DNA from: Bacillota bacterium
GTDB lineage: Bacteria; Bacillota; UBA994; UBA5500
Direction of reading: 5' to 3'
Assembly (NCBI GenBank): GCA_050949085.1
Contig: JBMNFB010000001.1
Span: 712,567-776,566 of the forward strand
DNA length: 64,000 nucleotides
Part shown: positions 1 through 64,000 of the stretch, piece after piece
How the letters are laid out: every line of letters starts with the position of its first letter
How positions within the stretch are numbered: the first letter of the stretch is position 1
Notes under the pieces: generated by a model
Told to the model about the DNA's origin: nothing
Database searches by the model: none
Seen by the model: the letters and a program-made list of their open reading frames with translations, nothing else
Program-made: the position numbers and the translations under genes

Positions 1-853
1 TGCTCCAGGGAAACAGAGGGGTTGTTGGTGATGACTATCGCCTGATACCGCATTCCTACCTCCAAGCCAAGCCGCTGCACATAAGCTGCCATGAGTTCTC
101 AAAACCACTGACTATTGTATCCCCAAACCCCCTGCAATACCGGGGAGATCACCAATTTTGGGCCACTGTGGATGCGCCACACAGGCAATTTAAAAGACAG
201 GGGTCTGAAAACACGTGGTGCCTTCACCTCTGTCTCTTGGTACCTGAGAGATTTTGTAGGGCCTTCAGCTCGACCCCGCTCCTTCGGTGCTGCCCCGACG
301 CAGCTTTCCAGAGTGCTGTCACCGCACGGTCCTTTTGCCTGAGAGTTTGGTGCAAGTCCGGCTGAGAAATGCAATTTGCTCCTTCGGCGCCATAACGGTC
401 TCTCCCGTGCGAGTCATCCAGAGCCATATTCTATTTTCACGTTACCATATGTATCTACTTGTTCTTTCGTTCACCAAGAGCATACCATTTGAACTTACGG
501 AAGGCAAGGGTTCCACACACTCTCATGCGAAAAATGTATCATAACAACAGATGCAAGCATAAGAATACTTTTTCAAGGGGTACAAATCGCCGAATCAGGG
601 CTTCAGCGGGGCACAACCTGCCGTCTCGAGAGCATTTCTGTGGGGTTCCCCTCGATCCTGCAACCTGGCAGCCTCCCCGCCGTAATAGATCAGGGGAGGC
701 AAAGGCCGAGGTGCGCAGGGGCCAATTAGCGTAGTGCTAGTGGCAGGCTACTATGGTAAAATCCAGTTAGGATTGTGAAAAGGCCAAGGGCTATATCTTG
801 TCTCTACAATCTAGCACGGGGTATACAGGAACACTCTCTGGGAGGGAAGCCGA
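1..853. other. ORF-free, lower-GC leader region with UUCG-capped hairpins and an internal tandem repeat of about 95 nt; possible structured RNA, leader, or decayed element (unresolved)
   Basis: Only short mutually overlapping ORFs on both strands. Repeated blocks CCTGAGAG...GCTCCTTCGG(T/C)GC at about 243-310 and 335-400. Region 420-600 is AT-rich. Confidence 0.3.
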
Positions 854-1582
854 TTGCTACAGATTGAGAATGTCTCTAAGCGCTATCAGAAGGGCGCAGT
901 GAAAGCTGTAGACAGCCTCACACTGCGGATTAACGCGGGCGAGATCTTTGGATTCCTGGGCCCGAACGGCGCCGGAAAAACGACGACACTGAAGATGGTA
1001 GTAGGACTGCTGAGACCCGACGAGGGCTCGATTCGCGTCAACGGCATCGATGTTCAGCGGGAGCCGCTTCGGGCCAAGGCACAGCTGGGCTTTGTGCCAG
1101 ACAACCCCGACCTCTATGAACGTCTGACTGGCCTGGAATACCTCAATTTCATCGCCGACGTCTATCGAATGCCGACGGAGCAGAGAAGGCAGCGAATTCA
1201 ACACATGCTGCAGATGTTTGAGCTGGAGGGGGCTGTTGGCAACCTGATTCAGAGTTTTTCCCATGGTATGAAACAGAAACTGGCGCTGACGGCGGCCTGG
1301 GTGCATAACCCATCCCTGCTAATTCTGGACGAACCGATGGTCGGCCTTGACCCACGCTCGGCGCACCTTTTCAAGGAGCTGATGCGCGAACACTGCGATC
1401 AGGGTAATACGGTTTTCTTCTCAACCCACGTCCTCGAAGTGGCCGAGAAGCTCTGTGACCGCATAGGCATCATCAACCGGGGACGCCTGATCGCCTGCGG
1501 CACGCTTGAGGAACTGCGCAGCATGGCGCAACGCGAGGAATCTCTCGAGGAAATCTTCCTCGAACTGACGGAGGCGGTGTAA
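854..1582 (+). CDS. ABC transporter ATP-binding protein (ABC-2/drug-exporter type), TTG start
   Basis: Walker A GPNGAGKTT, ABC signature and Walker B ILDEP motifs; 242 aa. Confidence 0.9.
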   Translation: MLQIENVSKRYQKGAVKAVDSLTLRINAGEIFGFLGPNGAGKTTTLKMVVGLLRPDEGSIRVNGIDVQREPLRAKAQLGFVPDNPDLYERLTGLEYLNFIADVYRMPTEQRRQRIQHMLQMFELEGAVGNLIQSFSHGMKQKLALTAAWVHNPSLLILDEPMVGLDPRSAHLFKELMREHCDQGNTVFFSTHVLEVAEKLCDRIGIINRGRLIACGTLEELRSMAQREESLEEIFLELTEAV

Positions 1583-1588
1583 AGCCAG

Positions 1589-3253
1589 ATGCTAGCCAAA
1601 TTGGTCTGGGTGACGCTAAAGAACGAGTTCGGGCTCTCAGTGCTGCGTGATCGCTGGCGGCGCCGTGAGAAGATCTGGGAGCCTATTGTCATTGTCTTGT
1701 CAATGCTGCTTGGCTTCAGCACATTCGCCGGCATACTCTACTTTCTGTTCAAGGGCGTGGCCGAGTTCGGGGCAGCGCTGGGTCAGCCCGAGCTGGTCTT
1801 TACAGTAGCCATCATCGGTAGCCAGTTTCTAGCCCTGCTGATGGGTACGTTGATGGTCATTTCGTCCTTCTACTTCTCCAAAGACCTGTCCATACTGGTG
1901 CCACTGCCGCTGCGCGGTTCTCAGATCGTCGTTGCCAAGCTGATGCATGTGATGGCCACCGAATATCTACTGGGGGCGGTCCTTTACGTCCCAGCCTGTG
2001 TTGCCTTCGCCCAGGTGGCGACACTCACCGGGTGGAGAATGCTGCTGATTCTGGTCAACTTCCTGCTCATGCCAGTGATCCCCCTCGTTGTGGCGGCTAT
2101 CGCCTCCCTGCTGCTAATGAAGGTGATCAACCGCAGGCATCGTGATCTGCTGATGGTCATTTTCTCAGTGGTATTCATGCTGATCGCGCTCAGCTTTAGT
2201 ATGGCGCCGACGGCGTTGGGCGAGAATGACCCGCAGGCAATGTTGCTGAAGATCCTTACTGAGCACGGTGCCCTATTGCAGGTGGTCGGCAGGCGCTTCC
2301 CGCCAGCCCTCTGGGGTAGCCGCTCAATCGGCATGGCCGGATCGCTGGCTGGCTTGCTCAATCTGGGGCTTGTGCTGGCAGTAGCTGCCGTGGGTTTGGC
2401 CGTGCTCTGGGTGCTGGCAGAAAGGCTGTTTCATGCTGGATTGGTAGGCGGTGAAGAAGTAGCCGGGCGCCGCAAGGCACTTTCGCGCACCGAGCTGGCC
2501 AAACGGACGGAGGAGCAGGGGGTTTTCGCTGCTCTGTTTTGGCGGGAATGGAAGCTATTTATGCGTACGCCACTCTTTGTGATGAACGGCCTGGCTGGCG
2601 CTGTAGTGATGCCGCTGGTGATGGTCGTATCACTCCTGATGCAGAGCAGCGAAATAGGCGAAATGCTGACACAAGTGCAGACGCCGACGGGACGGATGAT
2701 TGCCGCGCTGATAATCGCAGCCATCATCGGTTTCTTAGGTTCAGTAAACGCCATCTCCAGCACTTCCATCTCTCGCGAGGGGCGACTGTTCTATATCTCG
2801 AAGGTGATCCCCGTGCCCGCTCAACTGCAGGCAAGAGCGAAGATCATGCATGCGGCGTCGCTGGCTGTCCTCAGCGCACTGCCCATGCTGATCGCCTATG
2901 TCCTGCTGCTCAAGCCGGGCGTGGTGGAGGTTGCCTTCTCCCTGGCCATTGGTCTGGCTGCGTCTCTCCTCGGCATAGTGCTGGGGCTCTACGTGGATAT
3001 GCGCCGGCCGCGTCTCGATTGGACGAACCCACAACGGGCGATGAAAGAGAATTACAACGTCCTGATTCCAATGTTCCTGAACATGCTGAGCGCGGGCCTG
3101 GGAGCACTGCTGACCTGGTGGCTCTACAGCGCGCACATAGCGCCGCCCCTCATCTACCTTGCCCTGTTCGCGCTCTTCGGTGCCAGCAGCTGGCTGAGCT
3201 ACCGCCTCGTGATCCGTCAGGCTGAGGTACTCTACCTGCGCCTCGAGGTCTAG
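1589..3253 (+). CDS. Large polytopic membrane protein, probable ABC-2-type permease partner
   Basis: 554 aa with many hydrophobic helices. Lies 7 nt downstream of the ABC ATPase, same strand. Confidence 0.6.
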   Translation: MLAKLVWVTLKNEFGLSVLRDRWRRREKIWEPIVIVLSMLLGFSTFAGILYFLFKGVAEFGAALGQPELVFTVAIIGSQFLALLMGTLMVISSFYFSKDLSILVPLPLRGSQIVVAKLMHVMATEYLLGAVLYVPACVAFAQVATLTGWRMLLILVNFLLMPVIPLVVAAIASLLLMKVINRRHRDLLMVIFSVVFMLIALSFSMAPTALGENDPQAMLLKILTEHGALLQVVGRRFPPALWGSRSIGMAGSLAGLLNLGLVLAVAAVGLAVLWVLAERLFHAGLVGGEEVAGRRKALSRTELAKRTEEQGVFAALFWREWKLFMRTPLFVMNGLAGAVVMPLVMVVSLLMQSSEIGEMLTQVQTPTGRMIAALIIAAIIGFLGSVNAISSTSISREGRLFYISKVIPVPAQLQARAKIMHAASLAVLSALPMLIAYVLLLKPGVVEVAFSLAIGLAASLLGIVLGLYVDMRRPRLDWTNPQRAMKENYNVLIPMFLNMLSAGLGALLTWWLYSAHIAPPLIYLALFALFGASSWLSYRLVIRQAEVLYLRLEV

Positions 3254-3313
3254 CCGAGTCACGACGACTGGCTCTTCTTGGGAAAAGCAAGGAAATACGG
3301 TTACGCTACCACC

Positions 3314-3340
3314 GGCGGGGCTCACTCCCCGCCTTTTCCT
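3314..3340 (+). terminator. Rho-independent terminator
   Basis: GGCGGGG-CTCACT-CCCCGCC hairpin followed by TTTT. Confidence 0.5.
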
Positions 3341-3431
3341 ATGGGCAGCAGGGATAAAGCTGCCCCACCAGAATAAACACTAGAAAGATTAGATTTCCGG
3401 CATCTCCGGGGAATCATGAGGAGGCAAAAGA

Positions 3432-4682
3432 ATGGACTACGTCGTGTCAGAGAAGATCAAGCAGGCCTGCCAGCAGCTGAAGCAGCTAGAATCGGTGCAG
3501 AGCGGCATTGAGTTCATCAAGGCAGATGAACAGCAAACGTTGGAGGATCAGCTGGAGCTAGTCGCCATCGAGGCGCCGACGTTCCATGAGGTCAATCGGG
3601 CCCGGGCATTCGCCGCGAAGTTGCAGGAGCTAGGCCTGACGGATGTGCAGGTCGACCGCCACAACAATGCCTTTGGCATCCGACGCGGCAAGGGCAGCAC
3701 CGGGAAAGCCATCATCATCGAAGGGCATCTGGATACTGTCTTCCCTCTGGGGACAGTCAGCGGCAAGCCTGAGCCAACGCAGGACGGCCTCTACCAGTGT
3801 CCCGGCATAGCCGATGACACGAGGGGGCTGGCGGCCGTGTTATCGGTGCTGCGGGCCTTTAACCATGCCCAGATCGAGACTCATCACGACATCATTTTCA
3901 TGGGGACTTCGCGCGAAGAAGGTATGGGTGGCTTTGGTGGCATCAAGGATTTCCTGAACGATCACGATAACATCGTCGCCAGCATCAACGTCGACGGTGC
4001 CAGCACAGACTCCATCACCTACGAGGCAACAGGAATGAGAACCTTCGCCGTTAACTTCTACGGTATCGGCGGCCATGCCTATGGGGCATTCGGTAAGGTG
4101 GCCAACCCGCTGCATGCCGCAGCCCGCGCCGTGGCGAAGATCGCTGATATTCAGGTGCCCGAGTCTCCCAAGACCACCTACGCTGTGAGCAACTTCCATG
4201 CGGGCAACGACGCCGGTGTGCATGCCATCGTCCCCATGGCCACTATCAAGATGAACATGCGCTCCGACTGCCAGGACGAGCTAGATATCCTCTATGGGAA
4301 AGTGCTGGAGTGCATCAAGGAAGCCTGCGCCGAGGAGACTGCCCGTTGGGGCGCTGATACTATCACCTACGACATCGAAATGTATGTCGACGTGAAGGCA
4401 GGCACCCAGCCGGTTGATGCGCCCATCGTGCAAGCTACCTATGCGCTGATTCAGGCAAGCGGCGTGGAGCCTAAGCTAGGGCACGGCGGCAATACCAACG
4501 CCAGCCCGCCCATCGCCCTGGGCATCCCGGCGGTCTGTGTCGGTGGTGGCGGCAAAGCCGGGATGGTACATACGACAAAGGAATGGTGGGATCCCACCGA
4601 TGCCTACCTCGGACCGCAGCTGATCTTCTACCTGGCTAATCTGTTGGCCGGCATCGAGGGCGTTGCCGAGTCCATCCTTTAG
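3432..4682 (+). CDS. M20-family metallopeptidase (peptidase T / ArgE-DapE-like)
   Basis: EGHLDTVFP metal-binding motif and overall M20 architecture; 416 aa. Confidence 0.8.
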   Translation: MDYVVSEKIKQACQQLKQLESVQSGIEFIKADEQQTLEDQLELVAIEAPTFHEVNRARAFAAKLQELGLTDVQVDRHNNAFGIRRGKGSTGKAIIIEGHLDTVFPLGTVSGKPEPTQDGLYQCPGIADDTRGLAAVLSVLRAFNHAQIETHHDIIFMGTSREEGMGGFGGIKDFLNDHDNIVASINVDGASTDSITYEATGMRTFAVNFYGIGGHAYGAFGKVANPLHAAARAVAKIADIQVPESPKTTYAVSNFHAGNDAGVHAIVPMATIKMNMRSDCQDELDILYGKVLECIKEACAEETARWGADTITYDIEMYVDVKAGTQPVDAPIVQATYALIQASGVEPKLGHGGNTNASPPIALGIPAVCVGGGGKAGMVHTTKEWWDPTDAYLGPQLIFYLANLLAGIEGVAESIL

Positions 4683-4773
4683 GCTCATCAGGTGAAGCTG
4701 GGGTTGCCTCAATAGCAGGTGCTTCTCAGCAGGGCACACCACCTCCGGCGCTGCCGATGGCTTCGGATTACAA

Positions 4774-4800
4774 AGGGGCTGTTGCTCGTGCAACAGCCCT
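4774..4800. terminator. GC-rich hairpin between convergent genes (bidirectional terminator candidate)
   Basis: GGGCTGTTGC-TCGT-GCAACAGCCC perfect 10-bp stem. Confidence 0.4.
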
Positions 4801-4848
4801 TCTCCCTTGCTCGCTAGACCAGTCGTGTAACGGCAGCATTGCTCCCTA

Positions 4849-5820
4849 TCACCCCAGCCAGCAGGCGACCTGATGGCTGCCGTTGACGCGCTGTAGCTCG
4901 GGTGCCTGCTGGCGGCAGACGTCAGTGGCATGCGGACAGCGTGTATGGAAGGCACACCCCGCAGGGGGATTGAGCGGGCTGGGCACCTCTCCTTGCAGGA
5001 CAACACGCTCCCGCTTCTGTCCTGGAGCGATGCGCGGACTGGCCGAGAGCAATGCCTTGGTATAGGGATGCGCCGGATGCAGGAAGACCTCTTCCCTGCT
5101 CCCCATCTCCACGATGCGGCCGAGGTACATCACCGCCACTTCATCGCTGATGTGCCAGACCACCGAAAGGTTGTGAGAGATAAAGAGATATGACAAGCCG
5201 CGTTCCTGCTGCAGCTGCTTGAGCAGGTTCAGTATCTGACTCTGCACCGAGACATCCAATGCTGATGTGGGCTCATCACAGAGCAGGATCTGCGGATCGG
5301 AGGCCAGAGCGCGGGCGATACCGACGCGCTGGCGTTGCCCGCCGCTGAACTGATGCGGATAGCGATTGAACATCTGCTCATCCAGACTGACGGCGGCAAA
5401 CAACTCGCGCAGGCGCTCCCGCCGGTCACCGGGGAAGCGATTGATGATCAGCGGCTCTTCCACACTCCGGCCGACCGCCATTCGGGGGTTGAGAGTGGCA
5501 TAAGGGTCCTGAAAGACCATCTGCACCTGGTGGCGCAACTGGCTGAGAGATTGCCGACTGGTATAGTCGACTACCTCTCCCGCAACCCTCACGCTGCCAG
5601 CGGTCGGCTGCTCCAGCCCGGCAAGCATGCGGGCGACAGTGGTCTTGCCGCAACCGCTTTCCCCCACCAGGGCCAGCGTCTTGCCAAGCGGCAGGCGGAA
5701 GCTCACGTTATCAACAGCACGCACACCGGCTGACGTCGGCCTGCTCCAGAGACTCTTGCGCACCGGGAAAACCTTCTTCAGGCCTGCCACTTCCAGGGCG
5801 TATTGCTGGGCGACTGCCAT
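4849..5820 (-). CDS. Oligopeptide/dipeptide ABC transporter ATP-binding protein (OppF/DppF type)
   Basis: GESGCGKTT Walker A and LSGGQRQR signature; C-terminal oligopeptide-transporter extension. Confidence 0.9.
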   Translation of the reverse strand: MAVAQQYALEVAGLKKVFPVRKSLWSRPTSAGVRAVDNVSFRLPLGKTLALVGESGCGKTTVARMLAGLEQPTAGSVRVAGEVVDYTSRQSLSQLRHQVQMVFQDPYATLNPRMAVGRSVEEPLIINRFPGDRRERLRELFAAVSLDEQMFNRYPHQFSGGQRQRVGIARALASDPQILLCDEPTSALDVSVQSQILNLLKQLQQERGLSYLFISHNLSVVWHISDEVAVMYLGRIVEMGSREEVFLHPAHPYTKALLSASPRIAPGQKRERVVLQGEVPSPLNPPAGCAFHTRCPHATDVCRQQAPELQRVNGSHQVACWLG

Positions 5821-5821
5821 C

Positions 5822-6814
5822 CTAAACCACCTCCCACCGATCTGCCTTGGTTAGTCCGGTTCCTGCCGCGTGACAGCGCACCTGCCGCTGCGGTCCGATT
5901 TCCAACATGCGCTGCGGCTGCTGGCATTCCTGGGTCGCGTTCGGGCAGCGGGCGGCGAAAGCGCAGCCCCGGATGGCGCCGAGATCACGCGGCACGCTGC
6001 CGCTGATGCTGTAGAGTCTGCCCTGCTGCTCGCCCCAGCGGGGCAGAGAGCGTATCAGGCCCTGACTATAGGGATGAGCCGGTTCGTTGAACAGTTGCTC
6101 CACCGAGCCTGTCTCCATAACTTCCCCCGCATACATGACGACACCGCGGTCAGCATATTCGGCGACCAGGCCGAGGTCATGGGTGATGAGGATCAGGGTC
6201 ATGCCCGTAGAGGCCTGCAGTTCCTTCAACAATTCGAGAATTTGCGCCTGCACGGTGACATCCAACGCCGTCGTCGGCTCATCAGCGATCAAAAGCTCCG
6301 GCTCTCCCGCCAAAGCGATGGCAATCAGCACCCGCTGCCGCATGCCGCCGGAAAGCTCATGCGGGAAGTTGCGCAGCCGACGCTTGACGTCGGCGATTCC
6401 CACCCGGGCCAGATAGTCTCCGGCCGCATTCTCCGCCTGCCTCTTGCTCAGGCCCCGGTGGAGCATCAAGACCTCGCAGATCTGCTGCGATACCGTCTGC
6501 ACCGGGTTGAGGGATGTCATCGGCTCCTGAAAGATCATCGCCAGCGAACTGCCGCGCAGTCTGCGCCGTTCTTCAGCCGAGAGAGTGAGCAGGTCGTCGC
6601 CTTTGAACAGGATTTGGCCGCCGACGATGCGCCCTGGATAGCTGAGCAGCCCCATGATCGAGAGCGCGGTAACACTCTTGCCGGAGCCGCTTTCACCGAC
6701 GATACCCAGCGCTTCGCCCCGCCTTACGTCGAAGGAGACGCCACGCACTACTGGGCGCTGTGCGAAATTGATACTGAGGTGACGCACCAAAAGGAGTTCC
6801 TGCATCTGACTCAC
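5822..6814 (-). CDS. Oligopeptide/dipeptide ABC transporter ATP-binding protein (OppD/DppD type)
   Basis: GESGSGKSV Walker A and LSGGMRQR signature; adjacent to the OppF-type gene. Confidence 0.9.
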   Translation of the reverse strand: MSQMQELLLVRHLSINFAQRPVVRGVSFDVRRGEALGIVGESGSGKSVTALSIMGLLSYPGRIVGGQILFKGDDLLTLSAEERRRLRGSSLAMIFQEPMTSLNPVQTVSQQICEVLMLHRGLSKRQAENAAGDYLARVGIADVKRRLRNFPHELSGGMRQRVLIAIALAGEPELLIADEPTTALDVTVQAQILELLKELQASTGMTLILITHDLGLVAEYADRGVVMYAGEVMETGSVEQLFNEPAHPYSQGLIRSLPRWGEQQGRLYSISGSVPRDLGAIRGCAFAARCPNATQECQQPQRMLEIGPQRQVRCHAAGTGLTKADRWEVV

Positions 6815-7644
6815 TCTCCTTCCACCAACTTGGGGTCGAGGGCATCGCGCAGCCCGTCACCGAAAAGGTTGAACGCCAGGACGGCCAGCATGATGGCGAC
6901 ACCGGGAAAAGTGGAGATATGGGGTGCCGACTGAATATAGTTGCGTCCCGAGCTGATGATACTCCCCCAGCTGGCCTGCGGCTCCTGTATGCCGAAGCCC
7001 AGGAAGCTGAGCGATGACTCCAGCAGGATCACCGAAGCCACATTGGTGGAGACCATGACGATCAGCGATGACCAGCAATTGGGCAGAATGTGTCGCGTCA
7101 GGATGCGCAGGTCGCTGGCGCCGTAGGCGCGCGCCGCCTCTACGAACGGTGCCTGCTTAACGGCGATGATCTCGCCGCGCAACACCCGGGCATACCCCGT
7201 CCAAGACGTCAACCCGATCACGACCAGCACGGTCTTGAAGCTGGGTCCGACGATGGCCACCGTGGCCAGGACCAGCAGAAACTGGGGGACGGTCATGAAG
7301 ACCTCCACCACGCGCATAATCAGGAGATCAACCCAGCCGCCGCAATAACCAGCGAGGGCCCCCATGATGATGCCCATGGCGAGAGAGATCACGCCGGCCA
7401 GCAGCCCCACCGACAGCGAAGCCCGCGCTCCCACCAGCATGCGGCTGAGAATGCAGCGCCCCAGAGCATCCTGACCCAGGGGATACTGGGCGCTGGGGCC
7501 GCGTAAGCCTTCGCCCGGATGCACCTGATAGGGATCGTTGGGAGTCAGGAAAGGGGCGAGCAGGGCCAGCAAGGACAGGATCAGGATGATCACCAGCCCG
7601 ATGACGGCCAGTTTGTGACCGAACAGCCGTTTCGCAAGATCCAC
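6811..7644 (-). CDS. Oligopeptide ABC transporter permease (OppC/DppC type)
   Basis: BPD-transport-type permease; 4-nt overlap with the upstream gene. Confidence 0.9.
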   Translation of the reverse strand: MDLAKRLFGHKLAVIGLVIILILSLLALLAPFLTPNDPYQVHPGEGLRGPSAQYPLGQDALGRCILSRMLVGARASLSVGLLAGVISLAMGIIMGALAGYCGGWVDLLIMRVVEVFMTVPQFLLVLATVAIVGPSFKTVLVVIGLTSWTGYARVLRGEIIAVKQAPFVEAARAYGASDLRILTRHILPNCWSSLIVMVSTNVASVILLESSLSFLGFGIQEPQASWGSIISSGRNYIQSAPHISTFPGVAIMLAVLAFNLFGDGLRDALDPKLVEGE

Positions 7645-7657
7645 TCTTCTCCCCTCC

Positions 7658-8578
7658 CTAACTCAAGCGCACGCGTGGATCCACAGCAGCGTAGAGCACA
7701 TCAACCAGAATATTGGCAGCCACTACCGCTACCGAAATCATCAGCACTACTGCCTGCACCAGGAAAACGTCGTGCTGCAACAAGGCAGTCGTCAAGAGGC
7801 GCCCGAGGCCGGGCCAGGCGAAGATCGTTTCCACCACTACCGTACCTACGACCATGAGCGCCAGCCAGCTCCCCAGCACGGTGACGATCGGAATCAAGGC
7901 ATTGCGCAGCGCATGGCGGACGAGAACTGTCCGCTCCTGCAGGCCCTTTGCCCGCGCCGTACGCACATAGTCTTCCTGCAGGACCTCCAGCATGCTGGTG
8001 CGTACCATCCGCATCAGCCCCGCCGCCCAGGAAAAGCCCAGGGTTGCCGCCGGCAGCAGGTAGTGCAGCCAGGTGCCGGTACCACTGGTGGGCAACCAGC
8101 CCAGGTTGACGGCAAAGACAATCATCAGGACGAGGGAAACCCAGAAACTGGGCATGGACATGCCGAGCATAGCGATGCCGGTGCACAGATAGTCGACCCA
8201 GGTGTGGCGCCGGGAGGCAGCCAACAGCCCCAGTGGAAAGGCGATGGCCAGCCCGATCAGGGTAGCCCAGAAATTGAGCTTCAGCGTATAGGGCAGCGTT
8301 GTGGAGATCAGATAGCTCACCGGCAGTTTGGAGATGATGGATTTCCCCATATCGCCAGTCAGCATCTTTCCCAGCCACACGAAGTATTGTACGAGGAAGG
8401 GACGGTCGAAGCCCCATTCCCGACTGATCTGGGCAATGACCTCGGGCGATGCCTCGCGGCCGGCCGCCATTCGTACCGGATCGCCTGGTGCGAGATACAT
8501 CAGCCCAAAGACGATGAAGCTGATAGCCAGCACCAGAGGAATGGCCAGAAGTATTCGTTTGAAAATGTACTTTGCCAA
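7658..8578 (-). CDS. Oligopeptide ABC transporter permease (OppB/DppB type)
   Basis: N-terminus MAKYIFKRILLAIPLVLAISFIVF typical of OppB/DppB; 306 aa. Confidence 0.9.
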   Translation of the reverse strand: MAKYIFKRILLAIPLVLAISFIVFGLMYLAPGDPVRMAAGREASPEVIAQISREWGFDRPFLVQYFVWLGKMLTGDMGKSIISKLPVSYLISTTLPYTLKLNFWATLIGLAIAFPLGLLAASRRHTWVDYLCTGIAMLGMSMPSFWVSLVLMIVFAVNLGWLPTSGTGTWLHYLLPAATLGFSWAAGLMRMVRTSMLEVLQEDYVRTARAKGLQERTVLVRHALRNALIPIVTVLGSWLALMVVGTVVVETIFAWPGLGRLLTTALLQHDVFLVQAVVLMISVAVVAANILVDVLYAAVDPRVRLS

Positions 8579-8750
8579 GATTGACCCCTCCTAAGCAAGT
8601 CCGGCAGCGATTTGGGAGCAAAGAGGCCAGGCAACGCCAGGGCGCGCCCAGGCTACGCATACCTTAAACCGCGGGAATAATCAGGTGCCTCTATCAGTCT
8701 GACAGGGGCACCTGATGTGTGGGCAACCACCTATTTCGGCTAGTGAGCGA

Positions 8751-10295
8751 TTACTTGGGCTGAACCTTGTAGAGCAGCTGATACTGGCCGGCCGCTTCCT
8801 CGGTCATCCCGGTATAGGAGCTGTTCAGCGCCGCCAGTTCATTGCGATGATAGAGCCAGAGTGTGGCCACATCCTCAGCCAGAATCTCCTGCACCCGGTT
8901 ATAGATCTCCTTCCGCGCTGCCGGATCGCTCTCGCGACGGCCCTGCTCCAGAAGGCTATCTACTTCGGGATTGCTGTAGCACCAGTCATTGAAGCCGCCG
9001 CTGATCGAGCTGGAATGCCAGTAGTTATACTGATCCGGATCGGCCGAGGGCGACATGGAGAGCATCATCGCTTCGTAGTCGCGCGCGTCCAGGCGGGCGT
9101 TCATCAGAGACCAATCAAGGAACTCGAGCTTCATCTCAATGCCCACCTGAGCCAGCCAACTCTGCAGGAGAATGCCCTGATTCTTCGTCTGCTCGTTGCC
9201 GCTGCCAATGATCACGCTGAAACTGAAGCGCTCGCCAGCACTGTTCACCAGGATTCCATCGGCACCCGGCGTCCAGCCGGCCTCAGCCAGCAGCTGTTTG
9301 GCCTTGTCAAAGTCCTGGGTGAAAGTGCGCACATCCGGGTTATACCACTCTTCGTTGATAGGTGCGATGGGGCCGGTAGAAGGGCGGCCGGCGCCTTTCA
9401 GGATGTCAGAGATGATCGTCTCCTGATCGATCGTATAGGCCATCGCCTCGCGCACGCGCCTATCCTGGAAGAGGGCGTTGCGGTTGTTATAGCCTAGATA
9501 GGCAAACGTTAGTTGCGGAATGGAGAACGTCGTCAGCGCTTTACTATCCTGCATTCCCGCAAAGTCCTCCGCGGTCAGGCCGGCTGCGTAGTCAATTTCA
9601 CCCTTGCTGAGGGCCATGGCGCGGACCGAGGCTTCAGGTATAGGCCGAAAGACGACCGTTGCGAGAGCCGGTTCGCCGCCCCAGTATTCGGCGTTGGCCT
9701 CGACTGTAAAGTGATCATTAGGAACCCATTCCACATATTTGAACGGACCGGTGCCGATCGGGTTCATGTTGTAGTTCTCAAAACCAACCTCGGGCACGTG
9801 ATGCTCGGCCATAATCGGCAGCTGGGCAACTTTATCCAGGAAAGGACCATGGGACTCTTTCAGCTGGAAGACGACAGTCAGATCGTCAGGCGTCTCAATC
9901 TTCTCGATCATCTCGTAGTTAGTACGATGGACCGACTGATTGGACGGGTCCAGCAAAGCCTCATAGGTGTACTTGACGTCGGCCGCCGTAAAGGCCTCAC
10001 CGTCATGCCATTTCACGTCCGGGCGCAGCTTGAATGTCCACGACAGTCCATCGTCGGCCTGGGTCCACTCAGTGGCCAGGGCGGCGACCAGCTTGTTATT
10101 GCCCTCATAGCGCACCAGTGGTTCGTGGATCTGCATACTCACGGTACGAGACACGACGTTGGTTAGCAGAATCGGTGTCAGGTTCACAATGTCGGCGCTG
10201 AGTGCAAACACGAAAGCGTCATCTGCTCCGCCCCCGATGGCGCAGCCAGTCAGGATCATAGCCAGGGCTGCGACCAGGGCAATCAATCTCTTCAT
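8751..10295 (-). CDS. Family-5 solute-binding lipoprotein (OppA/DppA type)
   Basis: Start refined to the ATG of MKRLIALVAALAMILTGC (lipobox), preceded by GGGGAGAG. SBP_bac_5-like length. Confidence 0.9.
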   Translation of the reverse strand: MKRLIALVAALAMILTGCAIGGGADDAFVFALSADIVNLTPILLTNVVSRTVSMQIHEPLVRYEGNNKLVAALATEWTQADDGLSWTFKLRPDVKWHDGEAFTAADVKYTYEALLDPSNQSVHRTNYEMIEKIETPDDLTVVFQLKESHGPFLDKVAQLPIMAEHHVPEVGFENYNMNPIGTGPFKYVEWVPNDHFTVEANAEYWGGEPALATVVFRPIPEASVRAMALSKGEIDYAAGLTAEDFAGMQDSKALTTFSIPQLTFAYLGYNNRNALFQDRRVREAMAYTIDQETIISDILKGAGRPSTGPIAPINEEWYNPDVRTFTQDFDKAKQLLAEAGWTPGADGILVNSAGERFSFSVIIGSGNEQTKNQGILLQSWLAQVGIEMKLEFLDWSLMNARLDARDYEAMMLSMSPSADPDQYNYWHSSSISGGFNDWCYSNPEVDSLLEQGRRESDPAARKEIYNRVQEILAEDVATLWLYHRNELAALNSSYTGMTEEAAGQYQLLYKVQPK

Positions 10296-10509
10296 TTGGC
10301 TCTCCCCTTTTTTCTCGGTTAACTGCCGTCTGTCGCAGCGTATTGTCATCCAGTGCTGCATAACATCCGGTCGTTGTGCATAACTATACACTACCCCTGA
10401 TTGTTATGCAACCCCCTTTCCCAAGTTTTTTCCCGCTTTTTTTCACCCCATTAGAAAGACAACACACCTCCTGCTGCCTCATACACATGAAGCAGGAGGA
10501 GGTGCCCTC

Positions 10510-11532
10510 GTGCCGGATTTCGCCTGGAGTGTAAGCCTACTGCTCATTCTTGCCTTTCTGGCCGCCTTTGCGGCCCCAGCGCTGGCTCCATCTGCGCTTT
10601 GCTCAAATCTCGAGATGACACACGAGTTGCTGCGCACAATCTGGGAGGCAGAGCTAGAAAGTTACCGCGCCGAAGTCTTTGAGATCATTGCCCGACGCAT
10701 GAAGAGCTATCGCGATGAGAACCGTGGCTATGGCGACATCGGTATCTATATCGAAGAGCTGCGGAGCGGCTTCACGCTGGGTCATGACGCAGAGCGGACC
10801 GAGCTGGACGAGCAGGGTGAGTATACTGGGTATTATCATACTGCCTCGGTAGCGAAACTGCTGATCGCCTATGCCTTCTACTACCTGGATGATCAGGGTG
10901 AGGTGAGCATCTGGGACACGTATACTGACCCGGTAGTGGGCATGAGCTATCAGTTTCAGCCTACTATTCACCGGATGCTCACCCATTCGGTCAACCTTAA
11001 CCACAATATATTGCTGCGCTACCTGGGTGCCGATAGGCTGAAGGAAACACTGCGCCGCCTGGATCTTGATGATTCGCGTATCCCGCGCGAAATTGGGTGG
11101 GCGCCAGGCACCAGTGATGCCGCCAGTCTGGAGCGCTACGGCACCTTGCAGTCGCCCTGTACAACGCCGCGCGATCTAGGCAAGATTCTGGCGCATCTCT
11201 ATCGCGGCGATGTGCTTTCGCCTGAAAACAATCACCGACTGCTGACGGCCCTGACCAATACCATCTACAACAGCCGCATTCCCCGCGCCATCGGCTACGC
11301 CGTGCCGGTGGCGCACAAGACAGGCACCAAGGACTGGGTCTACAACGACGCCGCGCTGGTGCTCCTGCCTGAGAATCCCTTTGTGTTGGTGGTCCTTACC
11401 CGTGGTGCCCCCAGCCGCGTGCAGACGCTGATGCGCCAGATCGCACTGGATATCTTCCGGTACCATCAGGAACGGGCGCGCAGCGGTGATCTGCGCGAAG
11501 CAGAGCTGCTTTATGCCCTGCTGAATGCATAA
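10510..11532 (+). CDS. Class-A beta-lactamase-like serine hydrolase (secreted)
   Basis: S-x-x-K (SVAK) and KTG motifs; N-terminal signal peptide; GTG start after AGGAGGAGG. Confidence 0.7.
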   Translation: MPDFAWSVSLLLILAFLAAFAAPALAPSALCSNLEMTHELLRTIWEAELESYRAEVFEIIARRMKSYRDENRGYGDIGIYIEELRSGFTLGHDAERTELDEQGEYTGYYHTASVAKLLIAYAFYYLDDQGEVSIWDTYTDPVVGMSYQFQPTIHRMLTHSVNLNHNILLRYLGADRLKETLRRLDLDDSRIPREIGWAPGTSDAASLERYGTLQSPCTTPRDLGKILAHLYRGDVLSPENNHRLLTALTNTIYNSRIPRAIGYAVPVAHKTGTKDWVYNDAALVLLPENPFVLVVLTRGAPSRVQTLMRQIALDIFRYHQERARSGDLREAELLYALLNA

Positions 11533-11632
11533 GTATGCAGGTGTGTTTGCATGCTTGCATAAAACCCTCCTGGAGCAAGTCAGGGATGGATATCTGACCC
11601 AGTGCAGCCTGAGCAGTATGCCGCGCCCTGGC

Positions 11633-11995
11633 TCAATCGCACAGCAGCTCCACCTGCCGCACCAGTTCCCAGATATCGAACGGTTTGCGCAGTATCGCGG
11701 CATACTGCTGGCGCGGCGGCAGCGCGTCGTCGTCCAGCATGTCGCCTGTCATCAACACCACGGGGATCTGGCACAACCCAGGCGATTGCTGCATCTTGGC
11801 CAACACACCGCGCCCGTCCAATCCCGGCATGTTCAGGTCCAGCAGTACCACATCCGGGATCTCACCCCCCAGCAAGAGATCAATGCCAGCCTGGCCGTCA
11901 GCCACGCTGCTCACCTGGTGCCCTGCTTCACTCAGCGCCATCTCCAGCACCATCACGATGCCCGGCTCGTTCTCCATAATCAAGACGTTTGCCAT
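11633..11995 (-). CDS. Single-domain response regulator (CheY-like receiver)
   Basis: 120 aa, DLNMPGLDG receiver motif, no output domain. Confidence 0.85.
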   Translation of the reverse strand: MANVLIMENEPGIVMVLEMALSEAGHQVSSVADGQAGIDLLLGGEIPDVVLLDLNMPGLDGRGVLAKMQQSPGLCQIPVVLMTGDMLDDDALPPRQQYAAILRKPFDIWELVRQVELLCD

Positions 11996-12285
11996 CTATA
12001 CTCCTCCTCGCAAGAATCGATTGCTCGCTTCCTATAGTATCACAACAATCTGTCAAATCCTGTCGGTCTGCAGTATCTAGTATCGGCTTTCTTGATTACC
12101 TACAACTTACAGTGTTTTCAGTAGCAGGTATCGGCTTTGCGACCAACTCAAAGGGCGCGTTTCTTTTCTACCCCAGTGGCCTCTCGACACTCATCGACAC
12201 TGTTTTTATTTCTGCCATGCTACAATTGCCTCGTTTGAACTACCTGGCTAGTGACGAGTGGGAAGGAGCATTAGGAGGGAGCAGG

Positions 12286-13833
12286 GTGAGCAGTGAGGCC
12301 GATCAAACCACCTGCGCCAAAGACAGGCGAATCGCCGAGCTGGAGTGGCAGTTGCAGGAGGCTGAAAAAGAGAATCGAGCATTACGCCGAGAGCGCACGT
12401 ACAACCGGGGCCTGATCGAGGCGTCGCTGGACGGGCTGATAACGGTAGACAGTGACCTGATCATTACCGATGTCAACGAGCAGATGTGTCACATGGTCGC
12501 CCGCACCCGCGACCAGTTGATCGGTACTCCGTTTGCCAGCTATTTTGCGGAACCAGAACGTGCGGCCGCGGGGATGCTTTATGCTCTGGAGCAGGGAGCC
12601 ATCAACTACTTTGAACTTGACCTGCCGGATGAGGCTGGCCGGAATCGGCTAGTCTCTCTCAATGCCGCCGTTTTTCGCGACGAAACCGACGCGGTACGTG
12701 GTGTGATTGCCAGCGCGCGGGACATCACGTGGCGCAAGGAGTTCATAGACGCTCTGGAGGCCCGGCGACAACGGCTGGACGGGATCCTTGAACTCCTACC
12801 CACCTATCTGGTTCTCATCACCGAGGACTATCGGCTGAACTATGTCAACCGCACTTTCCGCCAGCTCATCGGTGATGCTCAGGGGCACTGCTGCTGCCAA
12901 TATCTCTATGGGCGGGACAAGCCCTGCGTAGTGTGCGGTGCCACTGAAGTGATGAAGTCGGGTTGCCCTTACGAGTGGGAATGGACGAGCCCGCAGGGTC
13001 AGACCTATCACGTTTTTAACTATCCTTTTGTCGATATCGATGGTTCGCACCTGATTCTCGAAATGGGTATCGACATCACCGAGCGGAAGGCGGCGGAGGA
13101 GGAAATCCAAACCCTGAATCGGGAACTGGAGGCCCGCGTAGCTCAGCGAACGGCCCAGTTGGCACGGGCCAACCAGGAGCTGCACCACAGCGAGGCCAGT
13201 TTGCGCGAAACGCTGCGCGAAAAGGAAATCCTGCTAAACGAAATCCATCACCGCGTAAAAAACAACCTGCAGATTGTCTACAGCATGTTAAATCTGCAGG
13301 CGCTGCATACAGACGATGCACCGGCGCGGGAGGTGCTCAACGAGAGCAAAAACCGCGTCTTTACCATGGCAATGATTCATGAGCAGCTGTTTCAGTCCGA
13401 GTCGCTGGCTGAGATCAACTTGCGCGAGTACATCGAGCGTCTGGTTGCCAACCTCTTCACTTCCTATGGTACTAGCGAGTTTGCGATTCGCTCAGTGCTC
13501 CATGTGGAGGAAGCAGCACTGGACATCAACCACATCATCCCCTGCGCGCTAATCATCAACGAGCTGATCTCCAATGCGCTGAAGCACGCTTTCCCACGAG
13601 GCAGGCTCGCTGATGGCGAAAAGGAGATCTCCCTGGAACTACGACGGGATCCGATTGACACCTACCAGCATGTCCTACGGGTCAGCGACAACGGCATCGG
13701 TCTTCCCCCCGGATTTGACGTTTCGGCCAGCAGGTCCCTGGGGATGCACCTTGTAGACATTCTGGTTCGTCAACTGCGCGGTTCACTCCATGCTGAAACA
13801 GGCTCAGGAACAGTGTTCACAGTGCGCTTCTAG
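12286..13833 (+). CDS. Sensor histidine kinase with two PAS domains and a HisKA_2/HWE-type kinase core; second PAS carries a Cys-rich insert
   Basis: H-box HHRVKNNLQ and HATPase_c SNALKHAF. GTG start after AGGAGGGA (the track ORF begins earlier at 11989). Confidence 0.85.
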   Translation: MSSEADQTTCAKDRRIAELEWQLQEAEKENRALRRERTYNRGLIEASLDGLITVDSDLIITDVNEQMCHMVARTRDQLIGTPFASYFAEPERAAAGMLYALEQGAINYFELDLPDEAGRNRLVSLNAAVFRDETDAVRGVIASARDITWRKEFIDALEARRQRLDGILELLPTYLVLITEDYRLNYVNRTFRQLIGDAQGHCCCQYLYGRDKPCVVCGATEVMKSGCPYEWEWTSPQGQTYHVFNYPFVDIDGSHLILEMGIDITERKAAEEEIQTLNRELEARVAQRTAQLARANQELHHSEASLRETLREKEILLNEIHHRVKNNLQIVYSMLNLQALHTDDAPAREVLNESKNRVFTMAMIHEQLFQSESLAEINLREYIERLVANLFTSYGTSEFAIRSVLHVEEAALDINHIIPCALIINELISNALKHAFPRGRLADGEKEISLELRRDPIDTYQHVLRVSDNGIGLPPGFDVSASRSLGMHLVDILVRQLRGSLHAETGSGTVFTVRF

Positions 13834-13876
13834 CCTAGGGTATCCAAAGGCGATCCATAGTTTGGGGGGGAAAACG

Positions 13877-15496
13877 TTGAGGCAAACGCGTATCCTGATC
13901 GTCGAAGATGAGGCTATCGAGGCGTTGGACCTGGAGCATCGCCTGGATCGCCTCGGTTATCATGTCGAGGGCGTGGCCTTTTCGGGGGAAGAGGCAATCG
14001 GGGCCTTTGAAAAAAGCCAACCTGACCTGGTGCTCATGGACATTATGTTGCGCGGAGAGCTTGATGGCATTGCCACGGTAGAGATCATCCAGAAGCGCTG
14101 GAGAGTCCCCGTGATCTTCATCACCGCCTATGCAGACAGGGCTACCGTCGATCGAGCCAAATTGACCGGTCCCTACGCCTATCTGGTCAAGCCCTTCCGC
14201 GAAAGAGAATTGGAGGTTGCCATCGAGATGGCCCTCTACAAGCATGCCATGGAGCAGAAACTACAGAAAAGCGAGGAGTGGCTGGCCACCACGCTGCGCA
14301 GCATTGGCGATGCTGTGATGGCCACCGATAATCAGGGCCTGATTACCTTCATGAACCCGGTGGCCGAAGAGCTGACAGGGTGGCAGATCAGCGAAGTAAG
14401 GGGCCGTCATCTGGTGGACGTGGTGAAGATCATCAACCAGGTCAGCCGACTCCCGGTGGAAAATCCGGTTGCGCTGGTCTTGCGCGAAAACAGGGTGGTT
14501 GGCCTTGCCAATCACAGTCTGCTGGTCACCCGCGACGGCCGAGAAATACCCATCGACGATAGCGCCGCACCTATCAGGGATAACCAGGGCAGGATAATCG
14601 GCGTCATCCTCGTCTTTCGTGATGTCAGCGAGCGCGTGGAAGCTCAGGCGCAGCTGCAGCGCGCCCACGATGAGTTAGAGAAGCGGGTTCATGAGCGCAC
14701 CGCCGATCTCATGGCGGCGAACGAGCGGCTGCGGCAAGAGATTGTGCAGCGCAAGCGAGCGGAGTCGACGTTGCAGCAGAAGACGAAGGAGTTGGCGGAG
14801 GCCAATCAGGCCAAGGACCGCTTCCTGGCCAGTATGAGCCACGAACTGCGCACGCCGCTGAACGCGATTCTCGGCTTCACTGGGATCCTGCAGATGGGGC
14901 TCTCTGGGCCACTGACGACGGAGCAGGAGCACCATCTGAACTATATCTATATCAGTGCCAGGCAACTGCTGCTGCTAATCGATCAGCTATTGGATCTGGC
15001 CAAGATCCAGTCGGGCAGGGTCGATAAGTTTCCGGCGGAGATCTCCTGTTGTGAACTCCTAACGGAGGTCGGCGGCATGCTGCGGCCATTGGCTACCAGC
15101 AACGATCTGCAGCTGGTGGTAGTTTCACCGGAGCCCGATATCAGGCTGATTAGCGACCGTCGCCTGCTCATGCAGATCCTGCAGAACCTCATCTACAACG
15201 CCATCAAGTTTACTGAACAGGGTGAAGTACGCATCAGTGCCGAGCTGGATAATATTCGTGCCGTCCCCCAAGTAGCCATCAGCGTAGCGGATACCGGTAT
15301 CGGCATTCGAGAGGAAGATCAGCCCGCCCTATTCGAGGCCTTTGCGCGAGTGAGTACGAAAGCGGGACCGGAGGGCACCGGGCTGGGACTACATCTCTGC
15401 AAAAATCTTGCCGATGTGCTAGGGGGAACGATCACAATTGACAGCCAGTATGGCAAGGGCAGTGTCTTTACACTCCTTCTGCCGCTCAATGGCTAG
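13877..15496 (+). CDS. Hybrid sensor kinase: N-terminal receiver, PAS, HisKA, HATPase_c
   Basis: REC (ILIVEDE...DLVLMD), PAS, H-box SMSHELRTPLN, G-box GTGLGL. TTG start after a G-rich ribosome-binding site. Confidence 0.85.
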   Translation: MRQTRILIVEDEAIEALDLEHRLDRLGYHVEGVAFSGEEAIGAFEKSQPDLVLMDIMLRGELDGIATVEIIQKRWRVPVIFITAYADRATVDRAKLTGPYAYLVKPFRERELEVAIEMALYKHAMEQKLQKSEEWLATTLRSIGDAVMATDNQGLITFMNPVAEELTGWQISEVRGRHLVDVVKIINQVSRLPVENPVALVLRENRVVGLANHSLLVTRDGREIPIDDSAAPIRDNQGRIIGVILVFRDVSERVEAQAQLQRAHDELEKRVHERTADLMAANERLRQEIVQRKRAESTLQQKTKELAEANQAKDRFLASMSHELRTPLNAILGFTGILQMGLSGPLTTEQEHHLNYIYISARQLLLLIDQLLDLAKIQSGRVDKFPAEISCCELLTEVGGMLRPLATSNDLQLVVVSPEPDIRLISDRRLLMQILQNLIYNAIKFTEQGEVRISAELDNIRAVPQVAISVADTGIGIREEDQPALFEAFARVSTKAGPEGTGLGLHLCKNLADVLGGTITIDSQYGKGSVFTLLLPLNG

Positions 15497-15510
15497 GGGG
15501 GCACTAAAGA

Positions 15511-15918
15511 TTGACTATGCGGGTTTTGGTAGTTGAAGACAACAAGATAAATCTGGAATTGATCACATACTTGCTCAAGAAGGCTGGCTTCGATGTCTTG
15601 CAGGCAAAAACGGGCGCAGAAGCCATGCGTCTGGCAAGAAAGAGGCAGCTCGATCTGATCGTCTCTGACGTACTCCTACCCGACATCTGCGGCTGCGATC
15701 TGGCTCGCCGCCTGAGAGGTGACCACCGATCTCGTCAGATTCCCCTGGTGGCAGTGACAGCATTGGCCATGGTCGGTGATCGAGAGCGCATAATGGAAGC
15801 AGGTTTCGACGCCTACATCAGCAAGCCGATCGATCCTCGCTGCTTCCTCGAGCAAATCAACAGCCTGGTAGAATCCTTAGAAAGGGGCAACCTCAATGGC
15901 TACTATTTTGGTCGTTGA
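15511..15918 (+). CDS. Single-domain response regulator (receiver)
   Basis: 135 aa, VLVVEDN...DLIVSD receiver; overlaps the next gene by 23 nt. Confidence 0.85.
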   Translation: MTMRVLVVEDNKINLELITYLLKKAGFDVLQAKTGAEAMRLARKRQLDLIVSDVLLPDICGCDLARRLRGDHRSRQIPLVAVTALAMVGDRERIMEAGFDAYISKPIDPRCFLEQINSLVESLERGNLNGYYFGR

Positions 15919-18064
15919 AGACCACGCCATGAGTCGAGAGATTCTCAGCACCCTGCTGGGATCGGTGGGCCATGTGGTGAAGGAGGCCACGGAGGCAATG
16001 GAGGCGCTGGCCTTGGCCAGGGAAACGCATCCTCAGCTAATTGTCTGTGATGTTCTCCTGCCGACCATCGACGGCATCGAGTTCGTGCGCCGCCTGCGTC
16101 GTGAAGAGCAGTTCGCTGATACGCCAGTGATCTTCTACACAGCCGCCTTTCGCCACCCTGAGGGACTTGACGTGGAGGAAACCTGCCAGCCATACCGCCT
16201 GCTAACGAAGCCGTCAGATCCTCGGCTCATCCTGAACACTGTGGACGACATGCTGTCCAATGGTCGGTGGAGCCATGCCCCGATCCAACTCACCGAGCAG
16301 GCTCGCCAGTTCCTCTCGCTGCCCCACAATAGCGGCCTGCAGTTGCCGGTGCTGCTCGATCTCAGCCTGAGCCTGATTTCGCAACGTGACCCGAGACGAT
16401 TGCTGCAGATTGTGGTTCGTGCCCTGCGGGCAATGCTCAACTGTCGACACGCGCAGCTCTGTATCCTCGATCCTGATGGGGCAGGATCGGGTTACTCCCA
16501 GGAGAGAATCAAGTACGCGGTTGCTGATGGAGATAACTGGGTGCCGCCCACCTGGATCCTGGATCAGGTGATGTCGGATGTCGCTCCATTCCGTGGGCAG
16601 GCTGATGCCGTCGACACTCCCGATCAACCCTGGCCCCCCTGTAGGTCACTGCTAGTCGTTCCCTTCGATACCGCATCCAGAGTCTATGGCTGGATCTGTC
16701 TGGCCGACAAGCGAGGATCGAAGGGGTTCTCGGAGATCGATCAGGAGATAGCGGAAACGGTGGGGAGAGAGGCCGCGCTCGGATACGAAAACATCCTGCT
16801 CGTAGAGGAGCTAAAGCGCAACGAGGAACATCTGGAGAAGCTGGTGGCTACCCGCACGGCCGAACTCGCCCGAGCCAATCAGGAGTTGCACAGGGCCCAG
16901 AAGCTCGAGTCGCTTGGAGTCCTGGCGGGCGGTATCGCCCATGATTTCAACAACAACCTGACCGTAATCCTCAACCTGATTCAGATTGCCAGGCTCAAGT
17001 CGGATCCGGTGAGCCCAGTCCATCGCTACCTGGGACAGGCAGAGAAGGCCTGCCATGAAGCCAAAGCACTGACTGAACAACTGCTGACGTTTGCCAGGGG
17101 CGGCAGCCCAATGCTTAAGCCTGTCCACTTGCCCGATCTACTCCCGGACGCAGTCAACTTCGCTCTGCGCGGCTCCAACTCGGTCAGTCAATTCATCCTG
17201 CCTCCCGACCTGTGGCCGGTGGAAGCCGATCAGGGACAGATAGGCCAGGTCATTCATAATCTCGTCACCAACGCCTGGCAGGCAATGCCTGATGGCGGCT
17301 TGATTCATGTTCTAGCCAACAACATCATCCTCGAGGAGGATAGCCCGCTCAACCTCAGCCCCGGTAGGTATGTCAAGATATCTGTGATCGATGAGGGGGT
17401 GGGCATCCCGGCAGAGAACCTGAACAAGGTTTTCGATCCCTATTTCACCACCCGGGACACAGGTAATGGTCTGGGCCTGGCCACCGCCTACTCCATCGTC
17501 CAGAAGCATGAGGGGCGCCTGACAGTGGAATCCCGTCTGGGCGGAGGTACAGCCTTCCACATCTACCTGCCGGCCACCAGCAAGCAGCCGTCTCCTTCAG
17601 AATCCGCCGCAGACGTGCCCCTGACCACCGGGCGGATCCTGCTGGTCGACGATCAGGAGGCTATAGCTGCCTCGCTGGCAGAACTGCTGCAGCACCACGG
17701 CTATGCCACCGATGTTGCCCTGGATGGCACTCAGGGCATCCGCCTCTATCAAAACGCCCTGGAGAGCGACCAGCCCTACGATGCGGTCATCACCGACCTG
17801 ACGATTCCTGGAGGAATGGGCGGCAAGGAGATGATCAGGCGCTTGATCAAGCTCTGCCCGACTGTAAAGGCCATCGTCGCCAGCGGGTACTCCAACGACC
17901 CGGTGCTGGCGCAACCCGAGGAATATGGGTTTTGCGGCGCCATCGCCAAGCCGTACCGCATCGAGGACGTTATGGCTGAGCTGTCTCGAGTTATCTCCAG
18001 CGAAAACGCAGGGCGGGCTCAGAACTGGTCATGTGAGCAATCGCAGGCAACTGCCGCAGAGTGA
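15896..18064 (+). CDS. Hybrid histidine kinase: REC, GAF, HisKA, HATPase_c, REC
   Basis: N-terminal and C-terminal receiver domains, H-box AHDFNNNLTVI, HATPase_c G-boxes; 722 aa. Confidence 0.85.
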   Translation: MATILVVEDHAMSREILSTLLGSVGHVVKEATEAMEALALARETHPQLIVCDVLLPTIDGIEFVRRLRREEQFADTPVIFYTAAFRHPEGLDVEETCQPYRLLTKPSDPRLILNTVDDMLSNGRWSHAPIQLTEQARQFLSLPHNSGLQLPVLLDLSLSLISQRDPRRLLQIVVRALRAMLNCRHAQLCILDPDGAGSGYSQERIKYAVADGDNWVPPTWILDQVMSDVAPFRGQADAVDTPDQPWPPCRSLLVVPFDTASRVYGWICLADKRGSKGFSEIDQEIAETVGREAALGYENILLVEELKRNEEHLEKLVATRTAELARANQELHRAQKLESLGVLAGGIAHDFNNNLTVILNLIQIARLKSDPVSPVHRYLGQAEKACHEAKALTEQLLTFARGGSPMLKPVHLPDLLPDAVNFALRGSNSVSQFILPPDLWPVEADQGQIGQVIHNLVTNAWQAMPDGGLIHVLANNIILEEDSPLNLSPGRYVKISVIDEGVGIPAENLNKVFDPYFTTRDTGNGLGLATAYSIVQKHEGRLTVESRLGGGTAFHIYLPATSKQPSPSESAADVPLTTGRILLVDDQEAIAASLAELLQHHGYATDVALDGTQGIRLYQNALESDQPYDAVITDLTIPGGMGGKEMIRRLIKLCPTVKAIVASGYSNDPVLAQPEEYGFCGAIAKPYRIEDVMAELSRVISSENAGRAQNWSCEQSQATAAE

Positions 18065-18096
18065 TGGCAGGCGAACCGGAGCGGGCGCAGGCCGCG

Positions 18097-18387
18097 CTAG
18101 CTGACCCACTCCTTCGCCAAATCCCTCCATTCCGGGTTCTCCCGGACGATCAAGGCAACCTTCTGCCGCCGCGGCCAGTTTCGGATCTCCTCCATCCGAG
18201 CTTCGGCAGCAGCCACGTCAGGAATGTACTCATAATAGACAAGTTTGTCGATGCGGTGCCGCGAACTGAAGCCAGGCACGATGTTATGCCTGTGTTGATA
18301 CAGCCTGCGCTCCAGGTCGTCGGTCACGCCGGTATAGAGTGTCGTGTTGGCACGGCTGGTAACAATATAGACGTATAAGGCCATCAT
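18097..18387 (-). CDS. GIY-YIG nuclease-family protein (UPF0213-like), about 97 aa
   Basis: YVYIV...LYTGVTDDLERR GIY-YIG core. Start refined to the ATG after GGAAGGGGG. Confidence 0.75.
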   Translation of the reverse strand: MMALYVYIVTSRANTTLYTGVTDDLERRLYQHRHNIVPGFSSRHRIDKLVYYEYIPDVAAAEARMEEIRNWPRRQKVALIVRENPEWRDLAKEWVS

Positions 18388-18540
18388 CCCCCTTCCACGC
18401 GTCCTTCGGGGCCTTGTAGCCAGGGCGGCACCATACAGGCGTTCCCTTCGCCACATTATTCTCGAAACTTTGGCATAATTCCTGCCGCAGCCAACAGATT
18501 TTTCGCGGCGTTCAGACAATAGCAGGCCAGGCTAGAAAAC

Positions 18541-18576
18541 GAGAGCCGGACGGTCCCTGCGGACCTTCCGGCTCTC
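18541..18576. terminator. Long GC hairpin between GIY-YIG and S9 peptidase genes
   Basis: GAGAGCCGGA...TCCGGCTCTC 10-bp stem with an inner GGTCC/GGACC pair. Confidence 0.4.
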
Positions 18577-18606
18577 TCTTGTTCATTATCGTCGCCGCGT
18601 TGCATC

Positions 18607-19584
18607 TTACTCTGTCAGGGGACGGGGCGGGGTGAGGAATCGGGCAAGGAACTCGTAGATCTCGCGCCGCGACTCCCGCGCTTCCGGGGTGTCAATGCGG
18701 TTGAAGACGTGGCCGCCCGGCGCGTCCTGATAGATGCGCCACTCGAACTCCTTGCCTGCCGCCTGCAATGACTTGATCAGGTGCTCAACCTCCAGTACGT
18801 TCACGTCTTCATCGTTGGTGGTGGTGTGAATCAGGAGCGGCGTCTGCAGCTTCTCGGCATGCCAGGCCGGCGAGCGCCGCCGATACTCCCACGGGTCTTG
18901 CGCTGCACTCTTGCCGATGTGATAATCCGCCGCAAACAGCTCCTCGTAGCGCGCGCCCTTGTAGCCCATGCGAGCCACCAGATCGCTCACCGGCACACCG
19001 GCGTAGGCAACCTTGTAGGCCTCTGGATGGTTGAAGATGTTGAACAGGGTGATCAACCCGCCGTGACTCCAGCCGAGAATTCCGACGCGCTCGGGATCAA
19101 CCAGCTTCATGTTCTCTACGGCCCAGTTGCGGGCGGCAAAAACGTCCTCTACCTCTAACCCACCGTAGTCGATCAGTTGCCAGAACTGCGGCCCATATCC
19201 TGTGCTGCCCCGATAGTCCGGCGCAATCACGATATAGCCCTGCTGCACCAGCTCCTTAACAATGTTGTGCGTGCCACTGCCGAAGTTGCTGTGTACTCCG
19301 CCGTGCGCATAGACCAGCAACGGGTAACGCTCATTTGGGTCCACATCCAGCGGCGTGAATGTGTAGGCCTTGATCTTCAGGGGATTGCCCTTGTCTTGCC
19401 AAGACTGCGCCTTCGTGTTGGCCGGCGGCGGCCCGATCAGGGTCACCTCGCCGATGGTGGCGTACCCCGCCATGCGCTGATACCAAAGCACGTTGTCAAC
19501 CGCTTTTGCCAGGCTGTCGATAGCAAAGCGGGTGCTTTGCTGCAACATCCTCATCTGTTCCTGCAACTCTTTGATCTCGCTCAA
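18607..19584 (-). CDS. S9-family alpha/beta-hydrolase peptidase (prolyl oligopeptidase / acylaminoacyl-peptidase-like)
   Basis: GWSHGG nucleophile elbow, catalytic D/H region; TTG start after AGGAGG. Confidence 0.8.
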   Translation of the reverse strand: MSEIKELQEQMRMLQQSTRFAIDSLAKAVDNVLWYQRMAGYATIGEVTLIGPPPANTKAQSWQDKGNPLKIKAYTFTPLDVDPNERYPLLVYAHGGVHSNFGSGTHNIVKELVQQGYIVIAPDYRGSTGYGPQFWQLIDYGGLEVEDVFAARNWAVENMKLVDPERVGILGWSHGGLITLFNIFNHPEAYKVAYAGVPVSDLVARMGYKGARYEELFAADYHIGKSAAQDPWEYRRRSPAWHAEKLQTPLLIHTTTNDEDVNVLEVEHLIKSLQAAGKEFEWRIYQDAPGGHVFNRIDTPEARESRREIYEFLARFLTPPRPLTE

Positions 19585-19727
19585 CTGAAGCCTCGCCTCC
19601 TTTGCTCGGTGAAACGCAATTCATACGCTTCTTACTGATTAGATACGAGGCAACCCAGAGCGTTTCCTGCCACAGCCGAAGAGTTTTGTTAGGGTGCAAG
19701 CTGCCCCCTCCCCCTTTGCTTCCCCTG

Positions 19728-19773
19728 GGCAAAAACGCAAAAACCCCAGGCAGGGAGCAATCGTCCCCTGCCC
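19728..19773 (-). terminator. Rho-independent terminator of the D-aminoacylase gene
   Basis: GGCAGGG...CCCTGCC hairpin followed on the minus strand by TGGGGTTTTTGCGTTTTT. Confidence 0.5.
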
Positions 19774-19790
19774 GAGGTTTCTTGGGATCG

Positions 19791-21368
19791 CTACTTCTTG
19801 AGGATAAACTGCCCGAGGCGCAGCTCGGTCTGCTCACCGTTCCGCAGCGCAGGTTGGCCAGCCATAAAAACGTGGTGGATTCCGACTGGTGGCTGGAACG
19901 GGTTCTCGTACGTCGCCCTGTCGGTCACCCGCTCGGGGTCAAAGACGGTGATGTCGGCCACCTTCCCTGTCTGCAGGAAGCCACGGTCGGTGAGGCCAAT
20001 GATCGCTGCCGACAGGCCGGTGATGCGATGCACCGCCTGCTCCAGGGAGCAGATCCCCTGCTCGCGGACCAGGCGCAGGAAGCGCGGGAAAGTGCCGAAG
20101 TTGCGCGGATGCGGTTTGCCAGCGTTCTCGCTAGCGCTGAGCGGCAAAGCAGTGCCGTCACTGCCAATCGCATAGTCATTCTGCGCCAGCATGTAGGCGA
20201 CGTCCTCATCGCTCATGGCAAAGGAGATGCAGGTGGCTGCAGCATTGGTCTCAATCGTCACCTTGGCAATCGTCTCAGGCATGGAGAGACCGAGTTCCTG
20301 GCTCAACTGCCAGATGTTCTTGCCATCGGCGATGGGATAGCGTCCACCGGTGGTGACCACGACCAGCCCCTCACCATCCCGCTGTGTTTCAAATGCCTTG
20401 CTCAGAAAGTCAATAATCTCCTGCCGCCGCTCTCCCTGGAGGTGAGCTATGGCCATTCCCCTGCCGCCCTGAATCGCCCATTTGGGGAAGGAGTTGGTGA
20501 TGCCCGAAGAAGCCGCGGTGTAAGGATAGACGTCCACCGTCACGTTAATGCCGGCGGCGCGGGCGCGGGCCACATCCTCCACCAGCTCCGGCGCGCGCCC
20601 CCAATTGGCCTTGCCGCTGGCCTTGAAGTGGGCGATATGCACATGCGCCCCGGTCGTGCGGTTGATCTCGTACATCTCTTCCAGCGAGCGCAGGGCGTTG
20701 TTGCCCTGATCACGCATGTGCGAAGTGATGATGCCGTCATATTTAGCCACCACCGCACCCAGGGCGTTCAGTTCCTCTTGATCAGATGAGACACCCGGTG
20801 TATAACCCAGGCCCAGCGAGAGGCCCCAGGCCCCGGTCTGCATGTCGCGTTCCAGGAGCTGCTGCATCTCGCGCAGCTCCTCGGGAGTCGCCTTGCGGTC
20901 AGCGTAGCCCATCACACCGCAGCGAAGCGCGCCATGGCCGATCAGGGGGATCAGGTTGGTGCCCATCCGCTTCCGCTGAGCCTGCACCTTGTCCAGAAAC
21001 TCCTGTAGCGACCCAGACGCAAACTCCCCCACCCAGCGGCCGGCGAACTGGCGAATATTGTCCAGCCGGTCGGCCGGGCAGGGGTAGATGGTGGAACCGC
21101 ACTGGCCGGCCAGCTCACTGGTCACGCCTTGATAGAGCTTGGCTTCACCCCGCTCATCGCGCAGGAAAATGGTATCTGAATGAGAGTGTATGTCAATGAA
21201 GCCGGGTGTCACCGCCAAACCGGTCACGTCGATAACTTCTGCGGCAGCCGCATTGATTTCAGGTGCGATTTCGGCAATCTTGCCATCCTTGATGGCGACA
21301 TCGGCCCGGTAGGCTGGGCTACCTGTGCCATCGATGACCGTACCGCCCTTAAGAATATAATTGTACAC
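19791..21368 (-). CDS. N-acyl-D-amino-acid deacylase (D-aminoacylase), amidohydrolase superfamily
   Basis: GFIDIHSHSD metal-binding motif and D-aminoacylase-like length. GTG start (VYNYILKGGTVIDG) after GGGGG. Confidence 0.85.
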   Translation of the reverse strand: MYNYILKGGTVIDGTGSPAYRADVAIKDGKIAEIAPEINAAAAEVIDVTGLAVTPGFIDIHSHSDTIFLRDERGEAKLYQGVTSELAGQCGSTIYPCPADRLDNIRQFAGRWVGEFASGSLQEFLDKVQAQRKRMGTNLIPLIGHGALRCGVMGYADRKATPEELREMQQLLERDMQTGAWGLSLGLGYTPGVSSDQEELNALGAVVAKYDGIITSHMRDQGNNALRSLEEMYEINRTTGAHVHIAHFKASGKANWGRAPELVEDVARARAAGINVTVDVYPYTAASSGITNSFPKWAIQGGRGMAIAHLQGERRQEIIDFLSKAFETQRDGEGLVVVTTGGRYPIADGKNIWQLSQELGLSMPETIAKVTIETNAAATCISFAMSDEDVAYMLAQNDYAIGSDGTALPLSASENAGKPHPRNFGTFPRFLRLVREQGICSLEQAVHRITGLSAAIIGLTDRGFLQTGKVADITVFDPERVTDRATYENPFQPPVGIHHVFMAGQPALRNGEQTELRLGQFILKK

Positions 21369-21511
21369 GCTTCTACCCCCTTCAATTAGTAACTCCTGAC
21401 CTATTCCTCCCACCAAATCTTATCACAGGAGCTGAGAGACAAAACCCAAAGCTGGAGGAGAGATTTGTTGGACAATTGACGGACTGCGAGATGTTGTCCG
21501 GAAACAATGCT

Positions 21512-21539
21512 GGCCTGCTGCTTCACACAACAGCAGGCC
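21512..21539 (-). terminator. Hairpin downstream of DegV gene
   Basis: GGCCTGCTG-loop-CAGCAGGCC 9-bp stem. Confidence 0.35.
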
Positions 21540-21579
21540 AGCAATCAGCAAGCTCAGGCCAAAGCAGGCGTGTCCCAGT

Positions 21580-22446
21580 CTAGAACGAAATGATCAGCCC
21601 GCCCTCGCCGGCGTAGGTGGCCATGGTAGCGCCCATGGCATTGATGATCACATCGCGCGCGTTGCTGCGCTCGGTCAGCGCTTGCCCAATATCAGCCGCG
21701 TCCGCCGAATTCCGGAAATGAGTGATACCCACATCGCGTCCCGTGAGGTCGGGAGCAAAACCCTGGATGGTGTGCAGCGCCCGGCCAAGAAACCTCTTGC
21801 CGCCGCGCACCTTCTCCAGCAGCTGCACCTCCCCATCCACGTTGTGAAGCAGCGCCCGGATGTTAAGGACATTCGCCAGTCCCCCCTGCAGGCGACTGAG
21901 GCGGCCGCCCTTGACGATGTTCTCAAGGGTCTGGAGCAGAATGACGATCTTCATCCGCTGACGGTATTGCTGCAGCTCGTCCAGCGCTTCGCGCATGGTG
22001 CATCCAGCCTTCGCCAGCTCGCAGGCTTTGAGCACCTGCAGTCCATGCCCAAGCGATCCGGCCAGAGTATCGAACACATTGGCACCGACAGCGGATAAAT
22101 CGCGACCCAGGCAGGCCGACTGATAGGTGCCGCTAAGCTTGGACGAGATAGTCAGGCAGAGTACCTGGCCAAAATCCGAGAGTTCGCGGAAGACGTCGGC
22201 AAAGACGGCCGGCGAAGGCTGCGAAGTCTTAGGTAGCGCCTGGCTGCGCGCCATCCTGTCGTAGAATTCAGCCTGGCTGATATCTACCCCTTCTCGAAAC
22301 ACTTCGCCATCGATGCTGATGTTCAGCGGGACAACCTTGATGTTGTGTTCCTTAACGAGTTCCTCCGGCAGATCACAGGAGCTGTCGGTGACTACCTGCA
22401 GCACTGCACCATCCCCCCATTCATGCGGTTGGGCCTGACAGAACAT
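21580..22446 (-). CDS. DegV-family fatty-acid-binding protein
   Basis: VVTDSSCDLP...KVVPL DegV N-terminal signature; start approximate. Confidence 0.85.
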   Translation of the reverse strand: MFCQAQPHEWGDGAVLQVVTDSSCDLPEELVKEHNIKVVPLNISIDGEVFREGVDISQAEFYDRMARSQALPKTSQPSPAVFADVFRELSDFGQVLCLTISSKLSGTYQSACLGRDLSAVGANVFDTLAGSLGHGLQVLKACELAKAGCTMREALDELQQYRQRMKIVILLQTLENIVKGGRLSRLQGGLANVLNIRALLHNVDGEVQLLEKVRGGKRFLGRALHTIQGFAPDLTGRDVGITHFRNSADAADIGQALTERSNARDVIINAMGATMATYAGEGGLIISF

Positions 22447-22591
22447 TCCTGTCTCTATGATGCCCACAAGGGGACAGTTTCTCCACCCTGCTCGATAGTC
22501 CTGCATACGAAAGAACTGTTCGGGTAAGATCGCGCCACTCGATGACTCCCAACCTGGGATTGGTCGATTCAGTCACATTGCTTCCCTCCCT

Positions 22592-23368
22592 TCAGGCGAG
22601 GTATGGCCGTACCCATATCAGGCTCATTCGGCAGCGGGGATCACTCCCCCTCCCCACGAGAGGCGAGGACTCGCCAGACGGGAGCTCCTCGCTATCGTCC
22701 CTGGCGGCCAGGGCAAACGCCTTCTCCAGATAGTCCAGCGCACTGTCCGGCCGGCCACCCTCGGCTTCGATCTCGGCCACGTTGACCGCCTCCATCCACC
22801 CCTGGAAGAGAAGGCTGCCTGTACGGCCGAAGAGTTCAGCCAGAGCAACCAGCTGATCGCCATGGCGTTTGGCGATAGCTGGCGCGCCCTGGCGACGCAC
22901 GATTGAGGCCAGGCAGCTCAGGGAGAGCGCTATCGTGTTCAGGCTGCGTTCCAGGTTCGAGCGAGCGGTCCGCTCGGCCTGTTCGTAATCCTGTCTGCGA
23001 AAATACAGCTGCGCCAGTGCCGGGCTGGGGTCAAATTCGACGGCTGGCAGCAGCTTGCGGAAGCAGGCTTCAGCCTCGGCGTATTGCCCCTGATCCAGAT
23101 AGAGGTATCCCAGCGAATGATAGGCCGCCGGTTCGTGTAATGCCAGTTGCAGGAGCAGCTCTCTGGCTTCATCCAGGTACGTCTTGTCCCCCTTCCGCTG
23201 CCCTAGCCAGGACGGGGTGAAGGCCAGCAATTGGCGCAGTTCCGGGTCATCCGGTTTGAGTCTCTCGCCCTCTCGCAGCCTACCCACAGCATCTCCTCTG
23301 CCACTGGCTCCGACCGCGGCCGCCTGACCCAGTCGAGGGCGAGACGTCGGGCGATGGTGCATAGCCAC
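22592..23368 (-). CDS. TPR-repeat protein (start uncertain; 5' end overlaps the chimeric ORF)
   Basis: Multiple TPR-like motifs (AYHSLGYLYLDQGQYAEAEACFRKL, LYFRRQDYEQAERTAR). Confidence 0.55.
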   Translation of the reverse strand: MAMHHRPTSRPRLGQAAAVGASGRGDAVGRLREGERLKPDDPELRQLLAFTPSWLGQRKGDKTYLDEARELLLQLALHEPAAYHSLGYLYLDQGQYAEAEACFRKLLPAVEFDPSPALAQLYFRRQDYEQAERTARSNLERSLNTIALSLSCLASIVRRQGAPAIAKRHGDQLVALAELFGRTGSLLFQGWMEAVNVAEIEAEGGRPDSALDYLEKAFALAARDDSEELPSGESSPLVGRGSDPRCRMSLIWVRPYLA

Positions 23369-24582
23369 GGCCCGAAGCTCTCCGGACTGCGCAGGCTGGG
23401 AAGCCGCTGATAGGCCTTGATGAACGTTTCCTGGGCAATGTCCTCAGCCTGATGGAAATCGCCTGCGCGTGAACTGTGCGCCTCGAACAGCTCTGTCAAT
23501 GTCTGCAACTGACCAGCGCGCAGGCTGGTGTTCAGGAACTGGCCGTAACCCATGGATAGGCCAATCAACGTATACCCGAGCTGCCAGATGGCCCCGAGCG
23601 TGAGGACTATCTGGCCGGCCGTACCTCCACTGCTGACGATGGAGTCCAGAGGTACGATCAGCCCGGCCGCTGCCCCCAGCCAGGAGACGAATATCAGCAG
23701 CTCATTGAAAGCCACCTGCTTCTTATAAATGCCGAGCTGGCGGCGGTAGGCAGTGTCAAAGATCCCGCGGTACTTATCGACCAGGACGCGGCGCAGCCCG
23801 AACAGACTTCTCTCATGGGCCACCTGGTCGTCAAAGACCAGCTGCCGCAGGTAAGTAAGCTTGCGTCGCTCTGGCAGGTTGCCCAGCAAGCCAACCCAGG
23901 ACAGGCTGATAACCTTCTTCTCCAGGAACACCATCGGCAGCAGAGAGGCGATAACGAGGACAAGTACGAGTGGATGGGTCACCATGAGCAGGGCGATCAG
24001 CGCGGCCCCGGTTAGCAGATGGCTGACCATCCGCCGCAGCGCACTCACAGATAACATGACGTAAGCGCCCAGTTCACCCAGCAGGCGCACACTGTCGTGA
24101 TACAGCTCCTGCTCGAAAACCTCCAGTGTCTGGACGCGCGCCACCCGCTCGATCATCAGGGCAAGGGCGCGCTGATCCACCTTATCGCGCAAGACGGCCT
24201 GCAGCAGGCTGGGCAGGTTTTCGGCCGAAGTAGAAAACAGGAGCAAAATGGCATAGCAGGCTAATGCTCTGGAGCTGCGCGCCAGCCCCTCACTGATCAC
24301 GCTGTCCAGAGCGAGCTGCTGACTGCGCAGCAAGACGGCCGGCAGAAAACCCTGGAGCAGCATTTTCGCCAGAAACAGGGCGAACAACAACGGGCTCGGG
24401 CGGTTAAAGTGACGGCGAACTTGAGAGTGGCGATCAGGTTGCTGCGCTGCTGCATATCTCGTCCTCCCATCTGCACGTGGCAGAGGAATAAAAACCCCTC
24501 CGTCAATACAGACGGGTGAGAGGCGCAAGAACTGTCTTGAATCTGAAAGTAGAGCGGCGGGACAAGCGAAACGGGAGGGCAT
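23203..24582 (-). CDS. Chimeric ORF: ABC-exporter-type six-helix membrane domain fused in frame to an ECF sigma-70 region-2-like segment; no NBD and no region 4 (fusion or pseudogene candidate)
   Basis: N-terminal 400 aa resembles ABC_membrane TMDs (x-loop/coupling-helix region, ...LQTLTELFE end). C-terminus AEDIAQETFIKAYQRLPSLRSPESFGPWLCTIARRLALDWVRR matches sigma70_r2. Confidence 0.45.
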   Translation of the reverse strand: MPSRFACPAALLSDSRQFLRLSPVCIDGGVFIPLPRADGRTRYAAAQQPDRHSQVRRHFNRPSPLLFALFLAKMLLQGFLPAVLLRSQQLALDSVISEGLARSSRALACYAILLLFSTSAENLPSLLQAVLRDKVDQRALALMIERVARVQTLEVFEQELYHDSVRLLGELGAYVMLSVSALRRMVSHLLTGAALIALLMVTHPLVLVLVIASLLPMVFLEKKVISLSWVGLLGNLPERRKLTYLRQLVFDDQVAHERSLFGLRRVLVDKYRGIFDTAYRRQLGIYKKQVAFNELLIFVSWLGAAAGLIVPLDSIVSSGGTAGQIVLTLGAIWQLGYTLIGLSMGYGQFLNTSLRAGQLQTLTELFEAHSSRAGDFHQAEDIAQETFIKAYQRLPSLRSPESFGPWLCTIARRLALDWVRRPRSEPVAEEMLWVGCERARDSNRMTRNCANCWPSPRPG

Positions 24583-24599
24583 AACCCTCCCTTTTCGCC

Positions 24600-27221
24600 C
24601 TAGAGATTCTCGTTTTTCAGAGCGTCGAGGATGTTTTCGCGGCGCACGCGGTTGCGCGAATACTTCATGCTGATAAAGACAACCAGGAAGACGCTGATGG
24701 TGGCGATGGCCATTCCAGTGAGCGGCAGCCGGAACGGCATATCGACGCCTTCGTTAATGCTGCCGTGGATCAGCCAGGTGACCCCGACTGAGACGGGCAG
24801 GCCGTAAAGCAGCGCGCGCAGTCCGTAAAAGATGCACTCGAAGTCGAGCATGCGGTTGAAGCCTTTCTCGGTCATCCCCACCGACTTCAACATGGCAAAC
24901 TCGCGTCGCCGCAGGTTGACATTGGTGGAGATGGTGTTGAAGACGTTGGCAATGGTGATCAGCGACATCAGGACGATGAATCCGTATGAGAAAACGGAGA
25001 TGATGGTGATCAGACTGCGGTCCGACTGCCCGGCTTCAGCCATATTGTAGAGGTTGCTGATGGGCAGACCCTGGGTCTGGAGAACCTCGCGAATCTCTTC
25101 TTCGGCCTGCGCAGGTCGATCGGCTGTTAGATAGATGCTGGTGAAATTCGGCTCGCCCCAAAGGGCCGTTGCCAGCTGAGCATCGATGACGAGGAAGATC
25201 TCTCCGTGCTGAGCATAGGGCTGTACGCCCTGTGGCGCTGTATCGGCCAGCGCAGCCACTTGCATCTGCACCGCTGTCGGCGCTTCACCGCCGTCCCAGA
25301 GCGTCAGCTCCAGGCTTGTCGGCGCCGGACGGGCAAAGATACTGGTGTTGCGGTATCTGCCCTCCGCCGGGCTGTAGAAGTGCTGCTGGTCGATGACGAT
25401 GGCTGCCGGTCTCTCTGGCTTCCGCAATTCAGCAGCATCAAGACCGAATCCAGCGGCATAGTCGCTGAAGGTAGCCGAGTCCACGGCGTGGATGCGCAGG
25501 CTTACGGTAAGCGCCCCCTCTTCCCCACCAGTCTCTGCTCCTCCCGACCCTTCGTAGTAATCGGGATCGACCTGCTCCGGCTGCAGCTTTACGCTGCCAT
25601 AGTATGGCGAGACGATGGAGCCGGAACTGACACTGGGCAATGCGATAAGCTGGGCCCGGAGCGGCTCAACAGGGATCTGGGCCAATGCTGCGTTCACCAT
25701 GTAATAAGAAAGGTCGTAGTTCGTGTTCTCATAGACGTTGCTCACACCATTGCGCAGGTATCCGGAAAAAGCAGTCGCCGATATGAAGAGCACCACGCTG
25801 ATAAACAGCGAGAAAACGGTGCTGCGATAGCGGCGCCGGCTGCGCTTGAGGTTCTTCAGGGCTAGCTCGCCCGGGAAGCCGAACAGCTTCCGGGTCAGGC
25901 GCGAGGTCCTGACTTGTTTGGCGGACACCCTGGTCTCACTGGTCTGTCTGATGGCATCCATGGCCGAAATTCGGGCCACCCGGCGTGCCGGGATATAGGC
26001 CGAAATCAGTATCGTCACCAGCGCCAGCAGAGCCGAAATCAGCAGGGCAGGCAGCGGCACAACGAGATGGAAGGTAACCGCCTGGCCCATTACACTCCGC
26101 CCCAATACGACGGCCAATTCGGTCTCCAGGCAACGCAGCGTGACGGCGATGCCGGCTACGCCAGCACCGATACCCAACGGCACGCCGATTCCGCCAATGA
26201 TCAGGGCCTCAAAGAAGACGGAACGTTTCAGCTGCCGAGCAGTCGCACCGACGCTGGCCAGCAAACCGAAGTGTTTCTCCCGCTCGCTGGTGGAGATAGA
26301 GAACGAGTTATTGATCAGGCTGACTGAGCCGACGACGATCAGTCCGAGCAGAATGGCACCCAGACCATAGAGGGCGGTCAGGAAATTGCGGTTACCGCTG
26401 ATCCCCATAAAGCGCAGGAGCTCACTATTTGTCTCGATACTGCTGTACTCATTTAGTACAAGCTCTCTCTCTATCCGACTGGTTAGCTGATAGATCCGCC
26501 GCGGGTTACTGGCTCGGAAGTAGATCGTGATTTGTCCATCGCTGAGCGCCTCCTCGGCGAGTAGTGAGTAGAGCGTGAACCCTGGGGACGAGAAGCCTTC
26601 TATCGACCACGCTGGCCGACTGGCTAGGCCGACGATGGTGAAGGTCCTTGTCTCTTGCGGAACAAACCGCTCTGGATCGGTGTTATCCTCGCCTGATAAG
26701 TAGCTATTGTACTGATTCATGGCCCTCCCATCCGGCGCCAGGCGCTGCCCCAACTCCAGCGTCAGGGTTTCGCCCAGCCGATAGTTCACACCGCCTTCGG
26801 TGGCAATATGCGCCGTGATCACAGCTTCATCCGGCCGCTCTGGCAGCCGACCGCTCTCCAGACTGACGGGCATTGACTGAAAGGCCGCCTGATCATACTG
26901 CAACAGGTAAAGATAGGGCTTGCTGTCATGCCTGCTTCCAGGCAGCAGCGCATAGCCGCCGCCTTGCGCGACAGCCACGCCCTCCACGCCATCCATCTGT
27001 TGCAGGTCAGTCAGGTCGGCAACAGTGGCGTTATGCACGACTGCGTGCCAGTCACCCTCGTTAGCGATGGTGTAATCGATGATGTAAGCCTGCAGGCTGG
27101 CGATGAGCGTAGTTACGGCCGTAATCATCGCTGCCGAGAGAATAACGCCGATGATTGTGACAATCGTGCGCGTCCGGTTTTTTCTTAACCCCGCCAGGGT
27201 GACCCGGTTGATAACGTTCAT
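24600..27221 (-). CDS. ABC transporter permease with duplicated FtsX/MacB-like units (873 aa)
   Basis: Two 4-helix FtsX-type modules, each preceded by a large extracytoplasmic domain. Confidence 0.85.
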   Translation of the reverse strand: MNVINRVTLAGLRKNRTRTIVTIIGVILSAAMITAVTTLIASLQAYIIDYTIANEGDWHAVVHNATVADLTDLQQMDGVEGVAVAQGGGYALLPGSRHDSKPYLYLLQYDQAAFQSMPVSLESGRLPERPDEAVITAHIATEGGVNYRLGETLTLELGQRLAPDGRAMNQYNSYLSGEDNTDPERFVPQETRTFTIVGLASRPAWSIEGFSSPGFTLYSLLAEEALSDGQITIYFRASNPRRIYQLTSRIERELVLNEYSSIETNSELLRFMGISGNRNFLTALYGLGAILLGLIVVGSVSLINNSFSISTSEREKHFGLLASVGATARQLKRSVFFEALIIGGIGVPLGIGAGVAGIAVTLRCLETELAVVLGRSVMGQAVTFHLVVPLPALLISALLALVTILISAYIPARRVARISAMDAIRQTSETRVSAKQVRTSRLTRKLFGFPGELALKNLKRSRRRYRSTVFSLFISVVLFISATAFSGYLRNGVSNVYENTNYDLSYYMVNAALAQIPVEPLRAQLIALPSVSSGSIVSPYYGSVKLQPEQVDPDYYEGSGGAETGGEEGALTVSLRIHAVDSATFSDYAAGFGLDAAELRKPERPAAIVIDQQHFYSPAEGRYRNTSIFARPAPTSLELTLWDGGEAPTAVQMQVAALADTAPQGVQPYAQHGEIFLVIDAQLATALWGEPNFTSIYLTADRPAQAEEEIREVLQTQGLPISNLYNMAEAGQSDRSLITIISVFSYGFIVLMSLITIANVFNTISTNVNLRRREFAMLKSVGMTEKGFNRMLDFECIFYGLRALLYGLPVSVGVTWLIHGSINEGVDMPFRLPLTGMAIATISVFLVVFISMKYSRNRVRRENILDALKNENL

Positions 27222-27901
27222 CAGCGGATCACCTCGTCGCGGGCGATTCTCCCATCCTCGATGCTGATCACTCGGTCGGCCTGAATGGCAATCCGTTCAT
27301 CGTGGGTAATGATGATCAGGGTCTGCTTATACTGCCGATTGAACAGCTTCAGCAGACTGACGATCTCCCTGCTATTCTTGCTGTCCAGATTACCGGTGGG
27401 CTCGTCGGCCAGCACCAGCGCCGGGTGGTTGATCAGCGCCCGCCCGATGGAAACCCGCTGCTGCTCGCCACCCGAAAGCTGATTGGGCAGATGATGCAGC
27501 CGGCCCGTGAGCCCCAGGGTGGTGAGTAACTGCTGCAGGTACTCCTGATCCTCTTCCCGACCGTCTAGCAGCAGCGGCAGGGTGATATTTTCTTCGACGT
27601 TGAGCACAGGGATAAGGTTATAGAACTGGTAGATCAACCCGATCTGACGACGCCGGAAAATGGCTAGCCGGGATTCGTCCAGACTGTAGATATCGGCCCC
27701 ATCGATGAGTACCTTGCCAGATGTGGGGCGGTCCACGCCGCCAATCATGTGTAGCAGCGTCGACTTGCCCGAGCCGGAAGGCCCGATCACAGCGACAAAT
27801 TCGCCTTCTTCCACCGTGAGTGACACGTTGTCCAGAGCAGTGACTGCGGTCTGCCCCTGGCCATAGATCTTGGTCAGGTCTTGCACCTGAAGTAATGGCA
27901 T
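27221..27901 (-). CDS. ABC transporter ATP-binding protein (MacB/LolD-type)
   Basis: GPSGSGKST Walker A, LSGGEQQRV signature, LVLADEPTGNLD Walker B. Start taken as the internal ATG (MPLLQVQDL); the track ORF starts at 27988. Confidence 0.9.
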   Translation of the reverse strand: MPLLQVQDLTKIYGQGQTAVTALDNVSLTVEEGEFVAVIGPSGSGKSTLLHMIGGVDRPTSGKVLIDGADIYSLDESRLAIFRRRQIGLIYQFYNLIPVLNVEENITLPLLLDGREEDQEYLQQLLTTLGLTGRLHHLPNQLSGGEQQRVSIGRALINHPALVLADEPTGNLDSKNSREIVSLLKLFNRQYKQTLIIITHDERIAIQADRVISIEDGRIARDEVIR

Positions 27902-28002
27902 GAAAGCACCTCCATGATTACCCTTCTGAGCCGATTCTACAAAACCTAGGTGACTTTCCAGTGACTGCGCCGGTGACAATTTAGTCACCCTGGGCCGACA
28001 CT

Positions 28003-29019
28003 CTACACTGCAGACTTGTAGAACCGCAGATAGAAGGTGCTGCCCTCCCCTGCCCTGCTCTCTACTGTGATGTCACCCTGCTGGCTGCGCATGATGCTGC
28101 GCGACATGGCCAGACCGATGCCGATGCTATCGGGCGAGGCATTCTTGCCCCGATAGAAGCGAGTAAAGATGTGGGGCAAGTCTGCCCTTTCGATGCCGCT
28201 TCCGTTATCGGCAATGGTCATCTCGCTGTACAGAGGATTATTCGACACAGCGATCTCAATCCGCCCGCCATGCGGTGTGTGCTCAATGGAGTTTTTCAGG
28301 ATGTTGGTCAGGGCTTCTGTCGTCCAGGGGAGGTCACAACAGACAACTTCCTCGGAACCAATCTGCACGCAATCGATCTCTTTCGCCTCCAGGCGAATCA
28401 GCAGAGGCTGCAATGCTCGATCCAGAAGCGTCTGTGCAAGAACGGGGGCACGCTTCATCTGCACCACGCCAGTATCCAGCTGGGACATCCTCAGCAGCGC
28501 CGAGACCAGCCATTCCATGCGTTCCAGCTGAGCACGCAGGTGCGAGGTGAACTCGCGGCGACGGGCGAGGGGGAGCTGCTCATCCTGCAGCAGGTCGACC
28601 ATCACCAGCAGCGAAGTGAGTGGGGTCTTCAGCTGATGCGAGATATCGGCCATCTGCTCGGCCAGGAGCAGCTTGTCGTGCTGCAGTTGCTCGTTGTACT
28701 CGGAGAGCATCTGTGTGACCTTGTAGATCTCGCTTTTCAGGATACTCAGCTCGCCTTCCTCGTTGTCTCGAATATCCAGGGCCGCGCCGCGTCCTGCGCT
28801 GAGGCGCCGCAAGTACTCGGACAGACGGCGAATGTTTCGGTAGCGCTGTGCGGTGAAAGCGGCGAAAATCAGCGAAAGCAGAATGACGCTGCTGAGGACA
28901 AGGAGCGCTGTCGGAGGGCCAATTAGCCAGCCGGCACCGATCAGCACCAGACCCAGCGCTGCCAGCGCCAGTAGTAACGCGCGCACTTCCCCAAAGCGCA
29001 GCAATCCGAATCCCCCCAT
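28003..29019 (-). CDS. Membrane sensor histidine kinase (HisKA + HATPase_c)
   Basis: Two N-terminal TM segments, H-box ADISHQLKTPLTSL, HATPase_c; stop adjacent to the regulator start. Confidence 0.85.
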   Translation of the reverse strand: MGGFGLLRFGEVRALLLALAALGLVLIGAGWLIGPPTALLVLSSVILLSLIFAAFTAQRYRNIRRLSEYLRRLSAGRGAALDIRDNEEGELSILKSEIYKVTQMLSEYNEQLQHDKLLLAEQMADISHQLKTPLTSLLVMVDLLQDEQLPLARRREFTSHLRAQLERMEWLVSALLRMSQLDTGVVQMKRAPVLAQTLLDRALQPLLIRLEAKEIDCVQIGSEEVVCCDLPWTTEALTNILKNSIEHTPHGGRIEIAVSNNPLYSEMTIADNGSGIERADLPHIFTRFYRGKNASPDSIGIGLAMSRSIMRSQQGDITVESRAGEGSTFYLRFYKSAV

Positions 29020-29709
29020 CTAGATCTGATACCCCAGGCCGCGCACCGTCTTGATGATCTGCGGATTCTGCGGGTCATCCTCAACCTTTTCGCGCAATCG
29101 CTTAATGTAGACCGTCAGGGTATTGTCATTGACAAAATCGCCAGAAACATCCCAGACGCTCTGAAGCAGCTGCGTGCGAGTCACTGTCTGCCCGGCGTGG
29201 TTGATCAAGGTCAGCAGCAGGCGATACTCCAGCGCGGTGAGGAAGAGGTCGTTGCCGCCCTTGCTCACCTTCCCTTCGCTCAGGTTGACCAGCAAGTTCC
29301 CGTGGCACCAGACGGCCTTCGCCTCGACACCAGGCCGGGTGCGACGCAGCACGCTGCGGATGCGCGACTGCAACTCCCGCAACCGAAACGGCTTGGTGAT
29401 ATAGTCATCGGCGCCAATATCAAGCCCCAGCACCACGCTGCCCTCGTCATCCCGGACGGTAAGGAAGATGACCGGCGTATCGCCCCTGGCCTTAAGCTCA
29501 CGGCAGATGTCAAATCCGTTGCCATCAGGCAGCGAAACGTCCAGCAGGGCCAAGTCAAACTGGGCAGCGGCGATTTGCTCGCGGGCAGAAGCAGCATCTG
29601 GACAGACGGTAACAGCGGAGCCCTCCTGTTTCAGGGCATATTCCAGGCCCAAAGCTATGGAGTGATCATCCTCCACCAGGATGATGCGCAGTTTCTGGTC
29701 CGGTCTCAT
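29020..29709 (-). CDS. OmpR/PhoB-family response regulator
   Basis: Receiver plus winged-helix output (TVRGLGYQI). Confidence 0.9.
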   Translation of the reverse strand: MRPDQKLRIILVEDDHSIALGLEYALKQEGSAVTVCPDAASAREQIAAAQFDLALLDVSLPDGNGFDICRELKARGDTPVIFLTVRDDEGSVVLGLDIGADDYITKPFRLRELQSRIRSVLRRTRPGVEAKAVWCHGNLLVNLSEGKVSKGGNDLFLTALEYRLLLTLINHAGQTVTRTQLLQSVWDVSGDFVNDNTLTVYIKRLREKVEDDPQNPQIIKTVRGLGYQI

Positions 29710-29829
29710 TGGATCAACTCCTTTCCCCCTGTTAGTCTACCTGACCCAGGAAAAGCGACGCAACAGCGGCGCTATCGCCGCTGTTGCGCAACATCATTTT
29801 CAGTTAACACCACCGTGACTGTCACCGGC

Positions 29830-31854
29830 TCACTGCCCACGCATCATGCGCGCAAAGGCAGCGACGATCTCCGGATCAAATCTGGTGCCGGATTGGCTTT
29901 CAATCTCGCGTAGAGCCTCTTCCTCACTCATCGGTTCGGTGCCTCCAGGCGGACGAATGCGGCGCGAGAATACCCCAACTACGGCAACGGCCCGGGCCAG
30001 CCAGGGGATCGCCTCCCCCCGCAAGCCCCGAGGATAACCACTTCCATCCCAGTTCTCGTGGTGATAGAACACAGCATCAGCCAGATCCACCGTCTCGTCA
30101 AAGAGTTTCAGGATTCGGTAGCCGGCGATGACATGCCGCCGCGCTTCCTGTTTCGACTCATCATCCAGGTCTTCACTGGGGCCCAAGAGGTGGTCGTCCA
30201 GAACCACCTTGCCGATATCGTGGAGGTAACCTAGCTCCCGCAAGCGACGGAGTTCCCGTTCGGGAAGGTTCATGGCTTCACCCAACCGCTGACAGAGACG
30301 GCTGACCAGCTCGGAGTGCTCTTTCTCCCCCACCGACTTCTCATGTAAAGAACTGATAATCGTTTCGATCAGGCCCCGGTTGATAGCCTCCCGTTCCATC
30401 GTCTTCTGCAGGTACATCCTGCGCTCGGCGCAGTCGTAGACGGCCGCCAGGTCTTGGTCGGTAGTCGACTTGCTGGCGCTGCCGATGGAAATGCTACCCC
30501 GCACAGCCTTGACCTGCTCCTTGGCAAACTCCTCCTGGATCTGGGCTGCCAGTCGGCGGGCTTCCTCCAGGTCTGTTCCTGAGAGGATGATGGCAAACTC
30601 ATCACCGCCGGTGCGGGCGATGACTGCCTGCTCGCCACAGACCCGGCGCAGGACGCTGGCGGCCTTGATCAGGAGCAGATCGCCTGCCGCATGGCCGAAC
30701 ACATCGTTGGTCAGTTTCAGGCCATTCATATCAGCCACCAGCATCGAAACGGGGATTGTCTGATTCTGCCGCAGCAGCTCCGCCTCAAAAAATCTGCGGT
30801 TATAGAGACCGGTGAGCGAATCGTGATAGCTGAGATAGAGCAGCTCCTCTTCGTGCTGGGCCAGGGCCTCGTAGGCTTGCTGCAGCTCAATCTGCTGCTC
30901 CCGCTTTTCTTTGGCCGTCCACACCCCAGTCATCAGCAACGTCAGCTGCTGCACGTCGTCCGTGTCGTAGGGAGCGGCCTTGTTGGCCAGGCCAACCACG
31001 GCGACAATCTCATCATTGATGACCACCGGGATGCTCATAAACCTCTTGAGCGGTATATGCCCCTCTGGATACCCCTTCTTCCAGTCAGCGTGCGACTCGT
31101 AGTCGTTGATGATCAACGGCCTGCGCTGCCGCACTACCTCGCCCCAGAGGCCGATCTGGCTGAGAGCGTTCATGGACGGCACACTGTCTATCCTGCACTC
31201 TGCCAAAGTCTCGGCCGACCAGGTGTTCACTTCGAACTCCTCAGTGGCTTCATCATAGAAAAAGATGTAGCCGAACCTGCTCTCGGTCATTTCAACGGCT
31301 TTGGAGAGGACAAAGTCCAACTGTTCCCGGGTTGACTCAAATTGCTGGGAAAAGACATCGATCAGGATCGAATAGCGCAGCAGCGTCTTTTGCTCACGTT
31401 GACGCCGGATTCTCTCCTCAGTGATATCCTGGACAACCGCTCCGACTGCGGGGCCCAATCCAGGCAGTTCGAGCGGGAGTTTGATGGCGCGGAAAGTTCG
31501 GTCCTTGATCTGCTGCTCGGCGACCAGAACCGACCCACTTGCCAGCGTCTCCAAATCACTTGCCTTGTCATGATTTGCCCAATCAGCGGCAAGCACGGAA
31601 GTTGCCTCCTGCCCCAGCAACTCGGAGCGCGACTTCCCGATGGCGCGCTCGAGAGCCCGGTTTACCAGCCGATACCTCTGATCCGCCGTCTTGATATAGA
31701 TCAGCCGATCGTCTGCATCCATGAGAGCCTGGTAGACCTTCTGCAGCGCTGCCACTTCCCCGGTCTTTGCCCGATATCGGTAACACAATACCAGCAAGAG
31801 AATCAGGAGTGACAGAGCCGCTACCCAGGGAACAAATATCGATTGCTCGCCCAT
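29830..31854 (-). CDS. c-di-GMP protein: membrane anchor, PAS, GAF, GGDEF, HD-GYP
   Basis: GGDEF (RTGGDEFAIIL), HD-GYP (HDIGK ... HHENWDGSGYP). Confidence 0.85.
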   Translation of the reverse strand: MGEQSIFVPWVAALSLLILLLVLCYRYRAKTGEVAALQKVYQALMDADDRLIYIKTADQRYRLVNRALERAIGKSRSELLGQEATSVLAADWANHDKASDLETLASGSVLVAEQQIKDRTFRAIKLPLELPGLGPAVGAVVQDITEERIRRQREQKTLLRYSILIDVFSQQFESTREQLDFVLSKAVEMTESRFGYIFFYDEATEEFEVNTWSAETLAECRIDSVPSMNALSQIGLWGEVVRQRRPLIINDYESHADWKKGYPEGHIPLKRFMSIPVVINDEIVAVVGLANKAAPYDTDDVQQLTLLMTGVWTAKEKREQQIELQQAYEALAQHEEELLYLSYHDSLTGLYNRRFFEAELLRQNQTIPVSMLVADMNGLKLTNDVFGHAAGDLLLIKAASVLRRVCGEQAVIARTGGDEFAIILSGTDLEEARRLAAQIQEEFAKEQVKAVRGSISIGSASKSTTDQDLAAVYDCAERRMYLQKTMEREAINRGLIETIISSLHEKSVGEKEHSELVSRLCQRLGEAMNLPERELRRLRELGYLHDIGKVVLDDHLLGPSEDLDDESKQEARRHVIAGYRILKLFDETVDLADAVFYHHENWDGSGYPRGLRGEAIPWLARAVAVVGVFSRRIRPPGGTEPMSEEEALREIESQSGTRFDPEIVAAFARMMRGQ

Positions 31855-32011
31855 CTGACTTGATCACCTCATCCAAAATCCAGAGCCGCAATAGCGAATT
31901 ACTTGTAGAAAGATTATGTATCAAGCAAGAAGTCAAACCAGACGTCACCATTATACACGACTCGTGCAAAATTGCACCAATTAACTGGGCAATTCGAGAT
32001 GTTAGGCCAAA

Positions 32012-33661
32012 TCATTGACCTGAGGTATTGTCAGCACGCATTAGCGCTAAGAAGGCATCTACAACCGCGGGATCAAACTTCCGGCCGGCCTGCTTGGCTA
32101 TCTCTTGCACCGCATCCGGTTCGCTGTACAGCGCCGACGGCTCCGCGCAGCACGTCAGGTCAACGAAATTGTCTGCCACGGCAATGATGCGGGCAAGCAA
32201 GGGGATCTCCTCACCACGTAAGCCTTTCGGCAAACCAGAGCCGTCCCAGCTTTCTTCGTGATACAGGACGGCTTCGGCTATGTCCGCCGTCTCCTCAAAT
32301 AACTGCAGGATCCGATAACCAACCGTAACATGCTGCGTAGCCGCCAGCTGATCTATGTCCACGAGACGCCCGGCCTTCAGCAGCTGCTCGCTGAGAACGA
32401 TCTTGCCTATATCATGCAGATAGCCCGCATCCCTCAGCCTGCGGACATCGTCTTCCCCCAGGTGCAGGATGTACCCCAGCCGCTCACATAGCTGACTTAC
32501 TCGCTGCGAATGTTCCTTCAGCAGGGGAACTCGCTGATGCAGCGTATCAATTATGCTCCCGATCAGCTCAGCATTGGTAACTGAGCGCTGCAGCGTCTTC
32601 TGCAGGTACATCTCGCTCTCCGCGTCGCGGAATACAGCAGCCATTTCCTGAGCTGGCTCGGTCTTAGAGGCAACACCCAGTGAGATGCTGCCCCTGATGG
32701 CCATCACTTTCTCGCGGGCGACGTCTTCCTGGATCTTGATGGCCAGCTGGCGAGCTTCATCCAGCCCGGTCCCGGGCAAGATCAGGGCAAATTCGTCTCC
32801 ACCGATGCGGGCGGCGAGAGCATGCTCTCGACAGACCCGCCTGAAGACCTCACCAACCTTGCGGATCAGCTCATCTCCTGCCGCATGTCCAAACACATCG
32901 TTGGTAAGCTTCAAGCCGTTCACATCGGCCAGAATCAGCGACACAGGAAACTCGTTCTCCATGTTCTGCAACCCGGCCTCGAAGGAGGACCGATTGTACA
33001 ACCCGGTTACTGGATCATGGAGGCTGAGGTACTTGATCTGAGCTTCCGCCTGCTTCCGTTCAGTGATATCGGTAAAACTGACGACACCACCGACGACTTT
33101 CCCGTCCACTAGCTGCGGATACGAGGCGTATTCTACGTCAAAGTGACTGCCGTCCGCCCGCCAGAAAACCTCATCATCTACTCTAGCACCCGTTCCTGTA
33201 AGCAGGGTCTGGTAGATGCTGCATTCTTCGAGGGGCATAGGCGTACCATCCCGCCGACTGTGATGAATCAGTGAATGGACCTGCTTACCTATCAGCTGGG
33301 CGGCGTCTGCGTATCCCAGCATCCGCAGGAAGCTGGCATTGCAGAATGTGCATCGCCCATCCACGTCTACACCGAAAATCGCCTCGGCCGTTGAATCGAG
33401 GATCAGCTGCAGCTTCGCTTCATGCTCAGCCAGCCGCTGGTTGGCCTGCTCTAACTCGGCTCCCCTCTGCCGAGTCTCTCCTCTGCTGGCCATCAACTCC
33501 TTGAGGCTTCGGGTCAGCATGAAAAGAGCTGCGGCCAGAATAAACAGTAGCCCACCCAGGGCCGCATGGAAGAAGTGCATCACCTCTTCGGAAACGGTGA
33601 TCAATGCAAAGAATAGCAGGCTCCCCAAGAAAGCAGGAACCAGGACTAGATACTTTTTCAT
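32012..33661 (-). CDS. c-di-GMP protein: TM anchor, PAS, GGDEF, HD-GYP (tandem paralog of the upstream gene)
   Basis: RIGGDEFALIL GGDEF; HDIGK ... YHEESWDGSGLP HD-GYP. Start taken at MKKYLVLV. Confidence 0.85.
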   Translation of the reverse strand: MKKYLVLVPAFLGSLLFFALITVSEEVMHFFHAALGGLLFILAAALFMLTRSLKELMASRGETRQRGAELEQANQRLAEHEAKLQLILDSTAEAIFGVDVDGRCTFCNASFLRMLGYADAAQLIGKQVHSLIHHSRRDGTPMPLEECSIYQTLLTGTGARVDDEVFWRADGSHFDVEYASYPQLVDGKVVGGVVSFTDITERKQAEAQIKYLSLHDPVTGLYNRSSFEAGLQNMENEFPVSLILADVNGLKLTNDVFGHAAGDELIRKVGEVFRRVCREHALAARIGGDEFALILPGTGLDEARQLAIKIQEDVAREKVMAIRGSISLGVASKTEPAQEMAAVFRDAESEMYLQKTLQRSVTNAELIGSIIDTLHQRVPLLKEHSQRVSQLCERLGYILHLGEDDVRRLRDAGYLHDIGKIVLSEQLLKAGRLVDIDQLAATQHVTVGYRILQLFEETADIAEAVLYHEESWDGSGLPKGLRGEEIPLLARIIAVADNFVDLTCCAEPSALYSEPDAVQEIAKQAGRKFDPAVVDAFLALMRADNTSGQ

Positions 33662-33744
33662 GGCTCCCCCCAATCACGTCGTGAAGACCGGACCTTAGGT
33701 TCCGTAATCAGTGTTGACCAGAGTGAGGCCCGGCCCCCTGTGCG

Positions 33745-36012
33745 CTAGCCTGCTGGTCGGTTATGGCTGTTGACCAGAGCCAGAACTTCGGACTCTGGCA
33801 AGGGTCTGCTGAGCAGATAGCCCTGCATGTAGTTGCAGTGGTGCTGTCGCAGGTACTGGAGCTGCTGTTCCACCTCGACACCTTCGGCAACCACATACTT
33901 GCCCAGGCGATGCGCCATGGCCGTAATGTCACCGAGTAGCAGCTGATCCGGCTCGCTGGTCAACACGCTGTCAACAAACGCCTTGTCAATCTTGATGCCG
34001 TTGACATGCAGGTTGCCGATACGCGCATAGGAGGAATAGCCGGTTCCGTAGTCATCGATGACCACATGGATACCCTGCTCGGTCAGTTCGCGAAGCCGCT
34101 GGTTAATGGGGCCATATTCATCCAGCATCAATGATTCGGTGATCTCGATGACCAGGTTGTGCGGGTTGACTCCAGTCTCTTCGACGATCTGCAGCAAGTC
34201 GGTAACAAACCCGTCTACCAGCAGCTGCGCAATGGAGATATTCACCGAAACCTTGAGGCAGCCGCCATAATCTGCCTCGAGACGGTGCAGGAAGCGGCAG
34301 GCAAGGCGCAGGATCTCCTGTCCCAGGGGGATGATCAAGCGGGTCCGCTCGGCAATAGGGATAAACTCCAGGGGCGAAATTGCTCCCAGCTCATCGCTAT
34401 GCACACGAGCCAGAGCCTCCAGGGCCACGATTCGGTTGCTGTGCAACTCGACAATCGGCTGGTAGACCAGATAGAGGCGACTATCTCCCTGACCGCTGAG
34501 AATCTCCTGCAGCTTCTGCTCGATCAGCTCTTGACGCAGGAAGCTTTCTTCCATGGCCCGATCGAAGAAGCGATATCCAGACTGGCTCTGGCGGGCGGCA
34601 TCGGCGGCGATGGCTGCCTGCCTGATCAGCTGATCGGCGTCACGCTGAGATTCGCCGTTGAACTCGACGACGCCGATGCCCACATTAGCATTGACGGCAG
34701 GCATCGGTCCATTGGCACAACTGAGAATCTGGTCGGCGATGGAAACCAGATCAGCCTGATGCTGATAGGATTCAACCAGAATCAAGAAACGCCCCAAGCC
34801 CAGATAGAAAAGCGGATGACACTGCCCCACAGACTGGCACAGGCTGGTAGAGCAGTGCCTCGCCAGATCGTTGCCGTACTGCAGGCTAAAAGTCTGGCTC
34901 AACCGCAGCGCTTGATTATCCACCAGCAGGATTGCGCGCTTCTTCTGCCCTCGCTCACGTTCGCGCCTGGCAGCGTCTACAAACTCGGCCAACTGCAGCT
35001 GGTTAGGCAAACCTGTCACCGGGTCGAAATAAGAGCGGTAGACTAGCTCGCGGTCCTTCTGGTAGTTGAGATGTACGACGCCCAACGCGATGATCGCCCC
35101 GCCAGCGAGAATGCCGCTAGCAACCAGGTTCACCCGGTGGATCATCTGGCTGGCGCTGGCCAAGGAATAGGTCATGCTCAGGGTTCCAATCTTCTGTCCT
35201 TCAACAGAGATCGGCAACAGGACCTGATAGACGTGTTCTCCGTCGTGGACAGTTCGTTCCGCATATTCCTGATCAGCCAGGATCGCCGCCTTGGCCTCAT
35301 CGGAGAGCCACTCGTCCGAGATTCCTGGATGCGAGGAACTGGCAACTAACTGCATGTCGTTGTTCAGAAAGCTGATGCAGTGGATGAAGTCCGTCTGCGC
35401 CATCTCTTTCAACAGGTACTCAACCTCAAAATGCCCCAGAAACTGCTGGACGGTCTCAGCCCGAACACCGACCTGAACAAACCCGCCGTCCTCGTGCTGG
35501 AAATACGCATATTTGTAGTAGGTATCAGACTCGGTGTCCCTGCGGATTTCCTCCACGTGCTGGGTGGCTCCACTCTGCATGAAGTCATAGACGGGGTGGC
35601 CCGGGAGGGCTTTCCAGCCTTTGTACAGCTCGTTGGTGCAGATGATCTCCCCAGCGGCGTTGTAGTAGAAGATCTGGTCAACCTGCAGCGAATTGGCCAG
35701 TCGAGCCAGGAATTCGTCACATATCCCAGTGTCCTGTGGCACAGAGTTGAGCACCATCGAGCCGGCAGCCGTCAGCTTCTCCACCAGCAGAGCATCGATC
35801 AGCTCGGTGGCCTCCGCCGATCTGGAAAGCGACTGCGCATAGCCAGTGGCCAAACGATATGACTCATCGCGCGCCCTTCGATACGCGAAACCGCGTATCG
35901 CCTCGCCCACCAGGAAGAGCGACGCAAGTGCTGCCAGCAAGATCAGAGTTACAGGTAACAGATAATCTTTCCAGGTTATTTGCCTGGGACCGAATCTATG
36001 GGTCAACTCCAA
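33745..36012 (-). CDS. Membrane sensor protein with periplasmic sensor domain, GGDEF-like domain and EAL domain
   Basis: EAL-domain motifs (EALARV..., DDYGTGYSS); TTG start suggested after a G-rich ribosome-binding site. Confidence 0.75.
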   Translation of the reverse strand: MELTHRFGPRQITWKDYLLPVTLILLAALASLFLVGEAIRGFAYRRARDESYRLATGYAQSLSRSAEATELIDALLVEKLTAAGSMVLNSVPQDTGICDEFLARLANSLQVDQIFYYNAAGEIICTNELYKGWKALPGHPVYDFMQSGATQHVEEIRRDTESDTYYKYAYFQHEDGGFVQVGVRAETVQQFLGHFEVEYLLKEMAQTDFIHCISFLNNDMQLVASSSHPGISDEWLSDEAKAAILADQEYAERTVHDGEHVYQVLLPISVEGQKIGTLSMTYSLASASQMIHRVNLVASGILAGGAIIALGVVHLNYQKDRELVYRSYFDPVTGLPNQLQLAEFVDAARRERERGQKKRAILLVDNQALRLSQTFSLQYGNDLARHCSTSLCQSVGQCHPLFYLGLGRFLILVESYQHQADLVSIADQILSCANGPMPAVNANVGIGVVEFNGESQRDADQLIRQAAIAADAARQSQSGYRFFDRAMEESFLRQELIEQKLQEILSGQGDSRLYLVYQPIVELHSNRIVALEALARVHSDELGAISPLEFIPIAERTRLIIPLGQEILRLACRFLHRLEADYGGCLKVSVNISIAQLLVDGFVTDLLQIVEETGVNPHNLVIEITESLMLDEYGPINQRLRELTEQGIHVVIDDYGTGYSSYARIGNLHVNGIKIDKAFVDSVLTSEPDQLLLGDITAMAHRLGKYVVAEGVEVEQQLQYLRQHHCNYMQGYLLSRPLPESEVLALVNSHNRPAG

Positions 36013-36282
36013 CCCCCCCCCAGAGGTGCAGTAGATGACAGAGTCTATATAGATTTGGTCTATTCTCCGTAATCGTAACAATTCCTGCTAGCGATTGCAC
36101 TGAATTTGCCCAATCGAGGTAACTGACACCATAGTAAGACGGCGAAGATCGGACAGGCGTCGACACCGTAATGGCTGGCGGATCGAAGTCCGGCGAAATA
36201 TGCGGGGGCGAGAGAGGAAAACTAATACGGAACGCGAATAATCTATAGCTAGAGAGCATTAAGAGAGGGGGCGTCTCCTATA

Positions 36283-36840
36283 GTGCAGGAATACGCTGTC
36301 GCCATTTTTGCCGGCGGCTGCTTCTGGTGCATGATCTCTCCTTTTGACGTATTGGAGGGGATTCTGGAAGTAAAGTCAGGCTATATTGGCGGGACGATTG
36401 AAAACCCGACTTACCAGCAGGTAAGGTCGGGCCAATCCGGGCATTACGAGGCGGTCCGCATCAAATACGACCCGCGAGTCATCAGCTATGAAAAGCTGCT
36501 CAGGGCGTTCTGGATGCAGATAGACCCCACAGATGATGGCGGCCAATTCCATGACCGGGGTCCGTCCTATCGCACGGCCATTTTCTATACGACACCCGAG
36601 CAGAAGGAGCAAGCCGAAGCCTCGCGGCGCGAGCTGGATGCTTCCGGTCGCTTCCCCGCCCCCATTGTCACCCAGATCCTGCCGGCCACCACTTTCTACG
36701 AGGCTGAGGAGCACCACCAGGACTTCTACAGAAAACAGCCGGAGGAATATCAGGCCGACCGCAAGCGATCGGGACGGGATGAGTTTATTCGCAAACACTG
36801 GGGAGATGAGTACTGGAAGATCTTTGAGCCGGAGGATTGA
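36283..36840 (+). CDS. msrA: Peptide methionine sulfoxide reductase MsrA
   Basis: GGCFWC active-site motif; 185 aa. Confidence 0.9.
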   Translation: MQEYAVAIFAGGCFWCMISPFDVLEGILEVKSGYIGGTIENPTYQQVRSGQSGHYEAVRIKYDPRVISYEKLLRAFWMQIDPTDDGGQFHDRGPSYRTAIFYTTPEQKEQAEASRRELDASGRFPAPIVTQILPATTFYEAEEHHQDFYRKQPEEYQADRKRSGRDEFIRKHWGDEYWKIFEPED

Positions 36841-36897
36841 GTACGCCTGTCAGCTCGGGTAAAGCGCGGCACTATTTGGTGGGCGCTGATCCCTATG

Positions 36898-36941
36898 TTG
36901 TAAAAAGTCAGCAAATTGTGCTATGGTAAATACGCTATAAT
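36898..36941 (+). promoter_or_regulatory. Candidate sigma-70-type promoter for ilvE
   Basis: TTGTAA, 18 nt, TGcTATGGT; a perfect TATAAT lies 9 nt further downstream. Confidence 0.3.
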
Positions 36942-36976
36942 ATTATCAAGGCTAACACTCTAAAGGAGGAATCTTG

Positions 36977-37999
36977 ATGACAAAGGTCAACATCGACTGG
37001 AGCAAACTCGGGTTCGGCTACATGAAGACTCCCTACCGTTACATCTCCTACTGGAAAGATGGTCAATGGGATGAGGGACAGCTGATAACCGACAACGTGC
37101 TACATATCAGCGAGGGATCCACGGCCTTGCATTACGGTCAGCAGGCCTTTGAAGGGATGAAGGCCTACACCGCCAAGAATGGAGACATCCAGCTCTTCCG
37201 TCCTGACCGCAATGCTGCCCGCTTGCAGGATACCTGCGACAGATTGTTGATGCCGAAGTTCCCCATTGAACGCTTTGTCGATGCCTGCAAACAGGTAGTC
37301 AGAGCCAATCGGGAATATGTTCCGCCTTACGGCACCGGAGCTTCACTCTACATCCGTCCGTACATGATCGGCGTCGGTGACAATCTGGGTGTGCGTCCCG
37401 CTTCAGAATATATCTTCTCGATTTTCGTTGCGCCGGTCGGCCCCTACTTCAAAGGTGGCATGAAACCGGTCAACTTCGTCACCACCGATTATGACCGGGC
37501 CGCGCCCAACGGAACTGGCGCAGCCAAAGTTGGCGGGAACTACGCCGGCAGCCTGTTACCGCACGAAGAGGCTGTGAAGCGCGGCTTTGCCGACTGCATC
37601 TACCTCGATCCGCAGACCCATACGAAGATCGAGGAAGTGGGGGCAGCCAACTTCTTCGGCATCACCCACGATGACAAGTTTGTGACCCCGCGATCCCCGT
37701 CCATCCTGCCCAGCATCACAAAGTACTCCCTGCTGCATGTGGCCAAGGAGTATCTGGGTATGGAAGTCGAGGAGCGCGATGTTTACATCGACAAACTGGA
37801 TGAGTTCAAGGAAGCCGGCGCCTGCGGCACCGCCGCAGTGATCACGCCGATCGGCGGCATCGAGCACAAGGGCAAGATGCACGTCTTCTACAGCGAGACC
37901 GAAGTCGGCCCTGTCACCAGGAAGCTCTACGAAACGCTGGTGGGCATCCAGCTGGGAGAGATCGAGGCACCGGAAGGCTGGATCGTGAAGGTAGACTAA
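36977..37999 (+). CDS. ilvE: Branched-chain amino acid aminotransferase (class IV PLP enzyme)
   Basis: BCAT-like sequence throughout; AGGAGG 7 nt upstream of the ATG. Confidence 0.9.
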
Positions 38000-38022
38000 G
38001 TATAGAAGAGGAATCGCAAACC

Positions 38023-38062
38023 GAGAGCCGGGGAGTTGACTGCTGTCAACCGCCCGGCTCTC
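38023..38062 (+). terminator. Rho-independent terminator after ilvE
   Basis: GAGAGCCGGGG...CCCGGCTCTC hairpin then TCTTGTG. Confidence 0.5.
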
Positions 38063-38169
38063 TCTTGTGCGCTCCAGGCTTGCATATCAGAAACGCAAAT
38101 TTTGTGGCCTACCTAGAAGGGCGCCTGGTACTGGCAGCGAATAGTACCACGACAAGGAGGTAGATTTGC

Positions 38170-38787
38170 ATGGCCCAATCATTGAAGCAGTCTTTTGATC
38201 GCCTGTACCAAATGGATGCCCTGCAGCGCACGCTGGTGGTCTGGCTAGCTTTTCAGCTAATCCTCTGGCTGACATTCGGCATCGGCTACCTGCTGAATCA
38301 GGATGCGTGGATTGATGTGCCCGCGGTGCCGCCCTCGTCTGCGGCGGAGGGTGGCTGGTTAGGCACGCTGCTGTACATAGTGATCAGCAACTCCATCGTG
38401 CTGGCGCTGATCGTGGGCGGCAACCTGTTCGTCCGCTTCGGTCCGGTAACCCCTGGGATGCTGGTGCTGCTGGTTCAGGCAGTCAGCATCGGTTGGCTGG
38501 CTGGAACCAACGGGTTTGAGGTCCCGTTCACCAGTGTGGCGTTAGCCAACGCCCAGTTCCTGCGGGTAGGGCTTTGGGAAACGACTGCCTACGCAGTTGG
38601 TTGTGCCCTCACCCTGCCGAAGTCACTGCTAATCGCCGATGGTCTCTTCGCCCGGGAATGGACCGAGCAGCGCAAGCTGAAGGACCTCCGTTTCTCCAGT
38701 TCGGAAAAGGGCCTGGCGCTAGTCATAGCGCTCACTCTGATCGGTGCAGCACTGGTGGAGACGATCTATCTGACATGCTCCACATGA
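38170..38787 (+). CDS. Polytopic membrane protein (SpoIIM/DUF95-like?), function unknown
   Basis: 205 aa, five or six hydrophobic helices. Confidence 0.45.
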   Translation: MAQSLKQSFDRLYQMDALQRTLVVWLAFQLILWLTFGIGYLLNQDAWIDVPAVPPSSAAEGGWLGTLLYIVISNSIVLALIVGGNLFVRFGPVTPGMLVLLVQAVSIGWLAGTNGFEVPFTSVALANAQFLRVGLWETTAYAVGCALTLPKSLLIADGLFAREWTEQRKLKDLRFSSSEKGLALVIALTLIGAALVETIYLTCST

Positions 38788-38874
38788 TAGGATGCGATGA
38801 CTCGCCGGGCTGGCGAGACTAAACTAGTCTTTGCGGAAAATTGGCGCTCCCCCGGGGACCGGAGGAGCGTTTTC

Positions 38875-39393
38875 TTATGGCTTTCTTGCCTGGCTTGATT
38901 CAGTTACAGCCTCCTGCTGGGCATACATCCTGTGCAGCTCTTCCCAACGCCCCCACGGGAAATCAACGTAGTGCCCAGCCAAGGCCTGGGGTACCCCCTC
39001 CAAGTGGGTGTGCCAGCCTGCCAGCAGGTTGGCCCGGTCGGCGCACGGGGGCAGACTGTGGATCAGAACCAGCTGACAGCCATCCGGCTCAGCGTGCAGC
39101 TCCCAACGTACCAACGTCTCCTCCCCATCGGGGAACTCCCAGGTATACTCCAGCAGAACCGGCTCTTGCACCTGCACAATACGCCCTTGATTCACATGCC
39201 CGGTGTTCTCAAACTTAAGCTGCAGCCGGCTGCCGGGAATCAGCTCCCACGAGGGAACCGCCAACCATCTGGCCAGAAGCTCGTGTTCAGTCAGCGTCGC
39301 CCACACCTCGTCCACTGTAGCTGCAAGCTTAGTCGTTAGCCGCAGCGAGTTGCCATCTACGCCTCCTACGACCTTGCTGCTCATCTCCTCCAC
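38875..39393 (-). CDS. SRPBCC-superfamily protein (AHSA1/START-like)
   Basis: 172 aa; sequence pattern typical of the Aha1-like SRPBCC fold. Confidence 0.6.
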   Translation of the reverse strand: MEEMSSKVVGGVDGNSLRLTTKLAATVDEVWATLTEHELLARWLAVPSWELIPGSRLQLKFENTGHVNQGRIVQVQEPVLLEYTWEFPDGEETLVRWELHAEPDGCQLVLIHSLPPCADRANLLAGWHTHLEGVPQALAGHYVDFPWGRWEELHRMYAQQEAVTESSQARKP

Positions 39394-39577
39394 CCTTTCC
39401 TATCACTTCGCCCAGCTTTCGCTGGTGGCAAGCCGACAGACTGGTACTAGATTCGCTTCCCTGCTGGCTATTCCCTGCAGCCTCAGCGGTTGGAGCCTAC
39501 TGTTCATGCCACAGAACACCGCCCATAAGAAAACATGGCACGAGTAGCTGAACTATCCCCTGCCATGCTCCATCTCC

Positions 39578-40333
39578 CTAGCGTGGAACGATATGCAGCA
39601 GCGAGCGAAAGACCACCTGATCCTGCGCTTCGTTAACTCCCTCGACGTAGATCGAGCCACCGTCAGCGTGAGCAGCTTCCTTACGCAAGAGGATCGTGTC
39701 ACGTGGCAGAGCCTCGTTGACAAAGTTGATCTCGATAGACGTGGCTTGATACCGGCGGTGATCCTCGATACGGAAGCAATCCATCACAAAATCCACATAC
39801 CTGGAGTTGTTCAGGTGGCCGTTGAGATCGATATCGCTGTAGCCAATGTTGCGCTGATAGACCGGAACCAGTTCGCCTGCGGGCGACTGGAGTTTCCTCA
39901 GTCGGCTATCGATGGCGCGCTCGCCAGCTGCAAAGTTGATCTGTGCTATCTGGTCGCAGCGCCGCAGGCGCCGCTTCTTGGTATCGATCAGAGCCCAGGT
40001 GGCTACCGCCCGTGCAACCGGCTCGCCTGCTGCATCCAGAACGAGGGAGTGCCGCTCGAACTCATACTTGCTCGCCGGCAACAACCAGGTGCTTACAGTG
40101 ACCGCCTCATCCCAAACCGGGTAACGGACCACGTCGGCGCGCATGCGCAGCACGACCCGCGCCAGGCCGAGGTCGTCCAGCAGCTTCATCTCGGATCGCA
40201 GTTGCTCGGCGGCCGCCTGCGTAGCTGCATCCTGCAAGTAGTCAAAGAGGCCGCTGAGCCGCAGTCGGCCGCTGAAGTCGACATCCGACAGCCCCACCTG
40301 GCAGCTCACGCTATAGACTGCACACTTCTTCAT
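39578..40333 (-). CDS. Acyl-ACP thioesterase (FatA/FatB-like hotdog fold)
   Basis: Tandem hotdog halves; DLNGHLNNSRYVDF motif. Confidence 0.75.
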   Translation of the reverse strand: MKKCAVYSVSCQVGLSDVDFSGRLRLSGLFDYLQDAATQAAAEQLRSEMKLLDDLGLARVVLRMRADVVRYPVWDEAVTVSTWLLPASKYEFERHSLVLDAAGEPVARAVATWALIDTKKRRLRRCDQIAQINFAAGERAIDSRLRKLQSPAGELVPVYQRNIGYSDIDLNGHLNNSRYVDFVMDCFRIEDHRRYQATSIEINFVNEALPRDTILLRKEAAHADGGSIYVEGVNEAQDQVVFRSLLHIVPR

Positions 40334-40412
40334 CCAGTTCCCCCCGATGCGTTGCATACAGCCATTATACACTATCGTCGAGGGGATTAACCGGACCCAG
40401 GCCAGGTGTTGG

Positions 40413-41183
40413 CTAGGGCTTCAGGTACAGGTAGATGCACCAGCCCAGGTAGTCGCGCTCCCAGCGCAGATACAAGTCCTGATCCTTGCGGGACCTGGCG
40501 AGCAGATCTGGAACATCGGGATCGTCTGGCTGTTCCAGGGCATAGCGTTCTATCGCCTGCGTCTGCAGCCATACATAGCGGTCCCAATCCTCCAGGCTGC
40601 TGTCCACTGTGTAAAGCGGAATCAGACCGGTAGCCTTCGCCAGCTCCACGTTTCCACGGTGGGTGGCGAAAAGCTCCCTGGGGGTGTTGCTCGCCTCCAG
40701 ATACTCGGTCGGCGGCTCGGCTCGCCAGTATGGTTCGCCGGTGAGTACCAGCCCGCGCGGCTTAACCCAGGAAGCCAGGCGCGCCAGCGTACCAGCATAC
40801 CCGCCATAAATCCAGCTGGCGCCGAGGCAGATGGCCAAATCCAGCGGTTCAGCGGGCTGGTACTCCGCCCCATCCATATGCAGCAGCTCCAGCCGGGAGG
40901 CAGGGTTCTGCAGCTGGGCAACCCGCTTCCGGGCATCAGCAATCGAGTAGGGGGAAAGGTCTACCCCGCTCCCCTGAATGTTATAAGCCTCGGCAATCCG
41001 GGCCAACGGCTCGGCCTTGCCGCAGCCGATGTCCACCACGCTAGCTCCATCCGGCAGGCGCAGCAAGCGGATCACCTGGTCCAGCTTCTCCAGGCTGGAC
41101 GGGTTCATGATGTCATGATCGCGGTGCGAGATGCCATAGTACTTCCACTTGTCCACAGATATCGCCTCCATATTACTCTCCAT
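40413..41183 (-). CDS. Class I SAM-dependent methyltransferase
   Basis: VVDIGCGKAEP motif I and downstream Rossmann-fold motifs. Confidence 0.75.
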   Translation of the reverse strand: MESNMEAISVDKWKYYGISHRDHDIMNPSSLEKLDQVIRLLRLPDGASVVDIGCGKAEPLARIAEAYNIQGSGVDLSPYSIADARKRVAQLQNPASRLELLHMDGAEYQPAEPLDLAICLGASWIYGGYAGTLARLASWVKPRGLVLTGEPYWRAEPPTEYLEASNTPRELFATHRGNVELAKATGLIPLYTVDSSLEDWDRYVWLQTQAIERYALEQPDDPDVPDLLARSRKDQDLYLRWERDYLGWCIYLYLKP

Positions 41184-41465
41184 TTCATGTACAGCTGCTT
41201 GAGCAGTCTCGTTATTGCCTCTTGCTTCGCCGCCGTCCCCACGAGCCCAGGCACAATATCACTTCAACCCCTCTGAAGACGACCTGGCGACTACTGCCCT
41301 CATTAAGTGTACGGCAACCGAACGTCCCCCAGCCAGCCCCACTTCGATTACACTCGTTCTTTCTCTGCTCGCGCAAGAAAACTCCCAGTAGCGTTCGCGA
41401 AAGCGGGCCCAAGCAGGGGATTACGCATAACTCGCCAATACTATGCATGAATAGCAGCGAGGAGG

Positions 41466-42605
41466 GTGAATGACATGCTACAGAAAATGCAGAAGCAGGT
41501 TCCGGACATGCTGGCCGTGCTGAAACAACTGGTGGAATTGGAGTCGCCGAGCACCAATAAGGCGGCTGTAGACCAGCTGATCCAGTTTCTCGTGAACGAG
41601 GTGGAAAGACGCGGCGGTCGCCCTGAGGTGATTAAGCAGACCGAGACTGGGAATCACCTCAGGGCAGAATGGGGCAGCGGCGAGGACCAGGTCCTGATTC
41701 TCTGCCACATCGATACCGTCTGGGACGTGGGCGAGATCTTGCAGCGCCCCTTCCGCGTCGAGGGAGACAAGGCCTATGGGCCCGGTATTTACGATATGAA
41801 GGCGGGCACGGTGCAGACGCTGTTTGCCCTGGACGCCATCCGCGCAGCCGGCTGGGACCTGGATTGCCGGGTAGTCGTCATCTTCAACTCGGATGAGGAG
41901 ATCGGCAGCACCACGTCGCGCCCCCTGATCGAGGCAGAGGCGCGCCGGAGCCGGGCCGTATTCGTGCTGGAGCCTTCAGTGCCTCCGCAGGGTGCACTGA
42001 AGACCAGCCGCAAGGGCGTCGGCAGCTTCACTATGAAGGTCAGCGGCGTTGCAGCTCATGCTGGCAGTGCACCGCAGGACGGGGCCAGCGCCATTCAGGA
42101 GTTGGCCTTGCAGACGATCCGTCTGCATACGCTGACTGACTACGACAAGGGAACCACCGTGAACGTGGGAGTCGTGCGAGGAGGCTCACGCTCTAACGTG
42201 GTGGCCGATCATGCCGAGGCGGAGATCGATCTGCGCGTTGTCACCCAGGCTGAGGCCGAGCGAGTGGTACCGCAGATTCTCAACTCGACGGCGCATACCC
42301 CTGGCACTAAAGTTGAAGTCAGCGGCGGCATGAATCGCCCGCCGATGGAGCGCACCCCGCAGATAGTAGAACTCTATCGCCTGGCGGAGCGGCTGGCGGG
42401 AGAACTGGGCATCGCGATCAGTGAGGGGAGTACCGGCGGCGGGAGTGATGGCAATTTCACGGCAGCTCTGGGCATCCCCACCCTGGACGGGCTTGGCGCA
42501 GTAGGCGACGGCGCGCATGCTGTACACGAACATCTCTCTATCAGCAAGCTGCCGGAGCGCACGGCGCTGCTGGCTCGCCTGCTGCAGGAAGTAGGCAGGG
42601 CCTGA
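41466..42605 (+). CDS. M20-family peptidase (glutamate carboxypeptidase / CPG2-like)
   Basis: HIDTV, GIYDMKAG, NSDEEIGS metal-ligand motifs. Confidence 0.85.
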   Translation: MNDMLQKMQKQVPDMLAVLKQLVELESPSTNKAAVDQLIQFLVNEVERRGGRPEVIKQTETGNHLRAEWGSGEDQVLILCHIDTVWDVGEILQRPFRVEGDKAYGPGIYDMKAGTVQTLFALDAIRAAGWDLDCRVVVIFNSDEEIGSTTSRPLIEAEARRSRAVFVLEPSVPPQGALKTSRKGVGSFTMKVSGVAAHAGSAPQDGASAIQELALQTIRLHTLTDYDKGTTVNVGVVRGGSRSNVVADHAEAEIDLRVVTQAEAERVVPQILNSTAHTPGTKVEVSGGMNRPPMERTPQIVELYRLAERLAGELGIAISEGSTGGGSDGNFTAALGIPTLDGLGAVGDGAHAVHEHLSISKLPERTALLARLLQEVGRA

Positions 42606-42631
42606 CCTGGGCACCCTGGGATGGATAGTCA

Positions 42632-42661
42632 GAGGCGAGAGGGGGGCTTCCCTCTCGCCTC
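42632..42661 (+). terminator. Rho-independent terminator
   Basis: GAGGCGAGAGGGG-GGCT-TCCCTCTCGCCTC then TTATCTTG. Confidence 0.5.
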
Positions 42662-42679
42662 TTATCTTGCGCGTTGCGG

Positions 42680-44266
42680 TCATTTCATTATGGTAACCTT
42701 GCTGGCGTTGCCCTGATATGGATACGACTCCATCACCGGGCCAGACAGCTCGGCCTCCACCACCTGACCGACGGCCAGATCGGCAGCCGTAGCCGCTTCC
42801 CCGGACTGCCAGCTAATCGCCGTTTCCACGTCGATAGCCAGCCAGATGGGCATTGGGTAGCCGGCGGCATCGATGCCGTCAACCAGAATCCGCACCCGCC
42901 CCTCGGTGGTGATATCATTGATGCTGCCAGCGACAGTACCGAAGGCTGACTCGGAGACGATGACGATCCGCTCTGCACCTCCCTGAGCCGGATAAGACAT
43001 CAACAGCGGGCCAGGCACATAGGCGCTGACCACCTGTCCCACGGTCAGATCGGCGAACTGAGCCGCCTCACCGTTGGCCTGTTGTATCTCCGTGTCTTCG
43101 CCGATGGTCAGCCAGGCCAGGAAGGGCTCGCCACTGGACATCGGGCCGCCCTCGAGCAAGAACCGCCGATACTCACCATCGTCAATCTCCTTGATGCTCC
43201 CGACAACTGTCTGGCCGTTCTCCTCCGGCAGCTCAACCTCGAGCAGTTCCTTCCAAGCGGCTGGGGACAAGATATCCAGCACATCGTCCGCCGCAGGCCG
43301 GGCCATGAATCCGAGGATGGTGGATAGCGCATCGGCCGAGACGAAAGCGACTCCGTCAATGAGCTCCGTGGGATGCGCCAAGGGAAGCATGTTGCGCCGG
43401 AAGTAGCAGATTCCGTCTTCGTTGAGTTCAGCCTCGTTTTCGTCGATCACAAACTGAGCGGTGCGTCCAGGCATGGCAACCACGACCGTCCTGCTTTCGG
43501 CCAGCCACTCGACTTTGCCACCCCTGACTGCTTCCACCGTCGCCCGCAGTGGTAGCATCAGGATGTCATTGCGCAGCAGTGGCATGCGGCGAAACTCGAC
43601 AGCATTGTCGTCCACCAGCACACGCTGGGGCAGGCTGCGCCTGGCTTCCACCAATCGCAGTTCCAACAGGAGATCCTCTTCTACGAGGGGCAGATCCGAC
43701 GCATTGCCCAGCTCAACCAGCGACTCAACGGCAAACGCCTTGGTCATATAGATGGAGATTTCCTCGATGATAGTTCCAGTCACCAGCACCTGCCGCCCCA
43801 CCAGCTCCTTCAGTTGGTCAGGATCTACCTTGTCTCCGGTCAGGCGGTAGCCCTTGATCGCGTAGAATCCGCCCTCCAGTTCCTCATAGACCAGTTCGCC
43901 GCTGAAGCGCACCAGTGACCCAGGCGCGACACGTTCGATGTGTTCCACCTCGATGGCGGGAACCATGTAGAATGAGGGCTCAGTCGACAAAGCCCCCCTT
44001 ACTGTCACAAGGTGGCCATGCAGGCTTTTCAGCAGATCAGGGTCGGCGATCAACCGATACCCCTCAACGGCATAGAAGCCGCCCTCTAAATCCTCCCATT
44101 CCACTACACCGATGAACGATCTCGATCTTACCGCCTCATCGCTCAGTTCAGGCCGCACCGCGATTCCCCCATGATCCGCGGGTAAGCTACGAGCGCTGGC
44201 CGGCAGCGGCAAAAGCAACATCACGCAGATCGTCAGGACGGAGCCTAACCTTCTCCAATTCGGCAC
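42680..44266 (-). CDS. Secreted repeat protein with copper-amine-oxidase-N-terminal-like domain
   Basis: Signal peptide; two EGGFYA(V/I)(E/K)GYRL repeats; Cu_amine_oxidN1-like central segment; two C-terminal (F/A)ADL(T/A)VGQVV repeats. Confidence 0.55.
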   Translation of the reverse strand: MPNWRRLGSVLTICVMLLLPLPASARSLPADHGGIAVRPELSDEAVRSRSFIGVVEWEDLEGGFYAVEGYRLIADPDLLKSLHGHLVTVRGALSTEPSFYMVPAIEVEHIERVAPGSLVRFSGELVYEELEGGFYAIKGYRLTGDKVDPDQLKELVGRQVLVTGTIIEEISIYMTKAFAVESLVELGNASDLPLVEEDLLLELRLVEARRSLPQRVLVDDNAVEFRRMPLLRNDILMLPLRATVEAVRGGKVEWLAESRTVVVAMPGRTAQFVIDENEAELNEDGICYFRRNMLPLAHPTELIDGVAFVSADALSTILGFMARPAADDVLDILSPAAWKELLEVELPEENGQTVVGSIKEIDDGEYRRFLLEGGPMSSGEPFLAWLTIGEDTEIQQANGEAAQFADLTVGQVVSAYVPGPLLMSYPAQGGAERIVIVSESAFGTVAGSINDITTEGRVRILVDGIDAAGYPMPIWLAIDVETAISWQSGEAATAADLAVGQVVEAELSGPVMESYPYQGNASKVTIMK

Positions 44267-44557
44267 TTCTTCACTTCCTTTCCTAGATATGATGCTGGAT
44301 CACGGCGACGCCAGCTGCCGCGACCCCTGCTACCCTGGCCAGGAAGTAGCGTATTCGTCCCATTAGACGGAGGAGTGAGGCTTCAGGTTCCGCAATTGTT
44401 TCCTTCGCACGGCTGTGCCGTACATCTGTAGATAGAAGAACTGAACGAGGTCCATGTCCTGGGATAGGGGTAAGGCGTGCGGCGTGTTACGCGTAACATC
44501 TCAGGTATGGTATGCTGAAAATAACTACTGGTAGTCCAATGGGAGGGGAATTGATAA

Positions 44558-44962
44558 ATGTTCAGAAGGCGGAGTCATAACCCAGTGTTGACACTGCTTA
44601 GCCTGGCGATCCTCGGCTGCATACTGCTTTGGACAGCCATAGCTGGGAAGTATGAATACCTGCTGGACGATACAGGGGTGACCATCACGCGTGGCCGCGG
44701 CATTACCATCGCCTACGATGAGATCACCGATCTGCAATACTTCGAGCAGCTGCCGAAACTGTCTATGCGGGTGGGCGAATCCATCGGCAACAAGCGCAAC
44801 GGAACATTTACCGTGGCCGGGGTCGGCCGCGGCAAGGTCTATGCGCAGGATATCACACGGTCGGCGCTGATCATCTTTACGGAGGACACGTTCTACGCCA
44901 TTACGCCTGAGAATGCGCAAGAGTTCATGGCGCAGATTCAGGAGCATTTACCTGACAAGTGA
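44558..44962 (+). CDS. Small membrane-anchored protein, bacterial PH-domain-like (hypothetical)
   Basis: N-terminal TM helix then about 100-aa soluble domain. Confidence 0.4.
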   Translation: MFRRRSHNPVLTLLSLAILGCILLWTAIAGKYEYLLDDTGVTITRGRGITIAYDEITDLQYFEQLPKLSMRVGESIGNKRNGTFTVAGVGRGKVYAQDITRSALIIFTEDTFYAITPENAQEFMAQIQEHLPDK

Positions 44963-45070
44963 TGGGCGTGACAGGCGCATGAACCGGATAACAAAGGGCC
45001 CGTGCACACTGTTTCTAGCTAAACGAGGTGCAGCGGGCCCCATCTCCTGTATCGATTGACAGTCTACATT

Positions 45071-45445
45071 TCAGTTGCTGACATCAACGCCATCAGCCCA
45101 GTCTGACTTTTTCCGGGGCAGGAAGATGTGCGCTTTCGCCGCATGTTCTTCGTCCAGCGGAATGCTCATATAGAAGAAAGTGTGCTCTTCAGACTCAATA
45201 CAGCCCATATTGGGCTTTCCCTCCTTAATGCTCCTCTGCACCGGGCAGTTGGCGTGAACCTCGCCAAAGCCGGCCGCCTGGAAACAGGGTACGCCGGTGC
45301 TCTCCCCTCCCTGATTGAACTCATCGGCAAACCTCTGATTGTGCCAGACAACCTCGAACTGGCGGTTGACGATCATCACCGAGAGGAACGGCGAATTGAC
45401 CAGTTCCTTCCCCAGCTTCTCCTGCAAGGCTTCAAGACTAACCAT
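45071..45445 (-). CDS. Hypothetical protein (124 aa)
   Basis: ORF of coding-like composition with no recognised motif. Confidence 0.35.
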   Translation of the reverse strand: MVSLEALQEKLGKELVNSPFLSVMIVNRQFEVVWHNQRFADEFNQGGESTGVPCFQAAGFGEVHANCPVQRSIKEGKPNMGCIESEEHTFFYMSIPLDEEHAAKAHIFLPRKKSDWADGVDVSN

Positions 45446-45652
45446 CTGTGCACTCCCTCCGAAAAGATTATCACTGCATCGTTCTATTTAAGGGGAAGCA
45501 TTATCTCCTAACATGACGGAATAAACAAACTAACCCTACGGAAACCGAATTGTCACCTTAACAGAAGACACCCCGCGGGTGGAAAATTTGAGTATTCTCT
45601 GCCAAAACGACCGCAGATATGCTATGCTTTTCTATAAGAAAGGGGGATTCAG

Positions 45653-47026
45653 ATGATTATCCGCAATTTAGGTCAGTACGCGCCGGTCCTCACTCACTAC
45701 ACAGAATTGCGTTCGCAGGAGAACCGGGTGCAGAGCATCTTTTACCTGAAAGGTAATCTGGTGCAGAACACCCGGACGACGAATGCTGGCATCAGTGCGC
45801 GCGTCTATCGCGACGGCTGTTTCGGGTTTGCATCCAGCCCAGATCAGAGCGACGTCAGGTCGGTGATCGCTGCGGCAACCGAGAACGCCCTGTTCCTCGC
45901 TGCCAGGGAGCGGAAGGATGCCGCGCCCTTTGCCCCTGAACGTCCGGTGATAGAAGTCAGCTTTGGCACCAGCAAGCCGCGGCTTACCCATCAGCAAGTG
46001 ATGGAATTCGTCCGGGAAGTGGATGCCTACATAGCCAGCAAGTATCCCGACCTCTCCAGCCGCAGGGTGGGCGTCAACTGTCTGGACATGGAGAAGACGC
46101 TGATCACCTCCGACGGAGCATCGCTCTATTCGCTGCTGCCACGCTCCATCCTCAGCTTTGCGCTGGCACTGGACGCAGGCGATGGCCCCGTCGAAGTCTC
46201 CGAGAACGCAGGAGGGCTGGGGCATTTTGAAGACCACTTTACGGCGCCCGCAGATCTCTATCCTGCCATCGACCGCCTGTATGAACACCTGCGCAAGAAA
46301 AGCGAGGGAGTCTATGCTGAGGCCGGTCTGAAGGAATGCATCCTCGATGCCGCCCTGGCCGGAATTCTTGCCCACGAGGCCCTCGGCCACACGACCGAAG
46401 CAGACCTGGTGCTGGGTGGCTCAGTAGCTGCCAAATACCTCAATAAGCCCTGCGCCAGCCCATTAATCACCCTGGTGGATCTGGCTCACACCTACGACGG
46501 TAAGAATCTGCCGATGCCGATCTATGTTGACGACGAAGGCACCTACGCCAAGGATGTCTACATCATCGATCAGGGCGTGCTCAAGGGTTACATGCACAGC
46601 AAGCAGAGCGCCGTCGAGTTTGGCGTCGCTCCCACCGGCAACGGCCGTGCCTATCAGTATCATGACGAGCCGCTGATCAGAATGCGCAACACCGCCATCC
46701 TGCCCGGCGAAAGCAAGCTAGAGGATATGATTGCTTCCATCGAGGATGGCTATTATCTGATGAAACCCAGCAACGGTCAGGCTGACACCACCAGCGAGTT
46801 TATGTTCGGCGTCGTCCTGGGCTACGAGATCAAGAATGGTCAGCTGGGACGTGCCATCAGAGACACCACCATTTCCGGTGTGGCCTTTGACGTGCTGCAG
46901 AGCGTGACCATGGTCTCTGACGAGATGAAGTGGTCATGTGCCGGGATGTGCGGCAAGAAGCAGGCGATCCCCGTAGGTATGGGCGGTCCGGCCATCAAGT
47001 GCAAGATCAACATAGGGGGTAGGTAA
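45653..47026 (+). CDS. tldD: TldD-family metalloprotease
   Basis: HEALGH zinc-binding motif; C-terminal GxC...GMGG region. Confidence 0.85.
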   Translation: MIIRNLGQYAPVLTHYTELRSQENRVQSIFYLKGNLVQNTRTTNAGISARVYRDGCFGFASSPDQSDVRSVIAAATENALFLAARERKDAAPFAPERPVIEVSFGTSKPRLTHQQVMEFVREVDAYIASKYPDLSSRRVGVNCLDMEKTLITSDGASLYSLLPRSILSFALALDAGDGPVEVSENAGGLGHFEDHFTAPADLYPAIDRLYEHLRKKSEGVYAEAGLKECILDAALAGILAHEALGHTTEADLVLGGSVAAKYLNKPCASPLITLVDLAHTYDGKNLPMPIYVDDEGTYAKDVYIIDQGVLKGYMHSKQSAVEFGVAPTGNGRAYQYHDEPLIRMRNTAILPGESKLEDMIASIEDGYYLMKPSNGQADTTSEFMFGVVLGYEIKNGQLGRAIRDTTISGVAFDVLQSVTMVSDEMKWSCAGMCGKKQAIPVGMGGPAIKCKINIGGR

Positions 47027-47027
47027 G

Positions 47028-48317
47028 ATGAACGATACCCTGAAATACTGCGTTGAGGCGTTGCAGAAGGCAGACGTTGATAAGTTCAAGTGCATAATGA
47101 CCCAAAGCAACAAGCACGAGATGAATCTGCAGGGCACCGATTTCAGTCTGATCCGCACCACGGCCAACAACTCGCTGCAGATCACGGTGATTAAGGATGA
47201 CCGGCGCGGGGTTATCAGCCTGAACCATCTGGAGCCGACAGCCATTGACGAGGCCATTCAGACAGTGGTGGAAATGGCCAAGACGTCAAACCCGGATCCG
47301 GACTATGACATCTCCCCCGCCCAGGAGCCGCAGCGCTTTCAGACTGGGCCAGAGGAAGCTGACACCGAGCGGATGTATCAGCTGCTGAAGGAATACAGTC
47401 AGCAGGTGCCGCAGCTCTTCCCCCAGATCAAGCTGATGGAGACGACCTTCGAGTTTACGAGGAGTGTCGAGCAGCTGATCAACTCCAACGGGGTTGACTT
47501 CGTGACCACGCAGGGCGTCTATACCCTCTCCTCCTCCTTCGCCTCGCAAGACGGCGAAAAGACGTCCTCGTTCAACTACACCGGGTTCGCCCTGCGAGAC
47601 CTGGAGCGCAACCTGCTGGATTGCGCCTCGCTGAAGCTGCTGCTGCAACAATCGGTGGAGCACCTGGATGCCAGGCCGTTATCAGGGAAATTTGTCGGCG
47701 ACGTGATCATCACCCCCGAGTGCCTGGGTGATATCATCTACTACTATGTGGCCACCTATCTTAGTGACAGCGCCCTGATCGCCGATACCAGCCTGCTAAA
47801 GGATAAACTGGGCGAAAAAGTGGCCAGCGAGAAGCTGACGCTCTCCAGCCAGCCGGTTTCCCCCGAGATGGCGATGGGCTACTTTGTGACTCGGGACGGC
47901 TTCCCTGCCGAGAACGTCACTGTCATCGACCAGGGCGTGTTGAAGAGCTTCCTGCTCAGCCTCTATGGTGCCAACAAGACCAAGCGGGAGCGGGCCAAGA
48001 ACTCGGGCGGCTGCTGGGTGATCGAACCTGGTGACAAGTCGCTGGAAGAGATGATTCAGAGCGTTCAGCGCGGCGTGCTGGTGGCGCGCTACTCCGGCGG
48101 CAACCCCAGCGCAAATGGCGACTTCTCCGGCGTGGCCAAGAACAGCTACTACGTCGAGAACGGCAAGATCATGTATCCCATCACCGAGACGATGATCTCC
48201 GGCAATCTCCTCGACATCTTCAAGAACATCCAGAACATCTCCGCCGAGCGGGTAGATTCCGGCTACGGCCAGCTTCCCTACCTCCATACCAGCGGCGTAA
48301 CCATCTCCGGGAAGTAG
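47028..48317 (+). CDS. TldE/PmbA-family protein (partner of TldD)
   Basis: PmbA_TldD fold without HExxxH; 1-nt gap from the TldD gene. Confidence 0.8.
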   Translation: MNDTLKYCVEALQKADVDKFKCIMTQSNKHEMNLQGTDFSLIRTTANNSLQITVIKDDRRGVISLNHLEPTAIDEAIQTVVEMAKTSNPDPDYDISPAQEPQRFQTGPEEADTERMYQLLKEYSQQVPQLFPQIKLMETTFEFTRSVEQLINSNGVDFVTTQGVYTLSSSFASQDGEKTSSFNYTGFALRDLERNLLDCASLKLLLQQSVEHLDARPLSGKFVGDVIITPECLGDIIYYYVATYLSDSALIADTSLLKDKLGEKVASEKLTLSSQPVSPEMAMGYFVTRDGFPAENVTVIDQGVLKSFLLSLYGANKTKRERAKNSGGCWVIEPGDKSLEEMIQSVQRGVLVARYSGGNPSANGDFSGVAKNSYYVENGKIMYPITETMISGNLLDIFKNIQNISAERVDSGYGQLPYLHTSGVTISGK

Positions 48318-48346
48318 GAGTTGCAGAACAGAGGCAAATAGAACGC

Positions 48347-48383
48347 AAAGATCCGGGCGGCGGTTGATGGCGCCCGGATCTTT
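48347..48383. terminator. Bidirectional terminator between TldE and zupT
   Basis: AAAGATCCGGGCG...CGCCCGGATCTTT hairpin. Confidence 0.5.
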
Positions 48384-48393
48384 CTATATGCAG

Positions 48394-49218
48394 TTACATG
48401 AACAGCACCAGGCTGACAGCCATCACCGCCATGCCCAGCACAACGCCGTAGATGGCCAGGTGTTCCTCGGCGTAGGCACGGGCCGTGGGCAGCAGTTCAT
48501 CCAGCGAGATGAAGACCATGATTCCCGCTACAAAGGCAAACAGCAGGCCCATCAGAGTATCGGTAAGAAACGGAGCCAGAACCAGATATCCCACAAGGGC
48601 ACCCAGCGGTTCTGTCAGGCCGGAGAGCAACGCATGGAGAAAGCCCTTGACCTTGCTGCCGGTCGCATAGGTGAGGGGCACCGCCACCGCGATCCCTTCC
48701 GGTATGTTGTGAATAGCCACCGCAGCGGCGATGGCGATACCGCTCTGAGGATTCTGCAGCGCAGCCGAAAATGTGGCCAGGCCTTCCGGAAAGTTATGAA
48801 TGGCGATCGCCAGCGCTGCCATCAGCCCCGAGCGCCGCAGTGCGCTGGCATTTTCCCGCTCCTCGCATTCAAAGTCGCGCGGCAGGCAGGGCTCGTGGGG
48901 ATTCTTGTCCTCCGGAATCAGGTGATCGATGAGGGCGAAGGCCAGCATCCCGGCGAAAAAGCCCAGGATTGCCAGCCAGGACCCGGTCACGTCACCCCGA
49001 GCAGCCATGAGGATCTTCCGCCCCTCAGGCAGGATATCCATGAACGAAACATAGATCATTACGCCGGCGGAAAACCCCAACGCCAGCGACAACAGACGCG
49101 TGTTGACCTTCCGGGTGAGTAGAGCAATAACACCGCCGATGCCAGTGGAAAGGCCGGCAAACAGGCTGAGGCCGAAGGCCAGCCAGACGTTGCTGTCCCA
49201 CACGTTTCCTTCCCCCAT
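48394..49218 (-). CDS. zupT: ZIP-family zinc transporter
   Basis: HNFPEG / HNIPEG ZIP signatures, eight TM helices. Confidence 0.85.
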   Translation of the reverse strand: MGEGNVWDSNVWLAFGLSLFAGLSTGIGGVIALLTRKVNTRLLSLALGFSAGVMIYVSFMDILPEGRKILMAARGDVTGSWLAILGFFAGMLAFALIDHLIPEDKNPHEPCLPRDFECEERENASALRRSGLMAALAIAIHNFPEGLATFSAALQNPQSGIAIAAAVAIHNIPEGIAVAVPLTYATGSKVKGFLHALLSGLTEPLGALVGYLVLAPFLTDTLMGLLFAFVAGIMVFISLDELLPTARAYAEEHLAIYGVVLGMAVMAVSLVLFM

Positions 49219-49482
49219 TCACTTCCCTGATGTGCACACCCGCCTCGAAGGCGGGCTACGCTAGCTTAGTTACCGGTATTATAGCGCAAACACCACTCGT
49301 AAGCATACTACTAAGAGAAACTATTCCTGTTAACAGTATCGGGTAAATGGGCGCCTCGTGCCGAGATGCAGGTGGTAACCTGCGGGGTCGCAGTTCATTT
49401 TCAGGCTGGGTGAAGGAAGGGCGACCCCTCCGGAGAAGTGTTAGGTCGATGCTAAACGAACAACGGTGGTGAGGTACTCATA

Positions 49483-49884
49483 ATGAAAATGAGGCTGCTG
49501 GACATCCAGCCGAGCCAGCTCTACATCTCTGAGGCCAAGCTGAGGGATGTTGAGAGTTGGCTCAACCGCGACACTGCATCCAGCTATGCCGCCCTGCAGG
49601 TCAAGCAACTGAATGGCCGGGTGATTCTAACTGACGGACATACACGCGCCCTGACGCTGCACAGGCTTGGCTTTGAAACAGTCCGGGTTGAGTGGGATAC
49701 CGATGATCTGGATTGGGAGGCCTACCAGATTTGTGTGGATTGGTGCGTCAGTGAGGGTATCTCGAATGTCACGCATCTCGCCAACCGGATCATCAGCGCC
49801 GAAGACTACGAACGGCTTTGGCACGACCGCTGTCGTCAGATGCAGGCAGAACTGAAGGAGAAAAGACAAAGGGAGGGGCAGTGA
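49483..49884 (+). CDS. ParB/sulfiredoxin-like domain protein (133 aa)
   Basis: LTDGHTR motif resembling the ParB-N DGHHR; 4 nt from the downstream gene. Confidence 0.45.
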   Translation: MKMRLLDIQPSQLYISEAKLRDVESWLNRDTASSYAALQVKQLNGRVILTDGHTRALTLHRLGFETVRVEWDTDDLDWEAYQICVDWCVSEGISNVTHLANRIISAEDYERLWHDRCRQMQAELKEKRQREGQ

Positions 49885-49887
49885 CGA

Positions 49888-51150
49888 ATGGAAACAAGTT
49901 ATTACCTGGGCAATCGCCAGCGACTCTACGCAGGAATGGAAGATAATTCGCTGCTGGTCCTGTTTTCCGGCCAGGCACCGCGCCAGAGCGGCGACCAGTT
50001 CTATTCCTTCTTCTGCAACCGCAACTTCCTGTATAGCACCGGCTGCAACGAAGAGGGCATCATCTTTCTCGCCCGGAAGCAGGCAGGTGAGGTATCCGAA
50101 ACACTCTACCTGAAACGCCCTGACCCGATGGCGGAGCGCTGGTCGGGCAAGCGGCTCAAGGCTGCAGATGCAACGAACCGCTCCGGCATTCAGCACATCA
50201 GCTACATCGATCGCTTCGCCCAGGACCTGCACGGCCACGCCATGAGCGGCGCGTTTGAGCGCCTCTATCTGGACCTGACCAAACTCACGCCGGATGAGCC
50301 GGCCAATACCGAGCATCGCTTTGCCCTCTCCTGCCGCGAGAGCTATCCGGCCTTGCCAGTGCAGAACATCCACCCGATCTTCCAGCAGCTGCGCATCATC
50401 AAGCAACCCTGTGAGATCGCTGCCATGCGCGAAGCGATCCGCATCACCGGCGAAGCCATCAAGGCGATGATGCGCGCCTCCCGCCCCGGCATGTGGGAAT
50501 ACCAATACAAGGCGATTTTCGATCATGTGCTCACCGATCACGGCGTACTGGAGCCCGGCTTCGCGCCGATCATCTGCGCGGGAGAGAACAACTTCTGCAT
50601 CCACTATTACGCCTACACCGGGCAAGCGCAGGACGGCGACCTGGTGCTGAATGACGTCGGCGCCCGCTGGAAAGGGATGGTGAACGACGTCTCTCGCAGC
50701 TGGCCCTGCAACGGCAAGTTTACTGAGCGGCAGCGGCTGCTCTATGAGTGTGCCCTGAAGACCTCGGACCACATGTTCTCCATCATCAGACCGGGCATGC
50801 CCCACGCCGATGTGGATCGCCTTGCCCGCGAGTATTGCTATGAGCTGTTGCACCAACTGGGGTTGGTCGGGGACTACAGCGAAATCGGCAAGCTGATGTG
50901 GCATGGCGGCGCCCACCACGTCGGCCTCGACGTGCATGACGACGTGACCCGCGGCGGCATGCTCCAGCCCGGCATGATCTTCTGCGTCGACATCGGCATC
51001 TACTGCGAGGAGTGGGGAATTGGCTTCCGCCTCGAGGATAACTGCCTTGTTACCGAGGACGGCTGCGAAAACCTCTCCTGCGCCATCCCCCGCACCATCG
51101 CCGAAATCGAAGCCAGCATCGGGCACGGTGAACGCCGGGGACGGTTCTAA
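49888..51150 (+). CDS. M24-family Xaa-Pro aminopeptidase / prolidase-like
   Basis: Pita-bread fold ligand pattern (D, D, HHVGLDVHD, E, E); 420 aa. Confidence 0.85.
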   Translation: METSYYLGNRQRLYAGMEDNSLLVLFSGQAPRQSGDQFYSFFCNRNFLYSTGCNEEGIIFLARKQAGEVSETLYLKRPDPMAERWSGKRLKAADATNRSGIQHISYIDRFAQDLHGHAMSGAFERLYLDLTKLTPDEPANTEHRFALSCRESYPALPVQNIHPIFQQLRIIKQPCEIAAMREAIRITGEAIKAMMRASRPGMWEYQYKAIFDHVLTDHGVLEPGFAPIICAGENNFCIHYYAYTGQAQDGDLVLNDVGARWKGMVNDVSRSWPCNGKFTERQRLLYECALKTSDHMFSIIRPGMPHADVDRLAREYCYELLHQLGLVGDYSEIGKLMWHGGAHHVGLDVHDDVTRGGMLQPGMIFCVDIGIYCEEWGIGFRLEDNCLVTEDGCENLSCAIPRTIAEIEASIGHGERRGRF

Positions 51151-51170
51151 CCGTTCACTTTTATGTCAAC
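51128..51170 (+). repeat. Copy 1 of about 45-nt terminator-like repeat (overlaps the M24 stop codon)
   Basis: TGAACGCCGGGGACGGTTCTAACCGTTCACTTTTATGTCAAC; second copy at 53272. Confidence 0.5.
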
Positions 51171-51273
51171 TGCCCTCAGGTCCAGAGCCAGGGAGACGGG
51201 GCCCGTCCCCTGGCTCTCGATGATTTGCGCTATGCCCTTCTCCTTGCTGCCGGGGTCACTCGGCGCTTGTGTT

Positions 51274-52689
51274 TTACTCCGGCTTCTTGCGCGGGATCAC
51301 GCGCCCGCCGGCGTGGATGGCCCACACTTCTCCGTCCGCATCGGCCATGAAGCGCACCTCGTTATCACTGTACCTATAATGCCAGACGGCGGATGCAGAT
51401 CCTGTGGCATACAGAGGGAACGTTCCCAGCCAGCCGCCGATGCTCAGCCCATCGCCGCTTTTCTCGATAGTGTAGGTGGCACCTTCGCCTGACTTATATG
51501 CGCCCACCACTTTCTCCATCAGATCTTCAGGCCAGGGTTGATGCCGGTAAGTGCGTCGCGGCTCTTCGATGGGTAGCCCCAGAGCCAGATTGATCAAGGC
51601 ATGATAGATTTTGGCCACTGGCACACCGCTGGTGTTGCAGAGCACGACCGCGGCAATCCCTTTCTCCGGTACAAAACCCATATTCGAGGAGACACCCTTC
51701 AGGCTGCCGCCATGATCCACCAGGGTCACGCCGGCATAGTCCTGCACCACCAGGCCGTAGCCGTAGCGGCGGTTCTCCGTGAACTCCAGCGTTCTCTGCC
51801 GCATCCGCTCCACACCGGCTGCAGAGAGCAGGCGTTCTTCGCCCCACTTGCCGCCGTTGGCGTACATCTGCGCATACTTGATCAGGTCGTCGACACAGGA
51901 TTTCAGCCAGCCGCAGGCCACAAACGGCGGGGCCACCTGCCAGTTGGACGAATGCTTCAGTTCCTCATCACGGGTTCGATAATAGAGCTCAGTTACGTTA
52001 TCGAGCGCCTGTAGTTCCTCCACTGTGAACACGCTACGCTCCATGCCTAGCGGCTGCAGGATGTGGCGCCTGACATATTCCTGATAGGGCTCGCCGCTCA
52101 CCCGCTCCACGATTTCACCCAGCAGACCATAGCAATCATTGGAATAGCTGAGATACTCGCCGGGCTGGCCCAGCATCTCATAGTCTCCGTTCTTCAGATA
52201 GTCCAGCAAGTCGGCCATGGTGTCAACCCGTGGATTCTCCGGCTTGTCCTTGGCCCCGTCCTCATCCTCGGATTCCGGCTCGTCCGGCACCGTATTGCCG
52301 GTGATACTGTAATTCAGCGTTGGAAGCGGTGGAAAACCCGCCGTATGCGTCAGCAGATGATGGATGGTCACCGCCTGCGCATCGGCGCCCGTCGGCAAGC
52401 CAAACTCCGGGAGATAGCGGACGACAGGATCCTCCGGCTGCAGCAGACCGCGCTCGGCCAGCTGCATGATCGCCAGCGCCGTAAACGACTTGGTTACCGA
52501 GGCCAGGCCGAAAATTGTCTGCCCATCCACCGGCAACCCTGCTGCCAGATCACGGTGGCCAAAGCTCGCCTGATACGTCACTTCGCCCTGCTCGGCCAAA
52601 GCGACCACGATCCCCGGTGCCTGATAGGCCTGCCTGATCTGCTCCAGGTAGTTCTCGAAGGCTGCGATACGCTCTGCACTATACTTCAA
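51274..52689 (-). CDS. Serine hydrolase of the beta-lactamase / PBP4* family with C-terminal extension
   Basis: SVTKSF S-x-x-K motif; 471 aa. Confidence 0.85.
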   Translation of the reverse strand: MKYSAERIAAFENYLEQIRQAYQAPGIVVALAEQGEVTYQASFGHRDLAAGLPVDGQTIFGLASVTKSFTALAIMQLAERGLLQPEDPVVRYLPEFGLPTGADAQAVTIHHLLTHTAGFPPLPTLNYSITGNTVPDEPESEDEDGAKDKPENPRVDTMADLLDYLKNGDYEMLGQPGEYLSYSNDCYGLLGEIVERVSGEPYQEYVRRHILQPLGMERSVFTVEELQALDNVTELYYRTRDEELKHSSNWQVAPPFVACGWLKSCVDDLIKYAQMYANGGKWGEERLLSAAGVERMRQRTLEFTENRRYGYGLVVQDYAGVTLVDHGGSLKGVSSNMGFVPEKGIAAVVLCNTSGVPVAKIYHALINLALGLPIEEPRRTYRHQPWPEDLMEKVVGAYKSGEGATYTIEKSGDGLSIGGWLGTFPLYATGSASAVWHYRYSDNEVRFMADADGEVWAIHAGGRVIPRKKPE

Positions 52690-52914
52690 CTACAAACCTC
52701 CTCTGCTCAGAATAGCTGACTGAATAGAGTCTTTCTTCTTCTCACACTTTCGCCAACAGCGGCAGGTTTCCTCTGCTAAACCTCGATTTATCATGCAAAG
52801 CGAATGCTAGTACAGTTACTACATCCTACGCTTCGCCCCTAGTCCTAGCATTCGGTTTGTCCAGGGAGTAGAATGAAGTTGGTGTTCCATGACTAGACAG
52901 GAGGCATCAGCCAG

Positions 52915-53271
52915 ATGGAACAGTGGAGAAAAAACCTGATCATTCTGTGGGTTGGAACTGTCGTCGCCGGGGTATCATTTTCGATCGTCAGCCCCTTTCT
53001 GCCAGCCCTGCTGGAAAACCTGGGAGTTGCCGAGAACCTCGAGATTTGGTCGGGATGGGCGTTTTCAGCCTCGTTCTACAGCAGCGCCCTGCTCTATCCC
53101 GTCTGGGGAGCGCTGGCCGACAAATACGGCCGCAGGCCGCAGCTGCTGCGCTCTGCTGGGTGGACTCTTGCTCTGGATGCGGAACAAGCAATGGGATACA
53201 CAGACTGCAGCAGGCAGCTCAGAGCTGCAGCCAGCTGGCGAAGCTGGGGGAAGAAAAACGGCATAGAATGA
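52915..53271 (+). pseudogene. Truncated MFS-transporter N-terminal fragment
   Basis: First two or three TM helices and the GALADKYGRRP MFS loop motif, then frame collapse directly before repeat copy 2. Confidence 0.5.
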
Positions 53272-53314
53272 TGAACGGTGGGGACGGTTCCCACCGTTCA
53301 TTTTTATGTAAACT
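53272..53314 (+). repeat. Copy 2 of about 45-nt terminator-like repeat
   Basis: TGAACGGTGGGGACGGTTCCCACCGTTCATTTTTATGTAAAC, about 88% identical to copy 1. Followed by perfect hairpin AGGCGGCCA-CCC-TGGCCGCCT (53348-53369). Confidence 0.5.
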
Positions 53315-53549
53315 ATGCTGGATCCAGACTGCACATACAGAAACCAGAAGGCGGCCACCCTGGCCGCCTATAGCTTGATCCTTCCCCCGCTATTCGCGGG
53401 TACATAGAACCCACGCCAATGAGGGATTACTCCTGAGTAGATGCCCTTGAGTCCGGGTGACAGATGACACAGCCGCCCTCCGCTTCCCCGCCCTGATAAT
53501 CATGGCCGGTTGCATCTACAGTGATTTTCAGGGTAGGGATGCGACCGTA

Positions 53550-54032
53550 CTAATCAACGAAGTAGCTGCCCTCATCGATATCCAGAATGCGGTTGCCGAG
53601 CAGCATCTCCGCCACCTGCTTGTCACTCCAGCGATTATGCAGCTTTCTGGTACACTCATGGTTCCCATCCGCGAAGAATATCTCCAGATCTTCATCCACT
53701 TCAACACGTACATAGTGCGGACACTCATTGCACAGTCGGAACAGCCCGCACTTGGAGTTGAAAGGTTGGTCCTGCGATGCAGTCCAGTAGCTCCTCCACC
53801 AGACGTCGCTGTCACCCATATCACGCACCAGATTGTACCCGGCAGCGTGCCGCTCCATCTGGCCATCTCCCTCGTGCCGGGTGATGACTCTTACCTCGAT
53901 CTCCGACTCCCACCAGCCGAAATGAGAAAGATAGGGATCCAGGCTGGGAACCGTCGAGAATACATCTCGCGAAGCTTCGTAGTTCGAGCCCCCTGAATGG
54001 GCCTGCCGTTCATCAACGTCATTTGTCACCAT
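53550..54032 (-). CDS. Hypothetical protein (160 aa, Cys/His-containing)
   Basis: ORF with RBS-like context and no recognised motif. Confidence 0.35.
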   Translation of the reverse strand: MVTNDVDERQAHSGGSNYEASRDVFSTVPSLDPYLSHFGWWESEIEVRVITRHEGDGQMERHAAGYNLVRDMGDSDVWWRSYWTASQDQPFNSKCGLFRLCNECPHYVRVEVDEDLEIFFADGNHECTRKLHNRWSDKQVAEMLLGNRILDIDEGSYFVD

Positions 54033-54121
54033 AGATGCCTCCCCTGTTAGCTATTCTCCGTATATGTTTCTACATGGAGCAGCCAACGCCTTCAGCACAC
54101 TCGGTGAACGCTGAGGCGCAT

Positions 54122-54150
54122 GCAAAAAAGCCCGCGCGTGGCGCGGGCCG
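54122..54150 (-). terminator. Rho-independent terminator of lipoprotein gene
   Basis: Plus strand AAAAAA then GCCCGCGC-GTG-GCGCGGGC, i.e. hairpin then U-run on the minus strand. Confidence 0.6.
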
Positions 54151-54199
54151 ATGTTAACGTTGACCGTGCATTCTGTAATCTATTGTCTCTCTGCTATCT

Positions 54200-54823
54200 C
54201 TAAATGGTCCACTCGGCATGGACAATGCCTACCAGGTACCAGGCGTCACCCTCCTGCTCAAAGACCAGCCGCAGGCTGCGCCAGTCAATTCCCCCATATT
54301 GCGGATCAATCTCCGGGAAGTGAAACTCGATGAAGCCGCCGTTGGGGTATGCTTCCTCGATGTTGTTGATGGTGTTACTCCAGCCGATGCTGTGATTCCG
54401 GCCAACCATCGGTGCCTGGGCAAAGTCCACGTCGTAGACGAAGCGCCCGTAGTACTCGCCAAATGTAAGCTCGATGGGGTCGCCACTACCGTCATACTCG
54501 CCCCAGACGTATACGGTCGTGTCGCTGTCCAGCTCCGCAACCTGGTCGGTCGTGAAAACCCGGTCCTTCTCCAGATCGATGTAGGGATAAGCGGTAAATC
54601 GCAGCCCCTTCTGCGGATGCACTATGGACGCGAGACTCTCCCAGTCCCTGGCCTTGATAAGCTCGATGGCGCGCAGTGCGCTGAGCAGAGGCTCCTGCTG
54701 GGCTAGCAGCCCAAGGTCATTCCCAGCGTCCGGATCCTGGTTGACAAGCGGCATGCCCGAACAGCCTGCCAGCAGCCCTACCGTCAAGACGAGCAGTACA
54801 AGTAGACTAATCCGTCTGGTCAA
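54200..54823 (-). CDS. Lipoprotein of unknown function (paralog A)
   Basis: TTG start after AGGAGG; lipobox LLAGCSG; C-terminal IDWRSLRLVFEQEGDAWYLVGIVHAEWTI. Confidence 0.6.
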   Translation of the reverse strand: MTRRISLLVLLVLTVGLLAGCSGMPLVNQDPDAGNDLGLLAQQEPLLSALRAIELIKARDWESLASIVHPQKGLRFTAYPYIDLEKDRVFTTDQVAELDSDTTVYVWGEYDGSGDPIELTFGEYYGRFVYDVDFAQAPMVGRNHSIGWSNTINNIEEAYPNGGFIEFHFPEIDPQYGGIDWRSLRLVFEQEGDAWYLVGIVHAEWTI

Positions 54824-55056
54824 TGCTGACCCTCCTTCTGGCGTTTCTACGATGACATCTCTTCCGGGACTCCCGAGGCGCGCTACGTCGACAGCTGCCC
54901 GTGGTCGCCCCCAGGGTCCCTTGTCTGTTATGGACGCCCAAGCCGGCTCCTTTGTTGCCGCGCGGTCCCTGGCATTAATGCCCTGCCGCGCATCACGGTT
55001 AGCTTTCTCTGCTCTAGACTCGCCTTTTTCGACGGCGGCTTCTACCACACTCCCCG

Positions 55057-55686
55057 CTAGATCGTCCACTCGCCGTGGATGACTCCTACCAGATACCAGG
55101 TGTCGCCCTGCTGCTCAAAGACGAGCTTCAGGCTGCGCCAGTCGATTCCATCGTGCATTTCAGTTCCTGGGAAGTAGAACTCGACAAACCGCCCGTTCGG
55201 ATAGGCCTCCTGAACATTATCGATGGCATTGCCGGTGCCGATGATGCGATCGCGACCAATCAGCGGCGCATTAGCGAAGTCTGCATCGTAGATGAAGCGC
55301 TCATAGTATTCGCCGAAGGTTAGTTGGATCGGGTCGCCGCTACCATCATAGTGACCCCAGTTATGCTTGGTCGAATCGGTGCCGAAACCGGCAACCTGTT
55401 CGGCAGTGAAAACCAGGTCCTTCTCAAGCTCAATGTAGGGATAGGCAGTGAAACGCACCCCTGCCTCAGGATGCACCATGGCCGCCAGCCCCTCCCAGTC
55501 CTTGTTCTGGATCAGTTCGATGGCCTGCAGTGCACTGAACAGCGGCCCTTGCGATTTGGCCAGCTCCCGCCAGCTTGCCACCTCATTCTCCAGTTCCTCG
55601 ATGGCACCTCGGTCGACACAGCCGACCAGGAGACCAAACGTCAACAGTATGACCACACAAAGGCTGATAACTCTCTTCAATCTCAA
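55057..55686 (-). CDS. Lipoprotein of unknown function (paralog B)
   Basis: Lipobox LLVGCV; C-terminal IDWRSLKLVFEQQGDTWYLVGVIHGEWTI. Confidence 0.6.
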   Translation of the reverse strand: MRLKRVISLCVVILLTFGLLVGCVDRGAIEELENEVASWRELAKSQGPLFSALQAIELIQNKDWEGLAAMVHPEAGVRFTAYPYIELEKDLVFTAEQVAGFGTDSTKHNWGHYDGSGDPIQLTFGEYYERFIYDADFANAPLIGRDRIIGTGNAIDNVQEAYPNGRFVEFYFPGTEMHDGIDWRSLKLVFEQQGDTWYLVGVIHGEWTI

Positions 55687-55901
55687 TCCACCCTTCTACA
55701 ATCTGGCGCGCCTGCCTACCCCTAGGATACCTTCTACCAGCCGTTTCAACAAGTGATAGGAAACCTTTCGCAACAGCGCCACAACTCACCACTTAAGAGC
55801 GAAGACTTCAGGGCGAAGTGGGATGATCTGCCCCTCCATTTCACATAGAAAAGGCGCAGATGGATCAATCGTCTCATCTGCGCCCCTTTCTACTATTCTT
55901 G

Positions 55902-56648
55902 TCACCTTCCCCGAGTGCGCAGCAGAAACTGACGGGTGCGCTCCTGCTGCGGGTTGTCAAGAATCTGCTCGGGTGTGCCTTCTTCGGCGATCACGCCCTG
56001 ATCCATGAAGGCCACGCGGTCGGCGACCTCGCGAGCAAAATCCATCTCGTGGGTGACGATGAGCATCGTCATGCCGCTATCCGCCAGCATCTCCATCACC
56101 TTCAGCACCTCGCCCACCATCTCCGGGTCGAGAGCGGACGTGGGTTCGTCAAAGAGCATCACATCTGGCTCCATGGACAGCGCCCGAGCGATGGCCACGC
56201 GCTGCTTCTGTCCGCCAGAGAGCTGTCTCGGCCGCGCATGGATGAACTGCTCCATCCCCACCAGCCGCAGGTATTTCAGCGCCACCTGTTCGGCTTCTGC
56301 GCGGCTGCGGCGCAGCACCTTCATCTGACCGACAACGCAGTTGCCCAGGACATCATGGTTGTTGAACAGATTGAACTGTTGAAAGACCATGCCCAGCCGG
56401 GCGCGGGTGGCGTAGATCTCTCCCGGCCTGTCGAGGATATTCTGCCCCCGGTAGATGATCCTGCCGCCGCTCGGCTTCTCCAGCAGGTTGATGCAGCGCA
56501 GCAGGGTCGACTTCCCCGAGCCAGAGGAGCCGATGATGCAGACGACCTCGCCAGCGCTTACCGAGAAGTTGATGTCCTTCAGGACCTCATGTGTACCAAA
56601 GGACTTGCTCAGGTGCTGAATCTCAATCACGTTTTCCATGTCTTTCAC
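55902..56648 (-). CDS. Polar amino-acid ABC transporter ATP-binding protein
   Basis: GSSGSGKST Walker [10 protein letters not shown] signature, GlnQ/ArtP-like length. Confidence 0.9.
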
Positions 56649-56660
56649 CTGCCTCCCCTG

Positions 56661-57437
56661 CTAGTAGCTGGACGAGCTGCGCTGCTTGCGCAGGATATCT
56701 TCCGGCGTCTCCACCTGCATCTGGTTCGCATAGAGAATATAGTGCTCTGGGCCGTCAAGCCTTCTCTCCAGATAGCGCAAGATCCGCGTGACGGTGAATG
56801 TCATCACCAGGTAGATCACACTGACGACGAGGAATGTCTCGAAGTAGTGAAAGTTGCTACCGGCGACAGATTTCCCCTGAAAGAACAGCTCGGTAACCGA
56901 AATAACGTTGAGCACCGAGGTATCTTTGATGTTGATGACAAACTCGTTGCCCGTGGCCGGCAGAATGTTGCGGATCACCTGCGGCAGAATGACGTAGAAC
57001 ATGGTCTGCCAGTGGTTCATGCCGATGGCCTGGGCCGCCTCGAACTGCCCCTTATCGATGGAGACGATGCCGCCGCGCACGATCTCAGCCATATAGGCGC
57101 CAGTGTTGATAGAGACGATGAACAGGGCAGCCGTCAGCCGATCCATGTGCAACCCCAGGGCGATGGCCGAACCGTAGTAGATGACCATGGCCTGAACAAT
57201 CATCGGCGTCCCCCGGAATACTTCAATATACACGGCGAGGACAGCATTCATCATCCAGAGGCAGGCGCGCTTCGTGCGGCCTCCTTCTCTGGGAATCGTG
57301 CGAGCGACACCCACCAGCAAACCGATAACAACGCCGACAACGGTGCCGACGGTAGCAAGCAGGAGAGTCGTTCGGGCTCCCCGCAGGAACATCGGCCAGT
57401 ATTCCGTCGTGATCCTGACGATCCATTCTAAGCTCAT
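56661..57437 (-). CDS. Polar amino-acid ABC transporter permease (HisM/GlnP type)
   Basis: BPD_transp_1-like with the EAA-loop region. Confidence 0.85.
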   Translation of the reverse strand: MSLEWIVRITTEYWPMFLRGARTTLLLATVGTVVGVVIGLLVGVARTIPREGGRTKRACLWMMNAVLAVYIEVFRGTPMIVQAMVIYYGSAIALGLHMDRLTAALFIVSINTGAYMAEIVRGGIVSIDKGQFEAAQAIGMNHWQTMFYVILPQVIRNILPATGNEFVINIKDTSVLNVISVTELFFQGKSVAGSNFHYFETFLVVSVIYLVMTFTVTRILRYLERRLDGPEHYILYANQMQVETPEDILRKQRSSSSY

Positions 57438-57501
57438 GGCTCTCCTCCTTATGGGATGGACCCGAATGCCTCAATTATGAGGCAGTCGGCTCTCAGCAGA
57501 T

Positions 57502-58314
57502 CTAGCCGCCGATGGGCTGGTTCTTGATCGCCTCGTCCATGATCTGCAGGCGTTCATCCTGCGAGATGCCAGCCAGGATCTCGTTGATCTTGGTGGTCAG
57601 CCCGCTTCCCTTCTTCAAGCCCACCGCAACCACGGTGTCTTCCGGCGAGGTGGTGAACCCATCTGTCAGCTCGATCATCTTCAGATTGGGGTTAGCAGCA
57701 GAGGCGCTGACTCCCTCCGGGCGTTCGGATACATAAGCGTCAATCATGCCAGCTTCCAGGGCTACGCGCATCGCCGTAAAATCGTCCATGGCCGGCTGCT
57801 TCGCCACTCCAGGGATCTGATCGATGACGGTGTAGTGGAAGGTACCCATCTGCGCCGTCACCTTCGCACCCGCGAAGTCGGCCAGCGTGCTGGCGGCTTC
57901 GTACTTGCTGCCGCGCCTGACAACCATGACCAGGTCGGACTCATAGTAGCTATCCGAGAAGTCGATCCGCTCAGCCCGCTCGGCCGTGGGCGACATACCA
58001 GCGATGATCACATCAATCTTGCCCGAGGTGAGCGCCATCTCCAGACCGTTCCACTCGGTCTTGACGATGGCCAACTCCCTCCCTAAGCCCTCGGCGATAC
58101 GCTTGGCGATCTCCACATCGTAACCGCCAGCGAACTCGGCAGTGCCCTCAATCGGGACAGCGCCGTTAGAATCATCCATCTGCGTCCAGTTGAAAGGGGC
58201 GTAGCCCGCTTCCATGCCGGCGCGCAACACGGCGTCGCCCTGCCCGCCGCACCCGGTTACCAGTGTCATCACAGCCAAGGCAAGCGCCAAGGCCAACATC
58301 CATCTATTTCTCAT
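57502..58314 (-). CDS. Amino-acid-binding lipoprotein (SBP family 3)
   Basis: Signal peptide with LVTGCGG lipobox; SBP_bac_3-like. Confidence 0.85.
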   Translation of the reverse strand: MRNRWMLALALALAVMTLVTGCGGQGDAVLRAGMEAGYAPFNWTQMDDSNGAVPIEGTAEFAGGYDVEIAKRIAEGLGRELAIVKTEWNGLEMALTSGKIDVIIAGMSPTAERAERIDFSDSYYESDLVMVVRRGSKYEAASTLADFAGAKVTAQMGTFHYTVIDQIPGVAKQPAMDDFTAMRVALEAGMIDAYVSERPEGVSASAANPNLKMIELTDGFTTSPEDTVVAVGLKKGSGLTTKINEILAGISQDERLQIMDEAIKNQPIGG

Positions 58315-58365
58315 ATCTGCCCTCTCCCTTTCTGTCAGTGAAATCTGTTAGTCCAAGTATTTCTG

Positions 58366-58400
58366 GGCAAACAAAAAGACCTAAGGCGAAGCTTAGGTCA
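58366..58400 (-). terminator. Rho-independent terminator downstream of the McrBC-like pair
   Basis: Plus strand ACAAAAA then GACCTAAG-GCGAAG-CTTAGGTC; hairpin then U-run on the minus strand. Confidence 0.5.
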
Positions 58401-58735
58401 TGGAATACCTACACCTCCCCACTTTCCCTGAATGAAGTAGCACAACTCAGCAAACCGGGATTGCTTACTGAGACAGTTCTGCAGTTCATCACTGCAGCCC
58501 CAACCAGCTACACTTGAGGATGCAACTGGTTTCGGCGGCATTTCGCCCTCTCTGGCCTCATTGCTTCTCAGGCTCCACCAGAGATTCCTAAACGCCGCGC
58601 CTCTACCTCACCGGTCAAAGTGAGGCGTTGCTAGTATTAAGTTATCGCTAGTCTACAAGATAGGTGCCTGTCCTGTCAACCAAACTATATATATTTGCAG
58701 GATGATTGTCTCTGCAGGAGTTGGGCTTCTGATTA

Positions 58736-61264
58736 TCACCCAGCCGATGATCGTTCGTTCACAGCCGCCATCACCCGACGCAAGACGTACATCGGCCTAA
58801 GCTGCAGGTCTCTTACATCAGCGAGCTTCTCGTCACCCAGCAGGATCTCCCCGCCGATCACTTTGACGTTCATGCCAGCGATCGCAAAGCCCTCGACAGC
58901 TGTCTCCTCAGTTAGTTGCCTCGCCGCCAGCAGGACTGCCACTGTATCGTCCAGCCGCTGCAGCTCCTTCCAGAGCCGCACCTCGGTATCAGACTTCAGG
59001 CTAAGCTCCGGCAGGTGTCGGGCCCGTTTCAGCAGATATGGCGTCGTATAGATCCGACGGCGGACGCCGTAGCCGGCCGGGAATACCGGACCGACCTCTC
59101 GCCACTTATCCACGAGGAATAGGACATAGTCCTCGCCTGTGCTCCTGCGACGACTGGGAATGGCGATTTCGGATCGCTTCACTAGTCTAGCTTCCACAAC
59201 CTTGCCCCAGTAGCGAACCCCGTTGAAACGCTCCCTATTAGCTCCCTGCGGTTCATAGAGCGCGATATGCTCGATATGGAGGAAACCCTTGGGCAGCTCC
59301 CGCGCTGGGATGTGGTAGGTACGCATCTCAAGGTGGTAGTTAAGATGATCTGCGCCGTTGACCACTCCCACCAACACGCTCCGCCGGGCAAACCGCTCTT
59401 CATAGTACTCCTGCGTTCCCTCAACCTCTCCAGCCTGTTCTTGAGCAGTCTCAGGGGAAGCCAGAATCAGATCGTCCAGCATCTGCTCCACCAGCTGGGT
59501 GTTACCAGGTAAGAATGGGAGACCGCCGATGCCCACCTGTCCGATACTTTCATAGAAACGATGCGGTTCCCCGCCGTCCAGTCCGGCGTACTCGGCTTCA
59601 TCTGCGTATGGAAAGAGAATCACCGCGCCAAATGTGCCTCGCCTGTACCCACCGTCCTTCTGTTGATAGACCAACGCATCGCGGTAACGGTGCATAGTGT
59701 TGATATCTTCCTCCAGCGGGCCGGGGCGCAGGTAACTCCTGGCGTACCAAGTGCCTTCCATGGCAGGGTCGATGCGGTACTTGGCATCGAACAAATAGCG
59801 ATACTCCATATCTGAACCAGCCTTGCGTAAAGTTAAGACGTTGTCGGGTTTCTGGGATACCGTTGGCGATGTCGGCTGACGGGCATTATAGCTGAGAATA
59901 TACTTCTCGCCATTCTGATCGTTGACGAATTCCAGATCCGCAGTGTGTCGCGTGTCCAACATGACGGCCAATCCCTCGCCCCTGACCATGATCGCGCTCT
60001 GCCGCCTCAGACGATACTTCTGGCGCAGGATAGAGCCCAGAGCCAGGAAGCACCAATACTCATAGAGCTGAGCGACGTCCTTCACGCTCAGCTCAAAAAT
60101 CTCGCCCTGCAGGGACAGACCCTTGGTCAGCATCAGATAGTACCGATAGACCTCCCGGTAGCCGGAGGCCATCTGCAGCACCAGCGATTGACCGTCAAGC
60201 CTGGTCAATTCCCCACACTCGCGCAGAAACTCGGCGGTGAGCATGGCCTGCGTCCCGCGCTGCATGCGCTCAATATGTCCCACGACCTCCGGATCAGGCT
60301 GGCGGTTAGCTTCGAGGTAGCGCCGGCGTAGATCGCCCAACCTGCCCAGGATCCGTCTCAGCATCCATTTCACAACTCGGTTTTCGTAGGTATCGTAAGA
60401 AACGCGTTTCCGTGCATCCAGCATCCGCGCCGGCAGATAGACTGAGCCACCTATCCGCAACCCATGTCTGCCCTTCTGCAACTCCTGCGGGTGCCGTTCC
60501 AACCAGCGCCGCGACAGGCCATCCGTTCTGCGCACTCGTTCCGGCCGCACTAGCACATGGTCTGGAACGATCACCTGCTGGGGTGACTGTTTCACTCGCC
60601 GGAAAGCTGCCTGGAGACGGTCAAACAGAAAAGATACCACACTGTAGAACTCCGCCAGGCTGGTCTGGCGCTGACTGCCCAGCTTGGCCTGCAAATACGT
60701 GCGGCGGAGGAAGTCGAAGGCCAGGTTGTAGACTTCTTTGTTGACGTCGCTGAGCAGCTGCCAGTAGTCCTCTTTGTACCTCAGCTTGACTGGAAAGACC
60801 TCCAGCGTCACCGAGAGCGCTGCCCGACCGTCGACCCCTATCTCGAATGTGCTGAAACCAACATCGTTACGGAAGTTCAAGATCCCAGTCAGAGTGTGCC
60901 GCCGCCCAACGGGCTTAACGGCGTTACGCAGGTACTGATCCCGATGGAAGAAAGTAACCTCCTTGTCGCCCTCTCGCTCAATCACGATCTCATACGGAGT
61001 TTGTTCATAGAAGCAGGCGAAGACAGGCTGCAACGGAGCGTACGCGGCCATCTGCCCAGGTGCTGCTGGATCAAAGCAGCAGGCACAGATATAGTTACCC
61101 CTGATGCTCAGTGTGGCCACGTAATGTTCGGCCAGATTCTTGGGGATCACGCCTAGCCCCTGGGCTACTGGATGCATCGGTCGCCCCTTGATCGTCAGAG
61201 TGAAATCCTCGGTCTCGATATAGAGCAGCTTTACTTCCTCAGATCCAATAGGAGGTAAAGCCAT
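58736..61264 (-). CDS. McrC-like restriction subunit: DUF2357-like N-region plus PD-(D/E)xK nuclease (DUF524/PDDEXK_7-like)
   Basis: SYDTYENRVVKW block; LYEYWCFLAL; nuclease core ...RYLFDAKYR (D...DAK). Start overlaps the McrB-like stop. Confidence 0.7.
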   Translation of the reverse strand: MALPPIGSEEVKLLYIETEDFTLTIKGRPMHPVAQGLGVIPKNLAEHYVATLSIRGNYICACCFDPAAPGQMAAYAPLQPVFACFYEQTPYEIVIEREGDKEVTFFHRDQYLRNAVKPVGRRHTLTGILNFRNDVGFSTFEIGVDGRAALSVTLEVFPVKLRYKEDYWQLLSDVNKEVYNLAFDFLRRTYLQAKLGSQRQTSLAEFYSVVSFLFDRLQAAFRRVKQSPQQVIVPDHVLVRPERVRRTDGLSRRWLERHPQELQKGRHGLRIGGSVYLPARMLDARKRVSYDTYENRVVKWMLRRILGRLGDLRRRYLEANRQPDPEVVGHIERMQRGTQAMLTAEFLRECGELTRLDGQSLVLQMASGYREVYRYYLMLTKGLSLQGEIFELSVKDVAQLYEYWCFLALGSILRQKYRLRRQSAIMVRGEGLAVMLDTRHTADLEFVNDQNGEKYILSYNARQPTSPTVSQKPDNVLTLRKAGSDMEYRYLFDAKYRIDPAMEGTWYARSYLRPGPLEEDINTMHRYRDALVYQQKDGGYRRGTFGAVILFPYADEAEYAGLDGGEPHRFYESIGQVGIGGLPFLPGNTQLVEQMLDDLILASPETAQEQAGEVEGTQEYYEERFARRSVLVGVVNGADHLNYHLEMRTYHIPARELPKGFLHIEHIALYEPQGANRERFNGVRYWGKVVEARLVKRSEIAIPSRRRSTGEDYVLFLVDKWREVGPVFPAGYGVRRRIYTTPYLLKRARHLPELSLKSDTEVRLWKELQRLDDTVAVLLAARQLTEETAVEGFAIAGMNVKVIGGEILLGDEKLADVRDLQLRPMYVLRRVMAAVNERSSAG

Positions 61265-63413
61265 CTTCCTCAAACCTCCGTAACATGATCGCTAGCTTGG
61301 CAGCACTGCGCGGATAGGGAAGGAAGTCGTGCGCCACCTCAAACTCCTCGAGCCGCGCCAGCAAGTCATCATTGGCTGTGGTTAGATCGACGCCGCCGCA
61401 AAACTTGAGCAGATCGATCAGCACCCGCCTCACTCTCTGCGAGCTCCCCTGAATGCGCGGCAGGATCTTCTGCAGCAGCTGATAATCGAACGCCACTGCC
61501 TCGTCCAACAGCTCCAGCTGGCGGTTGTGCACCATGTAGATCACTATCTCGTCGCGCACACGATACCCCACATGCAGATTTGCCTGCTGGAGGATGTCGT
61601 TGATGACAACCAGCTGGTCCACGATACCGTCCGCGAAATCGGGCTCAACCGCCAGGGCATCAGCCAGATGCACATAGAGGCCGCGAAACTGGCTGTTAGC
61701 TACTCTGATCGGCTCAACTGCGTTGCCAGCCTCCCGCTGATAGCCTTTCAGATCGACTTCTGAGAACTCAATAGTATTCGCTCGATCTAGCACCTTCTTA
61801 CTGAATGGGTGCGTTGTCTCATCCATGTTGACTGTGCCGACCAAGTAGAGGTTGTCCGGCCAGCCTAGCCCTGAGTAACGCCGACGATCGGCTTCCGTCC
61901 GGAAATGGACCGGTTTGAGCAACGGGTTGGCGACGATACGCCCGTCCTCGAGCTTCCGCGTCTCCATGACACTGAGCAGGTCAGACAAGTAATGTTCAAC
62001 CCGAGCCAGATTCATCTCGTCCAGAACGACCAGGTACGGCACGTCCGGATTCTGCGCACTCTCCTCGATAATGCCGGTTAACTCACCTGGGCGGAAGTTC
62101 CCCTCCAAGTCTACATAGCCCAGCAGGTCCGATCCGTCGTTCCAGTCTGGCCGTACGGCGATAGGGCGCCATTCGGCGGATATCGCCCTGGCAAATAGTC
62201 TCGGCAGCAGGCTTTTTCCCGTCCCCGAGATACCAGCCAGAATGACGAAAGGCTTGGTGCGCAGGCAGAGGTAGAAGTTGCAGAGGTCGGGGTAGGTGTA
62301 CTGAAAGCCCTGTGCCAAGACGGACCCATGAACATGCTCAAGCAGTTCGCTTATGGATCGGGGTGGCTCCGGTGACTCGTCCATCGGCACTTCGCGCACC
62401 TGCCCTTCGATCGCCAGATTACCTCTCAGTTGCGCGTAGAGCTTCAGCATGTGCTCAAGGTCATCGAGTAGTTCACCGTCGTCCGGTATGTCCCCTCTGT
62501 CGTATTTGATGTAGCAGATAATCCCGGCCTCGTATTGCTGCGCCAGGCGCGCTTGCCCAATTGCTGCCCCTTCCTCCGCTAGTCCGGTTATGTCGATCTG
62601 CTTGCGGAGATCAGCGGCCTTGCCTCGTAACAGGGCTAAGCCAGATCTGCCTGGGTGCTGCTGCATAGTCTCGGTTACGCCTAACATCAGACATAAGTAT
62701 ACTGAGTCCATATCGGAGCCAAAAAGGTAGACTACGTAGACTCCCGATTGAATCGATTCTGTAATATTCGTATCCAATACTGCAACCCAGGGTACAGCTG
62801 CCCAATTTCCTTGGCCGGCAGAACCGATGATCTTATATGTGTCAGGAGCGACTAGCCCGCTGTCTGCGATGGCGACGGGAAGGTCGCGGGTCAGCACCTT
62901 GACAATAGGGACAGAACCACTGAAACGCTGACTGCGTGCCTCGGGATAGCTTTCCAGAACCTCGTTCAGTAGCGAGTTCAAGGATGACCGAACGACCCGC
63001 TCCTCGTAATAGTCATCAAGACGTTGCTCGACCAATCGGGCCAGCTCCTCCCTATCTGCAAGAGTCATTTGCGCCCAGAGCTCAGGAACAAACCCAATCT
63101 GCTCACCTGTTCGCCTGAGAAGACCAGCGCGGCTGTAGGCAGCGAATGGATTATCCAGAATAAGTGACCTGACCGCGGCTATGCTCATATCTGCAACTCG
63201 GTTAATGCTGGCGCGGGGCTGATCAACGGGAAGACCAGCTTTAAGGCGGTCTTCATAGAATGCCTTGAATGCCTGAACAACAGTCTCAAGTTCTACTAGA
63301 CCGTCTGCGTCTAGCCGGGGAAGCATTGCTTTCAGCAGGACCAACTTATATGAGAACTGAAGGCTGGAGTCTGTAACATATTCCCTAAGCTTTCTCAGCA
63401 ACGTATCAGGCAC
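61239..63413 (-). CDS. McrB-like AAA+ GTPase with DUF3578 (MrcB_N) domain and an extra about 135-aa N-terminal extension
   Basis: GSAGQGNWAAVPWVAVLD...GVYVVYLF DUF3578 block; Walker A GISGTGKS; Walker B LVVLDEMN; McrB-type GTVNMDET motif. GTG start after AAGGAGG. Confidence 0.8.
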   Translation of the reverse strand: MPDTLLRKLREYVTDSSLQFSYKLVLLKAMLPRLDADGLVELETVVQAFKAFYEDRLKAGLPVDQPRASINRVADMSIAAVRSLILDNPFAAYSRAGLLRRTGEQIGFVPELWAQMTLADREELARLVEQRLDDYYEERVVRSSLNSLLNEVLESYPEARSQRFSGSVPIVKVLTRDLPVAIADSGLVAPDTYKIIGSAGQGNWAAVPWVAVLDTNITESIQSGVYVVYLFGSDMDSVYLCLMLGVTETMQQHPGRSGLALLRGKAADLRKQIDITGLAEEGAAIGQARLAQQYEAGIICYIKYDRGDIPDDGELLDDLEHMLKLYAQLRGNLAIEGQVREVPMDESPEPPRSISELLEHVHGSVLAQGFQYTYPDLCNFYLCLRTKPFVILAGISGTGKSLLPRLFARAISAEWRPIAVRPDWNDGSDLLGYVDLEGNFRPGELTGIIEESAQNPDVPYLVVLDEMNLARVEHYLSDLLSVMETRKLEDGRIVANPLLKPVHFRTEADRRRYSGLGWPDNLYLVGTVNMDETTHPFSKKVLDRANTIEFSEVDLKGYQREAGNAVEPIRVANSQFRGLYVHLADALAVEPDFADGIVDQLVVINDILQQANLHVGYRVRDEIVIYMVHNRQLELLDEAVAFDYQLLQKILPRIQGSSQRVRRVLIDLLKFCGGVDLTTANDDLLARLEEFEVAHDFLPYPRSAAKLAIMLRRFEEDGFTSYWI

Positions 63414-63584
63414 ATATGCCGCCTCCTTCACTACACTTGACACAACTACACGTATGAGCCTCTTCAGGCGTACCCGTGGAACGGGCCCAAGCCATGACCA
63501 CCACAACTAAAACGAAGGCCCACCGGCGGGCAGGCCTACGTCCTTCTGTAGAGAGAGCCGTTGCCAGTCTAGTTGCCCCTACCA

Positions 63585-64000
63585 TTACGGCTCCGCGGCA
63601 ACTCCTTCGCTTTGGTGCCGTCCCAAAGCGCCCTTGACGACCGCCTCAGTGTCGGCTGTAACATAGGCCCTCTTTACGGGAAAGCGAAGCAGGGTCAAGC
63701 CAGCGTCGGAGTATGCCTGCTCAATAAAGCGATCCCTTCTGGCCCGGGCTACTCTGTTATGCGAGGAATCATCCAGCTCAATAACTACAAGTGGTTGGAT
63801 CTTCTCCTTATCACAGATCACAAAATCTACATGCTTGGACTGAATGCGGTTCCAGTGGCTCTGCCGCCCAGAGGTCCCTCTGGGCAGATAAAGAAGATCA
63901 CCCATGCGTACCTTGGCGAATATGTGCACATCTTCATCCTTTAAGACCAACGACAGTACCTCAAAGAATGAACGCTCAGCTGCTGTAAACAGGTAGTCCT
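63585..64000 (-). CDS. DUF2726 / Vsr-like endonuclease-fold protein (5'-partial, runs off the window)
   Basis: SKHVDFVICDK...PLVVIELDDSSH...RDRF...AGLTLLRF pattern. Reading frame stays open to position 64000. Confidence 0.6.
   Translation of the reverse strand, partial: DYLFTAAERSFFEVLSLVLKDEDVHIFAKVRMGDLLYLPRGTSGRQSHWNRIQSKHVDFVICDKEKIQPLVVIELDDSSHNRVARARRDRFIEQAYSDAGLTLLRFPVKRAYVTADTEAVVKGALGRHQSEGVAAEP

Follow-up and report, generated by a model that had tools for sequence, protein, structure and literature searches.

A probable tandem glycine riboswitch in the leader of the grdX-glycine reductase operon of an uncultured Bacillota bacterium

The described elements closest to the one reported here are the tandem glycine riboswitches of family RF00504 (clan CL00125; Mandal et al., 2004), of which B. 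subtilis gcvT and V. cholerae VCI-II are examples. Disruption of the leader-linker kink-turn abolishes regulation in B. subtilis (PMC5666159), and aptamer 1 has been found to be more conserved than aptamer 2 in ON-switch contexts (PMC6944388). In C. difficile, grdX is directly preceded by a glycine riboswitch, and a PgrdX fusion is induced there by glycine (PMC10880999; bioRxiv 10.1101/2023.06.30.547236); as cited in these two papers, this riboswitch is credited to Soutourina et al. (2013).

The window analyzed here is the whole stretch of 64,000 nucleotides of contig JBMNFB010000001.1 of a Bacillota bacterium, and the locus lies at its left end. With a probability of about 0.92, the minus strand carries a canonical tandem glycine riboswitch (421→192), its expression platform being a transcription terminator, as the 5′ leader of a grdX-trxB-trxA-grdE-grdA-grdB... 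operon. The sequence-only reading had regarded positions 1-853 as an ORF-free leader upstream of an ABC transporter and had named tandem aptamers among several options; this option was right, but it was placed on the wrong strand, with the wrong regulated gene and with too large an extent (850 nt). Only 421→192 of the region is structured RNA, and its left end (53→1, minus strand) is coding. The element is real, far beyond chance, and is a known kind of element in a known gene context: the riboswitch class is textbook, the grdX context is on record for C. difficile, and the element is picked up by standard Rfam annotation. The result matters mainly as a correction of strand and target gene, and no long-standing question is opened by the grdX riboswitch. 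The features of the locus are listed in Table 1.

Table 1. Coordinates of the features at the grdX locus and of an amino-acid uptake operon in the same window
Feature	Position	Strand	Remarks
grdX, 5′ coding end	1..53	-	ATG 53-51, MRYQAIVITNNPSVSLE...; first 17 codons; gene leaves the window at the left edge
5′ UTR spacer, terminator to grdX	54..191	-	RBS GGAGG 63→59; chance GCCACTG 162-168 (+)
Predicted intrinsic-terminator hairpin	192..238	-	ends UUUU (195→192), then AAAUU; 5′ arm holds CAGAG 232→228
Predicted glycine aptamer 2	228..313	-	P1 313-309/232-228; P2 304-301/292-289; P3 288-286/244-242; P3a 282-279/250-247; P3b ~277-258
Inter-aptamer linker	314..321	-	CAG 318-316 pairs with leader CUG 421-419 (P0); invariant GAC in kink-turn-like GA motif
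Predicted glycine aptamer 1	322..412	-	P1 412-405/329-322; P2 398-390, very short; P3 388-386/339-337; P3a 382-379/345-342
Leader CUGGAUGAC	413..421	-	P0 5′ strand and GGAUGA; RF03166 model positions 1-9; kept in 18/19 relatives
Candidate grd promoter region	428..507	-	two candidates; presumed start site
Spacer between divergent promoters	508..751	.	no alignable conservation with L003-L006; no Rfam match
Promoter-like extended -10 and ~85-nt 5′ UTR of ABC genes	752..853	+	TaTGgTAAAAT 752-762; RBS GGAGGGA 841-847
ABC transporter ATPase	854-1582	+	Pfam ABC_tran, 105.5 bits
ABC transporter membrane protein	1589-3253	+	Pfam ABC_tran_2, 46.2 bits
Amino-acid ABC uptake operon	binding protein 58314→57502; permease 57437→56661; ATPase 56648→55902	-	

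Like the RF00504 tandem switches, the element consists of two homologous three-way-junction aptamers with the cores GGAGAG, CCGAAGGAGC, CUCUCAGG and AAAGGAC, and of a P0 helix, formed by leader and linker, together with a GA-rich kink-turn-like motif. P0 together with GGAUGA/GAC matches the leader-linker kink-turn known from B. subtilis (PMC5666159). As in gcvT, a single terminator competes with P1 of aptamer 2, which would make the element an ON switch. It differs from the usual RF00504 tandem switches in that glycine reductase, and not the glycine cleavage system, is the predicted target, in the GAAAG and degenerate J3/1 of aptamer 2, and in the unusually short P2 of aptamer 1. The arrangement of a riboswitch followed by grdX-trxB-trxA-grd genes is similar to that of C. 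difficile at the level of gene association. Unlike C. difficile, the organism belongs to another, uncultured, high-GC lineage of Clostridia (best GrdX match, 70% identity), and an added ClnR/LL-37 regulatory input is a feature of C. difficile.

An Rfam search was among the checks proposed in the sequence-only reading, and cmscan of positions 1-1200 at E≤10 gave a single match, on the minus strand, the plus strand yielding noise at most. RF03166 (glycine-GGAnGA), a two-aptamer model, aligned over its full length to 421→226 (minus strand) with 83.2 bits and an E-value of 1.7e-17. The two halves were also scanned apart, which let the single-aptamer model RF00504 (Glycine) compete with RF03166, and each aptamer exceeded the curated RF00504 gathering score of 32 bits in these half-by-half scans: aptamer 1 (scanned as 417→322, minus) scored 58.8 bits and aptamer 2 (321→220, minus) 38.9 bits (E 4.1e-07). 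A scan of the whole window at the gathering threshold gave 64.4 bits for aptamer 1 against RF00504. Aptamer 2 was absent from this filtered scan and passed only in the local one; as bit scores are independent of search size, its absence is ascribed to the speed filters of Rfam. Search of the region for tRNA and tmRNA returned none. In its score, structure, covariation and architecture, and also in its gene context, the element agrees with a standard glycine riboswitch of RF00504. Selective glycine binding and a glycine-dependent change in expression are predicted for the RNA (421→226), with indirect support from the glycine induction of the C. difficile grdX leader.

The operon served by the riboswitch continues beyond the left edge of the window, and it was followed through contigs encoding exactly the same ABC ATPase (L001 and L002). 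L002 matches the window without a difference over 3120 nt, and L001 shows 18 mismatches in 11582 nt (99.8% identical). Beyond the left edge of the window, the minus strand carries grdX, trxB, trxA, grdE, grdA and grdB in this order. The full GrdX product of 128 aa matched NCBIfam NF038093 with 131 bits (cut-off 40), while it had no Pfam match; the grdE product matched Pfam Gly_reductase (722.9 bits), and the best NCBIfam match of grdB was glycine reductase selenoprotein B. Since grdX starts at position 53, downstream of the riboswitch and on the same strand, the glycine reductase operon, i.e., a glycine-catabolism operon, has the riboswitch as its 5′ leader. Selenoprotein glycine reductase (Stickland-type glycine fermentation) is predicted to be glycine-induced in this uncultured high-GC Clostridia organism.

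A few features of the operon itself were recorded. The grdA gene was called in two pieces (41 + 106 aa; L001 1112-1573, minus), which are separated by an in-frame UGA in line with a selenocysteine codon. The grdB call (L001 19-1074, minus) stops at residue 351, and SECIS_4 elements are present in the relatives L040 and L048. The product of trxB (L001 3488-4714, minus; 408 aa) is a reductase fused at its C-terminus to a thioredoxin domain (residues 307-392), and a separate trxA follows the gene. The spacer between the terminator and grdX (54-191) folded no better than shuffled sequences (z +0.59), gave no Rfam match at E≤10 and showed no similarity to the spacers of relatives; a hidden element there was rejected, as fold, Rfam and conservation were all negative.

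The search for related loci with GrdX, limited to one genome per species, gave 80 loci, the best match being 70% identical and from uncultured Clostridia/Bacillota MAGs. Crude motif scanning of the 700 nt upstream of grdX showed at least one aptamer core in at least 44 of the 80 loci and two cores in 21. At the Rfam gathering threshold, a glycine aptamer was found upstream of grdX in all 20 submitted loci, which had been preselected by the earlier motif scan, so that this figure confirms the motif matches and is not an unbiased frequency. The sequence of the window and 18 tandem examples were aligned with MAFFT, and RNAalifold analysis of these 19 sequences gave 10 helices: P0 itself, four in aptamer 1 (P1, P2, P3 and P3a) and five in aptamer 2 (P1, P2, P3, P3a and P3b). 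Over the 44 base pairs, 95.6% of the cells were paired, vs. 31-51% when the 3′ partners were slid by 1-3 columns. Covariation among homologous regions, the second check that had been suggested, was pronounced: compensatory double changes were seen in 22 of the 44 pairs, 134 cells were changed on both sides (42 in shuffles), and none of 500 shuffles reached the observed covariation on any measure. The P1/P2/P3-P3a three-way junction was borne out by compensatory changes in the 19 sequences. P0 also covaried (CG:14/UA:4 and UA:17/AU:1) and was 100% paired, the GA and GAC were invariant in the 19 sequences, and GGAUGA was conserved. The minimum free energy fold of the whole 276-nt leader was not better than that of shuffles (z -0.96); folding of this single sequence is uninformative and covariation is decisive. 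One of the related loci (L009) harbors a lysine riboswitch (1776-1968, minus) ~2 kb upstream of its glycine riboswitch, which is probably a coincidental neighborhood.

The hairpin following aptamer 2 (238→192) had a folding energy of -21.7 kcal/mol (z -4.07), and none of 200 shuffles folded as well. It is the single terminator of the element, and its 5′ arm shares CAGAG (232-228) with the 3′ strand of aptamer 2 P1 (313-309/232-228); as both use this segment, P1 and the terminator are mutually exclusive. A simple terminator scan did not flag the hairpin, which has a short U-tract (UUUU then AAAUU); the miss is attributed to its long interrupted stem. In relatives with uncut sequence, the ACAGAG strand is part of a hairpin that comes after aptamer 2 and leads into a U run, and the same hairpin and U run can be read directly in the sequences of L003-L006.

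A mechanism consistent with this arrangement can be proposed. Transcription would start ~5-50 nt upstream of position 421. In the absence of glycine, CAGAG 232-228 would be held in the terminator (238→192), and RNA polymerase would stop at the U-tract before grdX. With glycine present, P0 between leader and linker and the GA-rich kink-turn-like motif may hold the two aptamers together, and the aptamers would fold and lock P1 of aptamer 2 (313-309 with 232-228). The 5′ arm of the terminator would thereby be removed, leading to read-through and synthesis of the glycine-consuming enzyme. The element should thus act as an ON switch, in which ligand-stabilized P1 prevents termination, a direction deduced from the structure; it fits the downstream operon, as the latter consumes glycine.

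The repeated motifs described in the sequence-only reading are real. CCTGAGAG occurs at 243 and 338, and a second motif, GCTCCTTCGGTGC at 278-290 and GCTCCTTCGGCGC at 378-390, forms a 13-nt direct pair 100 nt apart. These motifs were read on the opposite strand and are the reverse complements of the most conserved cores of the family: CCTGAGAG corresponds to CUCUCAGG and GCTCCTTCGGYGC to GCRCCGAAGGAGC. The UUCG-capped hairpin described with them was a wrong-strand artefact, and the transcribed GCRCCGAAGGAGC forms the 5′ strands of P3 and P3a. The two repeat units are homologous aptamers but not a DNA repeat array, since Tandem Repeats Finder reported none and only the 13-nt core pair was recovered. 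At the sequence level, the locus has the tandem architecture of two aptamers, a short linker, and P0 with the conserved GGAUGA/GAC, for which a kink-turn fold is predicted.

The two aptamers are not equally canonical. Aptamer 1 has all four of GGAGAG, CCGAAGGAGC, CUCUCAGG and AAAGGAC, and its junctions, GGGAGAG and AAAAGGAC, are those of the canonical aptamer. Its P2 (390-398, minus) is of only 2-3 bp (CCG UUA UGG), vs. 4-6 bp with larger loops in L003-L006; the shortening is compatible with the 58.8-64.4 bits scored against RF00504. Aptamer 2 retains CCGAAGGAGC and CUCUCAGG in the P3/P3a cores but has GGAAAG and AAGAGAC at the junctions, so that the core pattern is kept only in part. In 17 of 19 tandem switches linked to grdX, its J1/2 reads GAAAG, not GAGAG; the J3/1 of aptamer 2 varies and lacks the GG. 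The canonical aptamer 1 and deviant aptamer 2 agree with the results reported for other glycine riboswitches (PMC6944388; PMC5666159). The locus is one more example of the ON-switch pattern with aptamer 1 as the conserved sensor and a drifting aptamer 2, and a possible change in glycine binding by aptamer 2 is the only mildly novel angle.

Among the other explanations, the one that survives best is that the element is in effect a single-aptamer sensor, in which aptamer 1 binds glycine and the altered aptamer 2 is chiefly a scaffold for folding that also carries the P1/terminator switch. The junction deviations of aptamer 2 in the grdX-linked switches beside a canonical aptamer 1, and a score 20 bits below that of aptamer 1, point in this direction. 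So do the B. subtilis data, where mutation of the aptamer-2 pocket is harmless to regulation while mutations of aptamer 1 and of the kink-turn are not (PMC5666159), and the greater conservation of aptamer 1 in ON-switch contexts (PMC6944388). In aptamer 2, however, every helix and both cores (CCGAAGGAGC and CUCUCAGG) are retained, and its score is above the Rfam threshold; we consider a single sensor rather unlikely. Its extension to the grd-linked tandem switches in general, with aptamer 2 as a conserved altered domain that has lost glycine binding or has a very different affinity, and hence a one-site sensor with a structural partner, is a somewhat more tentative suggestion. If true, the grd-linked tandem switch would stand, as a natural intermediate, between the true tandem switches and the singlets that have ghost aptamers. 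The element reported here resembles the latter (Ruff et al., 2016; PMC5066625) in having one aptamer more canonical than the other; unlike a ghost aptamer (PMC5066625), the second domain here has a full P1-P2-P3-P3a-P3b and passes the Rfam threshold, hence it is not a ghost.

Assignment of the element to the variant family glycine-GGAnGA (RF03166), with a ligand specificity that might be altered, is very improbable. RF03166 was the best-scoring member of the clan over the whole tandem unit, and the element shares with it the tandem architecture, the GGAUGA in the leader, P0 and an alignment over the full length of the model. The 83.2 bits are, however, below the gathering score of 110, and as RF03166 is a two-aptamer model, this score is gathered from both domains. 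The junctions of aptamer 1 are the standard GGGAGAG and AAAAGGAC, vs. cuAGAcA and AAAAggAg in the RF03166 consensus, each aptamer alone passes the threshold of RF00504, and the downstream genes consume glycine. The variant is defined here from the Rfam consensus alone, glycine-GGAnGA not being mentioned in the main text of Weinberg et al. (2017). A standard tandem glycine riboswitch is, therefore, the preferred assignment.

The remainder of the supposed leader, 422-853, is very likely a region of divergent promoters, which serves the ABC transporter genes as well. Two candidate grd promoters were found on the minus strand. The first, TTGCCT (507-502) and TGgTATGCT (487-479) with a spacing of 17 nt, is kept in the four closest relatives and lies ~50 nt upstream of P0; its CATACCA (481-487) is an invariant island within an otherwise unalignable spacer. 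The second, TAGATA-18 nt-TAGAAT (457→428), came from a consensus scan and is not conserved. On the plus strand, an extended -10 (752-762) is located ~90 nt before the TTG start of the ABC genes at 854, and the window and L003-L006 all have the same base at each of positions 752, 754, 755, 757, 758, 761 and 762. The intergenic spacers of the four closest relatives are 300-430 nt long and unalignable save for two islands (479-507, minus, and 752-762, plus). A blastn search with 422-853 gave no match, either among the 80 related loci or elsewhere in the window. The open reading frames within 508-751 are short, arginine-rich and implausible. A hidden element or gene in 422-853 was rejected, as only two short promoter-like islands of the region are conserved and its 91-aa ORF (459-734) is arginine-rich and not conserved.

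This organization bears on the possibility, slighter than that of RF03166 membership, that a structured leader or tandem aptamer controls the plus-strand ABC transporter, as the sequence-only reading had it. The region is directly 5′ of the plus-strand ABC ATPase gene, and the ABC pair is a conserved divergent neighbor of grdX in the four closest relatives (L003-L006; 74-76% protein identity). The pair is, however, transcribed away from the riboswitch, which faces grdX on the minus strand; Rfam matches are confined to the minus strand, with no plus-strand match at E≤10 besides noise, and covarying helices exist for the minus-strand RNA only. The transporter genes have a conserved promoter-like site of their own, the extended -10 at 752-762, >330 nt downstream of the aptamers, and the sequence between is not conserved.

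Least credible of all is a functionless decayed repeat, mobile-element remnant or 3′ UTR of an upstream gene, an idea fed by the long ORF-free stretch and the local GC dip but opposed by strong compensatory covariation across species with GrdX only 40-70% identical, by the lack of other copies in the window, and by the position of the element 5′ of grdX on its own strand and not 3′ of any gene. The small-RNA and decayed-element options of the sequence-only reading are likewise unsupported, and its refuting case of a 3′ UTR or remnant does not apply. The long ORF-free region it described holds for 366-814, the longest stretch of the window without an open frame of at least 120 codons. The lower GC it reported is correct for 401-600 (0.42 vs. 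~0.55-0.62 in the flanks), but the dip lies in the promoter region and the repeats (201-400) have 0.57. The GCCACTG heptamer it likened to a B12 box is present (Table 1) but is a chance match: a cobalamin riboswitch was rejected, as no cobalamin-family match was obtained at E≤10 in 1-1200 and GCCACTG occurs 18 times in the window (10 on the plus and 8 on the minus strand).

Further stretches of the window without an open frame of at least 120 codons are located at 36088-36252, 44300-44524, 49219-49455 and 52720-52892, and none of the four had an Rfam match at the gathering threshold. Elsewhere in the window, a lysine riboswitch (RF00168; 58430-58613, minus, 88.3 bits) lies upstream of the amino-acid ABC uptake operon, which is an ordinary arrangement.

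Follow-up and report, generated by a model that had tools for sequence, protein, structure and literature searches.

A cysteine-rich PAS domain in a HisKA_2 histidine kinase of a Bacillota bacterium belongs to a widespread three-cysteine PAS subfamily

Background

No cytoplasmic sensor module is commoner than the PAS domain, and for most PAS domains no signal is known. Cys-ligated Fe-S clusters have been documented in only two PAS sensors, NreB and OrpR, and the Fe-S class of a 2023 PAS census consists of NreB only. In the case of OrpR (DVU2106), a σ54 activator of Desulfovibrio vulgaris Hildenborough, the PAS domain carries C52, C61 and C65 together with D/E54 and a redox-sensitive [4Fe-4S] cluster. 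The PAS domain of NreB is a [4Fe-4S] O2 sensor in Staphylococcus carnosus and a [2Fe-2S] sulfide sensor in Bacillus licheniformis (PDB 9WEX), the latter cluster being held by three Cys residues and a labile sulfur ligand. In the known Zn-PAS, that of WalK, the ligands are His/Asp/Glu. Here, we describe a PAS domain with three conserved Cys residues in a different spacing, found as the second PAS domain (PAS2) of a histidine kinase, and compare it with these systems.

The kinase gene and its neighbourhood

The kinase gene lies in the window, by which we mean the whole stretch of 64,000 nucleotides, from a Bacillota MAG, that was analysed, and begins with a GTG start codon at 12286 that has AGGAGG upstream. 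An identical 515-aa gene call is present in two independent Logan assemblies and in NCBI as MGI6344122.1, under the title 'sensor histidine kinase [Bacillota bacterium]'. The gene and the predicted parts of its product are as follows:

12286..13833, + strand: histidine kinase gene, 515 aa; coiled-coil N-terminus, PAS1, PAS2 (three-Cys type), coiled-coil linker, HisKA_2 and HATPase_c; soluble
12406..12738, + strand: PAS1, residues 41-151; generic PAS domain without Cys motif (Pfam PAS_4 2.5e-17, PAS_9 2.8e-16, PAS 1.8e-13)
12733..13089, + strand: PAS2, residues 150-268; belongs to the C-x10-C-x2-C PAS subfamily and takes in an N-cap helix and a DIT(E)RK exit motif
13078..13239, + strand: helical linker, residues 265-318, from the DITERK motif of PAS2 to the DHp domain; the AF2 helix that begins at model residue 116 runs on out of PAS2
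13240..13467, + strand: HisKA_2 dimerisation/phospho-acceptor domain, residues 319-394 (Pfam HisKA_2 3.8e-28)
13249-13251, + strand: predicted phospho-His H322, in EIHHRVKNN
13546..13830, + strand: HATPase_c catalytic domain, residues 421-515 (Pfam 1.1e-10)

Pfam PAS_4 matches two stretches of the kinase, and the PAS1 stretch is the one itemised above. PAS1 also matches TIGR00229 (1.1e-17), and PAS2 taken alone scores 21.9 against the same model, for which the cut-off is 22.9. The linker helix that leaves PAS2 is likely to continue unbroken as far as the DHp domain.

The kinase had been described at the outset as HWE-type, a label that is loose. The HisKA_2 model (PF07568) scores 97.8 bits on the kinase with a cut-off of 22.3, as against 27.1 bits for the HWE_HK model, and an H-R-x-K-N box is present in EIHHRVKNN; we take H322 to be the phospho-His from this box of HisKA_2/HWE kinases. 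There is no Trp in residues 421-515 of the ATPase domain and the W-x-E motif is therefore missing, such that an HWE histidine kinase in the strict sense can be rejected. The kinase resembles HisKA_2/HWE kinases such as PhyK and LOV-HK in that the DHp domain fits HisKA_2 and the kinase core fits the NCBIfam models of PhyK and the blue-light kinases at the family level, whereas all equivalog scores fall far under their cut-offs (135 versus 750 bits for PhyK), W-x-E is absent and the sensor domains are different.

The kinase gene is surrounded by further signalling genes:

11633..11995, - strand: single-domain response regulator (Pfam Response_reg 1.2e-15), divergent from the kinase gene; the same neighbour is found in both Logan assemblies
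13790..15496, + strand: REC-PAS-HisKA-HATPase hybrid kinase, the first 44 nt of which lie within the end of the kinase gene
15511-15918, + strand: single-domain receiver, in the signalling cluster 15511..18064
15896-18064, + strand: REC-GAF-HisKA-HATPase-REC hybrid kinase, in the same cluster

The domains of the downstream hybrid kinases and receiver were assigned by Pfam. Given the 44-nt overlap, the kinase gene and the hybrid kinase gene that follows it are probably part of one operon. The response regulator at 11633..11995 is, by its adjacency alone, a candidate partner of the kinase.

The cysteine-rich segment

The Cys-rich peptide, GDAQGHCCCQYLYGRDKPCVVCGATEVMKSGCPYEW, corresponds to residues 196-231 (window 12871-12978), and the stretch of interest within it, with codons read from the DNA and structural positions taken from the AF2 model, is made up as follows:

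12889..12966, + strand: Cys-rich segment from C202 to C227, 26 residues with six Cys, which runs from Eα through the Eα-Fα loop and Fα into the Fα-Gβ loop
12889..12891, + strand: C202, a non-conserved extra Cys that creates C-C-x10-C-x2-C; Cys in 26/435 family copies (6%), otherwise R/K/H
12892..12894, + strand: C203, first of the invariant Cys residues, placed where helix Eα begins; 99-100% of family copies have Cys here; its counterpart in LOV domains is the photoactive Cys
12895..12897, + strand: C204 (TGC); Tyr in some strains, Tyr being the family consensus; Cys in 0/435 copies
12925..12927, + strand: C214, second of the invariant Cys residues, between Eα and Fα in the connecting loop; 90% of the family has Pro just before it
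12934..12936, + strand: C217, third invariant Cys, directly before helix Fα; CxxC knuckle
12964..12966, + strand: C227, an extra Cys of this lineage, located in the Fα-Gβ loop and followed two residues later by Y229; Cys in 0/435 copies

A Cys-rich stretch in the second PAS domain is thus borne out as a real segment of a real gene, although the count is six Cys in 26 residues (C202, C203, C204, C214, C217 and C227) and not the seven within about 35 residues of the original prediction; the rest of the protein holds three Cys. At the Cys frequency of the long reading frames of the window (1.37%), at least six Cys in 26 residues have a probability of 1.2e-6 per position, with about 0.03 such stretches expected in the window, where every other 26-residue stretch holds at most four.

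Fold of PAS2

The AF2 model of PAS2 has a pLDDT of 95.6 and shows a canonical PAS fold with the usual order and length of elements, that is, an antiparallel β-sheet of five strands with the Cα-Fα helices on its flanks, which structure comparison also places with PAS domains. The alignment behind this model was composed of short proteins from a profile word-index search, and AF2 run on the single sequence gave a pLDDT of 44. In the model, Eα starts with C203, the loop that leads into Fα holds C214 and C217, and C227 is in the Fα-Gβ loop, which puts the Cys residues of the segment on the side where other PAS domains, LOV and FixL among them, carry their cofactors. The segment had been taken for an insert in the PAS domain, a reading that falls away because the length and topology of PAS2 are normal. 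In agreement, a profile of the family aligns with the LOV domain of YtvA without a gap through the Cys segment, with C203 over the flavin-binding Cys.

The best Foldseek matches to PAS2 are LOV domains (TM ~0.7, identity ~20%). LOV domains such as those of YtvA, PpSB1-LOV and YF1 share with PAS2 an N-cap and C-terminal helices, a DIT-type exit into a kinase-driving coiled coil and the aligned Eα Cys, whereas PAS2 is without the flavin motif and has two further invariant Cys. Searches of PDB sequences with PAS2 as a single sequence returned chance immunoglobulin matches only, and a PDB profile search returned only generic PAS/LOV matches at E values of at least 0.011, with no solved member of the family and, in the PDB sequence searches, no match to NreB.

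A large PAS subfamily with a C-x10-C-x2-C signature

Single-sequence phmmer searches with PAS2 retrieve 7313 representative proteins with an E-value limit of 1e-3, of which 654 remain at a limit of 1e-30, with matches that span the whole of PAS2 at 37-57% identity and whole-protein E values as low as 4.8e-95 in multi-copy proteins; family proteins often hold 2-9 copies of the domain. The family is unnamed and is defined here by Cys at positions 51, 62 and 65 together with strong full-length similarity, and its statistics are from 435 distinct copies. PAS2 falls within it, with C203, C214 and C217 in columns 51, 62 and 65. We found no paper on a C-x10-C-x2-C motif in PAS domains in a literature search, and the subfamily is both very large and previously uncharacterised. 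The original prediction regarded such a segment as atypical for PAS domains, which was overstated, as a PAS type with three Cys residues is very common in public data.

The three Cys residues are invariant in the 435 copies, and the 531 PAS matches in family proteins divide into 435 with all three, 50 with none, 37 of a C..C sister type and 9 others. Judged from this bimodal pattern in the alignments, the triad is kept or lost as a set. An acidic residue (E/D) is found two positions after the first Cys, at position 53, in 86% of copies, and His is found at position 77 in 63% and at position 78 in 36%; PAS2 has Q205 at the +2 position and Y229 in the column where 63% of the family has His. Both E/D53 and H77 are missing from 41/435 copies, and neither feature is therefore obligatory. 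Furthermore, in 30/435 copies E/D at +2 and H77 are both absent and the 41-residue motif segment contains only the three Cys residues of the triad.

The extra Cys residues of the kinase fare differently from the triad. Conservation of the Cys residues among relatives was fixed beforehand as a point on which the original prediction could fail, and it holds for C203, C214 and C217 but not for C204 and C227 (both 0/435) or C202 (6%). Among eight cluster members that cover the site and are >98.6% identical, five have Y204, and C204 is almost certainly without function. Thus, because C204 and C227 have no counterpart in the family, C202 has few, and C204 varies with Tyr between strains, the triple-C appearance of the segment is largely lineage noise over a three-Cys family signature. 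Intermediate orthologues, at 60-95% identity, were found neither in GTDB species genomes (best 53-54%) nor in JGI metagenomes, where fragments at 97-99% are followed by matches of at most 54%. A word-index search with PAS2 alone gave no match in a collection in which the exact protein is present.

All 63 family proteins that were scanned match PAS_4. The module is attached to HisKA, HisKA_3, HisKA_2 and SpoIIE outputs, a variety of output types that would be expected of a sensor cassette. Methanogens and sulfate-reducing or syntrophic lineages, which have an anaerobic physiology, account for about half of 80 genome matches as judged from record titles, and some matches are in lineages that include aerobes (Terriglobia, Gemmatimonadaceae and Planctomycetes).

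Variants of the motif also occur. The C..C sister subfamily has gained His residues along with the loss of a Cys, and a weak relative in a small ORF of the window has His in place of the middle Cys (C...H-x2-C). A few family members have C-P-W-C-H, which is CxxCH-like, CxxCH being rare.

A putative Fe-S centre and its alternatives

The PAS domains of the family probably hold a metal or iron-sulfur centre. For the kinase, analogy with OrpR and NreB leads us to favour a redox-labile Fe-S centre that is ligated by the triad and controls the kinase, a reading to which we give slightly less than an even chance. The original prediction of a metal, Fe-S or redox-sensing site is in this way partly supported, since the triad is invariant and lost together, as a joint site would predict, and the PAS domains of OrpR and NreB bind Fe-S clusters, but C202, C204 and C227 are not conserved.

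The resemblance to OrpR is in a cytoplasmic PAS sensor with three conserved Cys residues, one first and then a close pair, in anaerobes, and in the acidic residue two positions past the first Cys (D/E54 in OrpR). The differences, in a comparison of motifs, are the spacing (C-x8-C-x3-C in OrpR, C-x10-C-x2-C here), the output, which is an AAA+ σ54 activator in OrpR and a histidine kinase here, and the Gln at +2 in PAS2. NreB, in turn, is a cytoplasmic histidine kinase of Bacillota with an Fe-S cluster in its PAS domain, and its three Cys residues with an exchangeable non-protein ligand match the three invariant ligands, with no fixed fourth, of the family. However, NreB is of the HisKA_3 type, its Cys order is reversed with the CxxC first (C63-x2-C66-x11-C78, motif C-x2-C-x11-C(-x2-C)), and its PAS domain has been described with only two helices, as opposed to the full Cα-Fα set in the model of PAS2. 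Besides these differences in spacing and order, the points that weigh against an Fe-S centre are that zinc sites, too, typically feature a His such as that at position 77 and a CxxC knuckle leading into a helix, that proteins with up to nine domains would require many clusters, that some matches are in lineages including aerobes, and that PAS2 itself has neither E/D at +2 nor H77.

If an Fe-S centre is present, the three thiolates may ligate an OrpR-like [4Fe-4S] cluster, in which one iron is open or has a non-Cys ligand, or alternatively a [2Fe-2S] cluster whose fourth ligand can be exchanged, in the manner of B. licheniformis NreB. Oxidation or loss of the cluster, or exchange of its ligand, would cause Eα and Fα to re-pack against the β-sheet. 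The conserved DIT(E)RK exit motif and, after it, the helical linker (265-318) would relay this change to the DHp domain of HisKA_2 type, where autophosphorylation of H322 would be switched, and the kinase would in turn act on one or more adjacent receivers. As PAS2 lacks the Glu/Asp at +2 and the His that are common nearby in the family, C202 or C227 might act as a fourth ligand, an idea that has no backing from the family statistics. The more specific possibility of a ligand swap, with C204 standing in for E53 and C227 for H77, was rejected, as C204 is polymorphic with Tyr and extra Cys residues are not enriched in copies without E/D53 and H77 (odds ratio 0.95, p=1.0).

The main alternative is a Zn(II) site made up of the triad and a further ligand, be it His, water or some other residue. 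It would serve either as a structural pin of the Eα-Fα loop, taking the place of an organic cofactor, or as a zinc-thiolate redox switch in the manner of RsrA and Hsp33, from which Zn is released on oxidation of the thiols. A CxxC directly before a helix with a distant Cys is a common zinc-knuckle layout, His at positions 77 and 78 is frequent, the small ORF of the window would retain a metal ligand through its exchange of the middle Cys for His, many copies per protein are more easily loaded with Zn than with Fe-S clusters, and the family extends to lineages that are not strictly anaerobic. Structural zinc sites, however, normally have four protein ligands, and with only three universal protein ligands and 30 copies that have none of E/D53, H77 and a fourth Cys in the motif segment, an open or exogenous fourth ligand fits the family better than a structural Cys4 or Cys3His zinc site. 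In addition, both of the characterised three-Cys PAS domains bind Fe-S. We know of no PAS domain with Cys-ligated zinc, and none was found in a literature search. Zinc is a clearly less probable occupant of the site than an Fe-S cluster, though the foremost of the alternatives.

A second alternative dispenses with metal altogether, and would have C214-x2-C217 act as a thiol/disulfide switch, possibly resolved by C203, or form a persulfide or nitrosyl adduct, and so report the cytoplasmic redox state. CxxC is the classic redox pair, Cys oxidation is used by ArcB-type PAS kinases, and the extra variable Cys residues of the kinase would be tolerated by such a mechanism. Yet a dithiol needs two Cys residues where three are invariant and lost together, and the pairing of lost Cys with gained His in the sister subfamily and the small ORF points to metal ligation rather than to a disulfide, which makes a metal-free switch improbable.

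Third, C202, C203, C214 and C217 could all ligate a [2Fe-2S] cluster in the way of the ferric-siderophore reductase FhuF (PDB 7QP5), as an all-Cys variant of the family site. The spacing of C202-C203-x10-C214-x2-C217 is identical to the C-C-x10-C-x2-C of FhuF, PAS2 is without H77 and the usual E/D at +2, and 6% of the family likewise has a Cys at position 50. FhuF is, however, an enzyme and not a sensor, its cluster loop belongs to an unrelated fold (a ferredoxin-like loop domain), PDB sequence searches at E<=10 and E<=1 gave no match to FhuF, the Cys corresponding to C202 is infrequent in the PAS family, and the lack of enrichment noted above applies here as well. With a PAS fold in place of the C-terminal 'ferredoxin' fold of FhuF and no FhuF chain matched, membership in the FhuF family is rejected and the shared spacing is a coincidence of motif; four-Cys ligation of this kind has little in its favour. 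Finally, covalent anchoring of an organic cofactor (a LOV-like flavin adduct, c-type heme or bilin) by one Cys, with the others incidental, is suggested by the alignment of C203 with the photoactive Cys of YtvA, the LOV domains that are the best Foldseek matches and the C-P-W-C-H of a few family members, but is very improbable, as only the Cys of GHCCCQYLYG aligns with the LOV motif G-x-N-C-R-F-L-Q, C214-V-V-C217 is followed by Gly and not by His in a family where CxxCH is rare, identity to LOV domains is ~20% and a single-Cys anchor leaves three invariant Cys residues unexplained. PAS2 is accordingly neither a LOV domain, the flavin-binding motif being absent, nor a c-type heme-binding PAS domain, as the C-x-x-C-H motif is absent.

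Returning to the Fe-S centre, a wider proposal can be made, which is more tentative than that for the triad itself. The C-x10-C-x2-C PAS domain may be a distinct and very widespread Fe-S or thiolate-metal sensor with only three protein ligands and an open fourth site, often stacked in several copies within one kinase. It would be of general use in the cytoplasm, responding to O2, redox, NO or sulfide in methanogens, sulfate reducers and syntrophs as well as in Bacillota and a wide range of further phyla. The present kinase would be a variant with an acquired all-Cys, FhuF-like ligand set (C-C-x10-C-x2-C).

Significance

For the window itself the outcome is modest, namely one further member of the family with extra Cys residues that look mostly incidental. 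For PAS domains in general, the Cys3 subfamily defined here is much larger than the Fe-S PAS sensors described to date, with a simple signature, a confident model and hundreds or thousands of 50%-identity clusters, and is distributed over archaea and many bacterial phyla, often with several copies per protein. If Fe-S or zinc-thiolate binding is true of the subfamily, it would at once supply a signal class for orphan regulators of anoxic environments in their thousands, kinases and phosphatases among them.

Gene structure and domain composition of the kinase

One long frame on the forward strand spans 11989-13833 in the ORF table, within which AGGAGG lies 8 nt upstream of a GTG codon at 12286, giving a 515-aa product that ends at 13833. 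Two independent Logan assemblies contain precisely this 515-aa call in the same gene neighbourhood, and an identical protein is found in NCBI on a 1.31-Mb contig (MGI6344122.1, 'MAG: sensor histidine kinase [Bacillota bacterium]'). In JGI gene calls the protein begins 58 codons earlier (VFSVAGIGF..., 12112-12285) and is 573 aa long; this extension has no domain match, NCBI and Logan start at the SD-preceded GTG, and the extension looks like an over-call.

Domains of the kinase (12286-13833, + strand)
Residues 41-151, PAS domain (PAS1), Pfam
Second, weaker PAS_4 stretch, Pfam
Residues 319-394, HisKA_2, Pfam, 97.8 bits (HWE_HK only 27.1 bits)
Residues 421-515, HATPase_c, Pfam

The 'HWE-type' label of the original prediction is thus only loosely right, as HisKA_2 far outscores HWE_HK and the ATPase domain lacks Trp and hence the W-x-E motif found in true HWE kinases. 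The kinase core resembles PhyK and LOV kinases at the family level only, falling far under the NCBIfam equivalog cut-offs. The N-terminus is coiled-coil-like in appearance, no signal peptide or membrane domain is reported for the 515-aa kinase, and we read the protein as a soluble, cytoplasmic kinase of PAS-PAS-HisKA_2 layout.

A cysteine triad in the second PAS domain

The cysteine-rich peptide of the second PAS domain (PAS2) covers residues 196-231 and holds six cysteines (C202, C203, C204, C214, C217 and C227) spanning 26 residues, rather than seven in about 35 as first counted; C202-C203-C204 are three consecutive TGC codons (12889-12897), and the remainder of the protein has three cysteines. 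Given a background of 1.37% Cys in the window's long reading frames, the probability of at least six Cys in 26 residues is 1.2e-6 per position, or about 0.03 such stretches expected in the window, and every other 26-residue stretch there holds at most four. Such a density is thus genuine rather than a chance effect.

A word-index search with PAS2 found no homologues; an exhaustive phmmer search of 1.84 billion cluster representatives returned 7313 proteins at E<=1e-3, 2965 at E<=1e-10 and 654 at E<=1e-30, typically with two to four copies of the domain and in one case nine. Domain copies were drawn from these matches, from 80 GTDB species-genome loci and from 80 metagenome loci, and 531 distinct PAS matches covering the segment, which are not phylogenetically independent, were scored at the columns of C203, C214 and C217 (C-x10-C-x2-C; family positions 51, 62 and 65).

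Triad cysteines in 531 PAS copies
All three of C203/C214/C217: 435
None of the triad (PAS domains of other types within these proteins): 50
C..C sister type: 37
Any other triad combination: 9

From these counts, the three cysteines are retained together or lost together. The subfamily consensus is FGES.GRRCYEYLFGR.EPCE.CE.Y.VLKTG.PH.WEW...DG....D.PF.D.DGS.L.LEMGIDITERK, and PAS2 has a PAS fold and is a clear member. Its nearest relatives outside the species, from a Dethiobacteria MAG, a Bacillota MAG and an unclassified MAG, are 50-54% identical and each carry the triad only; no orthologues at intermediate distance were found in the GTDB species-genome or metagenome collections. The 80 genome matches, a taxonomic sample biased by the peptide patterns chosen for the genome and metagenome scans, include about 20 from Methanoregula and relatives and about 18 from sulfate-reducing or syntrophic lineages. 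These lineages are strictly anaerobic.

Predicted position of the cysteines

The AlphaFold2 model of PAS2, built with a 51-sequence alignment, reached a pLDDT of 95.6 and a pTM of 0.82, as compared with a pLDDT of only 44 from the single sequence. Its elements run N-cap helix, Aβ, Bβ, Cα, Eα, loop, Fα, Gβ, Hβ, Iβ and C-terminal helix, and Foldseek matches it to short LOV proteins, DosP, FixL and other PAS domains (prob 1.0, TM ~0.7, ~20% identity). Since Eα is 54-59 in model numbering (protein residue minus 149) and Fα is 69-76, C202-C204 would sit at the start of Eα, with C214 and C217 in the loop leading into Fα and C227 in the Fα-Gβ loop. Across the segment, the family profile and the YtvA LOV domain align gap-free, with C203 falling on the photoactive LOV cysteine. 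The domain is of normal length and ordinary element order, and the 'insert' of the original prediction does not survive; on the model layout and the YtvA alignment, the cysteines are instead predicted to lie on the usual Eα-Fα 'cofactor side'.

Extra cysteines and the fourth ligand

Conservation, proposed as a check on the cysteines, holds for the triad and fails for the other three.

Cysteines of the segment outside the triad
C202, family position 50: Cys in 26/435 (6%), usually R/K/H
C204, family position 52: Cys in 0/435, usually Y/F/H
C227, family position 75: Cys in 0/435, usually A/K/Q

Members of the protein's 90% cluster are all >98.6% identical, and among the eight near-identical public sequences covering residue 204 (12895-12897), five have Tyr, the family consensus and one transition from TGC, and three have Cys. 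C204 is therefore a strain polymorphism beside an invariant cysteine.

Two other residues recur near the triad, Glu or Asp at +2 of the first Cys (E/D53; 86% of copies) and His at position 77 (63%). The window protein lacks both, having Q205 and Y229, so that C204 or C227 was suspected as a replacement ligand. However, extra Cys are not enriched in copies without E/D53 and H77 (odds ratio 0.95, p=1.0), C204 is polymorphic, and the suggestion was rejected; of the 41 copies missing both residues, 30 are likewise without a fourth Cys across the 41-residue motif segment. Elsewhere in the family, extra Cys recur at positions 24 (28%), 55 (13%) and 50 (6%), and neither these nor E/D53 and H77 occur throughout the family. 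Position 24 (V173 in the window protein, strand Aβ) and position 55 (L206, forming C-x3-C with the first Cys) are occupied in other clades, and separate clades may recruit separate fourth ligands. As read from the alignment, the defining site is three putative thiolates with a fourth position that is variable or non-protein, and the window protein is an ordinary member, with extra cysteines that seem for the most part incidental.

Candidate cofactors

No paper was found on a C-x10-C-x2-C motif in a PAS domain, and PDB sequence and structure searches found no solved structure of the subfamily. A 2023 census of PAS domains has NreB as its sole entry under Fe-S cofactors; in Bacillus licheniformis NreB, a [2Fe-2S] cluster is held by C63, C66, C78 and a labile sulfur ligand (1.52 Å; PMC13478379). 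OrpR of Desulfovibrio vulgaris binds a redox-sensitive [4Fe-4S]2+ cluster, with C52, C61, C65 and D/E54 of its PAS domain conserved, and a triple Cys mutant loses redox-potential sensing (PMC8359166). The Cys spacing of OrpR differs from that of PAS2, whereas the acidic +2 residue is common to OrpR and the subfamily. The FhuF [2Fe-2S] motif, C-C-x10-C-x2-C (bioRxiv 10.1101/2023.07.04.547673), is identical in spacing to C202-C203-x10-C214-x2-C217, but the FhuF fold is unrelated. PAS2 does not belong to the NreB, FhuF, LOV or c-heme types, each of which was checked and has defining features that PAS2 lacks, and it is rated as a putative variant of the PAS sensors with Cys-ligated metallocofactors.

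The reading tentatively favoured, at somewhat under an even chance, is a metal centre held by the triad within the PAS pocket, with an Fe-S cluster that has one open or exchangeable coordination position as the most probable kind; the identity of the cofactor we infer because triad conservation is all-or-none, the fourth ligand is not fixed, the acidic +2 residue is shared with OrpR, both known three-Cys PAS sensors bind Fe-S, and the genome matches are weighted to strictly anaerobic lineages. By analogy to LOV kinases such as YF1, one of the structural matches of the model, a change at the cluster would re-pack Eα/Fα and pass through the DIT(E)RK motif (D 97%, T 95% in the family) and the helical linker 265-318 to H322 of the DHp domain.

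A zinc-thiolate site, serving either a structural role or as a redox switch, is a less likely but credible alternative: it is consistent with the CxxC knuckle, with His being common at 77/78, with the replacement of Cys by His in a weak relative within the window and with the many copies per protein, but there is no fixed fourth ligand. An FhuF-like all-Cys [2Fe-2S] site in the window protein, a sub-case of the Fe-S reading suggested by the spacing, is improbable, and a metal-free dithiol switch is equally so, as it leaves three co-conserved cysteines unexplained. A covalent organic cofactor is very improbable, both the LOV flavin motif and CxxCH being absent. A few family members carry a CxxCH-like string, C-P-W-C-H.

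Related PAS domains and signalling partners

Signalling genes and a PAS-profile match in the window
11633-18064, five genes: divergent receiver (11633-11995), PAS-PAS-HisKA_2 kinase, REC-PAS-HisKA kinase, receiver, REC-GAF-HisKA-HATPase-REC kinase
29830-36081 (- strand), three consecutive c-di-GMP genes: GAF-GGDEF-HD-GYP, PAS-GGDEF-HD-GYP, GGDEF-EAL
45071-45445 (- strand), stand-alone 124-aa ORF, weak Cys3-PAS profile match (E=3.9e-6)

The PAS domain of the PAS-GGDEF-HD-GYP protein matches the Cys3 profile weakly and lacks the triad. In the 124-aa ORF, the segment GVPCFQAAGFGEVHANCPVQ...GC has His in place of the middle triad Cys (C...H-x2-C), and this small protein is a possible single-domain relative carrying a Cys2His site. 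The sister PAS type (37 copies; G..C[YF]..VHG...PP.FCPH...L.DG.EH..EVHE) has two Cys and four or five conserved His, including Cys-Pro-His, and often shares a protein with Cys3 domains (for instance P0086 42-165, P0114 1133-1256, L058 and L066); from its motif, it looks like a further uncharacterised metal- or heme-binding PAS signature.

The start of the downstream REC-PAS-HisKA hybrid kinase overlaps the 3' end of the kinase gene by 44 nt, and the REC-GAF-HisKA-HATPase-REC kinase overlaps the single receiver gene by 23 nt. The gene group suggests a multi-kinase phosphorelay. For the output of the PAS-PAS-HisKA_2 kinase, the divergent single-domain receiver and the REC domain of the REC-PAS-HisKA hybrid are candidate partners. 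Across 63 scanned proteins, the module is joined to HisKA (26), HisKA_3 (12), receiver domains (10), HisKA_2 (3) and SpoIIE (3), varied combinations that are as expected of a portable sensor. The interest of the site lies in the size of this uncharacterised subfamily, and in how directly its proposed function can be tested.

Follow-up and report, generated by a model that had tools for sequence, protein, structure and literature searches.

On the reverse strand of the window (the whole 64,000-nt stretch of DNA that was analysed, from contig JBMNFB010000001.1), a 459-aa ORF at 23203..24582 joins an exporter membrane domain (TMD) in frame to a fragment of an ECF sigma factor, and a second ORF with TPR motifs overlaps its 3' part in another frame (Table 1). 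Both ORFs lie where the original prediction had placed them. It had read the locus either as a deletion or fusion scar or as an unusual membrane-tethered module derived from a sigma factor, with the TPR ORF as a conjectural anti-sigma-like partner.

Table 1. Features of the chimeric locus, listed in the direction of transcription (positions in the window)
Feature	Position	Strand	Remarks
Terminator-like hairpin GGGAGGG-TTATG-CCCTCCC, then GTTTCGCTTG	24573..24591	(-)	Terminator scan
Codons 1 to ~62 of the 459-aa ORF, read in the ORF frame	24397..24582	(-)	Leader, probably non-coding
Shine-Dalgarno (SD) sequence GGAGG	24463..24467	(-)	7 nt upstream of ATG 24455, in a frame other than that of the ORF
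Putative ancestral exporter N-terminus MQQRSNLIATLKFAVTLTAR	24396..24455	(-)	Frame differs from that of the rest of the TMD
ABCB-type (type I exporter) TMD remnant	23464..24396	(-)	Contiguous, no internal frameshifts, ends in the TMD-NBD linker
Junction 1, aa ~363-374, LTELFEAHSSRA	23461..23496	(-)	Exporter linker homology fades and sigma-2 homology starts; spanning stretch …ELFEAHSSRAGDFHQAEDIAQ…
ECF sigma region-2 fragment, part of region 2.1 to region 2.4, AEDIAQETFIKAY...WLCTIARRLALDWVRR	23320..23469	(-)	Pfam
Short linker RRPRSEPVAEEML after the sigma-2 fragment	to ~23288	(-)	
Junction 2 (sigma-4 loss)	~23290±20	(-)	
Tail of the chimeric ORF, WVGCERARDSNRMTRNCANCWPSPRPG*	23203..23287	(-)	Read-through, out of frame, across the 5' part of the TPR gene
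TPR ORF, 258 aa	22592..23368	(-)	Overlaps the 459-aa ORF by 166 nt in another frame
Orphan TPR protein gene, most plausible extent	22592..23287	(-)	GTG 23287, AGGAG at 23297-23293, 231 aa

The N-terminal ~310 aa are a true ABCB-type exporter membrane domain with six helices. This family surfaced only in an exhaustive HMMER search, which returned 301 matches at E≤1e-3 for aa 66-362, most of them ~600-aa proteins in which the aligned part is residues ~30-320 and ABC_tran begins at ~aa 360; word-index searches, whether with the full ORF, with only the TMD or with the TPR ORF, found only the locus's own 97-100% clusters. Against a profile of 78 such exporters the ORF scored 224 bits, contiguously over positions 23-341, and the profile of the family spans MsbA, ABCB1 and TM288 from one end to the other. 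The AF2 model of the ORF had a pLDDT >90 over the TMD and matched McjD, PCAT1, MsbA, TAP and HlyB in Foldseek, with superposition over ~320 columns for the first three. The best identity of the membrane domain to any homologue is 29%, and Pfam ABC_membrane (PF00664) matched neither the ORF nor any of the nine closest homologues scanned. A search of the window for paralogues returned none. As had been predicted, sigma sequence stands where an NBD should start: Pfam detected no ABC_tran in the 459-aa ORF or the TPR ORF, homology stops at the linker in the alignments, and no NBD remnant was found in any of the three frames or elsewhere nearby. The missing NBD, at least 750 nt, is physically absent and not frameshifted.

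Although the exporter assignment of the original prediction was upheld by HMMER, the profile, AF2 and Foldseek, it does not extend to the beginning of the ORF, whose first ~60 codons are almost certainly non-coding and probably read open by chance. The ATG of the ORF (24582-24580) falls within the loop of a hairpin that resembles a terminator, directly 3' of the stop codon of an FtsX/MacB-type permease gene; the extended stem has a dG of -25.7 kcal/mol (z -3.3). The exporter-profile alignment starts at aa 61, the earlier residues having no family similarity, and codon-usage log-odds are negative in the ORF frame at 24565-24430. In the frame of the SD and ATG, the coding signal is positive at 24475-24430. 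Three-frame translation placed a 1-nt frameshift at ~24396, which parts MQQRSNLIATLKFAVTLTAR from SPLLFALF..., and a 1-nt correction rejoins the two frames. The separated segment is collinear with the N-termini of homologues, for example CWFALKTAFRGSPVYF of the homologue P0008, where aa 5 of the query pairs with aa 5. Against the profile it covers positions 7-24 and adds only ~2 bits, so that the case for a frameshift rests on collinearity, the SD and ATG, and codon usage, and not on strong homology. Thus the SD and ATG (24467-24453) and the first 20 family-like codons lie in a frame other than that of the TMD, and no SD could be read in the sequence before the in-frame starts near the TMD. 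We also considered programmed -1 frameshifting at 24396, and rejected it on finding no slippery heptamer.

At junction 1, where the NBD and the start of a sigma gene are missing, the posterior of the exporter-profile alignment declines, and the alignment stops at aa 373. The sole Pfam match in the 459-aa ORF is Sigma70_r2 at aa 372-421 (E 1.2e-13), covering profile positions 16-67 of 71, and the motifs AEDIAQETF and WL..IAR are intact. The region-2 sequence that had been called clear is therefore present, but its own N-terminal part is cut short: helix 1 is either absent or replaced, regions 2.1-2.4 are incomplete, and BLASTP against a full ECF sigma required an 8-aa gap in helix 1. Many ECF models of NCBIfam matched region 2 only, at 25-47 bits, all well below their cut-offs of 43-265, and TIGR02937 scored 32.2 against a cut-off of 42.9. 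In line with the original prediction, Pfam detected neither Sigma70_r4 nor r4_2 in the ORF, nor was region 4 found in the other frames, whereas the same tool showed both sigma domains in the sigma factor of the nearest related genome, used for comparison. The missing sigma-4 (at least 150 nt) is likewise physically absent and not frameshifted. Such a fragment should be unable to recognise a -35 element, and holoenzyme formation is unlikely. The sigma part of the AF2 model had low pLDDT, and the MSA held no sigma sequences, hence the model is uninformative on folding.

Downstream of the sigma fragment, between 23305 and 23260, the coding signal leaves the frame of the ORF and passes to that of the TPR gene, where it begins only ~33 nt after the end of region 2. 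The predicted 166-nt overlap holds for the two ORFs as such. The most plausible start of the TPR gene is GTG 23287, with AGGAG 5 nt upstream, and with this start the real overlap would be 85 nt or less. Gene callers chose a TTG start, giving 212 aa. The TPR identity was borne out by TPR_12 (E 3.7e-11) and by TPR_10/8/1/2, which passed their cut-offs, within the 258-aa ORF at aa ~63-114; the protein has two to three TPR motifs and is otherwise helical. Its last ~25 codons carry no coding signal. Sequence matches in the PDB were to designed or consensus TPRs only, no homologues were found beyond its own 97% cluster and generic TPR similarity, and tblastn against plasmids returned nothing; a single-sequence AF2 model (pLDDT 51) was too poor for a fold search. 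Given its good SD and GTG, the TPR ORF may be translated, and as far as the sequence indicates it evolves without visible constraint.

The architecture is identical in nine independent metagenome assemblies (99.1-99.97% identity) from different studies and assemblers, namely Logan unitigs, SPAdes, MEGAHIT, NCBI GCA_002049705.1, ENA and JGI. All nine show the same bases across the two junctions and stay collinear there and at the frameshift, and in the eight that were aligned base by base the frameshift at ~24396 is fixed, with no indel polymorphism there. One low-quality assembly (L008) has extra 1-nt deletions. Polymorphisms in the ORF and the TPR gene were all nonsynonymous (7:0, versus 14:15 in nine flanking genes; Fisher one-sided p=0.014), in a tiny sample of 7 sites with <1% divergence, at which dN/dS is generally inflated. 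The neutral expectation is ~74% nonsynonymous.

No other protein with the TMD-sigma architecture turned up in searches of 1.84 billion representatives and 5.8 billion clusters. A scan of genome contigs anchored on DegV found only two relatives and no intact ancestral locus. The nearest genome (66% identity for DegV and 79% for the amidohydrolase) has, at the syntenic site upstream of DegV, a different full ECF sigma/anti-sigma pair, and neither an exporter nor a TPR gene. The comparison with orthologous loci that had been suggested thus recovered a complete ECF system, but one whose sigma is only 33% identical and unrelated to the fragment. Scanning metagenome contigs with a concatenated TMD, sigma and TPR query returned only the locus itself and two unrelated ECF sigmas. 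No conserved linkage to sigma or TPR genes was seen near the closest exporter homologues: P0008 adjoins a radical-SAM gene, and P0009 forms a pair with another exporter, together with an HTH_5 gene.

Taken together, these data favour, with a probability of roughly 75%, the reading of the chimeric ORF as a deletion/frameshift scar, made of an exporter remnant and a sigma remnant beside an orphan, weakly constrained TPR gene, that is, a product of gene decay that has become fixed in a single uncultured species of Bacillota found in anaerobic digesters. Of the two explanations originally offered, the scar is favoured because the exporter N-terminus is frameshifted, the NBD and sigma-4 are absent, sigma-2 is 5'-truncated and nonsynonymous polymorphism is in excess. 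In this scenario, a gene for an ABCB-type half-transporter (TMD plus NBD), from an exporter family whose nearest folds are peptide exporters, would have taken a 1-nt frameshift at codon ~21 that cut the membrane domain off from its own SD and ATG. One deletion could then have taken the entire NBD and the sequence between the genes, together with the initial ~30-35 codons of an ECF sigma gene lying downstream, leaving the two remnants joined in frame by chance. A second lesion would have removed the sigma linker and region 4, ending just upstream of or within the TPR-protein gene. Because an intact ancestral locus was found in no relative, we infer this history rather than observe it, including the number and order of the deletions. 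The ORF is probably not expressed, to judge indirectly from the terminator-like hairpins upstream and the lack of an SD at in-frame starts. We propose that only its short age and the native frames of both remnants have kept the chimeric ORF, of 394-459 codons, open. Since it lacks a credible start of translation, an ATPase and sigma-4, and has only part of sigma-2, its product would be neither a transporter nor a sigma factor.

The TPR gene could also have arrived in a different way. Its ancestor may have been part of the sigma gene itself, an ECF sigma with a C-terminal TPR extension of ~200 aa from which an internal out-of-frame deletion removed sigma-4; we regard this as unlikely. It is compatible with decay and differs from separate sigma and TPR genes only in ancestry. 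The ECF42 group, which would be the model for such a gene, is mainly actinobacterial and proteobacterial, a distribution that counts against this origin. Its proteins have a TPR extension of ~200 residues, and the cited members come from Streptomyces and Pseudomonas (PMC8999054). The TPR part of the locus is of similar size (~200-230 aa) and starts within ~33 nt of the end of region 2 and its linker, but AGGAG and GTG, 5 nt apart, fall exactly at the onset of the TPR coding signal, as expected of an independent gene, no NCBIfam or Pfam match ties the TPR part to an ECF extension family, and the TPR ORF has no detectable homologues. An artefact of sequencing or assembly, in which indel errors or a chimeric contig would hide an intact exporter and a full ECF sigma, is highly improbable. 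The sequence is MAG-derived and L008 does contain additional deletions, but the nine assemblies show no indel at either junction or at the frameshift, and the two domains are physically missing; the same architecture in nine independent assemblies therefore led us to reject assembly error, and correction of errors recovers no intact NBD or sigma-4.

The other explanation first offered, a membrane-tethered sigma module, received no positive support. Here the ORF would be a functional new gene, started at TTG 24387, at ATG 24363 or by reinitiation, and encoding a six-helix membrane protein with a cytoplasmic sigma-2-derived domain that serves as a membrane-tethered decoy or adaptor, for instance by sequestering the neighbouring TPR protein, an anti-sigma factor or the clamp helices of RNAP beta'. 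In concept the protein would resemble ECF36, with its N-terminal TM extensions, or to the TPR-regulated ECF42, and natural ECFs with TM or TPR extensions do exist (PMC8999054). The ORF is open and identical in the nine assemblies, its TMD is still well formed in the AF2 model, its sigma-2 motifs are intact, and a TPR gene with its own SD lies directly downstream. However, the in-frame starts near the TMD lack an SD while the SD and ATG are in the wrong frame, terminator-like hairpins lie upstream, sigma-2 is without its first helix and sigma-4 is absent, all seven polymorphisms are nonsynonymous, and the architecture is confined to a single species-level lineage and has no conserved relatives, all of which makes this reading improbable. 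Slightly less probable again is that the membrane-anchored, sigma-4-less module and the orphan TPR protein form a new decoy or sequestration device for an ECF pathway, one that might be linked to the neighbouring BceRS/AB-like module for sensing peptide antibiotics. Should the ORF turn out to be both expressed and functional, it would be a membrane-tethered sigma-2 decoy without precedent.

Like half-transporters of the ABCB type, which have the 'type IV fold' and include MsbA, McjD, PCAT1 and TmrAB, the ORF has a TMD homologous to the N-terminal halves of ~600-aa TMD plus NBD proteins, but it lacks the NBD and its N-terminal ~20 residues are in another frame. It shares Sigma70_r2 and the motifs AEDxxQETF and WLxxIAR with ECF (group IV) sigma-70 factors, whereas it retains only positions 16-67 of region 2 and no sigma-4. 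The order of membrane helices, sigma domain and TPR superficially resembles ECF36, which has N-terminal TM helices, and ECF42, which has a C-terminal TPR domain of ~200 aa (PMC8999054). These groups, in contrast, keep a complete sigma-2 and sigma-4 core in one frame, while in the locus sigma-4 is gone and the TPR part is in another frame; furthermore, its membrane part is an ABC exporter TMD and not the anti-sigma-like extension of extended ECFs. Measured against intact homologues, the ORF carries disabling lesions (a frameshift and domain loss), and it shares with chimeric pseudogenes the frameshift, truncated unrelated domains in one ORF and restriction to one lineage, with a polymorphism pattern that may reflect relaxed constraint. 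It differs from them in being unusually long and clean, with an ancestral locus that was not recovered intact and deletions that we infer. For a remnant, about 310 TMD codons without interruption are unusual. The uninterrupted TMD and the intact sigma-2 motifs imply that the decay, if real, is recent, or that some constraint has acted.

The locus offers a clean, dated snapshot of how deletions can join unrelated genes into long, open chimeras in a single frame. Products of this kind are raw material from which new genes can arise; the present one shows no sign of acquired function. Its chief value is as a caution for annotation: the public record MGI6344131.1 labels the ORF "RNA polymerase sigma factor", although the membrane domain of an ABC exporter makes up ~80% of it and sigma-4 is missing.

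The 459-aa ORF between the permease and DegV genes joins an ABC-exporter membrane domain (TMD) to an ECF sigma region-2 fragment and overlaps a TPR ORF in another frame; the evidence supports a deletion-generated chimeric gene remnant as the best-fitting known kind of locus. The four genes upstream form, judging from their domain set, a predicted Bce-like peptide-antibiotic sensing and detoxification module.

Gene order around the chimeric ORF (window coordinates)
Feature	Position	Strand
Response regulator gene	29020-29709	-
Histidine kinase (HK) gene	28003-29019	-
ABC ATPase gene	27221-27988	-
873-aa FtsX/MacB_PCD permease gene	24600-27221	-
459-aa chimeric ORF	23203-24582	-
TPR ORF	22592-23368 (maximal extent)	-
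DegV gene	21580-22506	-

Pfam did not detect ABC_membrane in the 459-aa ORF, and word-index searches of 5.8 billion clusters matched nothing except the locus itself. When aa 66-362 were run against 1.84 billion representatives in an exhaustive HMMER scan, 301 matches reached E<=1e-3. Nearly all complete matches were 560-670-aa proteins aligned over their own residues ~30-320, the closest having ABC_tran from ~aa 360, and the top identity to any homologue was only 29%. A local profile built from 78 full-length matches aligned the chimeric ORF contiguously over positions 23-341 (224 bits), while a 40-sequence profile of the exporter family aligned end to end with MsbA, ABCB1, and TM288 from the PDB. 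With the exporter family as alignment, AlphaFold modeled the first ~305 residues at pLDDT >90, and Foldseek placed the model on McjD, PCAT1, MsbA, TAP, TmrAB, and HlyB. Together, these results bear out the exporter membrane domain of the original prediction. The best structural matches are peptide exporters (McjD, PCAT1, HlyB), and the closest homologue (P0008, 29% identity) is encoded directly after a Radical_SAM/Fer4_12 gene (contig L009, 4216-7800); the lost exporter may have come from a RiPP or bacteriocin export system.

The sigma region-2 fragment proposed to follow in frame was also recovered: Sigma70_r2 is the sole Pfam domain in the ORF (aa 372-421, E 1.2e-13, profile positions 16-67/71). 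Similarity to exporters tapers off at aa ~363-373 (…QLQTLTELFEAHSSRA), within the linker between the TMD and the nucleotide-binding domain (NBD), and sigma homology begins at aa 372. As this corresponds to profile position 16, and BLASTP against a complete ECF sigma factor had to open an 8-residue gap within the first helix of sigma-2, the sigma-2 domain is incomplete. At the second junction, beyond WLCTIARRLALDWVRRPRSEPVAEEML, the coding signal shifts from the ORF frame to the TPR frame (23305-23260). There, AGGAG (23297-23293) lies 5 nt 5' of GTG 23287, the likeliest TPR gene start, and the chimeric ORF's final 28 codons run out of frame over the 5' end of the TPR gene. Three-frame translation and Pfam/NCBIfam scans revealed no trace of the NBD or of sigma region 4, whose absence had been predicted; both are physically missing. 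No paralogues were found in the window.

The start of the ORF is also lesioned. A GC-rich hairpin (GGGAGGG TTATG CCCTCCC, then GTTTCGCTTG; dG -25.7 kcal/mol, z -3.3) starts 9 nt past the permease stop codon and holds ATG 24582 in its loop, and the ~60 codons that follow this ATG have no similarity to the exporter-family profile and negative codon-usage log-odds in the ORF frame. A canonical GGAGG (24467-24463) precedes ATG 24455 by 7 nt in another frame, and this second ATG opens the peptide MQQRSNLIATLKFAVTLTAR. This peptide is collinear with homologue N-termini (P0008 ...CWFALKTAFRGSPVYF), its frame has a positive coding signal, and a 1-nt correction at 24396 is needed to join it to SPLLFALF... 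Because the segment adds little to the profile score (~2 bits), the frameshift is argued from register, SD/ATG, and codon usage in combination. Between the permease terminator and the SD/ATG of the ancestral exporter there is another terminator-like hairpin, weaker than the first (CCGTCTGTATTGACGG, then AGGGGTTTTT; 24500-24515, - strand).

The ORF is almost certainly not an artefact of sequencing or assembly, as it is encoded in nine or more independent assemblies, including Logan (four different runs), two MEGAHIT ENA, one SPAdes ENA, NCBI GCA_002049705.1, and JGI. Eight of them aligned with the window at 99.1-99.97% identity, and neither the two junctions nor the N-terminal frameshift showed an indel; with the NBD and sigma-4 absent as well, error correction does not restore an intact exporter and a full ECF sigma factor. 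Across assemblies, all seven substitutions in the chimeric ORF (K73N and Y279C; ORF taken from TTG 24387) and the TPR ORF (H78Q, V157A, R168H, A175T, and V253G) were nonsynonymous, compared with 14 nonsynonymous and 15 synonymous in nine flanking bona fide genes, leaving out the recombinant ABC/FtsX pair (Fisher one-sided p = 0.014). The neutral expectation is ~74% nonsynonymous, and the pattern is no more than suggestive of decay, the sample being small.

A functional membrane-tethered sigma-2 decoy would fit an unbroken TMD that yields a good model and does not vary between strains. However, the ORF has no start signal, is not conserved outside one species, and shows no sign of purifying selection; a decoy is quite improbable. 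Of the two earlier readings, the deletion or fusion scar is supported and the unusual functional module is not, on the basis of the frameshifted start, the lost domains, the 7:0 polymorphism, and the distribution. With no ATPase, an incomplete sigma-2, and no sigma-4, the product, if made, could neither transport nor direct transcription.

For the deletion-generated remnant, we propose that exporter, ECF sigma, and TPR genes once stood in tandem downstream of the Bce-like operon. A 1-nt indel would have disabled the exporter start, a deletion spanning ~0.9 kb or more would have fused the exporter linker to mid sigma region 2.1 with the frame preserved (probability one in three), and a second lesion would have removed sigma-4. 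We infer the number and order of these events, as well as absent expression; the lesions and missing parts are directly visible. Alternatively, sigma and TPR could derive from a single gene resembling ECF42, an ECF sigma factor with a C-terminal TPR extension (PMC8999054).

No other protein in the searched collections has the same architecture. Among genomes sharing a syntenic DegV-amidohydrolase block, the nearest one found (L012, 7747-9916; MAG Bacillota bacterium JBMNFA010000006.1) has, upstream of DegV in place of the chimera, an ordinary complete ECF sigma factor (184 aa, r2+r4_2), only 33% identical to the fragment, together with a 173-aa ORF and a 362-aa single-TM protein without Pfam match, a putative anti-sigma factor. 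The group may thus have carried a sigma/anti-sigma pair beside DegV ancestrally.

The three pieces each belong to a well-known superfamily (ABCB-type exporters, ECF sigma factors, and TPR proteins). Unlike a functional ABCB-type exporter, the ORF has no NBD and a frameshifted start, and unlike a functional ECF sigma factor, the fragment has a truncated sigma-2, no sigma-4, and scores under all curated cut-offs. The likeness in arrangement to ECF36 (TM extension) and ECF42 is superficial, as the locus lacks the complete sigma core that defines those ECFs. Chimeric remnants made by deletion reflect an ordinary process, the present instance being undescribed. The public record MGI6344131.1, from the ORF's own protein cluster (P0001-P0006), reads 'MAG: RNA polymerase sigma factor [Bacillota bacterium]'. 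With only ~50/394 sigma-like residues and no sigma-4, this label is misleading and a likely propagating mis-annotation.

Pfam confirmed the overlapping ORF as a true TPR protein. It matched only generic or consensus TPRs among PDB sequences, and searches of clusters, PDB, and plasmids detected no homologues. Its SD and GTG may still drive translation of the gene, which however has the highest substitution density, every substitution being nonsynonymous. Coding signal is lost over its last ~25 codons (22592-22670, - strand; …SSPLVGRGSDPRCRMSLIWVRPYLA and stop), so the native C-terminus may also be disrupted. In one MEGAHIT assembly (L008), single bases are deleted from both the TPR ORF and DegV (aligned to 23044 and 22407); these deletions are probably assembly errors because DegV is affected too; the former could instead reflect further decay.

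Between strains (window versus same-species contigs L001, L005, L007, and L008), the ABC ATPase and permease genes (24600-27988, - strand) are 10-11% divergent, with at least three alleles, and everything around them differs by only 0.0-0.5% (HK 0.2%, chimeric ORF from the TTG start 0%). The breakpoints lie just inside the permease 3' end and near the HK/ATPase boundary, and N:S is 21:62 for the ATPase versus 101:129 for the permease. These features resemble the outcome of homologous recombination that replaced alleles, or of diversifying selection acting on a permease for resistance to peptide antibiotics. Elsewhere, no tRNA genes were found in the window, which carries a lysine riboswitch (58430-58613, - strand, 88 bits) and a glycine riboswitch (317-417, - strand, 64 bits).

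Follow-up and report, generated by a model that had tools for sequence, protein, structure and literature searches.

A probable Type IV McrBC variant of the NxD branch with up to three candidate modification readers

The right-hand end of the window (the whole 64,000-nucleotide stretch of DNA that was analysed) contains a McrB homolog and a McrC homolog, flanked by a lysine riboswitch on one side and a DUF2726 gene on the other. The features are as follows:

58399-58378: hairpin downstream of mcrC, part of an expression platform
58430-58613: lysine riboswitch aptamer (RF00168, 88 bits)
58679-58650: promoter-like site preceding the lysine riboswitch
58736..61264 (-): mcrC homolog, 842 aa (ORF; 99%-identical database protein of 842 aa; Pfam)
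58739..59014 (-): small alpha/beta domain at the McrC C-terminus
59021..59383 (-): PUA-like (EVE/YTH/ASCH-like) domain in the McrC C-terminal extension
59600..60070 (-): PD-(D/E)xK nuclease domain (PF04411, PDDEXK_7, E 1e-43)
59780-59848 (-): catalytic PD...DAK of the nuclease domain
60137..60889 (-): DUF2357, the McrB-contacting/activating domain of McrC (PF09823, E 9e-67, full-length match; role from PMC11090510)
60890..61264 (-): McrC N-terminal domain, ~125 aa (no Pfam match; conserved in 119 of 120 homologs)
61239..63413 (-): mcrB homolog, 724 aa (ORF; GTG start with Shine-Dalgarno sequence; Pfam and PDB matches)
61734..62264 (-): McrB-type AAA+ NTPase core (AAA_5, McrB equivalog region, motif cores)
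61815-61838 (-): NxD(E) signature of the AAA+ core
62010-62030 (-): Walker B of the AAA+ core
62211-62234 (-): Walker A of the AAA+ core
62427..62960 (-): MrcB_N (DUF3578/ADAM), homolog of the E. coli McrB 5mC-flipping domain (PF12102, E 5e-50)
62964..63413 (-): N-terminal winged-helix domain of McrB, residues 1-150, candidate divergent sulfur-binding domain (no Pfam model)
63135-63155 (-): motif DNPFAAY in the McrB N-terminal domain
63333-63353 (-): motif SYKLVLL in the McrB N-terminal domain
63516-63537: terminator of the DUF2726 gene
63585..64000 (-): DUF2726 (PD-(D/E)xK-superfamily) gene, 5′ end cut by the window (PF10881, E 4e-26)

The two minus-strand ORFs overlap, as the first-pass annotation had reported, with the mcrC start lying inside mcrB such that the genes share 26 nt, and mcrB is upstream of and overlaps mcrC both in the window and in all of the related loci (L001, L009, L010 and L012). 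The sequence suggests that mcrB translation likely starts at the GTG codon at 63413, with GAAGGAGG 8 nt upstream. A TTG codon at 63506 was rejected as the start because it falls in the tail of the upstream terminator and because database proteins at 97-99% identity to the McrB homolog are 724 aa long. Translation of mcrC from the ATG at 61264 gives the 842 aa product. E. coli McrC is ~350 aa, so the homolog is more than twice as long, and it had been described at first as unusually long (about 840 aa); such a size is nonetheless usual within its own family, in which the top 120 McrC homologs are 760-860 aa.

The pair had also been credited with a terminator of its own, but this did not hold up. 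The hairpin at 58399-58378 follows the lysine riboswitch aptamer and the promoter-like site, and therefore serves as expression platform for the amino-acid ABC-transporter operon downstream, not as a McrBC terminator; the stretch from the McrC stop codon to the promoter-like site yielded no terminator. On the other side, the family match of the DUF2726 neighbour is sound, but the gene runs off the end of the window (in a 99.1%-identical contig, L001, the full gene encodes 183 aa) and its adjacency is not conserved, being confined to contigs of the window lineage, with 97-99% identical proteins, and absent beside the pairs in two other lineages (L010 and L012). We rejected it as a component of the system because it ends in a terminator of its own and the other loci lack it, and it probably lies outside the restriction system.

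HMM searches with PF12102, PF07728, PF09823 and PF04411 were all positive. The McrB homolog matches AAA_5 (Pfam, E 4e-7), E. coli McrB structures (6ut6, E 4e-8) align with the AAA+ region and part of MrcB_N, and NCBIfam gives a sub-threshold McrB match only. The motifs GISGTGKS, VVLDEMN (first given as LVVLDE) and GTVNMDET are positioned as first annotated, and the GxSGTGK[ST], LDEMN and NMDE cores are invariant in 121 sequences, but the last of these had been called McrB-specific and does not conform to the canonical NxxD signature of McrB GTPases, reading N-M-D-E instead. In the survey by Bell et al. (eLife 2024, PMC11090510), NxD followed by Glu defines a separate McrBC branch without any characterised enzyme, and its signature places the McrB homolog in this NxD branch. 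The DUF3578 domain was correctly identified. It aligns weakly to residues 36-89 of the McrB structures 3ssc and 6ut6 (E 0.015-0.11 for this stretch, 0.015 being that of 3ssc), and within this weak alignment the equivalents of EcoK S38, N43, W49, Y64 and L68 are kept; in EcoK McrB-N the 5mC-pocket residues include a methyl-contacting Tyr and Leu (PMC3424535).

In the McrC homolog, the DUF2357-like region and the PD-(D/E)xK core with its FDAKY motif are likewise as annotated, and P473, D474, D493 and K495 are invariant in 121 sequences. The C-terminal extension includes a domain with a PUA-like beta-barrel fold, for which no Pfam match was found in 22 family members. Archaeal McrB homologs (T. 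gammatolerans and S. marinus) have a PUA/YTH-like head at the McrB N-terminus, and VcaM4I carries its EVE domain on an HNH nuclease, whereas here the PUA-like domain is at the McrC C-terminus. A linker helix of roughly 40 residues is also present in the pair. Pfam searches at E up to 10 returned nothing meaningful for the four unassigned stretches of the pair, nor for any member of two domain alignments.

EcoKMcrBC of E. coli K-12 shares the mcrB-mcrC gene order, a MrcB_N/DUF3578 reader with its pocket residues, the AAA+ domain, and a McrC built from DUF2357 and a PD-(D/E)xK nuclease with a DAK motif. It differs in having NTAD in place of NMDE, and lacks the ~150-aa winged-helix head, as well as the N-terminal, PUA-like and small C-terminal domains of McrC. 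The description of the pair as non-canonical, with an extra N-terminal domain of about 135 aa in McrB, is thus correct in so far as it departs from E. coli McrBC and the stretch before MrcB_N has no Pfam match, but neither feature is unusual: the N-terminal domain recurs in at least 105 of the top 120 McrB homologs, and the C-terminal and N-terminal extensions of McrC are present in 120 and 119, respectively, of its top 120 homologs. The architecture is the norm in a large family that is common in Paenibacillaceae. The NxD-branch systems of Bell et al. similarly include McrC proteins with extra fused domains, and Bacillota members, but the survey centres on the coiled-coil CoCoNuT clade and defers other branch members; within the part of it considered here, a layout with winged-helix and MrcB_N heads, a PUA-like McrC tail and no adjacent methyltransferase is not described.

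Type IV restriction has McrBC as its textbook enzyme. We consider it probable that the pair encodes a McrBC-family enzyme of the NxD branch, made of two subunits, driven by NTP and dependent on DNA modification (Type IV). We infer this assignment because the 5mC-pocket residues are conserved and because the 8-10 kb around the pair contain no called methyltransferase in four loci (the window lineage, L010 and L012 among them). The sequence data show the domain identities, the intact catalytic motifs, the operon structure and the variable neighbourhoods, while ring assembly, translocation, modification dependence and the marks read are proposed. The McrB homolog would form a ring-shaped AAA+ motor as in E. 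coli McrBC, into which McrC would insert via DUF2357, stimulating nucleotide hydrolysis and DNA translocation, and the PD-(D/E)xK site of McrC would cut the DNA. The McrB heads would act in tandem, the first a winged helix that may be distantly related to a sulfur-binding domain and the second a base-flipping McrB-N-type domain, which would recognise the methyl group of 5-methylcytosine through the kept residues; the McrC PUA-like domain, of a kind that reads modified bases, would be a further reader. The complex would presumably attack incoming DNA with foreign base marks, and possibly backbone marks. We regard the locus as a McrBC variant of Type IV that may carry as many as three modification readers, and as a clean, compact and catalytically intact representative of the NxD branch with three candidate reader modules.

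The first of these heads, the ~150-aa N-terminal domain, is modelled as a winged helix and is found across 844 protein clusters; in eight sampled proteins the fusions include McrB NTPases, a Mrr nuclease, nuclease-helicases, a methyltransferase and an RNA-polymerase alpha CTD. In the reading towards which we lean, it binds or anchors to DNA in a generic way or reads another mark, and the system is an ordinary 5mC/5hmC-type McrBC with specificity coming from MrcB_N. True sulfur-binding domains carry PF26340, and neither the domain itself nor 36 family members have a Pfam match, PF26340 included, at E up to 1-10. No sulfur-binding domain came up when the N-domain alignment was used as a profile against PDB sequences, and Foldseek against the PDB gave no significant match, the top hits being generic winged helices (MarR, ORC, cullin) with no sulfur-binding domain in the top 50. 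An insertion of 17-19 residues separates the two cavity motifs in the N-domain, and its near-invariant residues Y53, R56, D/E64 and Y135 are family-specific, with no stated role in sulfur-binding domains. This reading concerns the first head only and is compatible with the Type IV explanation.

Profile comparisons nevertheless suggest that the N-terminal domain may be a distant relative of the phosphorothioate-sensing sulfur-binding domain. Genomes were scanned with a back-translated HKPVLL...PFW pattern for true sulfur-binding domains; two of the seven matches are real SBD-HNH genes, and a homolog search from these gave just four proteins, such that the resulting profile is shallow, with six sequences only. 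Against this shallow profile, hhalign gave P values of 1.8e-4 (probability 48%) and 6.8e-5 (probability 63%) over 42-43 columns, with scores of 31-33, whereas 300 column shuffles scored 11 +/- 2 (maximum 19). The sulfur-binding-domain HMM also touches some N-domain members, scoring 8-15 bits with the register unchanged. This register sets the most conserved residues of the N-domain family, Y22, K23 and P89, together with A92 (the commonest residue at its own position), on the cavity positions Y31/H116, K26/R117, P79/P165 and A82/A168, the proline half being of low confidence. The sulfur cavity combines [H/Y]-[K/R/Q], where helix 2 begins, with x-P-x-x-[A/H] at helix 4. Y22-K23 pair confidently with H-K, but N88-P89...A92 pair with Y-P...A only under relaxed settings, and an alternative register exists. 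One hhalign setting matches P89 to the second sulfur-binding-domain Pro (SEPFW) rather than to the cavity Pro, although the cavity Pro is the partner favoured by the broader alignment and by the strand positions predicted. Tyr at the first cavity position is the native residue of the validated SprMcrA domain, and Lys at the second is the commonest state among sulfur-binding domains, and these two points, the hhalign score and the register count against the generic reading.

The PF26340 phosphorothioate-dependent enzymes ScoMcrA, SprMcrA, EcoWI and Hga resemble the candidate reader here in having a winged-helix-derived domain at the N-terminus of a restriction enzyme, in which helix 2 bears [H/Y]-K-x-V-L-L and x-P-[FY]-x-A follows further along, and ScoMcrA pairs its sulfur reader with a 5mC reader (SRA), as is proposed here. 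Their effector is a fused HNH or PD-(D/E)xK domain rather than a separate motor-driven McrC nuclease, and the pair further differs from them in the lack of a PF26340 match and in the insertion between the motifs. It is possible, though we think it unlikely, that the N-terminal domain works as a sulfur-binding domain despite its high divergence, in which case the family would be the first motor-driven (McrBC-type) phosphorothioate sensor, combined with 5-methylcytosine-type reading and with a third reader, the PUA-like domain of the nuclease subunit. Phosphorothioate readers would then extend beyond HNH and PD-(D/E)xK fusions to motor-driven systems and to some restriction-type proteins sharing the domain, the same, so far unrecognised reader family with its 844 protein clusters would identify additional nucleases and helicases as dependent on phosphorothioate, and new reagents for phosphorothioate mapping could follow. 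If the domain is not a sulfur sensor, the locus would be a useful but ordinary case of modular head-swapping in Type IV systems.

The Type IV assignment itself has two competitors. PcaIAB (Pectobacterium) and LlaJI have the same AAA+ GTPase subunit and a long DUF2357 nuclease with N- and C-terminal extensions, and NxD-branch systems are often associated with methyltransferases (PMC11090510). That PcaIAB, with this same layout, cuts unmethylated DNA is an observation that counts against the Type IV reading. The pair could accordingly be the nuclease half of a classical restriction-modification system, cutting unmodified DNA and restrained by an unlinked methyltransferase, but this seems improbable: PcaIAB and LlaJI have a cognate methyltransferase, whereas none is adjacent here, in the window lineage or in L010 and L012, and PcaIA has no similarity to the McrB DNA-binding domain, whereas the head here is McrB-N-like, with the methyl-contacting Tyr and Leu conserved. 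Very remote is a system that targets RNA or acts by abortive infection, with the McrC YTH/EVE-like domain reading modified RNA, since the NxD motif is all that the pair shares with its CoCoNuT relatives, which have a long coiled-coil on McrB, HEPN or another extra nuclease, and predicted RNA-binding domains (PMC11090510), whereas neither protein shows CoCoNuT-type long coiled-coil fusions among its assigned domains, the linker helix aside, or HEPN or cold-shock domains in Pfam, the PD-(D/E)xK site is intact, and the McrB heads are of DNA-reader types.

The pair has a PADLOC match to the candidate system PDC-M26, strong for the A subunit and weak for the B subunit; a literature search for this name returned unrelated papers only. 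No empty site was found, as the three other contigs with the exact flanking binding protein have either the full pair, a cut upstream gene at the same position, or a contig end that is too near. The first-pass annotation had proposed a defence or accessory locus, and the synteny comparison agrees, with no universal housekeeping synteny. The neighbourhoods differ among lineages, and the pair is therefore accessory rather than housekeeping; in other lineages it adjoins AIPR, or Gabija-like genes and transposases, and some of these neighbourhoods are defence-island-like.

The region holds three genes, all on the minus strand, in which the first-pass annotation recognized an McrBC-like restriction module next to a DUF2726 gene, a call that was right in substance.

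63585-64000, minus strand: DUF2726 gene, running past the window end (Pfam DUF2726, 4e-26)
61239-63413, minus strand: McrB homolog, 724 aa from the chosen GTG start (Pfam MrcB_N/DUF3578, E 5e-50; AAA_5, E 4e-7)
58736-61264, minus strand: McrC homolog, 842 aa, as in a 99%-identical database protein (Pfam DUF2357, E 9e-67; PDDEXK_7, E 1e-43)

The McrB homolog is assigned to the in-frame GTG at 63413, because this codon has GAAGGAGG 8 nt upstream and yields 724 aa, the length of database proteins that are 97-99% identical, whereas the TTG at 63506 falls in the T-tail of the terminator (63537-63516) that closes the DUF2726 gene upstream of mcrB. The McrC homolog overlaps the mcrB 3′ end by 26 nt. 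The full DUF2726 gene encodes 183 aa in a locus of the window lineage (L001 7130-7681; contig 99.1% identical over 10 kb).

Each domain named previously (MrcB_N/DUF3578, AAA+, DUF2357, PD-(D/E)xK and DUF2726) was matched in Pfam, and the solved E. coli McrB (6ut6) aligns to the AAA+ region and part of MrcB_N (E 4e-8). In alignments with 120 homologs per protein the McrB motifs GxSGTGK[ST], LDEMN and GTVNMDET and the McrC PD...FDAKY residues are invariant; the catalytic motifs already noted (Walker A, LVVLDE, GTVNMDET, FDAKY) are thus upheld in their core residues, and both enzymes look active from their sequences.

The architecture had been described as non-canonical, but it is the usual one among the 120 best homologs of each protein. 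Of the 120 best McrB homologs, at least 105 have the N-terminal domain ahead of MrcB_N, mostly in proteins of 725-750 aa; many come from Paenibacillus and Cohnella and are labelled only "MrcB family/DUF3578 domain-containing protein". The top 120 McrC homologs are 760-860 aa, bar one truncated 557-aa entry, with the C-terminal extension present in all 120 and the N-terminal one, which spans the first 125 or so residues here, in 119. The locus represents a common McrBC variant that has so far been catalogued by computation alone.

Among the loci examined, the DUF2726 gene adjoins the pair in the window-lineage contigs (97-99% identical proteins) and is absent beside the pairs of two other lineages. 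In one of these lineages the pair adjoins an AIPR abortive-infection gene (L010 6564-7754), and on a Paenibacillus chromosome (L012 207-7519) it adjoins Gabija-like OLD-TOPRIM ATPase and UvrD helicase genes and two transposases. These differing neighbourhoods bear out the earlier reading as an accessory or defence locus, and the pair therefore looks like a module moved between contexts.

If the system works like E. coli McrBC, a ring of McrB would bind DNA through its heads, and docking of McrC through DUF2357 would activate nucleotide hydrolysis and translocation, followed by cleavage; target reading may be spread across up to three modules. This McrBC-family enzyme probably attacks modified DNA. 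The main functional rival, cleavage of unmethylated DNA by a PcaIAB-like enzyme, is disfavoured, as the McrB homolog has an McrB-N-type head and none of the examined loci had a methyltransferase call within 8-10 kb of the pair.

The signature of the McrB homolog is N-M-D-E, whereas that of E. coli McrB is N-T-A-D. Bell et al. (PMC11090510) use precisely this change to define a major McrBC branch, in which NxD typically precedes Glu or Asp; they state that none of its enzymes has been characterised, and they treat only its coiled-coil CoCoNuT clade. That clade has long coiled-coil fusions and a HEPN domain; neither is seen in the McrB or McrC homolog, the latter of which keeps an intact nuclease site. 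The alignment of MrcB_N with E. coli McrB-N spans residues 36-89 and is weak (E 0.015-0.11 for the stretch), with equivalents of S38, N43, W49, Y64 and L68 kept. Y64 and L68 touch the methyl group of the flipped 5-methylcytosine, and the Gln found here in place of the intercalating Y41 is also reported for other homologs (PMC3424535). MrcB_N is therefore likely to flip bases and to read modifications of the 5mC/5hmC/4mC type.

The modest extra interest of the locus lies in a candidate sulfur-reader head and a PUA-like tail. The extra N-terminal domain does lack a Pfam match, as do 36 family members, and extends over about 150 aa (residues 1-150) rather than about 135. The structure prediction proposed for it, run in AlphaFold with a 36-sequence alignment, gave a confident model (pLDDT 92.9) in which a winged helix carries an insertion and is joined by a long C-terminal helix. 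Searching 1.84 billion representative proteins with a profile of the domain placed it in 844 clusters. Eight of ten sampled proteins had Pfam partners (two had no match). These comprise McrB NTPases, in some cases alongside MrcB_N or EVE; an Mrr-type nuclease; nucleases combined with an SF2 helicase; a methyltransferase; and the alpha CTD of RNA polymerase. Among five of these relatives (P0345, P0316, P0328, P0369 and P0274) the domain is C-terminal in the Mrr-type nuclease, REase plus SF2-helicase and methyltransferase proteins, and N-terminal in a 1212-aa protein ending in the alpha-CTD. This spectrum suits a DNA-reading module. Some McrB relatives are longer (about 860-1060 aa) and have an additional module ahead of the winged helix (EVE in P0270, DUF7669 in P0063, no Pfam hit in P0003), which shows head-swapping within the family.

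Foldseek returned only generic winged helices for the domain model (E >=0.1). Structural comparison included three solved sulfur-binding domains (SBDs), bound to phosphorothioate DNA, among its matches; they were not ranked first and gave the longest alignments (110-112 residues).

5zmo, ScoMcrA: score 8.1; sulfur cavity H116, R117, Y164, P165, A168
8h0l, Hga: score 7.7; sulfur cavity H25, K26, L75, P76, H79
7ccd, SprMcrA: score 7.1; sulfur cavity Y31, Q32, Y78, P79, A82

A back-translated motif scan of genomes for SBD-HNH genes gave seven hits, of which only those in L006 and L008 were true; the other five (including L005 3812-3961) had matched by chance, in frames that are non-coding or belong to unrelated genes. 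One retrieved gene aligns with SBD-Hga (3e-10). PF26340, the Pfam SBD model, is present in relatives and did not match the N-terminal domain. A six-sequence SBD profile built from these genes and their relatives was aligned by hhalign to the N-domain family (P 1.8e-4, probability 48%) and to its 178-sequence alignment (P 6.8e-5, probability 63%). The observed score was 31, while 300 column shuffles reached 11 +/- 2 (maximum 19) and the reversed profile scored 11. The confident part places S-Y22-K23-L-V-L-L on P-H-K-P-V-L-L and the near-invariant F49 on an invariant Phe; N88-P89-F-A-A92 falls on Y-P-F-W-[A/H] only with relaxed settings and the broad alignment, and one setting paired P89 with another SBD proline. 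Y22 (169/178), K23 (164/178) and P89 (177/178) are among the most conserved N-domain residues, Ala is the state seen most often at position 92 in the 178 members, and position 88 is variable, like its SBD counterpart. In the literature covered, no paper was found that links an SBD to an McrB-type enzyme. We tentatively consider phosphorothioate sensing by this domain, a possibility that is rather doubtful.

In the model of McrC residues 557-842, confidence is high from about residue 627. The C-terminal extension is predicted to contain a PUA-like domain, whose structure matches include the N-terminal heads of S. marinus (7.6) and T. gammatolerans (6.6) McrB, and then a small alpha/beta domain. 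No sequence-level support was found for the PUA-like domain. McrC fusions with EVE-superfamily domains are mentioned by Bell et al. (PMC11090510).

The terminator first attributed to the McrBC pair belongs elsewhere: it immediately follows a lysine riboswitch aptamer, with a promoter-like site lying further upstream, and is the expression platform of the following amino-acid ABC-transporter operon. No terminator-like site was found between the McrC stop and the promoter-like site. The riboswitch unit (58378-58679, minus strand) occupies the 3′ end of the region originally annotated (58366-64000).

58679-58650, minus strand: promoter-like site upstream of the riboswitch
58430-58613, minus strand: lysine riboswitch aptamer (RF00168, 88 bits)
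58399-58378, minus strand: terminator
57502-58314, minus strand: ABC-transporter binding protein
56661-57437, minus strand: ABC-transporter permease
55902-56648, minus strand: ABC-transporter ATPase

Elsewhere in the window, two paralogous genes lie side by side (54200-55686, minus strand; 209 aa and at most 289 aa). The N-termini of both resemble those of lipoproteins, their C-terminal halves are very similar to each other, and their L001 counterparts have no Pfam family. A glycine riboswitch aptamer (RF00504, 64 bits) lies at 317-417 on the minus strand.
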